Positions 1 to 64,000 of a stretch of DNA of 64,000 nucleotides are shown here, one piece after another; position 1 is the first letter of the stretch; every line of letters begins with the position of its first letter. The position numbers and the translations under genes were made by a program. Location: the NCBI GenBank assembly GCA_963575745.1, contig CAUYUJ010000115.1:372001-436000 (forward strand), in the 5' to 3' direction. This DNA comes from Prorocentrum cordatum. Its lineage: Eukaryota. The notes below the pieces were generated by a model that saw nothing but the letters and a program-made list of their open reading frames with translations, searched no databases and was not told the origin of the DNA.

Positions 1-2144
1 AAACACGAGGCCCCGCAAACTGGAGACGTATGTTTCCCCGGCACGAGGAATCCCGAGAAGCCGAAGACGAGAAGAACACATCGGTGAAGTCATGTGTTCA
101 CACTCCGAGTGCAGGGCGGCCTGCTGCCAGGCTCGAGTCCAGCACGCGGGGGGCCAAACGCATCCGAAGGAAAGAATGGAAAGGCCTCCCGCCGCAGCAG
201 CGCCCCGAGGCAACATGTAGAGAACGTTTTTCTTTTGAGGGGCGAAAGAAAGCCTTCAGAGGGCGTCGAAGGTTCTGGCAAGTTTTGGGCCGCTCTGCAG
301 GCAGGGATTTTGGAGGGCGTCGGGGGATCCGCTGGGACTGCCAGGAGGGATGGGGAGGATTGGGCACCATGAACATGAGCCGCGAGGAAACTGATCTGGA
401 GAGGGAGGAGGAGGCGACATAGGGGGAACATTGAGGGAAAGGCGTCCCCTGCAGCCCCGCGGAGGGGCGACAAGAGAGAGGCCAACCCAATGGAGGGTAA
501 CGTCTGCTGGAGAATGCACGCAGGGCGTCTGCCAAACGATCCCGTCGTGACCGGTTAGGGAAGCAGATCCAAACCACCGCGAAATCTGAAGCGAGCTCAG
601 AAGCTGAAGATCAATTACAGGCTCAAGCTGAAACACAAATTACAGGCTGGAAGAACATCACACTTCGAGGCGCCAATCCACTAAATCGCTTAGTGGGCAA
701 GCGCGGACACTCCTGCAAATGCGGGCTCAATGATGAAAGCGAATGCTCACACTGAAATAGGTTACCTGCAGCGCGGACCTGAACGCGACGGATGACTACC
801 ATTACGCAGCCAACAAAACTAAGGCCGATTCGAAAACTGAACTAGACCGGAAACATGACTTACGACTGAAGCTAAAACGAAGACGAACAACGGCAACACA
901 TGCGAAGGCGGAATTCAAAATTCGCTATAACTGGCTGATGCCCGGCCCCAACGGCCGCCGCTGGGGAGGCGACTTGTTGGCCCCAGGTGGACACCGTCCG
1001 CGGCGCCACCGACAGCGAGCAGGAACCGCTGTCGATCTTCGTCCCGTTCTCTTGTTCATGTCGTGGGCCCCTGGAGGCCTCGACCCAATCTCCAAGACGG
1101 GCTCTTCATCCTGCGCCGTTTTTGACAGCCCCGGGGCCTGGCAGCGGCCCCCCAGGGCCGAGCACTCTACACACCATCCGTCCTGATCTTGGAACTGCGA
1201 CGGGGGTCTGGGTCTGAGTGGCCCTGGAAACAACAAGGCCATTGTGCTTTACGATTTTCGTTGTTTTGCTGATTTCATTCCCAACGCCTTCTTGATTGAC
1301 GTTTTCGGCGCCGTTGATTTATCTGTTCCGTTTGTTGTTCGCTTCCTTGTGGGGCTCCTGGTCCACATCATCGTTTTTTGACCAGATCCGACGCGTTTTC
1401 GAACAGGTTCCGAACGTCCTTCGGATCCCAGACGGTCCAGACTTTTTCGCTTCAAAGTGTGAACATAGCACTTGCCGTTTCCACTATCAAGGAACTCTGG
1501 AGAAACGGCGGAAGACTACCCTGCCTTTTCCAGGGCCCACTAAAGTCTGCGCATCTCGACAGTGCTCCTCGGGCGAAAAACACATCACCTCCTGGGCCCC
1601 TGGGCCGCGACCTCGCTGATACGGGGCGTTGTTTTGCGGATGCCCTGCGCGAGACGTACATCCGTGCGACCGTGTACCCGCGGGCTCTCGCCCCAGCATC
1701 CAGACCGCGAAAGCGCGGGCATGGATAATTTTGGCCGCTCGTGCTCCTTTGGAGGCGGCCAGGGGGTCTGAACTGGATTGGCCCCGAGAAAATCTGTCAA
1801 AACGGGGGGGGGGGCATGCGGGCAAATCTGTTCAAAATTGGTCCCCAGACCCCTCCCCGCATCCATCCATCTGATGCAAATTCCTCCCCGGATCTGTTTC
1901 GCGACGGCCCAGGAGCCCGAAGCGGCCCCGATGCAGAAAAAGGCAAGAGACTTTCCGCACCCAGAACCTCAGACCTCACCCCCCCCTCAACCCTCCGGGC
2001 TGGAACCGATGCTGGGCCGCCGAGTCCCAGATGGACGGGACCCCTGCACGGGCTTGACCGTGCATGGGGAGTGAGCGTCGTCGGCGGCGCCCATCCCTGA
2101 GCGATCCTTGCTCGGGAGCGTGCTCCGATGTTGGGCGAGTAACG

Positions 2145-2240
2145 ACATATGTACATGTACGCCCTCCGCGGTCTTGCCTGCACGAACGTCCGCGTCGACA
2201 CGCACTCCAGGGGAAACTAACCGCGTACGTGTACATATGT
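2145..2240. mobile_element. Small palindromic MITE-like element
   Basis: 18-bp inverted termini ACATATGTACATGTACGC / GCGTACGTGTACATATGT, 1 mismatch. Confidence 0.5.
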
Positions 2241-2365
2241 TGCTGGCCTCTGAGATGTTGCCTCCTCGACTCCATCCTTGAGCGACGAACTCGCCTGGGA
2301 AGGGGCCCTGCCCAAGCTGGTGGTCGGTTCAGAGGCCCGCCTGCACACCCGCCCAACCAGGAAAG

Positions 2366-2542
2366 ATGAGAGGAGGAGGGGGAGGAGGAGGAGGAGGAGG
2401 AGGAGGAGGGGGAGGAGGAGAAGGGGTAGGAGGATGAGGAGGAGGAGGAGGAAGAAAGGGAAGAGGGGAAGGAGGACGGGGAGGAGGAGAAGGAGGAGGA
2501 GAGTGAGGAGGAGGAAGAGGAGGAGGAGGAGGAGGAGGAGGG
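2366..2542. repeat. (GGA)n microsatellite
   Basis: Direct reading; many similar GGA/TCC tracts occur across the window (e.g. 12403-12490, 24038-24110, 36385-36665, 59100-59310, 60855-61023). Confidence 0.95.
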
Positions 2543-2549
2543 ACCGCGC

Positions 2550-2609
2550 CTGCCGCATGTCCTGGAGGTCAATGATCTGCAACGTGCCGCGCTTCGCGGG
2601 CGTGAGCAC
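2550..2609 (-). CDS. Orphan internal exon of an unidentified gene (VLTPAKRGTLQIIDLQDMRQ, possibly WD40-like)
   Basis: 60 nt, phase 0/0, CAG|G acceptor and CAG|GC donor as in the PPR gene, nearly all third codon positions G/C. The other exons could not be linked. Confidence 0.55.
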
Positions 2610-2732
2610 CTGCGGCGCCGAGAGGGTGCTGCAGCGTCGGCGCCCTCTCGCCTATGCGCCGATGCCATGCGCCGATGCCGACGCGCAAGCGAGGGATGGA
2701 AGAGGACTGCGATGTCATAGAGGCAAGAGAAA

Positions 2733-2882
2733 TATGCACACGCACCGATTCTGGCAAGGCCCATCCTGAGCCCAGGATAGGTGCATCGGTGCATTCTGGC
2801 AAGGCCCATCCTGAGCCCAGGAAAGCAGATTCACCGATCATGGGCCCAGGATGGGCCCGGCCAGGATCGGTGCATGTGCATA
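2733..2882. mobile_element. MITE with TA ends (Tc1/mariner-like)
   Basis: 23-bp inverted termini TATGCACAYGCACCGATYCTGGC, internal duplicated GGCAAGGCCCATCCTGAGCCCAGGA; related fragment near 55750-55800. Confidence 0.6.
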
Positions 2883-4180
2883 CTTTTATTCGCCCGATGT
2901 CATTGGCGTCGACGGGTACGCCCCAAATGTAGCAGATGAGCGCAATCAAGTCTTTCGACTGTTAATGGGGCTCACCGGGTTGAGGGGGGGGTCAGCAAAA
3001 GGTGGGCTCAATTTTTGGCTTGTTCCGTGACTGGGGCCAGCTTTGTCTCAAACAATTGTTCTTCAGTGGGCTTGCCTTCGCAATCGTTTGGACATTACTT
3101 GCCCTGGTCATTATGACTCTCAGACCATGTTGTTTCTCATGTTGCACTTCGCTGAATCGGATCCCCAAAAAGGCTGGCCCCCATCAGCTGGCGAATGATC
3201 CGCTATTGTCTCGTTGAGGCACGATTTGGAGTGCCTTGTGTGTGTCCTCGATCCTGAGGACTTTACAGGGCCCGGGCCCACAATTACCAAATCTCATGTG
3301 GTGCGTCGCGTGACCACCTGGGGCCCGTCGTTTGTTAACGCGTGAATTTTTCGGGACCAGGAATCCCCCCCGACTGGCCAAGAGGGCCCCAGGAGGCCGC
3401 CCAGACGATCTGAGAGGGCCTCGAATCGCCACACGATCGGTCCAACACACCCAAATGGATCCAAAATTGTCAAACAAGCTTTCGAAGCACCCACAACAGC
3501 CCTAAGACCGCCCAGTGACGGCCCCAAAAGGGAGGCTCCCATGAGGGTCCCAAAACGGTCCAGAAGGGCTGCAACAGTGCCCCAGGGGCTCCCAAAACGG
3601 CCCGAGAGGGCCCACAGACAGCTTCCAAAAAAAACAAAGAAGAAACACGAACCGAAAATCCTGTTTTCCCGCCCGAAAGCGCCCAGGAGGTCCCAAGGAG
3701 GCCCCGAAAGACCCACAAGCCTCCAAGACGCCCCAGGGGTCTCAAAACGGCCCCCAGGATGCCCCCAAACTGCCCCCACGCCCACGAGAAGCCTCCTGCG
3801 ACATTCCAGCAAACATCCTAAAAAGCTTTTGACCCACAGCCCAGGCACGGTGGCGGGATGGGCCGAAAGCCACTCGACAAGACCATGTGCACTCAGCATA
3901 CACGCGAGCGGTGACCGTAAACGGGTTTTGCGCGAGCAAACGTAGCGACCCTTCGCCGGCTTACGCGGGCCACCAGCGCGCCATACCGCGGAGAAAAGAG
4001 GGCGCTTGCTTGCAACGTCGAGACAGCGCTGCCGCGTCGACGTCCTCGGCGAAGCCATGCCGGGTGTTACTGCCCACGCGCGCACGAGGGAAGGAAGACG
4101 ATATAGCTTGTTGTTTGTCAATGTCATTCGCAATGACTCCCGTGACCGGCCCCGCCAAGCCCACCCCCCCCCCCGCCCCT

Positions 4181-4366
4181 TTCGACTACGCGCGAGAGCG
4201 ACCCTGGCTATGAGTGACCTTCGGTGCGCGGCTTCAGGGGGGCCGCGGGCGGGGCCGCACCTGAGCGCGCAAGACATTGCTGCCGCACCGCGCTCGGCGA
4301 TCGGGGGACCCGTGTGGGCGCGCACCAAGCGCCACTCCGGCGAAGGGTCACTCTTGCGTGTAGTCT
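4181..4366. mobile_element. MITE, family with TIR CGACTRCACGYRAGAGTGACCCT
   Basis: Inverted termini cgactacgcgcgagagcgaccct / agggtcactcttgcgtgtagtc; internal sequence matches 12639-12825. Confidence 0.65.
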
Positions 4367-5269
4367 CGACCCCTGGTCACGTCACGACTCGCGCAGGCGC
4401 CGTCTCGGAATTCGCCACTCCTGAACACTCCCAGACGGCGCTGGTTCGAATCATGACGCGGCAGGCCGACGTCCCCTTTGCCCGCCCCCGGTGACGCCTT
4501 TCCATCGCCGGGGGATGATCAAAAAATCCCCGCTCCGCGCAAGCGACGGGTCGTCGGGCGGAGGCCGCGGCCGGCGCGCGCACCCCAAAGGGCCAGGGCC
4601 CGGCGCGCGCGCGTGGGCCGAGCAGCGCCGCTCAGAGGAAGAGGGTCCTCTGGCTGCCCACGGGCAGCAAGCGGCGTCCTGTTACGATGTCCTCGCTGTC
4701 GACGGGCCCGCCCCAAAAAGGAACAGAAACAAAATCAGGACCAGATTGGGGAACAGCTCCCGGGGCGGTTTTCCGTTGGAGCAAAGTGATGGGGCCACTG
4801 GCTAGACTGGACTAGGCCCAGGCCTACACGCCGGTCGGAAGAATTAGGTAAAAGCATGAAGTAGGAAGGTGGATATAATAGATTGGGTACAGGCCCCCCC
4901 AAGGGAAACATAAAGCACAGCAAAAGCATATCGGCCCTTGGAGTGGGAAGGCGCTTGAAGTATATTGGGATTTGGGAAGCCATAAATACCTCCTTTCAAC
5001 GACCAGCGTGTAATCCGGATCCGGATTGAACGAGACTTTGGGGAATTCAGCCAGATCCGAACAGGGATATACCAGCGCCGGTCATGAATTTCACATCCCA
5101 CGAGTTACACTCCAAACCAGGCAATGCGCGGTCTTGTTTGTCTGGATCTGGTCCATGGTCGAGTGCCTTACAACCTTGTCGCGGAGGAGTGCGGAATGGA
5201 GGAGAGGGGAGAGGTGCGCTGGCGACATCTCTGACATCCGACCCCTCCAAATCACCTCTTCCTCTTTTA

Positions 5270-5467
5270 AAGCCTGGAAATTGGCACCAACACCAACACA
5301 GGAGGTTGCCTCCACAGTGGGAAGATGATCCTAGATTTCGGTGTTGGTGGTAAGATGCCAACCACCTTGGATGCCATAATCTTACCACTGTAACCGAGGT
5401 CGGGATCTTCTTCCCTCGGTGGAGGCACGCAGCCGAAATTGGTATTGGTGTCAACCTCTAGGCCTGC
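5270..5467. repeat. ~200-bp dispersed repeat; inverted copy at 52567-52765
   Basis: GCCTCCACAGTGGGAAGATGATCCTAGAT...GGGATCTTCTTCCCTCGGTGGAGGCAC aligns by eye with the reverse complement of 52567-52765. Confidence 0.8.
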
Positions 5468-5626
5468 GACATTTGCGCTGAGCTCGCTTCTACCCGCCAT
5501 CGGCATCGGGGGTACGACCCTGGCTCTCAGAGTGGACCCACCGTGCGATGCGCAATCAGTTAGGGGTGCTCCATGCCCCGACCCCCGATGCCGTGATGGT
5601 TTTGCAAAGTAGACCCCCAGATGTAC

Positions 5627-5722
5627 CGGCCCCTTTCCCAGGGACCAGCTTCTCATCCCGAGTCGTCTTTCGACGCTCCCAGGGTCTGGTGAGGACCTCC
5701 AGGCGACGAAAACGGCCCGAAA
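5627..5722 (+). repeat. Representative of a ~90-bp high-copy interspersed repeat
   Basis: Core GCTTCTCATCCCGAGTYGTTTTTGACGGTCCYRGGGCCCGGCGAGGGCCCCCAG recurs about a dozen times in both orientations (see findings). Confidence 0.75.
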
Positions 5723-6623
5723 CCGTCCGTCGTGACTTCTGTCATGTCGGGGAGACGGAAGACTTGGGTGCGGGGGACTCGGGCTGGCCTGACCGGGCCA
5801 TCATAAAAATGACGAGACCCAATCTGAAACTTGACGCGAGCTCCCGCGGCAGACATCCCACGAACACTGTGCCATCAAAGCCCAGGACACGCTCGTCGAA
5901 GAACGTCGGCAAACCCGCGTTCCGGCGTAACTACTCGAGTCTCACGTTCCCCCGATCATGGCGCGTCGGGCCCCGGGCATACTGGAAGAGGACGAGGAGG
6001 CGGAAGGAGCGCAAGGAGGCGCAGAGGGGAGGCATCACCGGGGAGCCCGCGTCGAGAAGGGCAGGGGCGCTGCGCGGGCGCTCGCGGAGCGGAGGAGGCT
6101 GCACAGGCAGCGCCCGGGGCGCTGTGGTCAGCAAGGGCTGTGCTCTCGTCCCCACAGAGGGGCACGCTGCACAGGCACATGCAGTAGACACATACGTCGA
6201 CGAGTCGTGCTCGTAGGAACGTTCGCCAGCGTGGACCCCAAGCGGTGTGTTCCTAGCGTGCTATGCTGGGCAGCGCATGTCGTGCAGCCGATGTTGTGCA
6301 AACCGTGTTGTGCAACCTGCGTGGTGCAATACACGTGTGCGCAGTCTATGCGATGCAACCGCATGGTGTCATGTAGGTGGTGCAACCTGTGTTGTGCAAA
6401 CTATGCTGTACAATAGCTGTTGTGCAATCTATGTTGTGCAACTAATCACTTGCCGAACTTGAAGTTGTCAACTCCACTGCTCGCGCAATCATCCCACCCA
6501 CCCACCCGCAACTTGGTTTGCAAAACCCATGCGGGACCGAGCACAGATATCGCTCAGGGGTCGTCTTGGAGCCCTCGGGGGCGTCTCAAGAGCGCCCCCA
6601 AAAGGCCGGAGAAGCACGACGGC

Positions 6624-6659
<36 letters not shown>

Positions 6660-7152
6660 CGGCGACGACGACGACGTCGACGTCGACGACGACGAAGACG
6701 ACGACGCCGACGCCGACGACGACGACGAAGACGACGACGACGACGTCGCCAACGAAGACGACGACGAGGGAGGAGGGAGGACGACGACGGCGACAACGAC
6801 GACAACGACGACAACAACGACAACGGGGGAGGAGGGAGGACGGCGACGACGCGAACGACGAAGAAGGAGGAAGGACGGCGACGCCGATGACGACAACGAC
6901 GAGGGAGGAGGGAAGACGACGACGAGACGACGACGACAACGACGACGACGACGGCGACGAAATAGGAGGGACGACGACGAGTCGCCGACGACGGACGACG
7001 ACGACGACGACGGAGGAGGAGGAAGGACGACCACGGCGACAACGACGACGGAAACGACCACGACGCCAAAGAGGACGACGACAACGACGAACACGAGGAA
7101 AAACCCAGGACGACGTAGGCGACGACGACGACGACGACGCGGGAGGAGGGAG

Positions 7153-7192
<40 letters not shown>
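6624..7192. repeat. (GAC)n-rich microsatellite
   Basis: Direct reading; similar tracts at 42343-42470 and 45500-45900. Confidence 0.95.
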
Positions 7193-7193
<1 letters not shown>

Positions 7194-7211
7194 CGCAAGA
7201 GCGCGCGCGCA

Positions 7212-7655
7212 TTTGTTGAAAATCCGTGTTGCGAAACCTTGTGTTTTTGTAGTTTTTTTGGACGCGCGATTTTGAAATCCTTCCGAAACCAATGGGTTTT
7301 GAAGGATTTCGGCGTACGCGCGCGACGACGCGCGCGTCTGCACTTCGTCCCATTTTTTGCAGAGGATTCTCGCGACGGCACACGCGCAAGGGCGTTCGAC
7401 AGATTTCGACATGCGCGCGCGACGCCCGTTTGATAGCATGTTGTGGAAACCTTGAAAAACCAGGATGGTTTTCTGCAGATTTCGCAAGGGCTCGCGCGTA
7501 AGCTTTTTTAGCAAATCAGTGTTACGAAACCCTGTGTTTTTGCATGCTTTTGGGAAACTCGATTGCGAAATCATTCCGGCACCGAGGGTTTTTGAAGGAT
7601 TTCGGCATGCGCGCGCGACGACGCGCGCGTGTGCACTTCGCCCCATTTTTTGCAA
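7212..7655. repeat. Direct duplication of a ~145-bp unit with ~295-bp spacing
   Basis: TTTTGAAGGATTTCGGCRTRCGCGCGCGACGACGCGCGCGTSTGCACTTCGYCCCATTTTTTGCA occurs near 7297 and near 7590. Confidence 0.8.
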
Positions 7656-8834
7656 AAGGGTTTCGTGACAAAGTGTTATGTTAGAACAAACAATGTCACC
7701 GCATAGTGTTTTTTACAAGGGATCCTCAGGGGGGGATACCGGCTGGCCTGGGACATTATCATTTCATACTTAGGATGGACATGTGGTCATAATCATATGT
7801 GATTTACATACCCGAAAGGGGTACCGATAACGCCGGGGGGGGTAGAGTCTATTCTCTTTTGAGAAAAAGGAGAATTTATGTTGCGCAGTCGATGCTGTAC
7901 CATATGTGTTGTGCAACGTATGTGGTGCAGTATGTGTCGTGCATTTTAGGTTCTACAATACAGGTCGTACACCATGTGTGGTGACATCTATGTTGCGCAA
8001 TCTATGTGGTGCGCATTCTATGCGGCGACGAGGCGGCACCGCGGGGCGGCGGCGGCGGCAGCATAGCTGCCAATCCGGCGGTCACGCTCAGACGACGGGC
8101 GGCGACGAAGCGGCGACGGGGCGGCGACGGCGGCAGCGTAGCCGCCAGACCGGCAGACAGTCCCAGACGACGGGCGGCGACGAGGCGGCGACTGCGGCAA
8201 CATGGCCGCCGTCGGGTGACGAAACTCCCGCGGGGCGCCTGCCAGCAGGCCCAACTGTTTTTTTAGGTGATGTGCCTCCTGTAGACGTTCGGAGGTCTGC
8301 GCGGACTTCTCGGATCGTCGCTGGACGCCCCCATCCCGCGCGGACCTCCGGAAGGCCACGTCTGCCGACCCCAGGTCTCTGCCTGCCCAAATCTGGCCCA
8401 CCAGGCCTCGTCGCGACACGCTGACCGCGCCCCCGTCCCCGAGCGCCAACGTCCCGAGCCTTCCCCGCCCCCCCGCGCCGCGAAGCGGAACAGCACGCTG
8501 TCAGCTCGCAGGGCACAGCTGGGCGGCGCGCCCGGGGGGGGAAGTGAGAAGGGGCGGGCCCTCTCAGAAGACTCGGAAGTCCCCCTGCCGCCTTCTGAGG
8601 AGTCTTCCGGGCCTCCCCCGAAGACGCGACAGAAGACCTCTATCGAAGGACCCGAGGCCTCCTGAGGAGTGCCGCCGCCCTCTGCGAAGGCCTTCTCCCC
8701 CTCCCCTCCCCCCCTCGCCCGCCGCCGAAGAGCGTGCCGCCAGGGGCGCTGGCCTGTGCACTGCGCTCTTCCTCGAGCCTCTGGGCGCCCGGGGGCCCGC
8801 GCGGCCCGGTCGCCGCGGCCCGCGCCGCGCTCCC

Positions 8835-9329
8835 TCAGGCGGCTGCGGGCCTGAGGCCCAGGGCCTCCATGGCGGCCGCGGTGGCCTCCACGCACGGGCC
8901 CTTGCGCTTCCTCTGCGCCGCCCGCAGCACCTGCTCGGCGTCGGCCTGGTCCACCCGCCCACCGGCCTCGGCCGCCATGGCCAGGATCTCGGCCGCGGTG
9001 TCCAGCATGTTGAGCTTCACGCACATGCCGAGCATGCCGCTGTGCGCCGAGGCCGTCGGGGGGGCGTGCTCGAGCATCATCCTGTATACGTCCGTGGCGC
9101 GCTTGCCGTGGCGGTCGCGCAGGCAGCAGTGCACCAGCTGCGAGTACAGCCGCGGCTCCGGGACCACGCCCCGCATGGCCGGCTCCCGGCGGAGCATGTC
9201 CGCCGCCTCGTCAAGCAACTTGCACTGCGCGTAGAGCCGGATGAGGATGGAGAAGGTGGCGTTGGAAGGCTTTACGCCGCTGTCGACCATCTCCTGGTAC
9301 GTGCTCTTCGCGAGCTCGGCGTCCGCCTC
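8835..9329 (-). CDS. PPR protein, exon 8 (last; EADAELAK...GLRPAAA*)
   Basis: PPR motifs (SNATFSILIRLYAQCKLLDEAADML; EPRLYSQLVHCC); CCAAG|G acceptor; TGA at 8837-8835; in phase with exon 7. Confidence 0.92.
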   Translation of the reverse strand, partial: EADAELAKSTYQEMVDSGVKPSNATFSILIRLYAQCKLLDEAADMLRREPAMRGVVPEPRLYSQLVHCCLRDRHGKRATDVYRMMLEHAPPTASAHSGMLGMCVKLNMLDTAAEILAMAAEAGGRVDQADAEQVLRAAQRKRKGPCVEATAAAMEALGLRPAAA

Positions 9330-9621
9330 CTTGGAGGAAACCAAAAGACATCCGTATACTGCTACTCCACGGCCATCTCTATGACTACCTACCAGACCAC
9401 CCCATTCCGACCCGTAGACCCGAATTTCGGGTTGGGGGGTGGTACGGGCTTCATGTGTATTTTGTTGTCAATGTTCCCCGACTGGGGGCCTTTGGGTTGG
9501 GTTGGGGTGGTTTGGTGGGTGGTGACTCTTAGGGTGCAGTCCGAGCAGAAGTTCGAGGCGACCCCAGCCGTAGTGACGAGGGAATGATCTAGCGGCATTG
9601 GCATCTTTTCCTCCTCTGATC

Positions 9622-10207
9622 CTTGGCGCAGCCACCCAGGATGTTGTTGAAGATGACCTCGTCGGCCTTCAGGCCCAGCCCCACCATCGCCTCCTTCAGC
9701 CTGAGGGCGCCGTCTAAGCGGCCCGAGTCGCAGTTGGCCTTGATCAAAATCGAGAACGTGATGAGGTCGGGGGGCACCGTGCGCTCCGAGCGCATGTGCT
9801 CGTAGACCTCCATGGCTTTGTCGACCTGGCCGTCCCGAGCGAAGCCCTTGATGAGGGTCGTATAGAGCACCGTGTTCATCACGCAGCCGTTGGCCTTCAT
9901 CAGCTCGAAGACGTCCGCCGCCTTGGCGACCTGGTTCTCGTTGATGCAGCTGTCAAGGAGGATGCCGTACGTGACCTGCGTTGGCTCCACCCCGCGCGCC
10001 CTCATCAGCTCGAAGAGCTCGAAGACCTGCGAGATGCGTCCCGCCTTCGCGTACCCCTTCGAGAGCGTGTTGTAGGTGATCGCGTCGGAGACGCCGCCGG
10101 CCTCCGCCATCTCGTCCAGCAGCGCGCGGGCCTCGTCCACGCGGTCAGCGGCCACACAAGTAGCCAAGCAAGTGTTGTACGTCACGCTGTCGACATCGGT
10201 ACCGCTC
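9622..10207 (-). CDS. PPR protein, exon 7
   Basis: Five and a half tandem ~35-aa PPR motifs (DSVTYNTCL, DAITYNTLSKGYAK, TQVTYGILL, NTVLYTTLIKGFAR, DLITFSILIK, DEVIFNNIL); CAG|G acceptor, AAG|GA donor. Confidence 0.95.
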
Positions 10208-10381
10208 CTGAGGGCAACCATCAAAGGGTACCCGCACCGCTACTCCCCCGACCTCTCCTGGGGTGCGCTCTGACCAGAACTCCGAAGGGAATCCAGCCAT
10301 GGAAACGAGGGCCTCCGAGGCCCAACAAGGCGAAAACGGTGGAAGGGCAGCGGTATCCCTACCCTTTCCTCCTCCAGGCTC

Positions 10382-10593
10382 CTGCGCATCTGCTGCACGA
10401 GGGACAGCGACAGCTTCCACAGGCCGTTGGCGGAGGCGTACCGGATCATGTTGCCGTAGTCCTTGCACGAAGGGTCGCCGCAGGCCCGGAGGCGCTCCCA
10501 GAAGTGCCCGCAGCTCGCGAACGACTTCGTCTCCACGGCGCAGAAGAGGAGGCAGCTCCAGACGCTCCTGTCCTCGACCTTCAGGCTGGGGTC
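10382..10593 (-). CDS. PPR protein, exon 6 (DPSLKVEDRSVWSCLLFCAVE...QQMR)
   Basis: GC3-rich, PPR-like helices; GAG|G acceptor, CAG|GA donor; phase-2 end matches exon 7. Confidence 0.9.
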
Positions 10594-11088
10594 CTCCAGA
10601 GATGACTACAGATAATGATGACAACTTCTGGCACGGCCGTTGCCCTGCCACCTTCCTGTCCTTGGCACCCGCCTCGGTGGCGCCAACCCTTCCGCACCCA
10701 GACCTCCGCCGCCGACCGCGGACCGACGAAGAATGCTTGCTACCATTTCCAGCAGCGTTCGTTACCTGGGCGAGGAGGCAGGTGGATTCGGGACCCCGAT
10801 GGGGCGCTTCGGGGCGGGGATGGGCTGCGACCGCCACAATATGCGCGCGAGCACCAGCATGTTTGGTGTGGTCTGGGCCCCCCCTCCGCACGATCGCTAA
10901 AGCTACTGGCAAAAGTGGGCTGGCTCGGGCAGCGACCACTGCACGCCAAAGGATGAACAATGACATCCTCTCGTTGGTAAGGCCTCGGGTTGCTCACAGA
11001 CAGCCCCCCTGGCTAGTCCCGGCTAGCCTCAGCCCGCCGAATAGTCCTGGGGGGTCTCAACACCCTGGCGCCGCCTCCGGCGCTGCCC

Positions 11089-11248
11089 TTAGGTCGGGCG
11101 TGTCCCCCTACAGGGGGATTCTGGGTGGAGAAGGAAAACAACGCAAACAATTCTTCCCAAATGCCCGAAAATAGCCAAACAATAGTCCCCTTGCTATTGT
11201 TCGACTATGTTTGGCTATTCCTCCTGTAGAGGGACAGGCCCGACTTAG
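11089..11248. mobile_element. MITE, family with TIR YTARGTCGGGCSTGTCCCYCTACAGG
   Basis: ~26-bp TIRs; homologous to 11981-12134, 45336-45498, 53341-53469 and a partial copy at 63571. Confidence 0.8.
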
Positions 11249-11453
11249 GAGTAGTCCTGCGGCGGTCTCAACACCCTGGCGCCGCCTCTGGCGCTGCCCT
11301 TGGGGCGCTCCACGCCCACGGGCTGGGCCTGTCGAGGCCAGCCAGGACCGTCTGGGGAGGCTGTCTGTGCGCAGCCCGAGGCCCTACCGTCCTCCATCGC
11401 GCCGATGCATGTATGTTGCTCCCATCGTACTGGAAGACCACATCCCAAAAATA

Positions 11454-11580
11454 ATTTCGAGCACCCGGAAAAGTGTCGAAAGAGTGTCGAAACACTGTCG
11501 AGACAATGTCGGACGAGTGTCTCCTAGGACCCGACACGTGAAAACCCTCGAGTTTCGGTACCTTTCTGGTGCTCGAAATT
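11454..11580. mobile_element. MITE-like inverted repeat
   Basis: AATTTCGAGCACCCGGAAAAGTGTCGAAA versus the reverse complement of the right end, AATTTCGAGCACCAGAAAGGTACCGAAA. Confidence 0.55.
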
Positions 11581-11770
11581 CTTTTTAGTGATCAAGGCTC
11601 AAGTAGGTTGGAACATCATAACAGTACATGAACATACACTTCTTGAGGTCCGCGCGAATTTTCTGGATCGGCGCCAGAGGCGCCACCAGATAGGGCTCAG
11701 CGCAGATCCACGACATTCGCGCGGAGCTACGAAAGTTTATGGCTATGCAGTTTTCTATTATTCCGAGGTC

Positions 11771-11971
11771 CTCCATTGCGAAGGTGTAGATGCTAAGGCA
11801 CTCGGAGTACAGCTGCTTCGAGGTGCACAGCTTGGTGGCCGAGCCGAATAGCGCGGCGGAGACACCGGGGCCGCGGTGGCGCATGTCGCGCAGCAGCGCC
11901 AGCGCCTCGTCCGCTTGGCCGGTGCGTATGGTGGCCGTGATCATGCTCAGGAACATGTTCTCGCACTCGTC
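11771..11971 (-). CDS. PPR protein, exon 5 (DECENMFLSMITATIRTGQADEALALLRDMR...FAME)
   Basis: 201 nt, phase 0/0, PPR-like; CAG|G acceptor, GAG|GA donor. Confidence 0.9.
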
Positions 11972-11980
11972 CTGCTGGCA

Positions 11981-12134
11981 TTAGGTCGGGCCTGTTCCCC
12001 CACAGGCGGATTTTGGGCGGTTTTTTAAGTCAAATAATGCTCCCTGAATGCTCGAAAATACTGAAAAATAGTGCACTGACTATTTTTGGACTCTTTTTGC
12101 ATATCCCTCCTGTAGAGGGACAAGCCCGACTTAA
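11981..12134. mobile_element. MITE (same family as 11089-11248)
   Basis: TIRs ttaggtcgggcctgttccccc / gagggacaagcccgacttaa; possible decayed 8-bp TSD tgctggca / cgctagcc. Confidence 0.8.
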
Positions 12135-12638
12135 CGCTAGCCGCTAGAGCCAGCAAACACTGCACAAGCACAAACTTTCGGAGGCCCGCGCGGATTCCCT
12201 GGACCGGCGCCGCAGCCCCTTGGACCAGCGCCTCGTGGGCGGCCCCGGGCGCGCTCCGCTCGCCAGGGGAGGGGGGTCCAGTGCCGATTCAAGCAACCCT
12301 CGCGGAGTTCCGACCGTGTAGGAGCACAGCTTCTTCTTGGTTCGACTGTGTGGGGCCTGTTTTCCACCACCACCACCACCATAAGTGGGAGGGGGGGGTC
12401 ATCCTCCTCCTCCTCCTCCTCCTCCTCCTCCTCCTCCTCCTTCTCTTCCTCTTCTTCCTCCTCCTCCTCTTCCTCCTCCTCCTCCTCATCCTCTACCTCC
12501 TTACCGCTTCCAACTTATGGTGGCGGTGGTCGAAAACAGGCCCATCAGACTGTGCTCGCACTCGTCGTTGCGCGCGAACAACAGACACGGGGTGACATAA
12601 GCAGGCGCCATGAGTAGTCCGGGGCGGTCTCAGCATCT

Positions 12639-12825
12639 TTCGACTGCACGCAAGAGTGACCCTAGGCAAGAGCGAGCTTTGGTGCGCGGCTTCACGGGGG
12701 ACGCGGGGTGGCCAAACACAAGCGCGCAAGACGCTACTGCCACATCGCGCTCGACGATTGGGGGACCGCAGTGGGCCCTCCCCAAAGGTTACTCCGGCGA
12801 AGGGTCACTCTGACGTGCAGTCGAA
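12639..12825. mobile_element. MITE, family with TIR TTCGACTGCACG..AGAGTGACCCT
   Basis: 25-bp TIR with 2 mismatches; possible decayed 8-bp TSD cagcatct / ccctatct. Confidence 0.75.
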
Positions 12826-13488
12826 CCCTATCTTCTCCTTCACCAGTGCACCCTGGGGCGCTCCGCGCCTTAGGATTGGGATGCGAGACCGCCCTTGCCT
12901 GCTCGGGGTGGCCTGTTGAGGCCAGCTGGGGCTACTTTGGGAGCCTGCCTTCTGTGCGCCACCTGCGGGCGCATCCCTCCCGGGCCTGGATTTGTACAAC
13001 GCGCGGTCACCAGAAATCCCAGGCCTTTCCCTGAGGCTGGCTTCTCGTCGCATCGCATCGCCAGCGGCACGAGAGCTGTCTGCACTGTCATCCCGACGGC
13101 GCTGGCTTCTCATCCCGAGTTGTTTTTTGACGGTCCTGGGACCGGCGAGGGCCCCCACAGGTCGAAAGCCGCGACAAACCTCCGTACTGTGTTGTTCGAT
13201 GCGCTTGAGGTTTGGGTTGCCATTCGGGGGGGGGGGTGCTGTCTGCGCGCGAACCGAAACCTCACCTCCTCAGCTGCCCGATTCGCAACACTCAGCCCGT
13301 AGCGTGCTGACACGGAACTAAAAAAACGTGGATTGCAAACGTAAGGCTGGCGCGATACATGAGCCAAAACGTGGGCCAACACGTGCTGAGCCAGCAGGCA
13401 GCGTGTCCAACCCAGACGCTTTGCACACGGCACGGTTGCGCCCCCGCGCCGTTCCCCCTCCCCTGCGGCCGCCTCCTCTCTTCCCCTC

Positions 13489-14389
13489 TCGACTACGCGT
13501 GGGAGTGACCCTGGGCTGGAGTGACCTTTGTGTAGGGGCCCTAAGACACAAAAATAAATAAGCGCAAATAAAAGGGTTCCCCATATTTTCTCATATTTTG
13601 TGGGTTTTTGTCTTCCCCCCCACTTCCCATATTTTCCAATATTTTCTAGGGAATCGACAATTAATTGTGTCTGTGTTTTTTCCCCTCCTGACTTTGGTGC
13701 GCGGTTTCAGGGGCGCCCGTGGGGGCCCAACGCAATCGCGCAAGCCGGCGCTGCCGCGCCGCATCCACGATCGGCGGGGTGCCACTCGAAAGATTTTTCG
13801 TGCCAGCGAGCAGCCGCGGAATGCCGCCGATTGAATTCGAGCGCCCCGAATGGCCCTTCGAAGGCGCTGCGAAAACAGACGCTGCCGGGGGACGCCGCGA
13901 CGAAGTCTGGCACTGCCGGGTTGCGTCGCGACGACGTCTGGCCAGGCCAGGCGTCATGGCCCAAACCGGCCCCATCCGAGCGCCTGGAGTATGTTTGAAT
14001 ATCTTCGGATGGTTCGAAAAACAGATTCGACGATGTCCAAAGAGATTCCCAGATATTCGAAGATATCCAAAAGATATCCAAAGATATTCAAGCCAGACGT
14101 TTTGGGATTTGGGGTGGGATTCGAGACTGGTCCTGGGCCTGAAAACGCGCCGTCTGGTCGACCAGCCCCCCCTCGGGTAACCAACGCAAGCTGCGGGGTG
14201 CGACGCGTATGCGTTGCTGTCGATTGCAAGGGGTGGGCCCAAACCTGGGGCGCTCAGATGCGAGCGTAATCACGCTATGCGGGTGCCGACGCGAGGTCAA
14301 GATCATTCCACCAAAAAAAATCACCCGATCCCCTTTGGGCCAGCACCGAAGATCACTCAGGCGAAGGGTCACTCTTACGTGTAATCGAC
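13489..14389. mobile_element. Longer copy of the same MITE family with nested insertions
   Basis: Termini tcgactacgcgtgggagtgaccct / agggtcactcttacgtgtaatcga; the family-internal TTTGGTGCGCGGTTTCAGGGG resumes at ~13693 after an AT-rich insert. Confidence 0.6.
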
Positions 14390-14535
14390 CCTCCCCCTCT
14401 GGCATGCGGGCTAGTTCGCGACTCCGTGCCCCGGTTTCGCTCGGGCGCGCGTGCGGATTGCCTCCATGCCGCGCTGCGACGGAAAAGCTGCGCTTCCAAA
14501 CGGGCGCGCCGGGGTAGCTGAGCTCACTGCTTGTC

Positions 14536-14628
14536 CTGCGGTGCCGAGGCGAGGCCGACGCCAGCGCGGTGGGCGGCGCGGTAGAGCTCCAGCGCCTTGC
14601 GGGCCTCGCAGCGGCACAACTGCGTCAC
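14536..14628 (-). CDS. PPR protein, exon 4 (VTQLCRCEARKALELYRAAHRAGVGLASAPQ)
   Basis: 93 nt, phase 0/0; GAG|G acceptor, CAG|GA donor; bridges exons 3 and 5 in frame. Confidence 0.85.
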
Positions 14629-15469
14629 CTCACGGGGCGTGCGGCTTTTCGAATAGAGGGCCAGCCTCGACACACGATGGGAGATATGTTTAAAACGAGG
14701 CAGCCTGGAGCACCAGTTCATTATGACTGAATTTGCACGCCAGTGCAACTACTAAACTTCAGCTCCACACGTTCACGCCTCGCTGCCACGCCCCAGAAGC
14801 GTGGTCCACTTCACGGTAAAACAGCAAATCCACGACGGACTAAGAAGGGGAACTCCCGGGGTCACCCACCGAATCAAATCATACATGCGATCAAGAAACT
14901 TGCTATGCTATATATATATTGGGTCACATTCTGAGCGCCCACGGGGCCACCGTGTGGGGCACCCTCTGGCGGGCTGGCTTCTTATTTGGTGCATCTGCTG
15001 TGGATCGGCTTCGAGGCTTAGATAAGGAGCGCGATGGGCAACACTAGCTCTTTGCCCCCACCAGCAGCACCACGAATGTGCAGCAACAAATGATCCCTCC
15101 AACTCGCCTGGGGGGCCAGACAGCACCCCTGACAAGATGGGCAACACAGACAATCCAAACGATGACCATCTAATGAATTGTACACTGAAGTCAACACCGT
15201 ACGAAGTGGACGTCAAGGTAGAAATCCCACCAGCTCTTCAGGGCGTGAGTGGTTTAGGGAGTTTCCTCTTCCACCTTCCCCCTTTCCCTTCGGGAAGGGG
15301 TTTACCCCTCACTCTCCTCACGGGGCCTTTCGCGAGGGATTGGAGCGTCCAAGATGGCCTCGGCGAGAAACCGAAAATCATGGATTTCACACCGTATTTG
15401 ACCACAAGTTGGAACCTCCCCCTTCTTTGATCGATCACCTCCCAAATGACCATCAGATGGCACTCGAGG

Positions 15470-15935
15470 CTCCCAAGGGTGGCCCAGGACGGCCCCCCGA
15501 GATGCCCCACAGAGGCTCCCAAGAGATCCCTTTGAGGCCCCCAGATGCTCCCCGGAGGCTCCGATGGTCCGAGACGGCCCAAGAGCCCCCAAAGATCGCC
15601 TCAAGATCGCCCAAGAGGCCAAGATGGCCCCAGAACGACCCAAGAGGCCCCAACGACGGCCCCAAGAGCCCAAGAAGCCTCCAAGACGCCCAAGATGGCC
15701 TCCAAGACGGCCCTGGAGCACGCCAAGAGGGCCACAAGTCGGCTCAGATAGGCCCCCAAAGGCGGCTTCCGATGGCGTCAGACGGGCCGGGAATGCCCTA
15801 AGACTGCCAAAGAGGCCTCCGAGAAGCCCCCCCAAGGCCCCCCAGAGGCCCGAGGAGGCCCCCAAGATGCCTGCAAGAGACTCCCAGGACGCTCCCAGGA
15901 GGCTCCAAGAGTGCCCCCAGAGGCTCCCAAGACGC
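15470..15935. repeat. Degenerate CCAAGA/GGCCCCAAGA-type short-period repeat
   Basis: Recurring ggccccaaga-like units; similar tracts at 3370-3800, 47590-48170 and 63850-63960. Confidence 0.75.
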
Positions 15936-16978
15936 CCTCTCCTTTTTCCTCCTCCTCCGCCTCGTCCTCCTGATCTCCCCTGCCATCCTTCCCAACGGGC
16001 GGGGGAACACATGGTCCGATAGCTTGGCAGAGCACTTGCCACAACTCTCGGCCACACGGGCGATTCCTACAGGCAGCGGGCGACGGGGGTTCGCCGTAGG
16101 CGTTTTCGATAATACCAACGAACACACACCCGTACAACTGCCCGATGGTATCTGACGCCGCCCTGGTCTGGCTGGAAGCCGAGGCCATCCTGGGCCCTCG
16201 GACCACTCCTAGGGACATCCCCAGACCTGCCCCGCGTTCCCGCTCAGGAAGCCTCGGCCCGACTGCCCGACCTACCCCCACCAGGTTCGAAAATTAACAG
16301 AACACCCCTTTCATTACAACGTCTCTTTAGTGAAAGCTGCCTAGAGCCCTCCACGTGCGCTCGTCACCGCATTCCGAGTGGACCCCAGCGGGGTAATGTC
16401 CACCACACAACCGACTGTATCTGGCGAAACGCACGTCGATACGCGAAGCTGGCCGTGGTGAGTACACCTGCGCACTCGAATGCCAACGTCAAGTGAAGCA
16501 GCGCAGATCTTCTCTGTCGACTTGTCTGGGTGTGTGTTTTCTCCATCCCCGATCTGGCAGCGCGCGTCGGCGCTCCGTTTTACCCAGCCGCTCGAGCCGC
16601 ATAGGTCTGCGGTCTTGCTCTTCGCAGCAGCCAAACCAACAAGAAGAAAGTAGGGGAGCGGAGAGGCGGGAGGAGTCTCGAAACCCACCCCGCAACCTGG
16701 GACCGCCCACGCGGAGGTGGGGAACGGGTCTACCATACCATAATCGGACGTGTGCCTAAATGACATATGGCTTCTTCGGGGCTCCGGTCAGCGGGGTAAG
16801 GTAACTGGCCGCGGCTCCGGGCTGCTCGTGCTCCCGCTGCTGCCCGTGCTGCGTGCCACCCTTCCCCACCGCCAGCCAAGCCGTTCGCCCCGCCCCCAGG
16901 ACCCCCTGAACAGCCAGATTCGACCAGAGTGCAGGCCCGCTGTCCGGCCTCCCCGCCACTCGTTGGACGCCCGAGTTA

Positions 16979-17063
16979 TCCGGGGTAACTCGGGTCCGGG
17001 GTAACTCGGGTTTGGGTTCCCGAAAAAGGAACCCGAGTTATCCCTGACCCGAGTTACCCCTGA
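16979..17063. repeat. Palindrome built from tandem GGGGTAACTCGGGT units
   Basis: Two 16-bp units on the left mirrored by two on the right around a short spacer. Confidence 0.75.
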
Positions 17064-17982
17064 TGATTCGGGGCTCTGAACTCGCGCACTCGCGCGACAC
17101 GCCGTGCGCGGTGGCCTTGGTGATCTCTACCGCACCTCCTCGGAGGAGGCCGCCTCGGCGGCCCTATAGCCGCCACGCGCGGAGCGTGGGCCTCTCCGCG
17201 CCCCACCGGGGGCACCCGCGGCCCTCTCCGTCGAGCCTCGAGGCGCCTCCCCTCGTCGAGCAGAGGAGCGGAGGAGGAGGAGGAGGGGGAGGAGGAGGAG
17301 GAGGAGGAGGAGGAGCAGGAGGAGGAGGAGGAGGAGGAGGAGGGGGAGGAGGCAGGGGAGCTCTGGGGGAGAGATCTGCATAGGCTACGTATTCGACAGT
17401 GGACCCCCTGCCGCCCGTCTGCCTCGGGCGGCCTTCGGCGGTCGCCCGGCGGTCTTCCGGCGGTCTTCGGCCAGTTCCCGCGGTCCTCGGGGGTGCTCCG
17501 CGGTCTTCGGCGGCTTCCCGAGGTCTTCGGCGTGAAAGCTGGATGCTTACGATCAACAAGGGGCCCATGCCCGAACACCTGACATACACATAAACTATCG
17601 GAGATCCGCGCAGACTTCTTGCATCGGCGTGGTTCTCTCCGCGCCCCTCGGGGTACATCACCCGCTCCGTCCAGCTGTGGGGCATCCTCACGCTCGGGGG
17701 GAGGCCTCCGGCGTCCTGGCTTGTTCACCGCGTGGGCCTCTGGAGATCCCGACCCCTTCCCTGGGGCAAGCTTCTCATCGCAAGTGGTTTGTTTGACTGT
17801 CCCAGAGCCCGACCAGGGCCCCAAGGCCGAAAATAAACCTGCCGTCGCGATTGCTTCAAGACCCGAGCATGTCTGAGCCCACCTCGACGGGGTACGTAGG
17901 CTGGTGGCGCTAGGTGGGATGATCGCTGGGGGTGCTAAGGGGATAGGGGAGTTACCAGAGGATGCTAAGGTTAGTGGCATAT

Positions 17983-18131
17983 GTGGCGTAAACTATGTAA
18001 TCAGTGGGTTGCAGGTGCCCTGAATGGCTTGGGTGGGTTCGATAACTCCGCGAAGTGGGCGCAGCACACTCAGGTCCAAATCTTAGCCACGTAGGGCACG
18101 TCTGACCCACTGATACGCTGGTTTACGCCAC
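17983..18131. mobile_element. MITE-like element
   Basis: GTGGCGTAAAC.....ATCAGTGGGT inverted termini; diverged relatives appear near 44920-45150, 49715-49920 and 63160-63330. Confidence 0.55.
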
Positions 18132-18342
18132 CTATCACTAAGCCACTTCAGCATCCACGAGTCACCTCCCGATGCCATTCGCCCCCCCCCCCCCCCCCGC
18201 GGTCATCCAACATTGCACGGCAGGTTCGCGTCGTGCCGACCACGGCGTTGACCGTTGAACGACAGCGCCGGGGTCGCCGCCGGTCGGCACGACGCCAACC
18301 TACCGTACAGGGCTTCTCGGTGGAGGTTGGCAGGCCCTGCGC

Positions 18343-18442
18343 CTGGGGCACGAGCCATGCGGGGTCCCGCAGCAGCCTCGCGTCGACGGAGGCGACGCCG
18401 CCCGCCAGGGCCGCGCTGGGCGCGTCGGGCCTCGCCCTGGGC
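18343..18442 (-). CDS. PPR protein, exon 3 (PRARPDAPSAALAGGVASVDARLLRDPAWLVPQ)
   Basis: 100 nt; TAG|G acceptor, CAG|GC donor; phases match both neighbours. Confidence 0.82.
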
Positions 18443-18821
18443 CTAGATGTGGCGGGAGCAGTTCGGAGGAGACTGAAGAGACGAGGACGAAACATGGAGG
18501 CGGATGAGGGGAGGACGACGACGACAACGAGGCGGATGAGGGACGACGACGATGAGCGAGGACAACGACGGGGTAGGATGGCGGAGAGGCGGGGGACGAG
18601 GACGAGGAAGAGGCGGCGGGGGGGGGAGGAAAAACAGGAGGAGGAGGAGAAATGGGTGGAACAGGGCAGGGACGAGGCCGACGGGCACCACGAGAAGGCA
18701 GAGGTGGAGGAGGACAACGGCGGTGGCGACGGCGAAGTGGATGGAGGCAGAGGAGGCGGAGGAGCTCGAGGAGGAGGAGGAGGCAGAAGGGGTGGGGGAA
18801 ATGGGGGAGGCCAAGGGAGGC

Positions 18822-18937
18822 CTCGTGGCCCGGCCGGGGGAGCCAGGCGAGAGCAACTTCTTCCTGGCGCCGGGCAGCGAGCCCTTGGCCCCGGTCAGCC
18901 CGGCCCACCGCCCGACGGCCCAGAGCACGCCGAGCAC
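18822..18937 (-). CDS. PPR protein, exon 2 (VLGVLWAVGRWAGLTGAKGSLPGARKKLLSPGSPGRAT)
   Basis: GC3-rich; GAG|GC donor in phase with exon 3; the 5' boundary has no AG (ACG|GTG), so the start is inferred. Confidence 0.7.
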
Positions 18938-19051
18938 CGTGATGAATAAGGGGGAGGGGGGAGGCGCAGTCGGCGGAGGAGAGAAGACAGGGGTGGAGGG
19001 ATAACGAAAAAGAGAGAAGGGAGAAGGAGGGAGAAACAGAGAGAGAGAGAG

Positions 19052-19222
19052 ACACGCACACACAGGCACACGCACACGCACACACAACACACACACACAA
19101 CACACAAAACACACAAAACACACAACACAGAACACACACACACAACACACAACACACAAACAACACGCACAACACACACGTACACACACACGCACGCACG
19201 CATGCACGCACGCACGCACGCA
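19052..19222. repeat. (CA)n-rich microsatellite
   Basis: Direct reading; others at 23057-23178 and 44685-44840. Confidence 0.95.
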
Positions 19223-20574
19223 CGGTCGCTCGCACTGACAGACACACGCACGCACACACTGGTGAGTCGGCCGCGCAGAAGAACCTTGGGCGCGGACGGC
19301 AAGTGGAGGTGCCAAGTGCGAACGAACATAATCGAACGCGCCAGGATGGAACAGCTCAGCCATGGCCATGCAAAGGTGGTTTGGTAAAAAGGGAAGGCGC
19401 TGCAAAGCCAACGTGCAACGGCCAACACCCCCCGCAACATAAACCCGACGTGGGTAATTTGAAACGCAAGCAGCAGTCCGGTGATAATGAAGCCCAAAAG
19501 GCCGAAGACACAACAAGTGTAAGACTGCCAGGCCAGCCAACGAGTGGCGGTGCGTACGCGCAAGAGTCCACGCGTCGAACGCCGCCACCAATCTGAGGAA
19601 CACTGTAGCTCGACTGTCGACTCAAGGCAACCTGGAACATCTGTACAACTTACAAAGCTGCCATACCAGCCGATTGGTGGGGTAACGCAGAATGCTGTGG
19701 CCCGGCGAGATGATGCTTGGGGTGCTATCCTACCAATCGGCGGCGCGAAACCATAGCATGGTTGAAGCGTTCGACCAACAGGCCGCAAGTACCACAACAG
19801 CGGACCCGACGCTCAGACAACGCAGATTGGTGGTGACGGAACGCAGCACACGTAAAAACACGCACAAGCGGAGTCGAAACCAGGCAAATTCGCCATGCCG
19901 TGAAATCCTTGGTGAATAATCAAGCGGCCAACGAGGCTAGCGTCAATGACGCCTCCAGGCTGGCCGAAACCAGGCTGCAATAATGGCGCTGGCCGAAATA
20001 AACTGGTAGGTTGCCGTTCGGACAGCTCGGTGAAGACGCGAGGTGCACTGCACGCGCCAGCGTCAGGGTCGCCACCAACTCCACCAAGGACGTCCCGTAG
20101 AGGAGGTCGGAAAGAGGAGGAGGAGGAACAGGGGCACAACACGGGCGTACCGCGCCAGCAAAGACCGCGAGGCGCGCACGCAGAAGCGGCTCGACCCCCG
20201 CGGCGGGGACGACCCGGAAGGGAGAACAAAGGGGGACACCGAGCAGGCAGGGGCAGAGATGCAGGAGGGGGGCCCGGAGGCGCGACGGCGGGAGACCCCA
20301 CGGCGTGGCCTTAGCCCACGACCGACCGACCGACGGCGACGGCCCAGGCGAGCCCCGCGACCCACGAGGTGGAGGAGGAGAAGGGGACCGACGAACCACG
20401 GTGTAGCATCGGCAGGATTGGCGCGCGCAGGAGGTGTCCTGCGCCACGATCGGCGCCGTCCCCGTGGAGTTCGGGCCCCGTGGAGTTCGTGCGGCGCCAA
20501 CATCCAGACCGCCCCGTCGACGCCCGCCCCCGCGACCTCCTCGACACCTCGTCGTCGCCGTCGTCGGCCGCCAC

Positions 20575-21400
20575 TGCCCCTTCTCGCACGCGCTGGTCGG
20601 GGTGCTGTAGCAGATGATGGCGGGCTCCAGCTTGGCACCCAGCATCCCGCTGAACAGCGCCAGGCCCGGCTGCCACTGCCGCTGCCTGTCCTTCTCGCGC
20701 GCGCTGGTCGGGGTGCTGGTTCAGGCAACGTCGCGTTCCAGCTTCGCCCCCACCATCTCCCGGAGCGGCGCCAGGGCCAGCTGCCGCTGCCCCTGCAAGT
20801 CCCTCTTGCGCGCACTGATCGGGGCGCTGTAGTAGAAGATGGTGGGCTTCGTTCCCAGCATCTGGCTGAGAAGGGCCGGGACCGACTGCCCTTGCCCCTG
20901 CCTGTCCTGCCCCAAATCCATTCGAAAAAAAGAAATTGACGCTCTGTCTTTGGCCTGGAGGATGGCGGGCTCCAACTTCGCCCCCCGCCCCCCAAATCGC
21001 CCGGAGCGGCTCCAGGGCCTGCTGCCGCAGCCTTTGCTGGAGTCCTTCTCGCACGTGCTGATCGGGGCGCTGTAATAGACGATGGCGGGATCCAGTTTCA
21101 CTCCCAGCATCTCGTTGAGCAGCGCCAGGACCAACTGCCACTGCCCCTGCCAGTCATTCTCGCCCGCGCTGCATGATCGGGGAGCAGATAATGGTGGGCT
21201 TCGGCTTCACTCCGAACATCTCTCGGAACAGCGCCAGGGCCCTCTGCCACTGCCCCTGCCTGTCCTGCTCGCGCGCGCTGATCGGAACGCTGTAGCAGAT
21301 GATGATGGGCTGCAGCTTCACGCCTAGCATCTCGAGGCGCGCGTTCGTCCCGCACATGCTGATCGAGATGATGTAGCAGATGATGGCGGACTCTACCCTC
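20575..21400 (-). pseudogene. Decayed tandem PPR array (~8 units, ~111-bp period) nested in PPR intron 1
   Basis: Repeats of ISACEKDRQGQWQRALALLREMLGAKLEPAIICYSAP spread over several frames, with stops and frameshifts. Confidence 0.85.
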
Positions 21401-22084
21401 CGCAGTGAGTCCAGCAGGGTCCCAGAGGTCGAGGCTTGTAGATGCAATTTGACCTTCAGTCAGAAGGCAAACTCCCGCGAGCAACCACCGAGGTGACGAC
21501 AAGCGGGGGGGTCCTGCGCCGCGCGATTCCCGGGCGGGCAGTGCTAACATGCACTCGCACAACAACTCCTCCTGCATAGGCCCTCCGCGCAAATCAGGCC
21601 AACGTCCATGCCGAAAACAAGAGGCTCCCGGAACCCTCAGAGCCGTAAATAGGGGGCCACTTTGCCCACGCAACAAAAGCCACTGTGCCCGCCCCGTCCG
21701 AAGAATAAGATCAGCACGACGGCAGAAAACTGTCCCAGTATAGGCTCACACAACGGGACAGCGGACACATCTGAGAGTACTCCAGCTCCAACAAAGAGTC
21801 GAACAAACTGGCGTGGAACTCCCGCTACAAAAGCCAACCAGAAGCATGTGCTTGTAATTTGAGGGAACCAGGATCACATAAGAGAGCAACTAGCAACGCA
21901 GATAATCTCGCTCAGCACGTCAACAGAAGAGCACCGCGCGGCGACGATCACTAAGCCAGCAAGCTGGGCATACTGTACTCATCACTGCCAATGAACCATG
22001 ACTTGAAAAGGATGGCGCAAGTAGCATCTTCTGCGCTACCGTCTGAAAATCCATACCATATGCACCGTGAGGACTATGTCGAAC

Positions 22085-23050
22085 ACTAGGTGCTGGCGTC
22101 AGTGCTGGTGTAGGCGCTGGTGTTAGTGCCGGGGTAGGCGCAGACGTTGGGCTGGCGTCGGTGCTGGTGTAGGCGCTGGCGTCGGCGCCGTCGCAGGCGC
22201 TGGCGTTGGGGCTGGCGCCGGTGCTGGCGTCGGTGCTGGTGTAGACGCTGGCGCTAGTGCCGGCGTAGTCGCATGTATTATTGCTGGCGTCTGTGCTGGT
22301 GTAGGCGTTGGCGTCGGCGCTGGCAAAGGCGCCGGCGTTGATGCTCGCGTCGGTGCTGGCGTCGGTGCCGGTGTAGACGGTCCAGCAGGGTCCCAGAAGA
22401 TCCTGCACGCCCTGCTCGTCGTCGAGCGCGCGCGGAAAGCAGCCGGCGGACGCTGCGGCGGCGGCGGCCCCCGTCTGGCGCTCCGCAATCGCCAAGCGCT
22501 CGGCCGCCCGCAGGGCCACATCCAGGTGCGCAGCGACGGGCTCCGCCCGCGCCGCCGCCGCGGCCAGGCCGCAACGGCAGTGGCACCGGCCGCCAGGGCT
22601 GCAAGCCTGGCAGAGCGCACCAGAGCCGCGGCGGCAGGACGACGGCCGACGGCAGTCGCCGCCTTGCAGGCGGCCGTGGCATCGGCGCAGGCGGCAGCCG
22701 CGCCGGAGCACAACGGCACGGCGGCCGCACACATGGCCGCCGCGCTGGCGCCGCTGGAGGGCGCCAGCAGCCTCGGCAGCGCCAGCGGCGGCCAGCGGAG
22801 CCGGCCCTGTCGGCGGCGCCATCCCCGGGAGCGGCGCGCCGCGCGCGGCGGCCGCGCGCCGCTGGCGGCGACGGACCGCAGACCGCGACGCCGCGGGGCC
22901 GGCGGCCGCGGCAGCCGCGGACGCGGTCGCCGCCCGCGCTATGGCCCACCGGGGCGGGGGCGGGAAGGGCGGAAGAAGGAGACCGAGGGCAAGCCCCCGG
23001 CCGCAGTCGCGCAAGCCAGCTCGAGCCAGAGCGGCTTGAGCCAGAGGGGC
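22085..23050 (-). pseudogene. Probable processed pseudogene of an Ala-rich / PTPA-repeat protein
   Basis: Starts with tandem dinoSL relics, has a decayed start context GCC ATA GCG at 22942, is apparently intronless and frameshifted, and carries TPAP repeats at 22085-22375. 3' end not defined. Confidence 0.6.
23020..23050 (-). other. Tandem dinoflagellate spliced-leader relics
   Basis: GCCCCTCTGGCTCAAG (13/16 to GCCATTTTGGCTCAAG) followed directly by CCGCTCTGGCTCGAG (11/15 to CCATTTTGGCTCAAG). Confidence 0.75.
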
Positions 23051-23182
23051 GTCTGACGCATGCGCACACACACACGCGCACACATACGTACACGCACACG
23101 CACACGCATACGCACACACATATATACACACACACTCGCATACACACGCACATTCGCACACACGCACACGCACACGTACCCA

Positions 23183-23205
23183 TCCGTTAGCGATTTTGGC
23201 TCTGG
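23183..23205 (+). other. Near full-length spliced-leader relic
   Basis: TCCGTTAGCGATTTTGGCTCTGG versus TCCGT-AGCCATTTTGGCTCAAG: 19 of 22 positions match, with one inserted T. Confidence 0.75.
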
Positions 23206-24235
23206 CCAACCTTCGTTGGGTGCCAGGCTGGTGCTGCGCCGTGTTCTCTCGTTCTCCTGGACAGCGGCTCAGCACTTCAGGTGGGCAGATGCTCGACTAT
23301 GGAGCTCCAGGCAAGAGGCAGAGCTGCTGCTTTCTGCACTGGCTCGGGAATCACAACGAGCACCATGACCAGATAACCCGATATCGGTCCATTTAGGGTT
23401 GCTCCGATGCTGCAGCCTGAGCTGCATTCCAGTCGGTCGTAGGGTCTCGCGAGCTAGCGGGGAGGGCAAAGGCGCTGGTCGAGCGCAACAACGCGGCGGA
23501 GGCGATCGTCCAGGTTGACAAAGAACCCTCTTTCTCGGATCTCGAGGGGGCGCTGCGGCTGTGTTTTTTCTGCGGGCCTGTTCCCACCGGGTTGGCTGCG
23601 GTTGTTGCCGTGCTCTGCGGAACGGGTGCCGTGCGGTAGACTGCGCTCCAGGTTGAGCGGTGGGACTGCCTGGGGCGGGGGACTATGTTTCACGCTGGAC
23701 TGGAGCTGTGCGGATGGCTGTCTGTGAATGCGGCGGCGTTCGGGCTTGTGAGGGCTCGGCATTGCGAGCGGTGGCCGGGTCTCGGGGCCTCGCCACGGCT
23801 GGAGCGCTGAGCCTTCCCTTGGGAGCTTGGGCCGCAGTGCCTTGCTCCTCGGGCTGGCCTGCAGGGCTGGTTCGCTCGAGCTCTGGCGTCGTGACTCTGG
23901 GCTCTCGTTTGGGAGTCTGCGGGGGTCCCTGGGGGCGGGGCCGAAGTGCCCTGTGCCGCGCGCAGGCTGCCGTAGTGTTTTCGAGTTGCTGGGGGCTGTC
24001 CGAAGGGAGCGACGCACACAACAAACGAAAGACGATGGAGGAGGGGGGAGGAGGAGGAGGAGGAGGAGGAGGAGGAGGAGGAGGAGGAGGAGGAGGAGGA
24101 GGAGGAGGCATGAGCGGGAGAGCGGGAGGAGGAAGGAACAGGAGCAGGAGCAGGGGAGGAGAAGTGGGAAGGCGAGAGGCAGGAGGCAGGAGCAGGAAGA
24201 AAGCGGCAAGAGGATAGGTGGAGGAGGCCAGGCAC

Positions 24236-24355
24236 CGCGGCGAAAGTGAACTCGACCCTTAGCGCGTGCACGCAGGAGGCCACGAAGGCAAGCACGGGGT
24301 CCGCGGCCAGGAACGAGAGCACGGGGCTGGTGGCGTTGGCAGCCGACGACTCCAT
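24236..24355 (-). CDS. PPR protein, probable exon 1 (MESSAANATSPVLSFLAADPVLAFVASCVHALRVEFTFAA)
   Basis: ATG at 24355, GC3-rich, GCG|GT donor; joining to exon 2 gives a continuous hydrophobic helix FTFAAVLGVLWAVG. The 8-exon model totals 1923 nt, 640 aa. Confidence 0.65.
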
Positions 24356-24444
24356 TCTCTTCTTCTTCTTCGGGTCTCTATGGCCCCAGACCCCTTCGCG
24401 TCGTGAAGACACAACGACGCACAGATGCTGCAGGATCCAACAGC

Positions 24445-24660
24445 ATCGAATCGGAAGATCGGATCGAATTGGACTGTGCGTCGAATCGGACCGCACCGGC
24501 ACGGAGTCGAAATCGAATCGGATCGGCTGCACCGGGATGCACAACAACGCCGTGTACCCGTCGGGTCGCATCGGATCGGGGGGAAATCGACATCGAAATC
24601 GGATCGGATCGGGCCGGCAAGAATCAGCATCGAACCGGATCGATCGGATCGAAACGGACC
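24445..24660. repeat. ATCGG/ATCGA-rich degenerate repeat
   Basis: Direct reading. Confidence 0.75.
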
Positions 24661-26170
24661 CTGCCGGGTTGAGCTCCGCAGCTGGTGCCTGGTCTGCCCC
24701 CAACCATCCAACGCTGTGGAAAACACCATGCGGCACAGATCTTCGCCGCTTTCTGCATCTGGGAGCCCTCACCGGGCCCAGAGGCCGCCGAACAACGACC
24801 TCGGGTGAAAAGCCCCCTCCTGGTGAGGTGTCTAGATCTCTGCAGGGGTTGACGCTGCGAGAATCTCACGACATCGGGGGTCTGGGTACGGTAGGCAGAA
24901 TGCAGCCAGGCGAATGTGAATGCCGCGTGTTCGGCCATGGCCTCTCCGGTGCCCATGCGACCTCCTTCGGCGGTGCTCTCGGCGGTCCTGAGGCGAGGAC
25001 GTCTTCGGTCTCCGGCGGCTCTTCTGTGTGAGAGCTGAATGGTCGGGTTCGACGAGAGGTCCACGATCGAACACAAAATGGATGGTATCGCCCGTGAAGG
25101 CGAGGGAGACTTAGTCCTGAGACTTAGGCGGTGAACGGGTGAACACAGTCTGGTTGCCGAAGCTAACTCCGGAGCTCGAGCCAAGAGAAGGTGTAGGAGG
25201 AGACGGAGTGGGGGGAGAAGCAACATGACGGAAGAGACGATGCAGGAAGCGTGAAACGAAGCACGAGAGCATGGGGATGGATTCTGCACCTCCTCGCGTC
25301 ACAACTCTGCTCTTGCGGCAACGACATATGGACGTATGGCGGCCACGACCGCGATGCTCCTCTTCGCACTACTCGTGAATACACATCCTTCTCGCACTCT
25401 GTCTCCCTATTATCCGCGTCTCTCCTCCCTCCAATACTCGTCCTCCTCCTCCATTATTCTTCCAACTCCCCTTGCTTGCCCCCTCCTTTGTTCTCGCTGC
25501 TCCATCCTGACTCCTACTACCCTCGCGGGTTTGTAGCGCGGGCGGGGAGAGGGACGGAGGAGGGATAGGAGGAGGAGGAGGAGGAGGAGGAGGAGGAGGA
25601 GGAGGCGGAGGAGGAGGAGGAGGAGGAGGAGGAGGATAATAAGGAGGAGGATAAGAGGAGGAGGAGGAGGAGGAGGAGGAGGGAGGAGGAGGAGGAGGAG
25701 GAGGAGGAGAGGAGAATGAGGAGGAGGAGGAGGGGGAGGAGGGGGAGGAGGAGGAGGAGGAGGAGGAGGAGGAGGAGGAGGGAGGAGGAGGAGGAGGAGA
25801 GGAGGAGGAGGAGGAGGAGGAGGAGGAGGAGGAGGAGGAGGGGGGAGGGGAGGATAGGAGGAGCAGGAGCAGGAGGAGGAGAAGAGGGGAAGTAGGAGGA
25901 GGGAGGGGCGGATGAGGGAAGGACGGGATGAGGGAGGAGGGGGAGAAGGAGGAGAAGGAGGAGGAGGAGGAGGAGAGGAGGAGGAGGAGGAGGAGGAGGA
26001 GGAGGAGGAGGAGGAGGAGGAGGGGACATCCTGACTCCTACTACTCTCGCGGGTTTGTAGCGCGGGTGGGGAGAGGGAGGGAGGAGGAGGAGGAGAGAAG
26101 GAGGAGTAGGAGGAGGAGGAGGAAGAGGAGGAGGAGAAGGAGGAGGAGGAGGATGAGGAGAGGAGGAGAA

Positions 26171-26201
<31 letters not shown>

Positions 26202-26212
26202 GAGCAGGAGGA

Positions 26213-26227
26213 GGAGGGGGAGGGAGG
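26213..26227 (+). repeat. LINE target-site duplication, left copy
   Basis: GGAGGGGGAGGGAGG, identical to 33183-33197 and directly adjacent to both element ends. Confidence 0.8.
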
Positions 26228-26273
26228 TATGGTATGGTATGGGTTTGCGCTAAACGCGGGGTCAAGCCCCAAT

Positions 26274-29200
26274 TCAGAAGGACTCGGCGTCGGAGTCGCC
26301 CTCCTCAGGGCTGTCCGCGCTCCGCAGCAGGGCCGAGCGGCCGAGGTCACGGACCAGTTCGAGCTCCCCCTCCCACAGCCCAAACGCCCTCAGCACCTCG
26401 GCCCGCCCCCCATGGTCAGCCCGCCCCCATCCGCCACAGGCCCCGACGCTTAGGGCCGCGGGCTGTGGCTCTGGGGGCAGGCTCAGCTCGGCCTCGGCGA
26501 GGCTCGAGCGGGTCGCTGGCAGCACTCCATGCGGCTTCCCGACCTTCAGCGAGCGCACATTGGCGCGGTACGAGGGGAACTCTCCTTTCTTGATCCTCCG
26601 CAGCTGGTCTACGCCTCCAGCTTTGGCCTTCTCGGGGCACCACCCCCTTAGGCCTGGGGATAACTTGCCGTCCGAGGAAACGGTGCCACAGCGGCAACAG
26701 AAGACGACAGAAGAAACGTGGGCAGTGCGGCAGAGCACGTCAGCCTCCAGCAGGTTGTGGCCTTGCCACCAAAAACTGGCATCTGCATATTCTTCCCACC
26801 CGTCTCCCACCCCGTACGGCGACCCCACCTCCCCTCCACGGCCGCGCGCCTGGGGCTCAGGCTCGGGGTCTTCTGGGGTCTCAGGGTCCTCCTCAGCAGC
26901 AGCGCCCCGAGACCTCCAGTACGCTTCCATCAAATCTTCGTGGTCCTGGCCATTGGACTCTACGTGCACCCAAGCCGCCCAACGGGCGGACTCTTGGGCT
27001 AAAAACACAAAGCCTTGCCACAACTGAAACTGCTCTTCGCCTACGCCGTGCTCCGCAGCACCGAGCTTCGCAAACCTGTCGGCGTGGGCGTTCCCTCTGT
27101 ACTCCCACTCCGTGGTAACACCCGCATCTACCTGGGCTCTGGTACAGTGGGCCTTGGTTTTAAAAACTTGGAAGTCCCCTTCGGAGAACGCACCCCAGAA
27201 CGGACTCCAGAGCTGGGCCCGACCACAACTGCTTTGGGATCCAGAGCCCGCGCCGCCCCGCAAAGTCCCAACAGTGCCTGCACAGTCGATGAAGACGTCG
27301 AAGGGCGCCATAGCACAAACGCGCAGCATCGAGACGGCGTAATCCTCCGCGTCTCTAGAACTCTGCTTAGGGCAAATACGACGTGGGACGGGCCCGTAGG
27401 ACGCCGAAATTACATCGCCAAATCTATCCACCTGCACGATGGCCCAGCCCGCTCGGGCCAAAAACGGGGCCGAGGCCCATAAGGCCGACCCGTCTAAGAA
27501 CAGCGTGCCACTCAGGAGCCCTGACTCAGGACGGTTGTGCCACAAGATGGTATCTTGGGCCTCGGTCGCGACGTGGAAGACCAACTCTGGCGACGGGAAC
27601 AGGCCTCTCGCAAACCTCTCCCCCTCGTCGTACCCCCATTCGCGGACCCTGCGGGCTCTCGTCCTGTGGAAATCGTCAACCCATTCACGTCTGAGCCCTG
27701 CATACTTTGGGCACTCGTATGCCCTGTGCCACAAGGACCCGTCGGGATCTCCACATACAAGACACCTCGCTGAGCCAACAAGTCCATGGTGGTGAAGCCG
27801 ACTTTGTGGCCAGTGTCCTCCAGAAACCAAGGATCTCAACGTCCTCTGAAACCTCTTCGTCCAGGATCCCTTGGTTCGATGCAGGAGCCCCTCAAGTCCT
27901 GCCCAAAATATCGGCAAATTCCACCTGGCTTTGGGCTCACGACAAAAAAGAGCTTGGCGATCGGAAGCTCGCCTGGCTCCTGCAACTGCTAGCTCCTGAA
28001 CGAGCGCTGGAGGTAAAACGCGAAGGTCAAGTGCTTCCTGCCGATCCGTGACCATGCACGCTCCTGACCGAAAACTCCAGCCTATCCTGCGAAGACTGAG
28101 CACTGCTACTTCAGCTGGGGCTGCTGCTTGTCTCCAAGGTGATTGGACTCCTTCGAGACGGCCCAGGGCTCCTTCAAGACACCGTTCCAAAACAGGAAGC
28201 TTCGGAAGCGACTCCCAGACCGCCGCCGCCCATTGGAACACAACCATCCCGATGTTCAACAGCAGCGGGTCCACTCGGACCCCTTCAGCATAGCTCAAGA
28301 GACGGAGCCCGACCGTGGAGCCCTTGGGGACCTTCCCGAGACTTCCAGCAGCTCCCAATCGAAGCCGATGAAGTTGGGTCGAAGGAATCCCCATGATGCT
28401 GGACCCCCATAGAGCCGACGCCGTAGGGCCTCCACGCTGAATGAACCCCGTGTTGGCCCCCGCCTCCCTGAGCTTCTTAATCTTAATCGTCCTCCCTCTG
28501 GCCTTGTCCCACCTGTCCCGAGTGATCTGAACCCTCCGTATGGACCCCATCACCGCGTCGGTGCCGAGGTTCCTTGCATGGTCCACCTTGCTTTCCTTCG
28601 GGAGGTCCCACAGGGGCTGCAAGGCCTCATTCAAGTCCGAGTCGCTAGTCATGTACTTCGACTTTTCCGAGACGGGGAGCTCGAGCTCCGAGAAACTGGA
28701 CAGCAGGGACTGCACACCTGCGGCGAGCTGCGGTGCAATGAGCTGCTGCGGACCAACAATCTGCAGCGCGATATCGTCTATCACGTTACGGATGCACAAC
28801 TGCGGCCGGCCAGACTGCGCGGCCGAGAGCGGCGACAACAAAAGCAACTTCGTAAGCGCGGTAGCTGCAGAGCACCCTGCTATGACTGCCCCATTGCCTT
28901 GCACCTTCCTAGATACCGCCCCTCCATAGTGCAGCATCCTATCCCCTGCATAAATCACGCACAACCCTCGCAGGAGCTTCAAATTGAAACCATGCTGGCA
29001 CGCCGCACGATACAAGTCCATATGGTCGATGTGCTCATAGAACTTCTTAAGGTCCAGGAGCACCGTCGCCGCCGAGGTCCCCAGGACTTTCCCGAAATGG
29101 GCCAGCATGTTGTGGACCCATCCTGCTCGTTCACAGGTAGACGTGGCCCCGACGCCCCAGAAGAAGGCCTGCTCGTGGGCCTGTTCCCAGGTACGGCAGA

Positions 29201-31868
29201 TGTTTTGACGGCACTTCGACCAGATCTTGGTGAACATGCACAATAATCCTATCGGGCGTACTCCACCATCTGGCTTGTCGAGGAAGATGATATTCGTCAA
29301 AAACTCTGCGATCACACAGGGTCGATCCTCGAACGAGCGAAGGATGTCGATAACACGCAATTGATACTCTTCTGGAAGAAACAAGATCTGGCGGGGATGG
29401 AAGGAGTCCCACCCAAGACCAGCCCCTTCCCCATACGAGTTACACACACGTCTCAACTGTTCCAGAGAGATAGGTGGTAATTCTTGTCCCAACACATCCC
29501 AATGAGCTGGGTGATCTTTGCTGAGCCTGCCTTCTTTGTGCCAGAGGGGAAGCCACTGCTCTAGAAGCTGGAGGAGCGCGAGCTCACCGTTGACTGGTAA
29601 GCGGCCGTGGTCGTCTACGACACTGAACGGGACCGTCCTGTCTGCGCGAGAAACCCTGGAATATGCATGCGCTGCCTTCCCTCCCCGCTGCACTGACGAC
29701 TTAGCCCACTCCTTCCACTCCGATAGGGACTCCTTGGCGTCCAACTTTCGCAGGCCTTCTACATACTCTCGTAACTGCCCGAACAGCCCTTCTAACTCCT
29801 CTCTGAGCCCCATGGATATCCCTTCGACTAGGCTGACCAAAAATCGGACATTCGTGCCTTCGTCTGGCGCCTCCAGCGCCGAGATCATCCCGAACAGGGC
29901 GGCACACCATTCATGAAAAAGACCGCGAGCTCTGGCGCCTAGCATATCTGGGCCAACTGCAGCAGCTCGACGCGCCAACGCCTCGAAGGACATCCAACTG
30001 GTGGTCCGCTTTGAATATCTTCTCCTAGACTCTCGGTCCCAAACCGTCTCGAGGGGAACCTTAGTGACTTTAGGCCCCCCAGCTCTTCCACACGTCCTGG
30101 CCGCGCTAGCACTGTCTAGGTCGTGGCACTGCACGAGCCAGCCCTCGGCCTGGGTGAACCATTCCCTGACCATGGACCCCAAACAGTGCGAGCCTCCTCC
30201 AACTTCCCAAGACCACGTGCCTTCCGTAGGGAGCCTCCGAGGACCCACAAGCTTGTCCAAGGGGAACTGCGCATATCTAACCTGCTTCGGGACAACCGTC
30301 GACGGGGCCAGGTTCTTGACAACGATACCCACAGGCATATGAGGCCACGAGGGGGCTGCAGGGAACGCCAGGACCTCCTTGACGCAGTGCCCCAAACACC
30401 TGGACCCCACGAAGAAATCGATCTCCCGCTCATCCTTCCTGTCGAACTCCTCCTCGGGCCCTGAACTGGATCCTGGAGCGGGCCCTGATCGACACGTAGC
30501 GTGGCCCGTCGTAAACATACATCCCCCAACCTTGGACACCCATTCCGATGCTTCGAGTTCCTCAGGGGTGAGGTTCCAGTCCCCTTGCACGATCCAGAGG
30601 CAGGTGAGGGACTTGATGTACTCTCCGAGAGTGTTCAATACCTCAACGTTGTCCCCTGCGACTCCAATGCTGGTGTAGAGGTAGACCGAGAAGACCATCA
30701 ACCCGCCTGGAAGTCCTACGTTGATGTGCCTGCTTGCCACTCGCGACTTGAAAGGTTCCAACTCGGGTGGCCTTGGCACACTAGAGGACGCCAGAGAGCT
30801 GGCCACTGCCAAGCCTACTCCTGCCGAGGACTGCGTCGGACCTGGCCCAGTAGACGCTGCAGGTCCTAGAGAAAAAGCGAAGGAGCGGCGATCGCCCCAG
30901 CCATAGGCGGAGTCCAACTTGCCCTTCTCCTTCAGCCGAGTCTCTTGCACGCAGATCACATGCGGCTTGACTGGTTCGCCTGAAGCCGACACCACGCCGA
31001 AGAGGTTCGCTTCTTGGTCCCTACACCAGTCAACCACATTAGTGAACGAGTCCCACGTGTTCGCATTCACTCCAAAGATGATCAGATCGCTGACGATCGT
31101 GCCCGCGTGGTCGACTCCTCGAACCACGCCGTCCTGACCTAGTTTTCCCTTTTTGCGTCCATCGCCAGGTGGGGACGAGAGATGGTGTAGCCCTTTCCGC
31201 TCGGAGGGCAAGTCTCCTTGGGCACCGTCGGGGCTAGCTTGACACACCGCTGCCCCTGCCGCAGGTGGAGGCAGACCGCCACATCCTTCCATGAAATCGC
31301 CCAGGCCTCCACCGAGAACACAGGGCCCATCACTTCCAGATGCGACGCAAGCCTGCAACGCACCATGCCCATGAACAGGAGGGGAGGAGAGGTGGCGCGG
31401 GCCTTTCCGCCCCACAGATGCACCTCCAGACGCCCTGGTACTTCCTCTCGACGTGGTGCCCGAAGACGCGGGAGCCGCCGACCCCGCGGTGGTACCCGAA
31501 GAAGATGTGGACTCGCGGGGAAGGCCCCCAGCCCCGTTGCGACCGAGGGGTCCCACCTCGCGCGACATAAGAGACAGTGACGCTATCGGGGTCGAGGTCG
31601 ACCCAGCAGGCGATGTCCCTGGCCCTGACCCTCTTCGAGGGTCCTCGACCCGAGGGGGGGCTGCTCCGCGAGACCGTCCGTCTCTGTCCGAAGCTCCGTG
31701 GCCCAGGCGAGGCCACTGCCGTGGGTCCAGACCGACCCCGTCGAACTGGCGGAACAGCTCCGTGTCGAAGATGAGGTCGTCCCTCCGCACTGGGACTGCG
31801 AAACCCGTCGCCTGCTCCCAGTCGAAGTCGATCACGTTGCCCCTGGTGAACGCGTCGAGGTCGGCCAT
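26274..31868 (-). CDS. LINE ORF2: AP endonuclease, reverse transcriptase, zinc finger, RNase H, C-terminal zinc finger (1864 aa from first ATG after ORF1)
   Basis: APE motifs GVNANT, CVQETRL, QGDWN, IDFF, WPH; RT motifs KPDGGVRPIGLL, LLDLKKFYEHID, IAGC, VIDD; CLVC..H....C; RNase H FLDGS, AED, IDC, KAH, GNAHADRFAK; H...CCRC...C. Start codon inferred. Confidence 0.93.
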   Translation of the reverse strand: MADLDAFTRGNVIDFDWEQATGFAVPVRRDDLIFDTELFRQFDGVGLDPRQWPRLGHGASDRDGRSRGAAPPRVEDPRRGSGPGTSPAGSTSTPIASLSLMSREVGPLGRNGAGGLPRESTSSSGTTAGSAAPASSGTTSRGSTRASGGASVGRKGPRHLSSPPVHGHGALQACVASGSDGPCVLGGGLGDFMEGCGGLPPPAAGAAVCQASPDGAQGDLPSERKGLHHLSSPPGDGRKKGKLGQDGVVRGVDHAGTIVSDLIIFGVNANTWDSFTNVVDWCRDQEANLFGVVSASGEPVKPHVICVQETRLKEKGKLDSAYGWGDRRSFAFSLGPAASTGPGPTQSSAGVGLAVASSLASSSVPRPPELEPFKSRVASRHINVGLPGGLMVFSVYLYTSIGVAGDNVEVLNTLGEYIKSLTCLWIVQGDWNLTPEELEASEWVSKVGGCMFTTGHATCRSGPAPGSSSGPEEEFDRKDEREIDFFVGSRCLGHCVKEVLAFPAAPSWPHMPVGIVVKNLAPSTVVPKQVRYAQFPLDKLVGPRRLPTEGTWSWEVGGGSHCLGSMVREWFTQAEGWLVQCHDLDSASAARTCGRAGGPKVTKVPLETVWDRESRRRYSKRTTSWMSFEALARRAAAVGPDMLGARARGLFHEWCAALFGMISALEAPDEGTNVRFLVSLVEGISMGLREELEGLFGQLREYVEGLRKLDAKESLSEWKEWAKSSVQRGGKAAHAYSRVSRADRTVPFSVVDDHGRLPVNGELALLQLLEQWLPLWHKEGRLSKDHPAHWDVLGQELPPISLEQLRRVCNSYGEGAGLGWDSFHPRQILFLPEEYQLRVIDILRSFEDRPCVIAEFLTNIIFLDKPDGGVRPIGLLCMFTKIWSKCRQNICRTWEQAHEQAFFWGVGATSTCERAGWVHNMLAHFGKVLGTSAATVLLDLKKFYEHIDHMDLYRAACQHGFNLKLLRGLCVIYAGDRMLHYGGAVSRKVQGNGAVIAGCSAATALTKLLLLSPLSAAQSGRPQLCIRNVIDDIALQIVGPQQLIAPQLAAGVQSLLSSFSELELPVSEKSKYMTSDSDLNEALQPLWDLPKESKVDHARNLGTDAVMGSIRRVQITRDRWDKARGRTIKIKKLREAGANTGFIQRGGPTASALWGSSIMGIPSTQLHRLRLGAAGSLGKVPKGSTVGLRLLSYAEGVRVDPLLLNIGMVVFQWAAAVWESLPKLPVLERCLEGALGRLEGVQSPWRQAAAPAEVAVLSLRRIGWSFRSGACMVTDRQEALDLRVLPPALVQELAVAGARRASDRQALFCREPKARWNLPIFWAGLEGLLHRTKGSWTKRFQRTLRSLVSGGHWPQSRLHHHGLVGSARCLVCGDPDGSLWHRAYECPKYAGLRREWVDDFHRTRARRVREWGYDEGERFARGLFPSPELVFHVATEAQDTILWHNRPESGLLSGTLFLDGSALWASAPFLARAGWAIVQVDRFGDVISASYGPVPRRICPKQSSRDAEDYAVSMLRVCAMAPFDVFIDCAGTVGTLRGGAGSGSQSSCGRAQLWSPFWGAFSEGDFQVFKTKAHCTRAQVDAGVTTEWEYRGNAHADRFAKLGAAEHGVGEEQFQLWQGFVFLAQESARWAAWVHVESNGQDHEDLMEAYWRSRGAAAEEDPETPEDPEPEPQARGRGGEVGSPYGVGDGWEEYADASFWWQGHNLLEADVLCRTAHVSSVVFCCRCGTVSSDGKLSPGLRGWCPEKAKAGGVDQLRRIKKGEFPSYRANVRSLKVGKPHGVLPATRSSLAEAELSLPPEPQPAALSVGACGGWGRADHGGRAEVLRAFGLWEGELELVRDLGRSALLRSADSPEEGDSDAESF

Positions 31869-31941
31869 GCCGACGCCCGCCCACGCCGCTGGCACGGGGG
31901 CACTGGTCGCCACTGGGTCAGTATCAGCCCGCTCTCTGCCG

Positions 31942-33057
31942 TCACCCTCGACGCGCCTTCTTGGCCGTGTGCTCGGCGAGCAGCTTGGCCACGGCTGCAG
32001 ACGTGTCCCCTTCGCCGTCCATGGCGCGCTTGAGGGACTCCTGGAAGTCGGCCTCCAGGAAGTCGGACTCGTCCATGGGGACGGCCTGGTGCTCTCCTCC
32101 ATTCCCAGGGGCATCCTCTGCCTGGCTCCCAGCACCAGCACCATGATCGCCAGGAGGGCCTGGGCGAACGTCCTCGTCCTCTGTCGCCTGCTTGGCTGCC
32201 TCCGCCTCCGCAGCCGCCTTGCGCTGCAGCTCCTCGAGGACAGCAAGGGCATCCTTTCCTTCCTGCGTGGACAGCACCGCAGGTTCCAGCCCCGCCGTGA
32301 GCACCTTGAGAGGGTTCTCGTGCTCACCTGCCTGGAGCTTCGCCAGCACTCCTCGGGCGGCGACGAGGTCCGCCTTGGCCTGGTCGATCCCCTTCTGGAT
32401 GCCGTCCAACTCCTCGTCGAGGGCTGCCCTCTGCTCGTTGATGACAACGCAGCGGGCCTCTGCCTTCTGGATCTTCTTCTTGAGGTTCTCCACCTTCCAC
32501 CAGGCCGACATTGTGGTGGGCGGCTTGGGCGGCGCCGTAGCCTTGGTCTGCGCTGCCGCCAGGACCGCAGCATGGGCGTCCTCAAGGCCCTCACTCTTGA
32601 GGAACTCCGCCACCAGCTCATGAGAGAGCCCTGCAGCAGCCGCTGGCGCCTCGCCCTTGGCCTTCGGCGGGCCGCCTCCAGCAGGGCCCTGCCCCTTGCC
32701 AATGCCCTTCGCCTTGGCGCCCGCTGGCTGCTCGTGCCAAGGGGGCGCTGGCGGCGCCGGCTTGCCGCTGAGCTCCGCCACCTTGGCCCGCAGCTCCTGG
32801 ATGATCCTCGCCTGCTCGGCCGCGACTGCCCCTCCTGGCGGCCCATCGGCCCAGGCTCCCTGAGCACGTTGCTTGACCGAAAACGAGGGACTCTGGGTAG
32901 CCGCAGCAGCTCTGCGCGCCGCCTGGACCACCTTTGCGGGTGCCGATGCCCCGCAGCTCCTGCACTTGACCCGATTCGCCCAGTTGTTCCAGCAGCCGCA
33001 AGAGCACCCCCAGTAGGGGGTGCGCGCGCCTGGCAGCACATCGGGCTGTGGAACCAT
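31942..33057 (-). CDS. LINE ORF1 (371 aa): RanBP2-like zinc finger plus coiled coil
   Basis: WGCSCGCWNNWANRVKCRSC near the N-terminus; helical region KVENLKKKIQKAE...LAKLQ; basic C-terminus KKARRG; ATG at 33057. Confidence 0.85.
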   Translation of the reverse strand: MVPQPDVLPGARTPYWGCSCGCWNNWANRVKCRSCGASAPAKVVQAARRAAAATQSPSFSVKQRAQGAWADGPPGGAVAAEQARIIQELRAKVAELSGKPAPPAPPWHEQPAGAKAKGIGKGQGPAGGGPPKAKGEAPAAAAGLSHELVAEFLKSEGLEDAHAAVLAAAQTKATAPPKPPTTMSAWWKVENLKKKIQKAEARCVVINEQRAALDEELDGIQKGIDQAKADLVAARGVLAKLQAGEHENPLKVLTAGLEPAVLSTQEGKDALAVLEELQRKAAAEAEAAKQATEDEDVRPGPPGDHGAGAGSQAEDAPGNGGEHQAVPMDESDFLEADFQESLKRAMDGEGDTSAAVAKLLAEHTAKKARRG

Positions 33058-33165
33058 GCGCCGCTCGCGGTGCGGTCGCTGGCTCCTCTCCGTGAAAGAA
33101 CGAAAGGATGGCTCGCAAGCGCGAGCCGCTCTGAAGAACGCGCTTGCAAGCTCAGGCCACAACAG

Positions 33166-33182
33166 CCTGAGCCAGAACGGCT
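33166..33182 (-). other. Spliced-leader relic forming the LINE 5' terminus
   Basis: AGCCGTTCTGGCTCAGG versus AGCCATTTTGGCTCAAG: 14/17, all three differences are transitions; starts at the first base after the TSD. Confidence 0.75.
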
Positions 33183-33197
33183 GGAGGGGGAGGGAGG
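33183..33197 (+). repeat. LINE target-site duplication, right copy
   Basis: GGAGGGGGAGGGAGG, identical to 26213-26227. Confidence 0.8.
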
Positions 33198-36100
33198 AGG
33201 AGGTGGAGGAGGAGGAGGAGGAGCAGGAGGAGGAGGGGGAGGAGGAGAAGGAGGAGGAGGAGGAGGAGGAGGAGGAAGAGGAGGAGGAGAGGAGGAGGAG
33301 GAGGAGGAAGGAGATGGAGGAGGAGGAGGAGGAGGAGGGGGGAGGAGGAGGAGGCGGAGGAGGAGGAGGAGGAGGAGGAGGAGGAGGAGGAGGAGGAAAG
33401 AGAAGGAGGAGGAATAGGAGAAGGAGGAGCAGGAGCAGGAGCAGGAGGAGAGAGGGGAGGAGGAGGAGGAGGAGGAAGGAAGAAGAGGGAAGTGGGGAGG
33501 AGGGAGGGGTCTAGGGATGAGGGAAGGGAGGGGATGGGGGAGGAGGGGAGGAGGAGGAGGAGAAGGAGGATGGGAGGAGGAGGAGAGGAGGAGGAGAGGA
33601 GGAGGAGGAGGAGGAGGGAGGAGGGACCTGACTCCTACTACTCTCGCGGGTTTGTAGCGCGGGTGGGGAGAGGGAGGGAGGAGGGATGGGGGAGGAGGAG
33701 GAGGGGGAGGAGGAGGAGGAGGAGGAGGAGGAGGAGGAGGAGGGGGAGGAAGAGGAGGAGGATGAGGAGGAGGGGAGGAGGAGAGGAGGAGGAGGAAGAT
33801 AGGAGGAGGAGAGGAGGAGAGGAAGGGGAGGAGGAGGAGGAGGAGGAGGAGGTGGAGGAGAGGAGAGGAGGAGGAGGAGGAGGAGGAGGAGGAGGAGGGA
33901 GGAGGAGGAGGGAGGAGGAGAGGAGGAGGAGGAGGAGGAGGAGGAGGAGGAGGAGGAGGAGGGGAGGAGGAGGAGGAGAAGGAGGAGGAGGGGCAGGAGG
34001 AGGAGGAGGAGGAGGCGGAGGAGGAGGAGGAAAAGGAGGAGGAGGAGGATAGGAGGAGGAGGAGGAGGGGAGGAGGAGAGGAGGAGGAGGAGGAGGGGAA
34101 TAGGAGGAGGAGGAGAAGGAGGAGGAAGCAGGGAGGAGGAAGAGGGAGGGGGAGGGATTAGGGAAGAGAGGGGGATGAGGGAGGAGGGAGGAGAAGGGAG
34201 GAGGGAGGACGGAGAAGGGCGGAAGGATAGCTACCTCACCATCCCGCCCCGAAGCCGAGGCCCCTGCTCCGGCCGGCCGCCCGGTGGCACCACCAGGAGC
34301 AGCTGCGGTTCGGAGTGGCCTTGGACGCGGCCGCGGTAGATCGAAGCGCAGATCACAGGCCGGACGGCATCTCGGGAGGGCGGGTGCCGGTCACAAGGGC
34401 CTCCTCCTCCTCCTCCTCTCCTCCTCTCCTCCTCCTCCTCCTCCTCCTCCTCCCGTGCTGCTGCTGACCCCGCCCGCCTCCCTCTCTGCCTCCCCAGACA
34501 TCCTCGCGTCACGGATCAGACTCGGCAGACGGCTCTGGGCCGTTTTCGGCAGCTGGGGGCCCGTGCTGTCACAAAACGACTCAGGACTCCGTGCCGGGCA
34601 AGGGGTCCACACCCCCACGGGGTCCACGTTGCAAAACAAGCACAGCGTCGGAGTTCTGGGTCCCTCCTCCTCCGTCTCCTCCGGGTCCACCATCCTCGTT
34701 CCTGCTGCTGCTCCTCATCCTCCTCCGCATTCCCCGTCCCTCCTCGGATGCACTCATGCTTCCTCGTGCTACTGCTCCTCCGCCGCCCAGGACCTGGTAC
34801 AACGACGGCAGGTCACGCCCTGGTGCACGAGAGCTGTCCGAGAGCCAGCGACCTCCTCCTGCTCCTAGTCAGCGACCTCCTCCTGCTCCTACTCTCCGCC
34901 ATCTCCACCTGCTCCTCCTCAAGCGCCTCCTGCTCTCTCCTCCTGCTCCCTCCTCCTCGTTCTCCGTTTCTCTCCTCCTGTGCCCCGCGCCCTCTCATCT
35001 CTCTGCCTGGTAGCACCCCTATCACTCCATAACTGCGTACCCGTGGAAACTTCTGTGTACAAGCACAACCACAGATGCATGCACAAGGTACGAAGACACA
35101 TACGCACACACACTCCCACGCAAGGGGACTCGCGCGCTTGGGTGGCATGCAGGTGCGTAACACACATGAAGGTGCACGCAAACACATCGGCGTATAACTA
35201 CACAAACATGCAGCTGCGCGCCACTATGAAGACCGATGGGTCGGCGCTCACCAGGAACATGGATCCCCAGAAACGGATCCCCCGGACCTTCTCCGCTTCA
35301 GCCTGGGTAGCGCGAAGCTCGCTGCGAACTAGTCACGCTCCTTCGTCTCCGAACTGTCCGAGCTCACTGAAACCTTGTGCGTGCGTCTTTTTGGCCGTGA
35401 GGTTGGCAGACACTAGTAGTAACGAGAGCGAATTGAATAACTACTAGGCGGGACAGAAATGTGGGCGAAGAACACAAAGTACAACTAGGCCTCTCTGATC
35501 GGCTTGCCCAAGCAAAATCGGCCCGCCCACAACACACACACAAGCACACACACACACACACACACTCCTCCTCGTCCTCATCTCCTGTTGGCCCGCTCGA
35601 GCAAAATCAATGCCCTTAGAGAAGGGTGCTCCTTCTGGCAACTTGTCCGAAATCTCCTCAACGCGCAGAGCGTCGCATATGCGGAAGAGCCGTAGGCGCT
35701 GGTCTGGGAGAAATCTGACCTCGTGCCCCGGGGGAGGGGCATGAGGGGCAGGATGGGGACTTGGTGCGGAGCGTGGGAGAATAAGGAAGAGGAGGCTCCA
35801 ATTGCGCTGTCACGCCGCTTAGTTGCCGACCTGTCGTCTGACTGACATGCCTTATCAACGTGATTCGAGAGCCTGCACCTCTCGCCATGTCCAACTCCTT
35901 CTCTGTACCCGCCGCCTCGACGTTCAAAGAGGAGATCCTGGTTGCCGATATTGCATGTATGTCGCCAACATTCTACTGGTCCTTCCGCATGAGTGCGTGA
36001 GATGCTCTCTGAGTCCTCCCTGCCTCCTCGCTCTCTTCTCGTTGATCGCATTCTTCCTGAGCTGCACCTCCACCGTTCCTGCATTCAGACCACCAACCTC

Positions 36101-36462
36101 CTCCCGCAGAACACAAACGCTGCGCTATCCAAATATTGGACACGTGGTTCGGCTTCCCATTCGTACATCCGATGCCGCGCATGATTGCAGCGTGTGCTGA
36201 ACCCGCCTCCCATCAAACTCATTGCACCTGCGCCGTAACCTCGTCGCACCTCCCCCTCCCGGATGATCCCTCCCGGGGTGCCCCCTGGCCAGAATTCCGA
36301 GGCGAGTCTGACCGTGGCGACCAGGACAAACACGCCCGAACAAGTCCACCTGGACGGTTTCCCCCGGGGCCGTAAGGGATCCGACGAGGAGGAGGAGGAG
36401 GAGGAGGAGGAGGAGGAGGAGGAGGTGGGGGAGGAGGAGATGGAAGAGAGGAGGAGAAGGAG

Positions 36463-36496
<34 letters not shown>

Positions 36497-39400
36497 TGGG
36501 GGAGGAGATGGGGGAGGAGGAGGAGGAGGAGGAGGAGGAGGAGGAGGAGGAGCAGGAGGAGGCGGAGGAGGGAGGGGAGGAGGAGGAGGAGGAGGAGGAG
36601 GAGGCGGAGGAGGAGGAGGAGGAGGAGGAGGAGGAGGAGGGGAGAGAGGAGGAGGAGGAGGAGGAGAAAGACGGGTCGCCTAAGCCCTCCGGAGAAACCC
36701 TCCACCTCCACCCTCGATCCTCGAAGGGCCCCGTCGAAAGCGGCTGCCCAGGCCCCCGACGCCGTGCCGGCGGCGGCGCGGGTCGCTCCCCGGCCAGCAG
36801 GGGTCTCACGTGGCCCCGAGCCCAGGCCCCCATTGTCGTGACTGTGATTGCAGCGTCGACACGGTCGTCCCGAGTCGTTCTGAGGAGGGCACCTTACCTG
36901 CAGACTGCGGCCGTTTTCGTTGCATGGCATCTCTCGCCCCCCCTCTGCCCCCCTCCGTGGTGGGTGGCACGCAGAGGGGGGGTATGGGGGGAGGGGGGAA
37001 GGCTCCTTAGAAGGCGCGGGCCTCACATCTAGAGGGGGGAGGGAGGAAGGCTCCTCAGAAGCAGGGGTGCTTCTAAGAAGCCTCCCTCCCCCTGGGTTCT
37101 CTGTTCTTTCCAGCGGGGGGGGGGGGGGCTGCGAAGGAGCAGGGTTGTTTCTAGGACGCCTTTCCAAGACGCCTCCCCCATCTCCCGCTGCCACCCCCCC
37201 TCTGCGCGCGGCGGACGCCCCTCTCCCCCCTCCGTGCGCAAGCAAGCCTGCCGGAGCCCAGGGGGCGACGGCCTTCCATCCAGGACTCCCGGCGTCGTGA
37301 CTCCTCCACGACGCGTGGACGGCCCCTGGACTGGGCGCGCATTGAATGGGGGGCGTTAAAGGGGGTGAGAGACAAGATGCCATTTCGGACCCTGCAACCC
37401 TCCTCGAGATCCAGCGCAAATGTTGAATGTCGAACGTCGCGCGAAACGAGGCCCACGGGGTCAGATTTGTTGTATCTGCACTCGCCAAACGTCGGCGCGA
37501 CCGCTCGAATTTGGGGGTCCTCGTGCGCCGCCACGTCGCGGGAAAAACTTGCATTTGATTTCGAGGGGTGATTTAGGAGCCCCCGCTGGGGCCCTCGAGG
37601 GCCCCCGTTCTGTAGCCCCCGCTGCCCCTCGATGACGCGCCCCCCGACCCGAAATCTGGCCACCTTCCCCAACCCGAAATCTGGCCACTGCCCCGATAAT
37701 AACCTCCCCGACACGCGAAACCGTTTAGCAAACGCACCAACAAAAAGGATTCAAACAGGGCAGGCTGTTCGGTGAACGCCAAAGGCCGTCTAGTGAACGC
37801 CAATTGTCTGGTCTGGGTGGTTTTTCCTCCCTGGATTCCCCGAGACTGGTCTCCCCACATCCCGAAGCGTCCTTTGACGGTCCCCGGGGGCCGGCGAGGG
37901 CCGCGGGAAGCCGATATGTTAACGCTGCCAGACACCTCCCGTCGTGATTTCTGCCACGACCCCTGACCACCTCGAGTCATGAGAGAATCACGGCGGGAGG
38001 TTGTTCGCTCTTTTCGGCCTCTGGGGGCCCTTCCTGGGCCTCGGGACCGTCAAACAACGATTCAGGACGAGAAGCTGGTCCCGGGGAATATAGACGAGCG
38101 CGTTCCACTACTCGCAAGGTAGCCAGTCGCAAATGGCCTGGATCCGCCGCGGGGGATCTACGATAAATTACATTGAAGCAAACATTTTTTTTCGGGCGTT
38201 TGCGAGTAGGCACTTTGCGAGTAGTGGAACGCGCTCGATGAGATTAGGTTCGGAACTTTGGGAGCCGCGTCACTCAACACTCAGGGACGTCGGGCGTCTG
38301 GGACGCGAGGGGGTCTGGGCACACGCCGAGGGAGGTCGAGCACTGGCCGCTGTGCTCTGTCCGCGGCGCGAGCTAGGCTGAGCGGCGGGCGTGCCTGAGG
38401 GGCCGAGGGCCGGGAGCCCCACAGGGGCGGGCTGCCACAGGGTCCGACACCGTGCCGGGGCGCCCGTGGCGTGCTTCTCCCTGCATCCTGATGTTGTGGC
38501 TGTTGTTGTTGTCGCTGTTGTTGTTGTCGTCGTTGTTGTTGTTGTGGTGGTTGTTGCTGTAGTTGTTGTTGTGGTTGTTGTTGTTGTTGAGTTCTCACTA
38601 CTGCATGATAATGATTGTTGGTCCCCCCTCTGGTGACCTTTGTGCTTTTTCAACTGCAGTGCTTCCCCCGGGGCTCGCACCCTGTTTTTTCGATCAGGGA
38701 AAACCACTAGGCTCAAGCTGTGCCCCTGGCCGCCGGATTACAACAACAGCGGCTCCCGTCTGATACTTCCTCACATTTGTTTCCCACATCGCGCTTTCGC
38801 GCGGGAGGTACTCACAATTCGTATACGAATCGCGCTCTGGCGTTGGACTTCCGTTCGATTTATTCAGACGATGTGCCCTCGGCGCTCAAGAATCACGCTC
38901 TCGCTGTGGCTGTTCGGGAAACGCGCTATCGCTTGCGATTTCCTTGCGATTCCTGCAGGACCCACGCTTCAGCAACCCGCCTGCTCGACCTGGTGGCCTG
39001 GGCCCGCCTTCCCGACCTTCCCGCTACGGGTCTGCCCACCCGATCTGCCCGTCTGGTTCTGCCACTTGTTTTCTGCTCCTTGCCCCCCTCCTGTTAATTT
39101 CTCTCGTGATCCATTCTTCTCCCTCCCCCTTCCACCCGTCTTCGCCTCCCTTGTTTAAGGGGCTGCACTACATGCGCTCGGCAAGTAAGGAAGATATGCC
39201 CCCAGGGGAAAACGATCGAGGATGACGAGGGCGGGTATCGAGGGATTGGGATAGAAGTCTTCATTGGCACGTGAGCAAATAGGAGCGAACAGTCTTACAA
39301 TTATTGTTGTCCTCGCCGTTCTTGTTGAACTCTCACTACTGAGAGTAATTATTTGTGATGCCCCCTCCGGTGAACATGGTGTTTTTCAATTGAAACGCTT

Positions 39401-39556
39401 CCCCCCGGGCTCGTACCCAGATTTTTCCCCACCTAGGCTCTGCTTAGAAGGGTTCTTACTCGGTAAACTTAAAAGGCCGGGCAGTGTTCCCCGCCCCGGG
39501 CGGTTCCCCTGGCATCCGCCCCGCGGTTCCCCCAGTTGCGTCCCCTGGGTTCACCC

Positions 39557-40075
39557 AGCTTAGCTTCGCTTAGCTTAGCTTAGCTTTGCTTAGCTTAGTT
39601 TAGCTTAGCCTATCTCATCCTAGCTTAGCTTGGCTTGGCTTAGCTTTGCCTGGCCTAGCTTAACTTAGCTTTAGCTTAGCTTATCTCATCCTAGCTTAGC
39701 TTAGCTTAAGTTTAGCTTAGCTTAGCTTGGCTTAGCTTTGCTAAGCTTAGCCTAGCTTAGCTCAACTTAGCCTAGCATAGCTGAGCTTACCTTAGCTTAG
39801 CTTCGCTTAGCCTAGCCTAGCTTAGCTTAGCTTAGCACTAGCACAGCACAGCATAGCTCAGCATATCATATCATAGCATTGCAAATCATAGCGCAGTATA
39901 TCATAGCATAGCACAACATAGCATATCAGTTCGATGCATAGCACAGCATGGCATATCATAGATGTAGATGTAGATGTAAGTGTAAATGTAAAAGGGAGTC
40001 TCGCTGTTGATGTTGTTGTTGATGTAGATGCAGGTGTACATGTAAATGTAGCTGTCGGTGTAGATGTAGATGTTG
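39557..40075. repeat. Compound microsatellite (CTTAG)n - (CATAG)n - (GATGTA)n
   Basis: Direct reading; transitions near 39840 and 39958. Confidence 0.92.
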
Positions 40076-40170
40076 CTTTCCTAAATGCTCCAACCCCTAG
40101 GTAGGGTCGCACTGGGATAATTTAACATGGAAAATCACTCGGCTCAGACTGGGTTGTTGGCCCCCCAATT

Positions 40171-42723
<2,553 letters not shown>

Positions 42724-43024
42724 CTCTTCGTCTTCGTCGTCACCATCGTCGCCGTCATCGTCGTCGTCGCCCTCGTGGTGGTGGTGGTGATTGTGATGGT
42801 TGTTGTCGTTGAAATTGTTGTTGCTGTTGTTGATGTTGTTTATAATGGTGTTATTGTTGTTGGTGCTGCTGCTGGTGTGGTTGCTGTTGCTGCTGTTCCT
42901 GATGATGGTGCTGCTGTTGGTGGTGTTGATCTTCTTGTCGTTGTTGGTGGTGTTGTTGTTACTCAGACACCTCCGGCCCAACTTCTCCTCCTCCTCCTCC
43001 ACATCCTTCCTGGCCCAGGCCCAT

Positions 43025-43245
43025 TCATACTCACGCCCACTCCTACCCAGACTCACCCACACTCAGATTCACTCACGTCCTCTTCTTCCTCACCCAGCTT
43101 CGCTCACACTAAGACTCACTCACACTCAGGCTCACTCTCACTTAGACTCACTCATGTTCAGCCTTACTCACACTCAGTCTCACTCGCATTTAAACTCACT
43201 CCTACTCAGACTCACTCACACTCGGACTCCCTCGCACTCAGAGTA
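43025..43245. repeat. ACTC/ACTCAC-rich degenerate microsatellite
   Basis: Direct reading. Confidence 0.8.
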
Positions 43246-43279
43246 ACACTTTTTCCGCGGGGACGTCTCAGCCGAATCG

Positions 43280-43940
43280 CTGGTTTCAAGAACCCAAGAG
43301 GGAGCCGCCAGGGGTGTTAGCGCGGACCTGTTCGAGGCCAAATTGTGGAAATGTCTGGGGCGGTTTGCCTGTTTCGTCGCTTGGGCTTGTCTGCTTTCAG
43401 TCCTGACTGCAAGGACGCCTCAGCAAAATCGTTGGTTTCAACACCACACGTGGGAGCCGCCAGGGGTGGTTGCACGGACCCGTTCGAGGCCAGATTGCGG
43501 GAATGTCTCAGGCGGTACGCCTATCTGGTGGCTTGGACGTGTCGGATAACAAAGCGGATTATGATGATGTCTCCAGCAACCCGCTGGCGTCAGCACCCCA
43601 AGGTGGAGCCGCCAGGGGTGGGTTCGCATCCCTGTTCGTGACCAGATTGTGGGGATTCCTCAAACTGTGTGCCTGTTTTGTGGTTTGGACTCGTCTGCTG
43701 TCAGAACAGGTGGTGAGAATGTTTCATGCGATTTGCTGGCTTCAGCACCCCAAGGGGGTAGTCGCAATGGGAGTGGAGATGTCTCAAACGGTCTCTGCCG
43801 TCAGATCAGATTGCGAGGATGTCGTCAGCGAGGCGCTGACTTCAGCACCCCAGGGGGGGCAGATTGTGAGGATGCCTCGAGCGAGGCGCTGGTTTTGATA
43901 CCCCAAGGAGGCACCACCAGGGAGCAGAGTTCGACAATGT
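43280..43940. repeat. Degenerate ~150-bp tandem repeat
   Basis: TTCARCACCCCAAGGKGGAGCCGCCAGGGGTG...CCAGATTGYGG recurs near 43285, 43437, 43590 and 43741. Confidence 0.7.
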
Positions 43941-45335
43941 TTGAGCAAGGCGCTGGCCTCATCGCCCGAAGGGGGAGCAACCAAGGAAAAGGACACTCGC
44001 CCATTCACTACTGCATGTTTAGCATGTGTCGAGCGAGGCGCTCGCGCTGCACTCCAGACTCCTGCCGCTTCGGAGCCCCAGGATCACCCCAGTCGAAGGA
44101 ACAAAAAGGCGGCCACACGGGAAGAGCATGGAGGACGGAGGAGGACCCAGGAGGACGCGGAAGGAGGGAGACTGGAGGAGGGAGGGGGAGAGCGGAGGGG
44201 CTGCGGCGAGGAGGAAGAGGAAGGAGCCGCCAGGAAGGGGGGGCACTTGCCGTCGAGGAGGAGTGAGGACAGAGGAGGAAAGAGGACGAGGATAATGAAG
44301 AGGAAGGAGGACGCAGGAGGGGGGAGAAGGACGGCCACCAGAAAAGATGAGAGAGGACGGAGGAGGAAGGAGGCGGCCCCAGGAGGAGGGACAAGGAAGG
44401 AGGACGAGCAGGGAGGGGTACGTACGACGCGGAGGAAGTGGACGGAAAAGGGGAGGGACCTGCTCTTCGGATCTTTGTGAGTCGCTGCTGTGTTTGTCGT
44501 CGCTGTCCCTCATCGTAGCCGCCGCCACCGCCGCCGTCGCCATCGCCGCCGTCGTCCTCGAAAACATCGTCCAAGAGGACTCGCTCTCACACCCGGGCGC
44601 TCACAACCAGAAACTCACAGCGGGACGTGCCAGGCAAGGAGGTTGCACATCTGGGGATCCATGTGTCGAGTAGTTTGTTTTAGCGTGTGTGTGTGCGTGT
44701 GTGTGAGTGAGTGAGTGAGTGAGTGAGTGTGTGAGTGTGTGTGTGTGCGTGTGTGTGTGAGTGTGTGTGTGTGTGTGTGGGTGGGGGGGGGGGGCGTGCG
44801 TGCGTGCGTGCGTGCGTGCGTGCTTGCATGTGCGTGTGTGTTTTTTCTCGGACGCCAGGGTCCGAGTGTCCTCTTCCATTCAGTCAGCGGTGGAGACATA
44901 ACCCTACTTGGATCACCGCGGGTGTTGCTAAGGGGATGGGGGTTTTCAGTGAAAGCCACGGTGGGTTATGTCTAGTTTATCCAAACCTGTCAGTGGGTGG
45001 CAAGTGACCTAGGTGGCGGTGAGGGGTTAGATAACTCCCCTACGGGGGGCGGAACCCCCTGAGTCCAGATCTTTCACCCTTAAGCCGTTTAGGGCACTCG
45101 TGCACAACCTCTAGTCTAGCTCAGGCGAGATAGAACCCACCTTAGCATCCACTACTACCCCCTATCCACTCTGCACCCCCTGCGATGATCCAAGTATCCT
45201 CAGGCGATCGTCCAGGACTTCCTGGCCTCCCAGGAAGGCCCTCGTCGAGGCGGAGAAGACGCACCGAGGCCCCGAAGGCCTCGAGTAGCTCTGGCGACGA
45301 TCCGAGGACGACAAAAACGGCGACGCCGACTACGA

Positions 45336-45498
45336 TTAGGTCGGGCATGTCCCCCTACAGGCGGGCTTTGGTCAAAAGGTTAAACATATCCCATGAATGC
45401 TGCAAAAAACATCAAAAGTAGTAACAAAAATCGTCCCCTGACTATCTTTTGACTATTTTTGAAAATATTCCTCCTGTAGAGGGACAGGCCCGACTTAG
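45336..45498. mobile_element. MITE with perfect 8-bp TSD (hAT-like)
   Basis: Same TIR family as 11089; TSD GACTACGA at 45328-45335 and 45499-45506. Confidence 0.85.
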
Positions 45499-47139
45499 GA
45501 CTACGACGACGTCGCGGCGGCCACGGCGGTGGCGGGGACGACGGTGGCGACAACGACGGCGACGGCGGCGACGACGATGACGACGACGACGACGGCGGCT
45601 GCCGCGAGGCGAGGCGAGGGCCCACCGCAACGAAGGGGTCGCACACGCAGCCGGCGCACGCGTGCGGCGGGGCGACTGGCGTGCTGTCCTGAGGCAGCCG
45701 CGGGCGCGCCGCTCGTCATCGCCGCCGCCGCCTTCGTCGTCGCCGCCGCCGCGGTGCCGTCGCCATCGTCGTCGCCGCCGCCGTCGGCTTCGTCGCTGCC
45801 GTCCCCGCAGCTGCCGCGTCGTCGTCATCGTCGACGCCGCGACGTCGTCGCAGTCGTCGTCGCCGTCGTAGCCGCCAGCGTCTTGCCGTCGTCCTCCTCG
45901 ATGGTTTTCGGAGGCTGCCATTTTTTGGTCCGTGTGGCTCTACGAGTTCTTCGGGCCAAGACAATATCTTCAGCACCTGCGACTTCTGGAAAGCCTCCCT
46001 GGGAGCCTGGGAGCTCGAGTCGTCCCGAAAGACCGCCAGGGGTCGCCATCGCCATCATCGTCGTCGTCGCCCCATTTCTTCCTCATCGTGAACCTCCTCC
46101 GCCTCCTTCTCCTCCTCCTCCTCCTCGCCCTCACCGTCCTCTTCCTCGGTCTCTCTGATCCTACTCATGTTCCTCCTCCTCCTCGTCCTCCTCTTCCTCC
46201 TTCTCCTCCTCCTGACCCTCTTACTCCCCCTCCTCGTTCCGCTGTAACAGAAAGAGGGTGGGGAGGGGCACGGGGACCGGGTGGTGCTGGGGAGTGTACC
46301 GGGAGAGCAGCTGAAAAGGGGAGTGCGGAAGGGACGAAGGAAGGAAGGGGGGAGAGGGGAGGAGAGGGATGGGACGGGAGGGGGACGCCAGATGGGAGAA
46401 GGCAGAGGCGAACGGAGAAATATTGTGCTTGTTTGTGATTTGTTCATCGTTCTCTGCTGCATCGGCGGGTAAGACTAGCACAAGCCCGGCACCGAGAAAT
46501 ACGGGCCGGCCCTCCCGGGCAAAATCCCACCCGCCCTCTGGGCGCAGGTGGTCTAGAGCGCTTCCTCTTCCAACCCTCTTCTTCCGCTTCAGGGTGGGGC
46601 TTATCACTGCTCCCCTTCGGGGTGGGGTTCGCATTCAGAGCATGCGCGGCCGCCCCGCGACCACTTCGTATTGATATTTTACAACGACGGCCGGGGTGCC
46701 GGCATATCCCACCTGCCCGCCAGTCGGCGCCCCGCCCGGCTGCTCGACCCAGCCGCCGTCCACGTGCGGCCGCCCTCCGCGGGAACGCCCACCTCTCCTG
46801 TCGCAGTCGAGCCGTAGCTGGCGGGACTACGATTGTCCCGTCGGGACCTTTGCATTGGTATTTGACACAGCCTCTTCGGGGGTTCCAACCTTTGATCCTT
46901 TGGCCCAGTGCTACTTCTGTGTTGGGAGTGCGGGTGGGAGTGAACAACACGGCTTGCTCCTTGTAGGAGTCTTGACCCCTCCACAATTACTCAATATGAA
47001 TACCACTCTCTCTCTCTCTCTCTTCCCCTGATGACGGCTTGAAAGTGTTAGCCCCCCCCCTGCGTACTGTTTTTGTGCACGCAGGATTCCCCAGAGTTGG
47101 GTTTCCGCCCGCATGTTTTTCCAAAGTGCTGCTCTCGCT

Positions 47140-47320
47140 GAGGCGCCAGCCTCATTTTCAGGCCCCGCTCGTTCCGAATCGTGCTCCCGCTGCAGCGCTG
47201 GCCTCATTTCCGTGCTTCCGCTCGTTCCGAATCGCGCTTCCGCTGCAGCGCTGGCCTCATTTCCGCGCTTCCGTTCGTTCCGACTCGTGCTCCCGCTGCA
47301 GCGCTGGCGTCATTTCCCGT
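47140..47320. repeat. ~53-bp tandem repeat, about 3 copies
   Basis: CCGCTCGTTCCGAATCGYGCTYCCGCTGCAGCGCTGGCCTCATTTCC units. Confidence 0.85.
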
Positions 47321-50300
47321 GCCATGCCACGGCATGCCATGCAATGCTAGGTTGATACAACGCTTTGCGGTGCTCTTCTACGCCATGCCATGCCGTGTTC
47401 TACAATGCATCGCGTACCCTTTCGGGGTTGCCCTGCTCGACATCCGACTGTGCGAGTAGAGAGGGGATCTACGCCATGGTAAGGGATGGGAGGGAGGGGT
47501 AGGATGTCTGATATGACGCGAGCGCACCTAGCTTGCCCTACCCCCTCCCCTGGACCTGGACGGGGAAGGCGGCGAGGCGCTGGAATGTCCAATATGGCCC
47601 AAGAAGGGCCCAAGAGGGCCCCTGAGAGCCCAACGTGAGCTCCAAGATGGTTCAAGATAGCGCACGATGCCTGAAGATGGCCCCCAAAATTTCCAAAAAC
47701 ACAAGAACGTTCCAAGTTGGCCCCACAAGGCTTCCGAAACCTCCAAGGAGGCCGCCAAGAAGTCTGAGGACAATTGATGATGCGTGCTTTGTCGCCTTTT
47801 CGCTTCCGATGGCCATCCAAGGTTCCAAGATGGCTCCAAGATGGCCCAAGAAGGCCCCATGAGAGGCCCAAGAGAGCCCCAAGACGGCCCCAAGAGCGCC
47901 CAAGAGCGCACCAACAGGCGACTTCTGGGGCTCCTGAGGGGGGGGCCAAATTGAGGCTCACCTCATTTTTGACCGATGTCCTCCAAGATGGCCGCAAGAA
48001 CGCCCCTCAAGCTTCCCAGAGCGCCCCAAGAGGGCCCCAAAAGGCGCCCGGGCGGCCCCAAGAGGCGCCCAACAGGCTCCAAGAGGCTCCCAAGAGACCC
48101 GCAAGAAGCCTCAAGAGGAACCCAAAGGCACCAAAGACGCTCAAAGACGGCCCTGGGCTCGCCAAGATGCCTCTTCTCTTCCTCTTCCTCCTCCTCCCCC
48201 TCCTTGTCCACTGTCTCTTCCTCCTTCCTCATCTTCGTCCTCCTCCTCCTTCTCCTCATCATCTTTCTCCTCCACCATCCTCCCCCTCTTGGGGTAACGC
48301 GCGGCACCCCCCGCCAGTTGCTCTTCTGCATGCTCCCCCACTTCCCTGATCACCATAACATCCCCTGGGCACCGTTTCTGGATGGGCTGGTGGGGGTACT
48401 TTTTGATCGCGACCGCGGCGAGACAGGTCGGGCGGCGCACAGGAACGAAGCGCAGATGCATCGGCCTAAGTTAGCGCACAGGAGGAGGAAGTCGAACAGA
48501 GGAAGAGGACGAGCGCGGAAGAGAAACGACCAAGCGGGGAAGGCAACCAGGAGGCGAGCCTCGCTGCCGCTCAAAAGACGGCGCGCACCTGGAAGAGCTT
48601 CCAGGCGAAGTGCATCACCAGGATAGTGAGATTCGAGGGCAGCCCCGCGTCCACGTAGAAGACCACCAAACTAGACGAGCAGCGAGACCACGACGAGACG
48701 TCGGACCGCAGAACGTAAGACAAGGCTGGTGGGGATACTTTGGTCAACAGGCTCGCGAAGCGGGCCGAAAGCCGTCCGAACATTAGTCGGGCCGCGACTA
48801 GGCAGCAGGTAAAGAAAGGCAAGCGAAGCGAGCGAGCGGGCAGCCACTCAGAAGGAGAGCCCGAACCGATACTCCCCAAACCCGGTGGCGTTGGAAATCC
48901 AGGTGGCGACTAGCAAGTAAGCGCAGCCAGAATGGCGCGGCGGCGCGACCATAAACACGCAGAGGTCGATCGCTCGGTGCAAATCAGGCAAACAGCAAAC
49001 TGCTGGTGGGGATACGCGAAGCGTCAACAGGATCTCTGGCGAGCACACACCACCGTGCACGTGCACAATGATCGCCATGCTGGGCAATCTCCGAGCCTCT
49101 GGGAAGTCCCCACCGAAGATCGGTGGAAGCCTGCGACCGCCCTCAAACAACTCATCGGGGACCTCCGAGCCTCCGAGCCCGGACACCCGACGTCGCGATT
49201 GTGAGGCCAGTTTTCTCTAGATCCCGGCGAGCTTGCTGTGTGGAGAGGGGGGGGGACGCCGCGAGGCCCAAGAGGAAGTCTGGGTTTCACGCAAGTCAAG
49301 ACTCAATTGCACGCCTTGCGGCCCAACGCCGTTTGAAGAGTCGGCGGAGGGGGACGGGAACGCCTGAGCCTACAATAAAAACGTCCCCTTTCCACAGCGC
49401 AAGACCCCGAATGTCTCCACCCCTTCCACAATACGTGCGTCAAACCCGCACCTTTTCTTGACGGTTCCAAGGCCTGGCAATGGCCCCAGAAACACGTAAA
49501 TTACCCCTAACACCGTGATTAGTTGTTTGTTCGATGTGTGGGCCCCCAGACCTCTCGAGTCCTTCCCCAGGGCCAGTTGTTCGCCCACGCTCGAAACCCG
49601 AGTCTGGATGCACAGACATTGAAACAAAAGGGCCGCCTCGATTTGTCTTGCGGCGCGGATGTCTGGGGGGGGGGTCTGCTTGGATGACCGCGGGGGCTGC
49701 CACACGGTGATATTGGGGTTATGGATGAATTACGAAGTGGGGTCGAGCTAGCCTATATGCTGAGTGGGATAGATAATTCCCCCTAGTCTGGGGGGTAGCT
49801 TTCGGGGTTAACCCTGCCATAAACGCCTTCGGGGTGTTGGATAGCTTCGCCAAGTGGGCGGATCCCCCTTTCCCCGGATCCTCTACCTCCCTGAGCCACA
49901 TACGGCACCTGTAACCCACTCCTAAGCTACTTCAGACCAAATGAAGCCCACCTCCCCCGACCACGAACGTCATGATTTCTTTGCGACGTGGGCCCCCAGA
50001 TCGACCCATGCCCTAGGACTGGTGTTTCATGCTGGGTCATTGTCTGACGGTCCAGGGGCCCGACGAAGGCCACCCGAGGCCGAACACAATAAAAAGCCTC
50101 CCGTCGTGATGTGTTCATGATCCGAGAGGTCTGGGTCAGCATCCACTTCTAGCCCTCCCCTGTCCCCTGGTGACAACCCCCGCAGTGATCCAAGTTGGAG
50201 CCTCCGAACTCCATCGAGAGAGCCTTTGGAAGGCTGCAGCGGCGGCGCTGGCCGCAGCCCCGCGGCGTCGACCGCAGCTGCACTGCCGCGGCCGCGCGGC

Positions 50301-51552
50301 CCGCCGCAGCAAGCGCAACTTGGATCGCCGCGGAGGGTGAGGAATCCTGGGCCTGGAAGCTGGTGGAAGGCTAATAGAAGCTTTGCCATGGATGCCGCGG
50401 CTGCCTTCAAAAGATAAAGAATTCTCCAGGGACTGAAGCCTCCTGGGAGCATTCCTTAACGAATCGCCCACCTTCGTATCCACTGGTAGCATATAGCCCT
50501 TCGATCCCCTTAGCGATCCCCGACGTAATCCTAGACAGGCCATTGCCGCGGTGGCCAGCGGGAGGCAGAGAGAAGCCTGAGTTCCAGAGGGGCCTTCGCC
50601 GGGCCTGGGGACCGTCAGAAAACATATCGGGATCACACGCTTGTCCTGGGGGAAGTGTCGCGGATCTCTGGGGAGGGGGACCCTCCTTGAATCACTGCGG
50701 ATGCTGTTGAAATGAGCAAGGGGGTTATAGGTGGATGCTGGGAGGTGCTGCATCTTACCTCACCTGACTTGTAATCTCATTCTAATTGAAAGGGGAATCG
50801 GCATCTCCGCAAATTGGTGGGCGGAGTCCACTTAGACCCGACTACTACCCCCCTTGATCCCATGGTAGGTCGAGGAGGAACGAGGAACGAGGTTCGAGGC
50901 GTCTTGGCTGCAATTTGGCTCGGCCGACATGTGTACACAATCTTTGGCACGATGAGCAACAGCAGACGGTGCCCAAAACTGACAGCGGCCGCGGTTGGGT
51001 GGGCGACTGTTTGCCCCGAGCGGACCGCGCCCGTGGCGACACCGATAGCCCCCCCCTCCCATCCCCTCAAAGTGGGCAGGGACTGCTGTCGGTCTTCGCT
51101 CCCCCGTGCCAATTCCCGGAGCCTGATGTTGCAGCCCGTTCACACCAGGCGTTGTCGCCCCAACTCGGGACCGCGGGCCCGTCGCGGAACTCAGCGGGCT
51201 CGAGACACGCCTCAAAAAACCGAGCTCCGAGGCTGCGGCCGTGCTCTGCGACGACAACATGCACACGCCGTCGGATCCCAAGGCTCCCAAGAACCCAACC
51301 CACTGCTTCTGTCGGCACAACCTCCAGAAGTCCCGACCCTTTTCGCCGGGACGGCTCTTCATCCCGAGTCGTTCTCTGACGGCCCCAGGGCCCGGCGAGC
51401 GCCCCCGGGGAGCCCGACAACAGGCATTAAACCTCCACAGTGCTCCGAACACTCCTGTGGTGCTGGGTCCTCGTTTTGAAAAGACAGCGCCCCGCATCTC
51501 ACCTCCTCCCGCCCTCCTCCCTCCGCCCATCCGTGCCTCTGCCTTCGCGTGC

Positions 51553-52050
51553 CCCAGTTTCGGCACACCCCTCACGAGGATCGTGGCCTCACGAGGGGAG
51601 CTCCACCGACGACCTCAGAGGCTATGCTCGCATGGCGGCACCGCGCCAGTTTCGGCACACCCCTCACGAGGACCGTGGTCCGATGGGGAGCTCCACCGAC
51701 GGCTCCAGCAACTGCGTTCGCACGGCGGCACCGCGCCCATTTCGGCACGTCCTTCACGAGAAGCGTGGCCCCATGGGGAGCTCCACCGACGGCCCAAGTG
51801 GCTGCGTTCGCATGGTGGCACCACACCCATTTCGACACACCCTTCACAAGGATCGCGTCCCCATAAAGGGGCTCCACTGACGGCCCCAGTAGCTGGGTTC
51901 GCACGGCGGCACCGCGCCCATTTCGGCACACCCCTCACGAGGATCGTGGCCCCATAGGGACACACCGAAGGCCCCAGCGAATGCGTTCGCATGGCGGCAC
52001 CGCGCCGATTTCGGCATACCCCTCACGAGGATCGTGACCCAACTGAGAGC
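51553..52050. repeat. 90-bp minisatellite, about 5.5 copies
   Basis: TTTCGGCACACCCCTCACGAGGATCGTGGCC recurs at ~51558, 51649, 51740, 51830, 51921 and 52009; a solo fragment lies at ~63795. Confidence 0.92.
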
Positions 52051-53340
52051 TCCACGGAAGCCAATACCCTCAACGCGGTACTCACAACTGCATATGGTTG
52101 GGCATTTCGCCAGGACAACTCTTTTGTCTAATGCGCTGGAGGTCTGTATGGGTGACCCAAAAAGGGGTCCAGCTGAAACGGGGTGGTGCACTAATTGAAT
52201 TTGGGGCAATTGTCTTTCAAATGTATTACGCCGGAGAATTGTACTGCATTGCGTTACCTTGCGACGAATGCACTGCACGCGAAAATCCTGTGATACATCT
52301 GCGCACCGGAATGTCTTGCGCGCCCCAAGTCTGTCGCAACCCCACGGTTCTCTTGCACCAGATCTGTCGCAAGACCCTCTTTTCGATGGACCCTCTTCTG
52401 GGCCGACCAGCTCCGCCCGGACAGACCTTCTGCTCCAAGCACTGGAGGTCTCGGGGGATCCGGCGGTCTTCGCGTCACGGCTGGGGCCTCCGGCGGCCGT
52501 CCGGGGCGACGCCCCCAAAACGCTCCACGGCGAGGCTTTACATGCCCCAGAGGTCACGGCCCTTTCCCCAGGCCCAGAAGTTGACACCAGCACCAATATC
52601 GGCGGTGTGCCTCCACCGAGGGAAGAAGATCCCGATCTCGATGATGGTGCAAATACTCAGGCTTCCAAGGTGACCGAAATATTACCACCAACACCGACAT
52701 CTAGGATCATCTTCCCCCTGTGGAGGCAAACCCCTGTGTTGGTGTTAGTGCCCATTTCCAGGCCTCCAACCTTTTTTTAGGGGTTGAGGAGGGCCTGACT
52801 GTTCCTTTAGGCCTACCACGAAATTTTCTTTGAACCCAAAAATGCTCTAAAACAGAAACCAGGACCTTATGCCATAAACCGCTAAAACAAGACAGCCTCA
52901 GTCAGAAATGTTCTGAGAACCTCTCGCGCAGACTACAACAAGTTCTTAGAACACTCTGGTGGGCCTACGGGCAACTTAAGCCAGGACGCTTCGCCACTGT
53001 TCGAGGGCCCGGTGCTGTTGGCCCCGGATGCATTCTGGACGGCCCCGGGGGCAGGCAGCCGGCTCCGAGGGCCGACGCCGAGGACAGAAACGCCTGCTTT
53101 GGCCAAAACACGTCACCATCGCCCAAGCGTCTGCTGACACTCTGGAGTTTACACTCGCATCTGCACCCCCGCCCTGCTGCATCTAGTCCCGAAACCATGC
53201 CGTGCGAGACTACAGGTGGCCGGAGCGTCAACTCCGCAGCGGCAAGAGGGCGTGCAGGCGTCCTTGTCCAAGGTCGGTCTCCAGAGCCCTCCTATGGGGT
53301 CCCCTTTGGCCTGCTTTTCGAGGCGGATCCCGCCGTGGCG

Positions 53341-53469
53341 TTTAAGTCGGGCGTGTCCTCCTACAGGCGGATTCTTGACGAACAATAAACAAAATACCCC
53401 CAACATGCCAAACTATAGCCAAAAACAGACAAAACATTCGCCCCCTGAAATTGGACAGGCCTGACTCGA
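53341..53469. mobile_element. MITE with perfect 8-bp TSD (hAT-like)
   Basis: Same TIR family as 11089; TSD CCGTGGCG at 53333-53340 and 53470-53477. Confidence 0.8.
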
Positions 53470-55518
53470 CCGTGGCGCCGAGGAGCCTCCAAAATATGCT
53501 CCAAAAAACGACGAACCGCCACAAAGAGAGCCAGGGCCGCAACCGACCGAAAGACACACACGGCTTGCCTGTTTCAATGCGTTGAATTCAAACCTGCGAC
53601 GTCGTGATTCCTGGATAGCTCCTTGGAGAACTAAGAGGGTTTCGGATTAAGAAGCCAGCGCCGAAGGGTAGCCCCGGAAGTCGTCCCGGCGGCGGTCGGA
53701 TCCAGGCTCCCCGGCGCGCCTTGCTTGAGCTGGCGGCGTGTTCCGGCAGGCCTCTTCTCAGCGTTGAACCCAAACATGACGCGGCTCCCAAAAGCCCGGA
53801 CCCATTCCCTGGGACCGGCTTCTCATGCTGACTCGTGTTTTGACGGCCTCGAGGCCCGTTGAGGGCCCCCAGAAGCCGAAACTGGTGAAAAACCTCCCGT
53901 CGTGGTGTTTGTTTTTTTCCACAGCGCGAGGGGATCTGGGAAGTCTCGGCACATCGTCGGCGATCTCGGCTTGGCCGTCGGTGGCCGAGAGGCCGGGCGG
54001 GGGGCGGCGTGGCCGTCAGCGCCAGCATGCCGCCGGGCTGCGGGGGTGCCTCGCCCGCCTCCTTCTCGGCCTGAGGGGGGCGCGGGCGGCCACGAGGGGG
54101 GCGTCCACGAGGGGGGCGGGGCGCAAATCATGGCCGGCGGCACGTGCGCGGCCCGAGGTGGGGCCAGGGACGTAATGAAGGAAAAAGAAGCAGAAGCAGA
54201 AGAAGAAGAAGAAGAGGCGCCATGAAACCAAGGAAATATCATGGCCCACGCCATGAGATCCACCCCCCCAGTCATCACCCCCCTCCTTGCCGCCCCCGAA
54301 GGGGGGCGGGGGGGGGATCGCGGGCGGCCCTCCCGGGCAAGCAGGACGAAGGCCAGGCCAGACGGCCCTCACGCCCAGGAAGAGTCACGGCAGGAGGCGT
54401 GCCCCCACCGGGGTGAGAGAAGCATTCCTACACTTCCGGTAACAGCCGTTACCCGGGGGGGGGGAGCGCCTGGACCCGATTCGCGGGGGGCCGAAGTTTT
54501 CTCATCGCTGGGGGGAGTTACGAATCGAAGCTGCTATCTTCTTACCATCCCCACGGGCTTATTTCTCGGAGGCACAGGGTTACCCTCTTGCCATGTCACT
54601 TCGGATGAAATAACTCTGGGATGCCTGAAAACTGGCGGGTCTGAAGGATATGTCAAGCGCCGCGGCAGTTCCAGAGCAAGACAATGCTAGGACGAGGACA
54701 AATTCTGTTTAAGATACAATCAGAGTCTCTGAGATCCACCGGCCCGGATGTATCGGGAGCCGCGGCCTTCTCAGAGCGTTCCGGGGCGCTCTGAGAGCGT
54801 TCCAGAACGCTCTGGAACGGACGCATCCTCGTCCTAGCCCCGTTCGGCTGATAGCGCTTCGGATCGCTCTGTGACGAGATCTCTTCACCCTCGGCCTGAC
54901 GGAGTGCAGCGAGAAGATCATGCCGGAAACGGATCCTGGACCCTGGGGCCTTCCCTGGGGCCATCGCTCTTCATCCTGCGGCGTCGTCTATGGACGATGC
55001 CGGGGCCTGGAAGGGGCCCCGGAAGCCCGAAATCCAGGACGAATCTTCAGAGTCGCTTTCCTCCCAAACCGCTCTGATCCATGCTGACTCTCAGACCAAC
55101 TGAGGCTGAGACCGTCAAACATCCGTCCAGGATGAAAGACACTCCAAGGCCGCGCTGACGGCTCGCTTGGTTAACGGTGCGATTGGGAATACTGTTTTTT
55201 TTGTGACACCGACCTCACCCCAAACTAAATGTAGGAAATCACGAAACACCCTTTCCTCCATTAAAAAAACGCGAATGTTTCGAACGAACAAAACACAGCG
55301 GGAACACACGAACCACACGTTCCTACAACTGGTTTGGCCACGAACCGCGCCTGCCTTCAATTGGTTCTCCTACTCCGCCGTTAGCTAACACACCGCTAGC
55401 GCGTCACTTCCCTGGGGAGGGGTCGAACGATCCAGGGGCCCGCGTCACGCAAGAAGTTCCCCAAATGGAGCGAGCCGATCACGGCCATGCCCAACCAATC
55501 CCAAGGTGGGTTCGTATA

Positions 55519-55729
55519 CTCCAAATCCGTTATTAATCGACCCCCCTACAAAACCGAACCCCACTCCGAATGCGACCATATATTCCGGCCCCCCCTCTTG
55601 CGCCTAAATACACCGGACCCCCTAAGCTCCAATCCAATGAAAGCGCCCCGATGCACCGGACCCCCCCAATTACAAAAAAAGGCGCCCTACAAAACCGGAC
55701 CGGGGGGACGATTAATAAGGGAGTTGGAG
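55519..55729. mobile_element. Stowaway/Tc1-mariner-like MITE
   Basis: TA on both sides; 28-bp TIR CTCCAAMTCCSTTATTAATCGWCCCCCC with 3 mismatches. Confidence 0.8.
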
Positions 55730-56063
55730 TACCTCCCTGGCTAGAAGGCGCGTGCACAGATCCTGGGATGAGGATGGGCCTGGCCAAGATCGGTGTGTGT
55801 GTGTGTGCGTGTGTGATGAGCTCCCGTGTTCTGGGAGGACGGGGGACGGGGGTGGCCGAACATCCCGACTCCTCCTTCCAGCTGCTCCTGTGCGTGACAG
55901 TTACGCCGCGTACCACATTAAAGGGGCCCACGGACACACAAATACACACGCACGAATCCAAGGATTCCGGCACATATTGCTGTATTTTCTGGCCGCTCGT
56001 CCTCCCCGACTACTTCCCCGTCTTAAATCTCCCGGGACATCGACGATTGTTTGTGTCCGTGTG

Positions 56064-56094
<31 letters not shown>

Positions 56095-56891
56095 CCGTGT
56101 GTATTGGCTTCCCCTCCTGACTGCCTGCATGCCCGGAGCAGTCGATCCTGCAAGACGCATCTCAAAATAATAGATGCGTTTAGATGCGATCGCGCCCAAG
56201 TGCAGGCGAGAAGCCCATCGTATCTATTTTTCTGCACCGACGACAATGAGAGCGCCGTCGTATCTAAACGTATATATGTTTCGGCCATGTCTAAACAAAT
56301 GGGACCGTATCTATTTTTCTTACAGCAAACATATCTCTTGTATCTGTTTTGAGCAATGACAGCGCCGAGCCGTATCTATTCGTATCTAATTTCTGCCAGA
56401 AAGAATGTTGTTGGCTGTGCTCTCGGCGCGAACAAGATCCACGAAATTGGCCGAAGCAATGAACAACGGGATTGGGATACACATTGTTCATTGAAAATTC
56501 GTCTCGCGGGCAAACCCCGAAATAACACGCATACTTCTCACGCTTCTAATTCTTCCCGGAAGTAGAAGTGAGCGGCTTCAGAAGTGGCAGTCCCTGCGAA
56601 ACACGAAAATGTATGGCTCTCTTTTTGTTACCTCCGACTGGACTCCAACTCCCGTCTCCCGACGTCGTGCGTCCGTGTCGTGCGTCCGTCGAAGGTGAAG
56701 GAATATTTCCGAATATCTTCAAGGGCTCCCAGCTTCGCGCTTCGCGCCGCGCGAAGCGCGAAGTGCGAATAACTTCGCGCTCTCGCGCCGCCTCCAAGGG
56801 GAGAAGAGGAGGATGAGGAGGAATCGGAGCCGAACCGCGAAGCGCGAAGCGCGAATAACTTCGCGCCCTCGAGGGCGCCCTTGATCTTGGG

Positions 56892-57112
56892 AACCCCCAA
56901 ACCAGGTGGTGAGATACCAGGTGGCGACCTGGAATCCCCAAAAAGGTCACCGCTGGGTTTGGGGACGCGGGGTCACCACCGGGTTCTGTGACTCCTGGAC
57001 CCACCAGTGTCCGGGACATCCTCGGAAAACCGCACGAGTCCCCAAACCGGGTGGTGACACCAGATCGCCCGAGACTCACCGCCAGGTGTTGTCACCACCA
57101 CGTTTGGGGACT
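56892..57112. mobile_element. MITE-like inverted repeat
   Basis: CCCCAAAC..GGTGGTGA..ACC.GG.GG termini in inverted orientation. Confidence 0.55.
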
Positions 57113-60100
57113 ACTAAATATCTAAACAATAACTATTGTAAATATTCCTTCCGGTGATGTTAACCACGGGTGTACATGCATGTCTGACTGGATGTTTGCA
57201 CTGCTGTCTTCCTTGTGCCTCGACCTCTGGTTCTCTGTTCCGGCCGTGCGTTTGCGCCCCTGCCCGTGCAATTTTCCGGAGATAGAGCTACGTACCGGGA
57301 TTGTCGGGATTCTTCCGGCAGGACTTAATCTATGCACTGTTTGGATGTGCCAGGAAGTATGGTATCGCTCACCTTAAATATTGTCGTGCACGTTCCGTGT
57401 GTGTGTGTGTGTGTGTTTGTTTCTTCTCGTTGAGGCTCACATACAGCTTTTCGTCATCGTAATTAACAGTTGTCGCCCCCATAATTATTATGTTTCTAAT
57501 TCTTCGCATTATTAGATTTGAGCGGTTTTAGACATGAGCGGTTTTAGAAATGAACCATGTGAAGCCGTAGCGAAGAGGAGTGAGGACACGGCCGACGACG
57601 ACAAAACCGACGAGGAGTAGGATGGATAACAACGACGAAACGGAATTTAGGAGAGAACTGGGTCGGAACAGGGAACCGTAGGATGGGGAAAGCAAAAAGG
57701 AGGAGGACGAGGAGAAGGAGGAGGAGAAGGAGGAGGAGGGACGATGAGCGCGGACGAGGAGGAGGAGGATGAGGACGCGCGGCGAGGAGGCAAGAGGAGC
57801 GAGGTAAAGTTGGAGGGAGCGTCAGAAGGAGAACGTGGAGGAGGGGGCGTCCGGACGGGGATGAAGTCGATCAACGATCGTCCTCCTCGTCCTCATGACA
57901 GTTCGGCCCGCCCGCCGTCCATGATTTCCCACTTCACTTCCTCCTCCTCCTTCTCCTCCTCTTCCCCATCATCATCGTCGTCCTGACTGGCATGTGTATT
58001 GTCTTCCCCGTTCGTGGTAATTGGGCGGCCTGGGCCTGGCTGTGGAGACGTGGCGCCGTATCTATTCGTATCTATTTTTGGTAGACATGTTTTCAAGCGA
58101 TGGGGCCATATCGAACCGTATCTAAACATGTCTAAACATATCTTTTCGTATATGAAAATGCCCCGTATCTAAATGTTGAAGAAAACCTACATCCCGCGTC
58201 TACAACAATAAGAATTCGTATCTGAACGTATCTGTGTTTGAAAATATCTATTCGCATCTAATTTTCATGAAACGCATATGATTCAGGGAAGGATTTTAGA
58301 TACCATCGGGTCCTTCCGAATGCAGCTGCCGCTGGGGAAATGAGCGACCAACATAAAACATAAACCTTGAGGTGTGTCCCCCAGCCCCGGGGGCCGACGC
58401 CCGGGCCGGGGACACCCGAGCTGGCCGCGCGCGCGGAGCGCTGGGCCCACCTCCGGGGAGGGTGCCCCGCGTGCCGGCGGGACATCGCACGCCGTCGGCC
58501 CGCGTTTATCGTCAGCGGCGAGGCGGCGACATCCGCGCCAGCGAACAGCTACGTATAGCCAGAGGCGACGATAGGGGCGAGTAGCCCAGGGGAGAGCAAT
58601 ACATGCATTCAGGTGCGCCCATAGATGTCTTCGAAAAGGCTCCCGAGCGAATACGTATAATGCCCGCCCCTGGGCTACTCGCCCGTATCGTCGCCGCCGA
58701 TGTAGGGGCACTAACTAGCGAATTGGCCAGCGTGCAAGGAGGGAGGGGGGAGGCGGAGAGGAAGCAGGGTCGCTCAGACGCCGAAGAATTCGACGATGAG
58801 CAGCCAGCGGGCAGACGCTGTCGGCCCACACTAGAGGGCAAAAAAAACAAAAAAACATCCCGACAAGCGACGCCGCCTAGTAAGCGCACCCAGAGAAGGA
58901 ATCGAGCAGGGCAGGGCCGTTTAGGAAACGCCAATTGTCCGGTCCGGGTGGTTTTCCTCCCTTGACACACATCCCCAGGCCAGAGGCCCGACCCGCAGAG
59001 AGGCCCCCCGCCCCCAAGAGCCCGAGATCGCCGGCACGACGCGCGCCCGCGACCCCGCGGCCTCGCGGCGCGGGCCCTCTACGCGGAGGAGGCCGCCTCC
59101 TTTTCCTCCCCCTCCTCCTCCTCCTCCTCCTCCTCTCCTCCTCCTCCTCCTCCTCCTCCTCCTCCTCCTCTCCTCCTCCTCACTGTCTCCCCTCCTCCTC
59201 CTCCTCCCCCCTCCTCCTCCTCCCTCCTCCTCCTCCTCCTCCCTCCCTCCTCCTCCTCGTCTCCTCCTCCTCCTCCTCCTCCTCCTCCTCCTCCTCCTCC
59301 TCCTCCTCCCCCATCCTCGTCCCACTCCTCGGGCCGAAGGGGGGGGGGGGGGCATAGCTCTGCGCGGGCCCGGGCCCCCCCTCTGCAAAGGCGGTGGCGC
59401 CTCCGTGGCCCTGCGCCCTGGGCGTCCAGAACGCGCGAGGTCGTGGCTGGGGCGTAAAGTGGTGTGGGGGGGGGGGGCGATGCATCGGGGGGGGGAAAGG
59501 GCTTGCCCTCTTCGGGCCTGGAAGGGGCCCTCTCCGGGGCGTGGAGTATCGGGCGTTGGCAGAACTGGCTTTAGTGGGACCTGTTTTAGAAGGTTTAGTG
59601 ATGTGTGCTGGGGGACGCCCCCCCCCCGCCCCGTTCCACTGACCGGAACTGCCGTCACCGGAAAAAACACGAGCTACGGCCGGCAGAATTTTTTTAGTGA
59701 TTCTGGCTAATTCAGGGGCTCCACTGCACTGTGCGAGGCGCGGGGGCGGCGGCGCCAGCGTCGCCCAGTGCAGAGCGGCGGGCGCGGGCTCGGCGGGCCA
59801 TGGCGCGGCGGCGGGCGCCAGCCCGCGACGAGCGCGGCGCCGGGTGGCGGAGCGCAGGGCCTCAGACCACAAAACCTGGGGCCTCGCCGCCGCCGCCCGC
59901 ACTATACGGGTCCCCTTAACTGGGGGGGGTCCTGGCCATATCCGAAAGTAGTGTGTGGGGGGGGCGATGCATCGGGGGGGGGGAAACGAGTTGCCCTCCT
60001 CGGGCCCGGGAGGGGCCCTCTCTGGGCCGCTCTCTGCAGCCCTCGCTGTCCCCTCGTTTGTCGCACCCCCCATGGCGCGTCCTCCAAGCGGATGTGGCCA

Positions 60101-61079
60101 CGTTCGCCGCCGGCGGCGAGAGTGCCAGAAGTGCCAGGAGCGTCCCCGCGAAGAAACCTCCGAGGGGTCCCGAAAAAAGAGGCCGCCGAGAGTCCCTCCT
60201 CGCCCCCGAGGGCCGCCGGCCGCTGAAAGCCCTCCTCCCTCGGATGCCCAAGATCCGATGCATCTTTTTCATTGCGGTCCCACTGAAGTCCCGACCGTTT
60301 CCCTGGGGCAGGCGCTTCACCCAGAGTCGTCTTGAGGGCGTTTTTTGTTCTGCAGACCTTGCCTTGCATCTCCCCCCTTCGCCGCCTTTTCAAACAGCGC
60401 TGCGCCGAAGAGTCGTGCAAGTGCGTCCCGACTTGTTTGAAGTGTACATTTCCTTTCGGGCCTCGCCACGCCTCCATCTCCTCCCTCCTCCACATAAGTA
60501 ATGCCAGAGCCCAGGGCAACCAGGACGAAAAGGAGGGAGGAGGAGAGAGAAACGCCAGCACGCAACGGGGCGGTCCTCGTTCGGGAGCCAGGGAAGTGCC
60601 CTGGACATCGCAGATGGTGATGAACAAGGTGGAGGAGGAGAAGGAGGAGGAGAAGGCGAGCATTGCCGAATCGACGCGAACTTGTCCGCAGTCCTGAGTC
60701 CTGAGTAGGAAGAAGAGGAGGAGGAGGAGCAGGAGGAGGAGGAAGAGGAGGAGCAGCAGGAGGAGGAATAGAGAGGACGAGGAAGAAAGATGAGCAGGAC
60801 ACAAGTCCACAGTCTTGCGTGTCGAGTCTCCAGGTGGAGGATGGGGGGGGAGAACGAGGAGGAGGAGGGAGGAGGACGAGGAGGGAGGGGGAGGAGGAGG
60901 AGGAGGAGGAGGAGGAGGAGGAGGAGGAGGAGGAGGTGTGGAGGAGGAGGAGGAGGAGGAGGAGGAGGAGGAGGAGGAGGAGGAGGAGGAGGAGGAGGAG
61001 GAGGAGGAGGAGGAGGAGGAGGACCCCCCCCCCGAAGAGTCCGCGGCTCGCGCGGGCGCCGTGGGGCCTCCGCGCGCGC

Positions 61080-61157
61080 CTGCGCCTCCACCTGCGCGGC
61101 CGACGCCTTCACGGCCAGCTGGGAGAAGACCACGGGATCCGGCAGGCCCTCGCGGAC
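61080..61157 (-). CDS. Orphan exon of an unidentified gene (VREGLPDPVVFSQLAVKASAAQVEAQ)
   Basis: 78 nt, 25 of 26 third positions G/C, GAG|G acceptor, CAG|GC donor; may continue at 59860 (ALRSATRRR...). Confidence 0.5.
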
Positions 61158-62109
61158 CTCCGTCGCGCCAGCCCTCTCTGCGTTGGTCGGCGGCGAGCGA
61201 GGGGGGGAAGTGAGCAGGAGAAGCCTTCCGTCACTTTGGGGAGGCTCGGAAAACTTCTCGGAAGGCTGGAGGACTTCCGAGCCTGACGAGAAGGCCCGGC
61301 CCCTCTCACTCCCCCCCCAGGCTGGCCGCCACGATAGACCGACAGTGGCTGCATGGCCGTTGCGTCTGAACGCACGCGCCTGCAAAACACACACACACAC
61401 ACACACCGCATGCGTAATCGCAAATGGTTTGTGCAAGCAGTGCGTGCGCCACTGTATCAAGAGGGGCAAGGAGAAGCGGAAAAGTGCAGACGCCAGAGAA
61501 GCGCATAACGGCAAGGTTTCCCCACACTCCCACCACGATACCTCCTCCTCCCCTCGACCTCCTCCTCCTCCTCCTCCTCCTCCTCCTCCTCCTGCTCCTC
61601 CTCCTCCTCCTCCTCCTCCTCCTCCTCCTCCTCCTCCTCCTCTATGCTACAGCAGGCACATACAATACGAGACCCGGTGAACCGACATCTAAGAAAAATG
61701 CTTCGTCAATTCTGCGGCCTGCAAGGTGCCCCAATGTTCTGAGGACCCATCCGGAGACACAACATCATCGTGGGACACCAGCTGGCAAGCAAGTTTTGTG
61801 TTTGGCCTGCCTACTGTATGATCGGATGATCGCGGCGTCTAGGTGGAATGGCAATGAAAAACGAGAGTACGGACTTAGGGGATGAAGTCTTAGTGCAGCT
61901 GCCAGCCCGTGCGGCAAGCAAAGGGGCTAAGATAGCACGAACAGAACAAGCATCCTCCGCAAGGGCTGACAACAACCGTTGGAACGAGAAGTACGGCAGC
62001 AGCCGTCCTCCTCCTCCTCCTCCGCCTCCTCCTCATTCCTCTCCCTCTTCCTCTCCACCTCCGCCTCCTCCGGGTGTCGGACGGCTCCAGCAGGCGGTCC
62101 GTGGCCTTT

Positions 62110-62750
62110 GGGATCGAGGCATCGGGGATCGACCGAGGACTGATCGAGACTCAAAGGTCGATCGAGGAGCGGGCATCGATCGAGGATCGAGGGCCCGGGA
62201 TCGACCGAGGATCGGTGGAGGGACGAGCATCGCTCGAACACCGATCGAGGATCGAGCATCGATCGAGGGTCGGGGACCGGGCACCGATCGAGGATCGATA
62301 GAGAGGGCCGATGGTCGGTCGCGGATCGAAGATCGAGGGCCGAAGATCGATTCGAGGATCGGGTCTCGATCGAGCATCGAGGATCGATCGAGGACCGAGC
62401 ACTGCTGGAGGATCGATGGTCCATCGAAGGCAGATCGAGGAGCGAGAATCGGGGATCGATCGAGGATCGAGGATTGACTGAGGATCGATCGAAGATCGAT
62501 CGAGGATCGTGGATCGATCGAGGAGACGGGAGGATCGGTCGAGCATCGAGGATTGCACTGGCATCGATCGAGGATCGAAGATCGATAGAGAACCGAGGAT
62601 CGGTGCATGATCGAGGCTTGATCGAGGAGCGAACGTAGATCGAGCATCGTGGATCGATCGAGAATCAGGGATCCATGGATGACCGATCGAGGATACATGA
62701 TCGAACGGGGCTCGATCTTGGATCGGACGAAGATCGAGGATCGGGGATCA
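62110..62750. repeat. GATCGA-rich degenerate repeat
   Basis: Dense GATC/TCGA/CGATCG units. Confidence 0.9.
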
Positions 62751-63363
62751 ATGGCTTCGGTATCTTTTGTATCCTTTTTTTCTAGCCTCTGCAGAGACGT
62801 CCCGACCCCCAGACGCTGTTATTTCTTCACAAGAATGACCTATGAATGTCTCAGGATCGGCGGTTTCTTGACGGCCCCCTACCCCCCGAGCGCAGCAAAG
62901 GCCTCCCAAATGCGTGATTCGTTGACGACGCGACCAGGTCTGGGGACGGAAAGTTCGTGTCGTGACGACGTCGTCACAAATTTCTGACACCGCGTGGGTC
63001 GTTCAGCCTTGAACGATCGCGGCTTTCCGATAGCGCAGATCGCTGGATATCGGCCGATGCCGGCGGCGGGCGGCGCTCAGCCTTGACCGCCGCCGCTGGG
63101 GTCGCCGCCGCGTCAGCGAGCCGCGAAGGCTGTTAACAGGATAAGAGGGTCACCCGTGAATGCTACGCCTAGCGTGTCAGTGGGTTGCAAATGCGGTGAG
63201 TGGCTCAGGCGTGGGGGTCGGGCCAAGTGGGCATCGTCCTTGGTGGATTGATCTGACCCCCCAAGGCCCCTCGGGGCATCTGCGCCCTCCTTTCCGAAGG
63301 TACCCTAGGTCAGATATTCCCACCGTAGCATCCACTTGTGTAGAAGAAGAACAGAAAACACAA

Positions 63364-63519
63364 ACATGAACTTGTGGTGCTCCGCGCGGATTTCTTGGAC
63401 CTGCGCTGGACCCCCCCCCCTCCCTGGCGCGCGAAGCGCGCCAGCGGCGGCGCCGGAGGTGCCGCCAGGGGGCCTAGCGCGGATCCAAGAAATCCGCGCG
63501 GAGCGTCACAAGTTCATGT
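63364..63519. mobile_element. Long-TIR hairpin MITE
   Basis: 46-bp inverted arms ACATGAACTTGTGRYGCTCCGCGCGGATTTCTTGGAYCYGCGCTRG; diverged relatives at ~11620-11760 and ~12160-12215. Confidence 0.75.
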
Positions 63520-64000
63520 GTATAAAATTGCTTCTTTTTCGACCGTCGCATCCTCTTGTTACCCCTAGCCTCAGCTCGGGCGTGTCCCCCTACAGGGGGA
63601 TTCTTGGCGAAACATAAAAAAAATCGCCGGCCCAACGGGCCAGAGGCGTGCTAAGATCTCCGGTAACTTGTTAACAATATTTCTAGTTCGCGCGCGCGGA
63701 GCGGCCCCTGGGGGCCCCCGGACGAAAAGTACCCCGGCAAGGTCCCGAGAGAAGCCCGGGAGAAGCCACCAGACCACTCCAGGGGAGGGTATTTTTCGAC
63801 ACCCCTCACGAGGATCGTGGCCTCCGAGGGGGGAGCCGCAATCGACTACCCCCAAGAGCCCCCCAAGAGGCCCTGGGGGCCTCCAAAACGCCGCCAAGGA
63901 GCCCCAAGAGACTCCCAAGAGGTCCCCAAGAGGCCCCCAAGAGGCCCTAAAGAGGGCTCCAGGGCCGGCGGCATGAGCGAAGCGATTAATAATGTGCTCC

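What the first reader, a model, noticed from the sequence alone, without database searches (positions are those of the whole stretch)
33150..33200. Intact LINE that begins with a spliced-leader relic and may use its (TCC)n target as a trans-splice signal
Seen on the minus strand: ~1 kb of mostly (TCC)n, the TSD CCTCCCTCCCCCTCC, then AGCCGTTCTGGCTCAGG (14/17 to the dinoSL 3' part) as the first bases of the element. An 8-bp hairpin GCTCAGGC/GCCTGAGC overlaps it, and there are only ~125 nt before ORF1. Target plus element therefore read as a long pyrimidine tract, then CAG, then the transcript. Known: dinoflagellate mRNAs are SL trans-spliced, and the AG inside a relict SL can be reused as the acceptor. 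Inference: the element may need no internal promoter. It could be cut out of read-through transcripts and capped by trans-splicing, with oriented insertion into (TCC)n restoring the acceptor each cycle. It may also drive SL-mRNA recycling.
Basis: partly seen in the sequence, partly recalled or inferred. Interest (0 to 1): 0.88.

Follow-up and report, generated by a model that had tools for sequence, protein, structure and literature searches.

The report
LINE that starts with spliced-leader relics
An intact jumping gene in a dinoflagellate genome begins with worn copies of the short leader that these algae splice onto their messenger RNAs, which shows its ancestors were copied from processed messages but not that it depends on that splicing today.

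Summary
On the minus strand, 33182->26227 is an intact 6.96-kb LINE. It has ORF1 (371 aa), ORF2 (1864 aa; APE endonuclease, RT), a (CATAC)3 tail and a 14-15-bp target-site duplication. It sits in a (TCC)n-rich satellite. Its first 17 nt match the DinoSL 3' part at 14 of 17 positions (2 such sites in the window, 0.05 expected). Nt 18-32 look like a second, older relic in phase (9/15).

The relic is inherited, not fresh. It carries 3 substitutions in a young copy. A second, divergent copy in a DNA run starts with the same TCC|AGCCGTTCTGGC and shares two of those substitutions. Neither copy has new leader bases. So ancestors were copied from trans-spliced mRNA. The recent transposition template, however, began at the relic itself, which fits an internal promoter or precise processing better than liberation by trans-splicing.

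Targeting of (TCC)n is unproven. This is the commonest microsatellite type here (6.4% of the non-element window), and the upstream TCC may belong to the element. No RNA data and no further 5' ends could be obtained. I file it as a new member of known kinds (LINE; DinoSL-tagged retrocopy), of moderate interest.

The parts
33183..34218 (-). Upstream flank: (TCC)n-rich part of a higher-order satellite. The 329 nt next to the element contain no AG, and the last 300 nt are 97% pyrimidine.
   Evidence: TRF, period 3, 343.7 copies; sequence; AG and purine count
33183..33197 (-). 5' copy of the target-site duplication, CCTCCCTCCCCCTCC
   Evidence: Exact 15-mer repeated at 26227-26213 and absent from the rest of the flanks
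33166..33182 (-). DinoSL relic 1, AGCCGTTCTGGCTCAGG: the first 17 nt of the element, 14/17 to DinoSL positions 6-22
   Evidence: DinoSL sequence as printed in PMC7245778
33151..33165 (-). Probable older relic 2, CTGTTGTGGCCTGAG: in phase, 9/15 to CCATTTTGGCTCAAG; also the 3' arm of hairpin 1
   Evidence: >=9/15 at 0.35% of positions; aligns with the second relic of the 23055(-) unit
33108..33182 (-). Structured 75-nt 5' module: the relics plus two adjacent hairpins
   Evidence: Fold -39.2 kcal/mol, z = -2.94. In run X1, 6 contigs match down to 33104/33109 and run on unlike below.
31942..33057 (-). ORF1, 371 aa: N-terminal RanBP2-like Cys4 zinc finger, then a coiled-coil-like region
   Evidence: 176 relatives by phmmer; conserved W..C..C..N..C..C; no Pfam family
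26274..31868 (-). ORF2, 1864 aa. APE endonuclease at about 31040-30528, RT at about 29279-28647, weak zf-RVT at about 27839-27705, RNase H-like D..E..D..D motifs seen by eye at about 27500-27069.
   Evidence: the family profile matches exonuclease III chains at E = 1.3e-4; relatives about 40% identical in Prorocentrum cordatum
26227..26273 (-). 47-nt 3' UTR with a small GGGG/CCCC hairpin, ending in (CATAC)3; no poly(A)
   Evidence: Sequence
26213..26227 (-). 3' copy of the target-site duplication; its first C is shared with the tail
25505..26212 (-). Downstream flank: continuation of the same satellite, with the marker unit GCGCTACAAACCCGCGAG... at about 26060 and 25536 (also at 33657 upstream). 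This shows a simple insertion into a pre-existing array.

Best explanation
This is a young, intact APE-type LINE of a dinoflagellate-specific lineage. It inserted by target-primed reverse transcription into a (GGA/TCC)n-rich satellite.

Its first 32 nt (35 if the preceding TCC belongs to it) are one, and probably two, tandem decayed DinoSL relics. This is the same tag that dinoflagellate retrogenes carry. An ancestor of the family was therefore reverse-transcribed from SL-trans-spliced mRNA. If the second relic is real, this happened after trans-splicing at the AG inside an earlier relic.

The relic is now a heritable part of the family's 5' end, not a fresh leader. The RNA that gave rise to this copy, and to a divergent sister copy, began at the relic itself.

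Inferred, not shown: transcription starts at (or the RNA is cut at) element nt 1, directed by the conserved, structured 75-nt 5' module, as in LINEs with internal promoters. SL trans-splicing, if it occurs, serves translation rather than defining the transposition template. The (TCC)n tract is most simply the target, a very common sequence type in this genome region.
For: LINE anatomy:
- TSD, tail and both ORFs are present.
- APE and RT match Pfam just under the curated cut-offs. The family profile matches exonuclease III chains in the PDB. Relatives carry PF00078 and PF03372.

Youth and activity:
- The TSD is perfect and both ORFs are open.
- In DNA run X1, 388 contigs lie on the element, 74 of them >=99% alike.
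- Of the 37 listed variant sites in ORF2, 23/11/3 fall on codon positions 3/1/2, p = 3e-4.

The relic is real:
- 14/17, with 2 hits against 0.05 expected, placed exactly at the TSD-defined 5' end.
- Three other relic arrays in the window have the same style of decay.
- The second unit is in phase at 9/15, a score reached at 0.35% of positions.

The relic is inherited:
- An X1 contig diverges from the window inside nt 13-26. It still reads TCC|AGCCGTTCTGGC, sharing the A>G and T>C changes, and has no extra leader bases.

Background from the literature:
- Relics arise from retro-copied SL-mRNA and are cut at the AG (PMC3229502, PMC7245778, passages).
- RT-type genes are enriched among DinoSL-relict genes in Symbiodinium (PMC5585692, passages).
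Against: - Only two 5' termini were seen. The second is one contig with 3 nt of flank, because read laying masked 33179-33225.
- There are no RNA data.
- An internal promoter is inferred, not tested. The TTT(T/G) motif proposed as the DinoSL-borne promoter (PMC6050394) is lost in both relics (TTCT, TTGT).
- The leading AG could equally be the last two bases of a fresh leader.
- Relic 2 is weak (9/15), and its sequence may instead have been shaped by the hairpin.
- The X1 variant does not keep hairpin 1 intact (one A.A mismatch, no compensating change).
- X1 may be the sample from which the window was assembled, so it is not independent support for abundance.
Confidence: 0.6

Rival explanations
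1. The element has no promoter. Read-through transcripts are trans-spliced at the CAG that follows the (TCC)n tract, which both liberates and caps the LINE RNA. Oriented insertion into (TCC)n rebuilds the acceptor in each cycle.
For: - The 329 nt upstream hold no AG, the last 300 nt are 97% pyrimidine, and the first AG after the tract is element nt 1-2.
- The probable tandem relic implies the relic AG was used as an acceptor at least once in the past.
- The element is co-oriented with the minus-strand units found in the window: the PPR gene and the relic-bearing units at 23055 and 13400.
- The second copy is also preceded by TCC.
Against: - Trans-splicing at AG|CC yields leader + CCGTTC..., so new copies should start with fresh leader bases. 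In 2 of 2 termini there are none.
- The relic is diverged in a young copy, and a divergent copy shares those changes.
- The AG itself would be spliced away. It could return only if exactly 2 nt of the new leader were copied each time.
- Full-length leader relics exist elsewhere in the window (23181+), so leaders can be copied.
- GGA/TCC microsatellites are 17 of the 35 microsatellite arrays and 6.4% of the non-element window.
- No sequence consensus beyond AG is reported at dinoflagellate acceptors (PMC2488372).
Confidence: 0.1
2. The DinoSL relic itself is the core promoter, following the idea of Song and colleagues for retrogenes: the retro-copied leader carries a TTT(T/G) motif that drives transcription.
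For: - The hypothesis is published for retrogenes (PMC6050394 and PMC5585692, passages).
- The relic sits at the very 5' end and is retained in two diverged copies.
Against: - In both relics the T-run is broken (GTTCTGG, GTTGTGG), so the proposed motif is absent.
- A promoter placed at nt 1-17 would be expected to start transcription downstream of itself, and the relic would then be lost from progeny.
Confidence: 0.12
3. A self-cleaving ribozyme in the 5' module, as in R2 or L1Tc, releases the RNA from co-transcripts exactly at nt 1.
For: - The 75-nt module is more structured than shuffles, z = -2.94.
- By eye, nt 1-7 can pair with the loop of hairpin 2.
- HDV-like ribozymes do this job in other LINEs, including in trans-splicing trypanosomatids (PMC3185411 and PMC4035085, abstracts).
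Against: - No Rfam ribozyme family matched at E <= 10.
- By hand, there is no room for P3/L3 or for J4/2 with its catalytic C, and the first base is A rather than G.
- A 7-nt complement within 125 nt is expected by chance about once in ten (my own estimate).
Confidence: 0.07
4. The resemblance to DinoSL is chance, and the 5' end has nothing to do with trans-splicing.
For: - The match has 3 mismatches, and they fall in the Sm-site T-run and the terminal AAG.
- The genome is GC-rich, and GGCTC-like words recur.
Against: - Only 2 of 127,968 window positions reach 14/17, and the other one is itself a clear leader relic.
- The match sits exactly at the TSD-defined terminus.
- A second unit follows in phase.
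- Other relic arrays in the window show the same T>C decay.
Confidence: 0.04

Closest known systems
Dinoflagellate retrogenes tagged by DinoSL relics (mRNA recycling; Slamovits and Keeling 2008, as described in PMC3229502, PMC7245778 and PMC5585692)
   Same: - A leader-derived sequence at the 5' boundary of a retro-copied unit.
- Probably tandem 15-nt units that decay toward the 3' side.
- RT-type genes are already reported as enriched among relict-bearing genes (PMC5585692).
   Different: - Here the tagged unit is the autonomous retrotransposon itself, with defined TSD and tail.
- The relic is transmitted unchanged as the element's own terminus, and no new leader is added.
- In four literature searches I found no paper describing a LINE terminus of this kind.
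Pr77 hallmark / L1TcRz of trypanosomatid L1Tc/ingi elements (PMC1874656, PMC3383444, PMC3185411: search listing and abstracts)
   Same: - The host also uses SL trans-splicing.
- A roughly 75-77-nt 5'-terminal module appears to be shared among diverged copies.
- It is the proposed way for transcripts to begin exactly at nt 1 without a leader.
   Different: - I compared no sequences.
- Promoter and ribozyme activity are untested here.
- No HDV-like fold was detected.
- Pr77 is not derived from a spliced leader.
R2 and other LINEs released from co-transcripts by HDV-like ribozymes (PMC4035085 abstract; R2 details recalled)
   Different: - There the cut is made by a ribozyme, not by trans-splicing, and the target is a specific gene.
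- No ribozyme was found here.
SL-gene-specific LINEs SLACS/CZAR/NeSL (recalled, no call)
   Same: These are LINEs whose 5' end adjoins spliced-leader sequence.
   Different: - Those have a restriction-like endonuclease and sit inside SL RNA genes, so the leader sequence is target.
- This element has an APE endonuclease and lies in a (TCC)n satellite with a TSD, so the leader-like bases belong to the element.
Microsatellite-targeting LINEs (class mentioned in the PMC4640811 abstract; the names Kibi, Koshi, Waldo and Mino are recalled) and stringent-type LINEs with a 3' stem-loop plus short-repeat tail (UnaL2/ZfL2, recalled)
   Same: - Insertion inside a microsatellite.
- A short tandem-repeat tail, (CATAC)3, and a small 3' hairpin instead of poly(A).
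   Different: - The tail repeat does not match the target repeat.
- Target specificity is not shown (one insertion).

Membership tests
APE-type non-LTR retrotransposon (LINE) | Reverse transcriptase domain | tested here: met
   RVT_1 at E = 2.7e-6, 27.7 bits, just under the 29.6 cut-off. Relatives found with this region carry PF00078. An xxDD motif (VIDD) is seen by eye.
APE-type non-LTR retrotransposon (LINE) | AP-endonuclease-like domain N-terminal to the RT | tested here: met
   Exo_endo_phos at E = 1.1e-4, 22.5 bits against a 24.5 cut-off. The family profile matches exonuclease III chains at E = 1.3e-4.
APE-type non-LTR retrotransposon (LINE) | Target-site duplication and a simple 3' tail with no LTRs | tested here: met
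   14-15-bp TSD and a (CATAC)3 tail. No other copy or terminal repeat of the element in the window.
APE-type non-LTR retrotransposon (LINE) | Multi-copy family, with many copies lacking the 5' part | tested here: met
   388, 24 and 79 contigs of three DNA runs lie on the element. Summed contig depth in X1 is 26-130 over ORF1 and the 5' end, against up to 330 over ORF2. Depth from contigs is only a rough guide.
DinoSL relic (tag of retro-copied trans-spliced RNA) | Sequence match to the 3' part of DCCGTAGCCATTTTGGCTCAAG | tested here: met
   14/17; 2 hits against 0.05 expected; 2 of 127,968 positions.
DinoSL relic (tag of retro-copied trans-spliced RNA) | Lies at the 5' boundary of the retro-copied unit | tested here: met
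   It directly abuts the TSD.
DinoSL relic (tag of retro-copied trans-spliced RNA) | Further relics cut at the AG (15-nt units) follow in tandem | tested here: inconclusive
   Nt 18-32 match at 9/15 in phase, a score reached at 0.35% of positions. The unit aligns with the second relic of another unit. It also forms hairpin 1.
DinoSL relic (tag of retro-copied trans-spliced RNA) | Transcripts carry a fresh DinoSL in front of the relic | not testable with these tools
   No RNA holder was listed, and nothing was laid from the run guessed to be RNA.
HDV-like ribozyme at a LINE 5' end (R2 / L1Tc type) | Match to known ribozyme models, or a nested double-pseudoknot fold | tested here: not met
   No ribozyme family matched at E <= 10 in 32850-33350. 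By hand, P3/L3 and J4/2 cannot be placed.
SL-RNA-gene-specific LINEs (SLACS/CZAR/NeSL) | Inserted inside an SL RNA gene; restriction-like endonuclease | tested here: not met
   Both flanks are one (TCC)n satellite with a TSD. The endonuclease is APE-like.
Microsatellite-specific LINE | Copies lie consistently in one repeat type and orientation | not testable with these tools
   The own genome is not held, and flanks of other copies were masked. One insertion plus 3 nt (TCC) of a second. Background: 6.4% of the non-element window, or 3.5% without the target array (3.5% is my arithmetic).
Microsatellite-specific LINE | 3' tail repeat matches the target repeat | tested here: not met
   The tail is (CATAC)3 and the target is (TCC)n.
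Pr77-like 5' hallmark (internal promoter) | 5'-terminal module conserved among diverged copies and able to start transcription at nt 1 | tested here: inconclusive
   Six X1 contigs match from 33104/33109 upward and run on unlike below. One variant keeps nt 1-12. Promoter activity is not testable here.

The most novel reading that the evidence does not exclude
This LINE family uses its fossil spliced leader as a working trans-splice acceptor. Precursors that start upstream, including read-through across the pyrimidine-rich target, are trans-spliced at the relic AG to make the capped, translatable mRNA, so the element needs no promoter of its own. Insertion into (TCC)n supplies the pyrimidine tract. 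A minority of RNA ending at nt 1 serves as the transposition template, which would explain why fresh leaders are not copied.
Probability: 0.1. Interest if true: 0.8.

Novelty: new member of a known kind. Interest (0 to 1): 0.42.

Why it matters
LINEs in Symbiodiniaceae and Polarella are described in print as ancient, highly diverged remnants (PMC8045281, passages). The enzyme behind the massive retro-copying of dinoflagellate mRNA is also stated to be unknown (PMC6050394 and PMC5585692, passages).

This is a complete LINE with defined ends, and it appears to have been active recently. Its own terminus shows that LINE RNA has passed through SL trans-splicing and been copied back into the genome. 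It gives a concrete reference element for three uses:
- finding full-length copies;
- asking whether such elements start transcription internally in an organism whose promoters are barely known;
- testing which reverse transcriptase makes retrogenes.

Its non-poly(A) tail suggests it may not be the one that copies polyadenylated mRNAs. That is inference.

Tried and rejected
- Own genome: not held, so other copies could not be collected.
- No other copy in the window by blastn or tblastn.
- Earlier findings of the scan: nothing by sequence, place or words.
- Metagenome contigs, ORF1 as query: 418 pattern matches, none confirmed.
- Metagenome contigs, 20-nt degenerate 5'-end pattern: 47 loci. 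None extends beyond 20-24 nt of identity and none has ORF similarity, so all are chance.
- Viral contigs, RT alignment as query: 140 pattern matches, none confirmed.
- Sequencing runs: no RNA holder was listed. From run X8, guessed to be RNA, nothing was laid. This says nothing about expression.
- Read laying skipped 26190-26251 and 33179-33225 as repeats, so the flanks of other copies stay unseen. It showed 40 of 458 variant rows and 16 of 64 loose ends.
- ORF1 word-index search: no hit. This was a sensitivity limit, since phmmer found 176 relatives.
- ORF2 alone against PDB sequences: no hit.
- Rfam on the 5' region: only two sub-threshold lncRNA matches driven by the CT-rich tract.
- HDV-like fold by hand: rejected.
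- Satellite marker unit against the LINE 3' end: no similarity beyond shuffles. The (TCC)n arrays are therefore not tails of truncated copies of this LINE.
- TSD search for the three other relic-bearing units: only microsatellite matches.
- Bacterial-type promoter and terminator scan: not applicable, 0 found.
- Protein Atlas and cluster-member look-up were not available. Taxa of the unnamed ORF1/ORF2 relatives are therefore unknown, apart from the Prorocentrum cordatum names.
- Pfam on 118 other ORFs of the window: only a PPR protein.
Full report
**What is in the sequence**

On the minus strand, the region 34218-33183 is a period-3 (TCC)n-type array (343.7 copies, 76% matches). It ends in CCTCCCTCCCCCTCC. 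Directly after it comes AGCCGTTCTGGCTCAGGCTGTTGTGGCCTGAGC.

The same 15-mer recurs at 26227-26213, directly after a (CATAC)3 tail. It occurs nowhere else in 1776 nt of flank.

Between these two copies lie 6956 nt, laid out as follows:
- a 125-nt 5' UTR;
- ORF1, 33057-31942, 371 aa;
- a 73-nt spacer;
- ORF2, 31868-26274, 1864 aa;
- a 47-nt 3' UTR.

ORF2 gives sub-cut-off but specific Pfam matches to Exo_endo_phos and RVT_1, in the order expected of a LINE. A profile built from it and nine relatives matches exonuclease III chains in the PDB at E = 1.3e-4. ORF2 alone finds nothing there. Its nearest named relatives, about 40% identical over the RT region, are Prorocentrum cordatum proteins, some carrying PF00078 and PF03372.

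ORF1 has no Pfam family, but phmmer finds 176 relatives. They share an N-terminal W..C..C..N..C..C zinc finger. By recall this is RanBP2-like.

The element is therefore an intact APE-type LINE, and the host is a dinoflagellate.

**The flanks**

The two (TCC)n flanks belong to one higher-order satellite. A marker unit (GCGCTACAAACCCGCGAG...) occurs at 33657, 26060 and 25536 and nowhere else in the window. A second conserved sub-motif lies in the same relative place in the interrupted unit and in the intact unit (read by eye). The interrupted unit measures about 615 nt without the LINE, against 532 nt for the intact one.

This is a simple insertion into an existing array. The marker unit is unrelated to the LINE's 3' end, so the arrays are not tails of earlier copies.

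**The leader match is not chance**

The DinoSL sequence is DCCGTAGCCATTTTGGCTCAAG (PMC7245778 and PMC8045281, passages). The first 17 nt of the element match positions 6-22 at 14 of 17.

The whole window, both strands, has two sites with <=3 mismatches against 0.05 expected. The other site (23189+) is part of a nearly full-length leader relic, TCCGTTAGCGATTTTGGCTCTGG. Empirically, 2 of 127,968 positions reach 14/17, and this one sits exactly at the TSD-defined terminus.

The window holds further relic arrays with the same kind of decay, mainly T>C in the T-run:
- a double relic at 23055->23020(-) in front of an ORF;
- a triple relic at 13400->13358(-).

**A probable second relic**

Element nt 18-32 (CTGTTGTGGCCTGAG) lie exactly in phase behind the first unit. 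They match the 15-nt relic form CCATTTTGGCTCAAG at 9/15. Only 0.35% of window positions score that high. They also align with the second relic of the 23055 unit (score 53; shuffles 26.7 +/- 5.5, maximum 44).

Relics of this 15-nt form arise when a new leader is spliced onto the AG inside an earlier, retro-copied leader (PMC3229502 and PMC7245778, passages). If relic 2 is real, the family went through at least two rounds of leader addition and retro-copying, and the relic AG was used as an acceptor at least once.

**Is the relic fresh or inherited?**

The copy is young:
- the TSD is perfect;
- both ORFs are open;
- in DNA run X1, 388 contigs lie on the element, 74 of them >=99% alike and 172 at 95-99%;
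- runs X2 and X3 (a marine metagenome) give 24 and 79 contigs.

Of the 40 variant sites shown (out of 458), 37 lie in ORF2. They fall 23/11/3 on codon positions 3/1/2 (p = 3e-4). This is the pattern of copies descending from coding-competent lineages.

Yet the relic differs from DinoSL at 3 of 17 positions.

One X1 contig departs from the window between nt 13 and 26. On the minus strand its loose end reads TCCAGCCGTTCTGGCACAGGTGGCGAC. This is another copy. It has the same first 12 nt, including two of the three substitutions, and is preceded only by TCC before the contig ends.

So the decayed relic has been passed on as the very 5' end through the divergence of at least two sublineages. In 2 of 2 termini seen, no fresh leader bases have been added.

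Suppose the transposition template were made by trans-splicing at the CAG. It would then read leader + CCGTTCTGG.... Elsewhere in this window leaders have been copied from position 1 (23181+).

New LINE copies should therefore begin with a canonical leader or a variable 5'-truncated piece of one, and relics should pile up. The AG would also be removed with the outron. It could reappear only as the last two bases of the new leader, which would need the same 20-nt truncation every time.

The two termini argue against that. The template RNA began at the relic.

The simplest ways to achieve this are initiation at nt 1 directed from inside the element, or precise cleavage at nt 1.

- **For an internal signal.** The first 75 nt (relics plus two adjacent hairpins) fold better than shuffles (z = -2.94, 2 of 200). 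Six X1 contigs match this part down to 33104/33109 and run on unlike below it. One of the two consensus loose ends still shows partial similarity to the window, so at least some of these are diverged copies rather than different elements.
- **Against the specific relic-as-promoter idea** (PMC6050394, PMC5585692). Its TTT(T/G) motif is lost in both relics.
- **Against a ribozyme.** No Rfam family matched at E <= 10, and an HDV-like fold cannot be drawn by hand.

None of this excludes trans-splicing of the element's mRNA for translation. I have no RNA evidence at all: no RNA holder was listed, and nothing was laid from the one run guessed to be RNA.

**The (TCC)n target**

There are three reasons for caution.

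- **This repeat type is common.** Microsatellites cover 10.4% of the non-element window. GGA/TCC-type arrays cover 6.4%, or about 3.5% without the target array itself (my arithmetic). They are 17 of the 35 microsatellite arrays, nine with the purine strand on + and eight on the other (counted by eye from the list). One insertion there in one orientation is a 2-6% event, not proof of targeting.
- **The boundary is ambiguous.** The target continues with TCC after the TSD. The element may therefore start with TCC and have an 11-12-bp TSD. TCC--AGCCGTTCTGGCTCAGG then reads as a whole leader (D = T) with GT deleted. The TCC in front of the X1 variant would then be element, not target.
- **No pyrimidine-tract requirement is established.** A study of trans-splice sites in Amphidinium found an AG acceptor with some flexibility and no simple consensus around it (PMC2488372, passages).

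The tail (CATAC)3 does not match the target, unlike what I recall of many microsatellite-specific LINEs.

**Does it drive mRNA recycling?**

An intact APE/RT element is a candidate source of reverse transcriptase, and the literature I read leaves that source open (PMC6050394 and PMC12014239, passages). But this element ends in a short hairpin and a pentanucleotide repeat, not poly(A). By analogy with stringent-type LINEs (recalled), that suggests recognition of its own 3' end. Short genomic poly(A) stretches at gene 3' ends are reported for dinoflagellates (PMC2488372). This is inference only.

**Comparison with what is known**

DinoSL relics on retro-copied genes are well known. RT-type functions ('RNA-dependent DNA replication') are reported as enriched among relict-bearing genes in Symbiodinium (PMC5585692, passages).

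In four literature searches, and in the passages read, I found no description of a LINE whose defined 5' terminus is a leader relic, nor of trans-splicing as a LINE liberation mechanism. Supplements were not consulted.

The nearest functional parallel is the 77-nt Pr77 hallmark of trypanosomatid L1Tc/ingi elements. It is an internal promoter giving unspliced transcripts, combined with an HDV-like ribozyme, in another trans-splicing host (PMC1874656, PMC3383444 and PMC3185411: listing and abstracts).

The element is not an SL-gene-specific LINE of the SLACS/NeSL type (recalled). Its flanks are a satellite, and its nuclease is APE-like.

**Verdict**

- Observation: confirmed.
- Interpretation: partly supported. 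The leader relic and the intact LINE are real, and past reuse of the relic AG is probable. A promoterless cycle that depends on trans-splicing, with oriented (TCC)n targeting, is not supported, and the two termini available argue against it.
- Classification: a new member of known kinds, of moderate interest. It serves mainly as a clean reference element and as a testable case for how LINEs are expressed in dinoflagellates.

Noticed in passing
window 23020-23205: Two leader-relic units lie head to head across a (CGCACA)n microsatellite at 23063-23176. On the minus strand there is a double relic, GCCCCTCTGGCTCAAG + CCGCTCTGGCTCGAG, followed by an ORF starting near 22821. On the plus strand there is a nearly full-length leader, TCCGTTAGCGATTTTGGCTCTGG. 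A (TG/CG)n tract recurs about 3.8 kb downstream of the minus-strand unit (19260-19060), so this unit too may sit inside a microsatellite.
   Followed up: partly
window 13358-13400 (minus strand): Three tandem leader-like units: TGCCTGCTGGCTCAG, CACGTGTTGGCCCA and CGTTTTGGCTCATG. The best-preserved unit is the most 3' one, the opposite of the usual decay order.
   Followed up: no
window 25505-26226 and 33183-34225: The (TCC)n array is a higher-order satellite of about 530-620 nt per unit. It has a 35-nt marker (GCGCTACAAACCCGCGAG.GTAGTAGGAGTCAGG) present three times and a second conserved sub-motif. Its origin is unknown, and it is unrelated to the LINE's 3' end.
   Followed up: partly
window 31945-33057 (minus strand): ORF1 belongs to a sizeable unnamed protein family: 176 representatives at E <= 1e-3. 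The conserved core is an N-terminal zinc finger, VLxGPKTPxWGCxCGxxxNWASRIKCRxCG (RanBP2-like by recall). The word-index search had found none of them.
   Followed up: partly
window 31375-34157: Across the ORF1 region, the ORF2 frame (391 codons upstream of its ATG) and an antisense frame (680 codons, 31375-33417) are also free of stops. This is probably a by-product of GC-rich, T-poor codon usage rather than extra genes.
   Followed up: no
window 8838-10239 (minus strand): A PPR-repeat protein (PPR_2, E = 8.6e-51) is the only Pfam-recognisable host gene among the 118 ORFs of at least 170 aa lying outside the element and its satellite flanks (25400-34400).
   Followed up: no
whole window: GGA/TCC-type trinucleotide arrays are the commonest microsatellite type: 17 of the 35 arrays with period <= 6, covering 6.4% of the non-element sequence.
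   Followed up: yes
window 31789-31840: Contigs of runs X1 and X3 repeatedly break off at the start of ORF2. The loose-end consensus still encodes MADLDGF..., so sublineages differ most around the ORF1/ORF2 junction.
   Followed up: no
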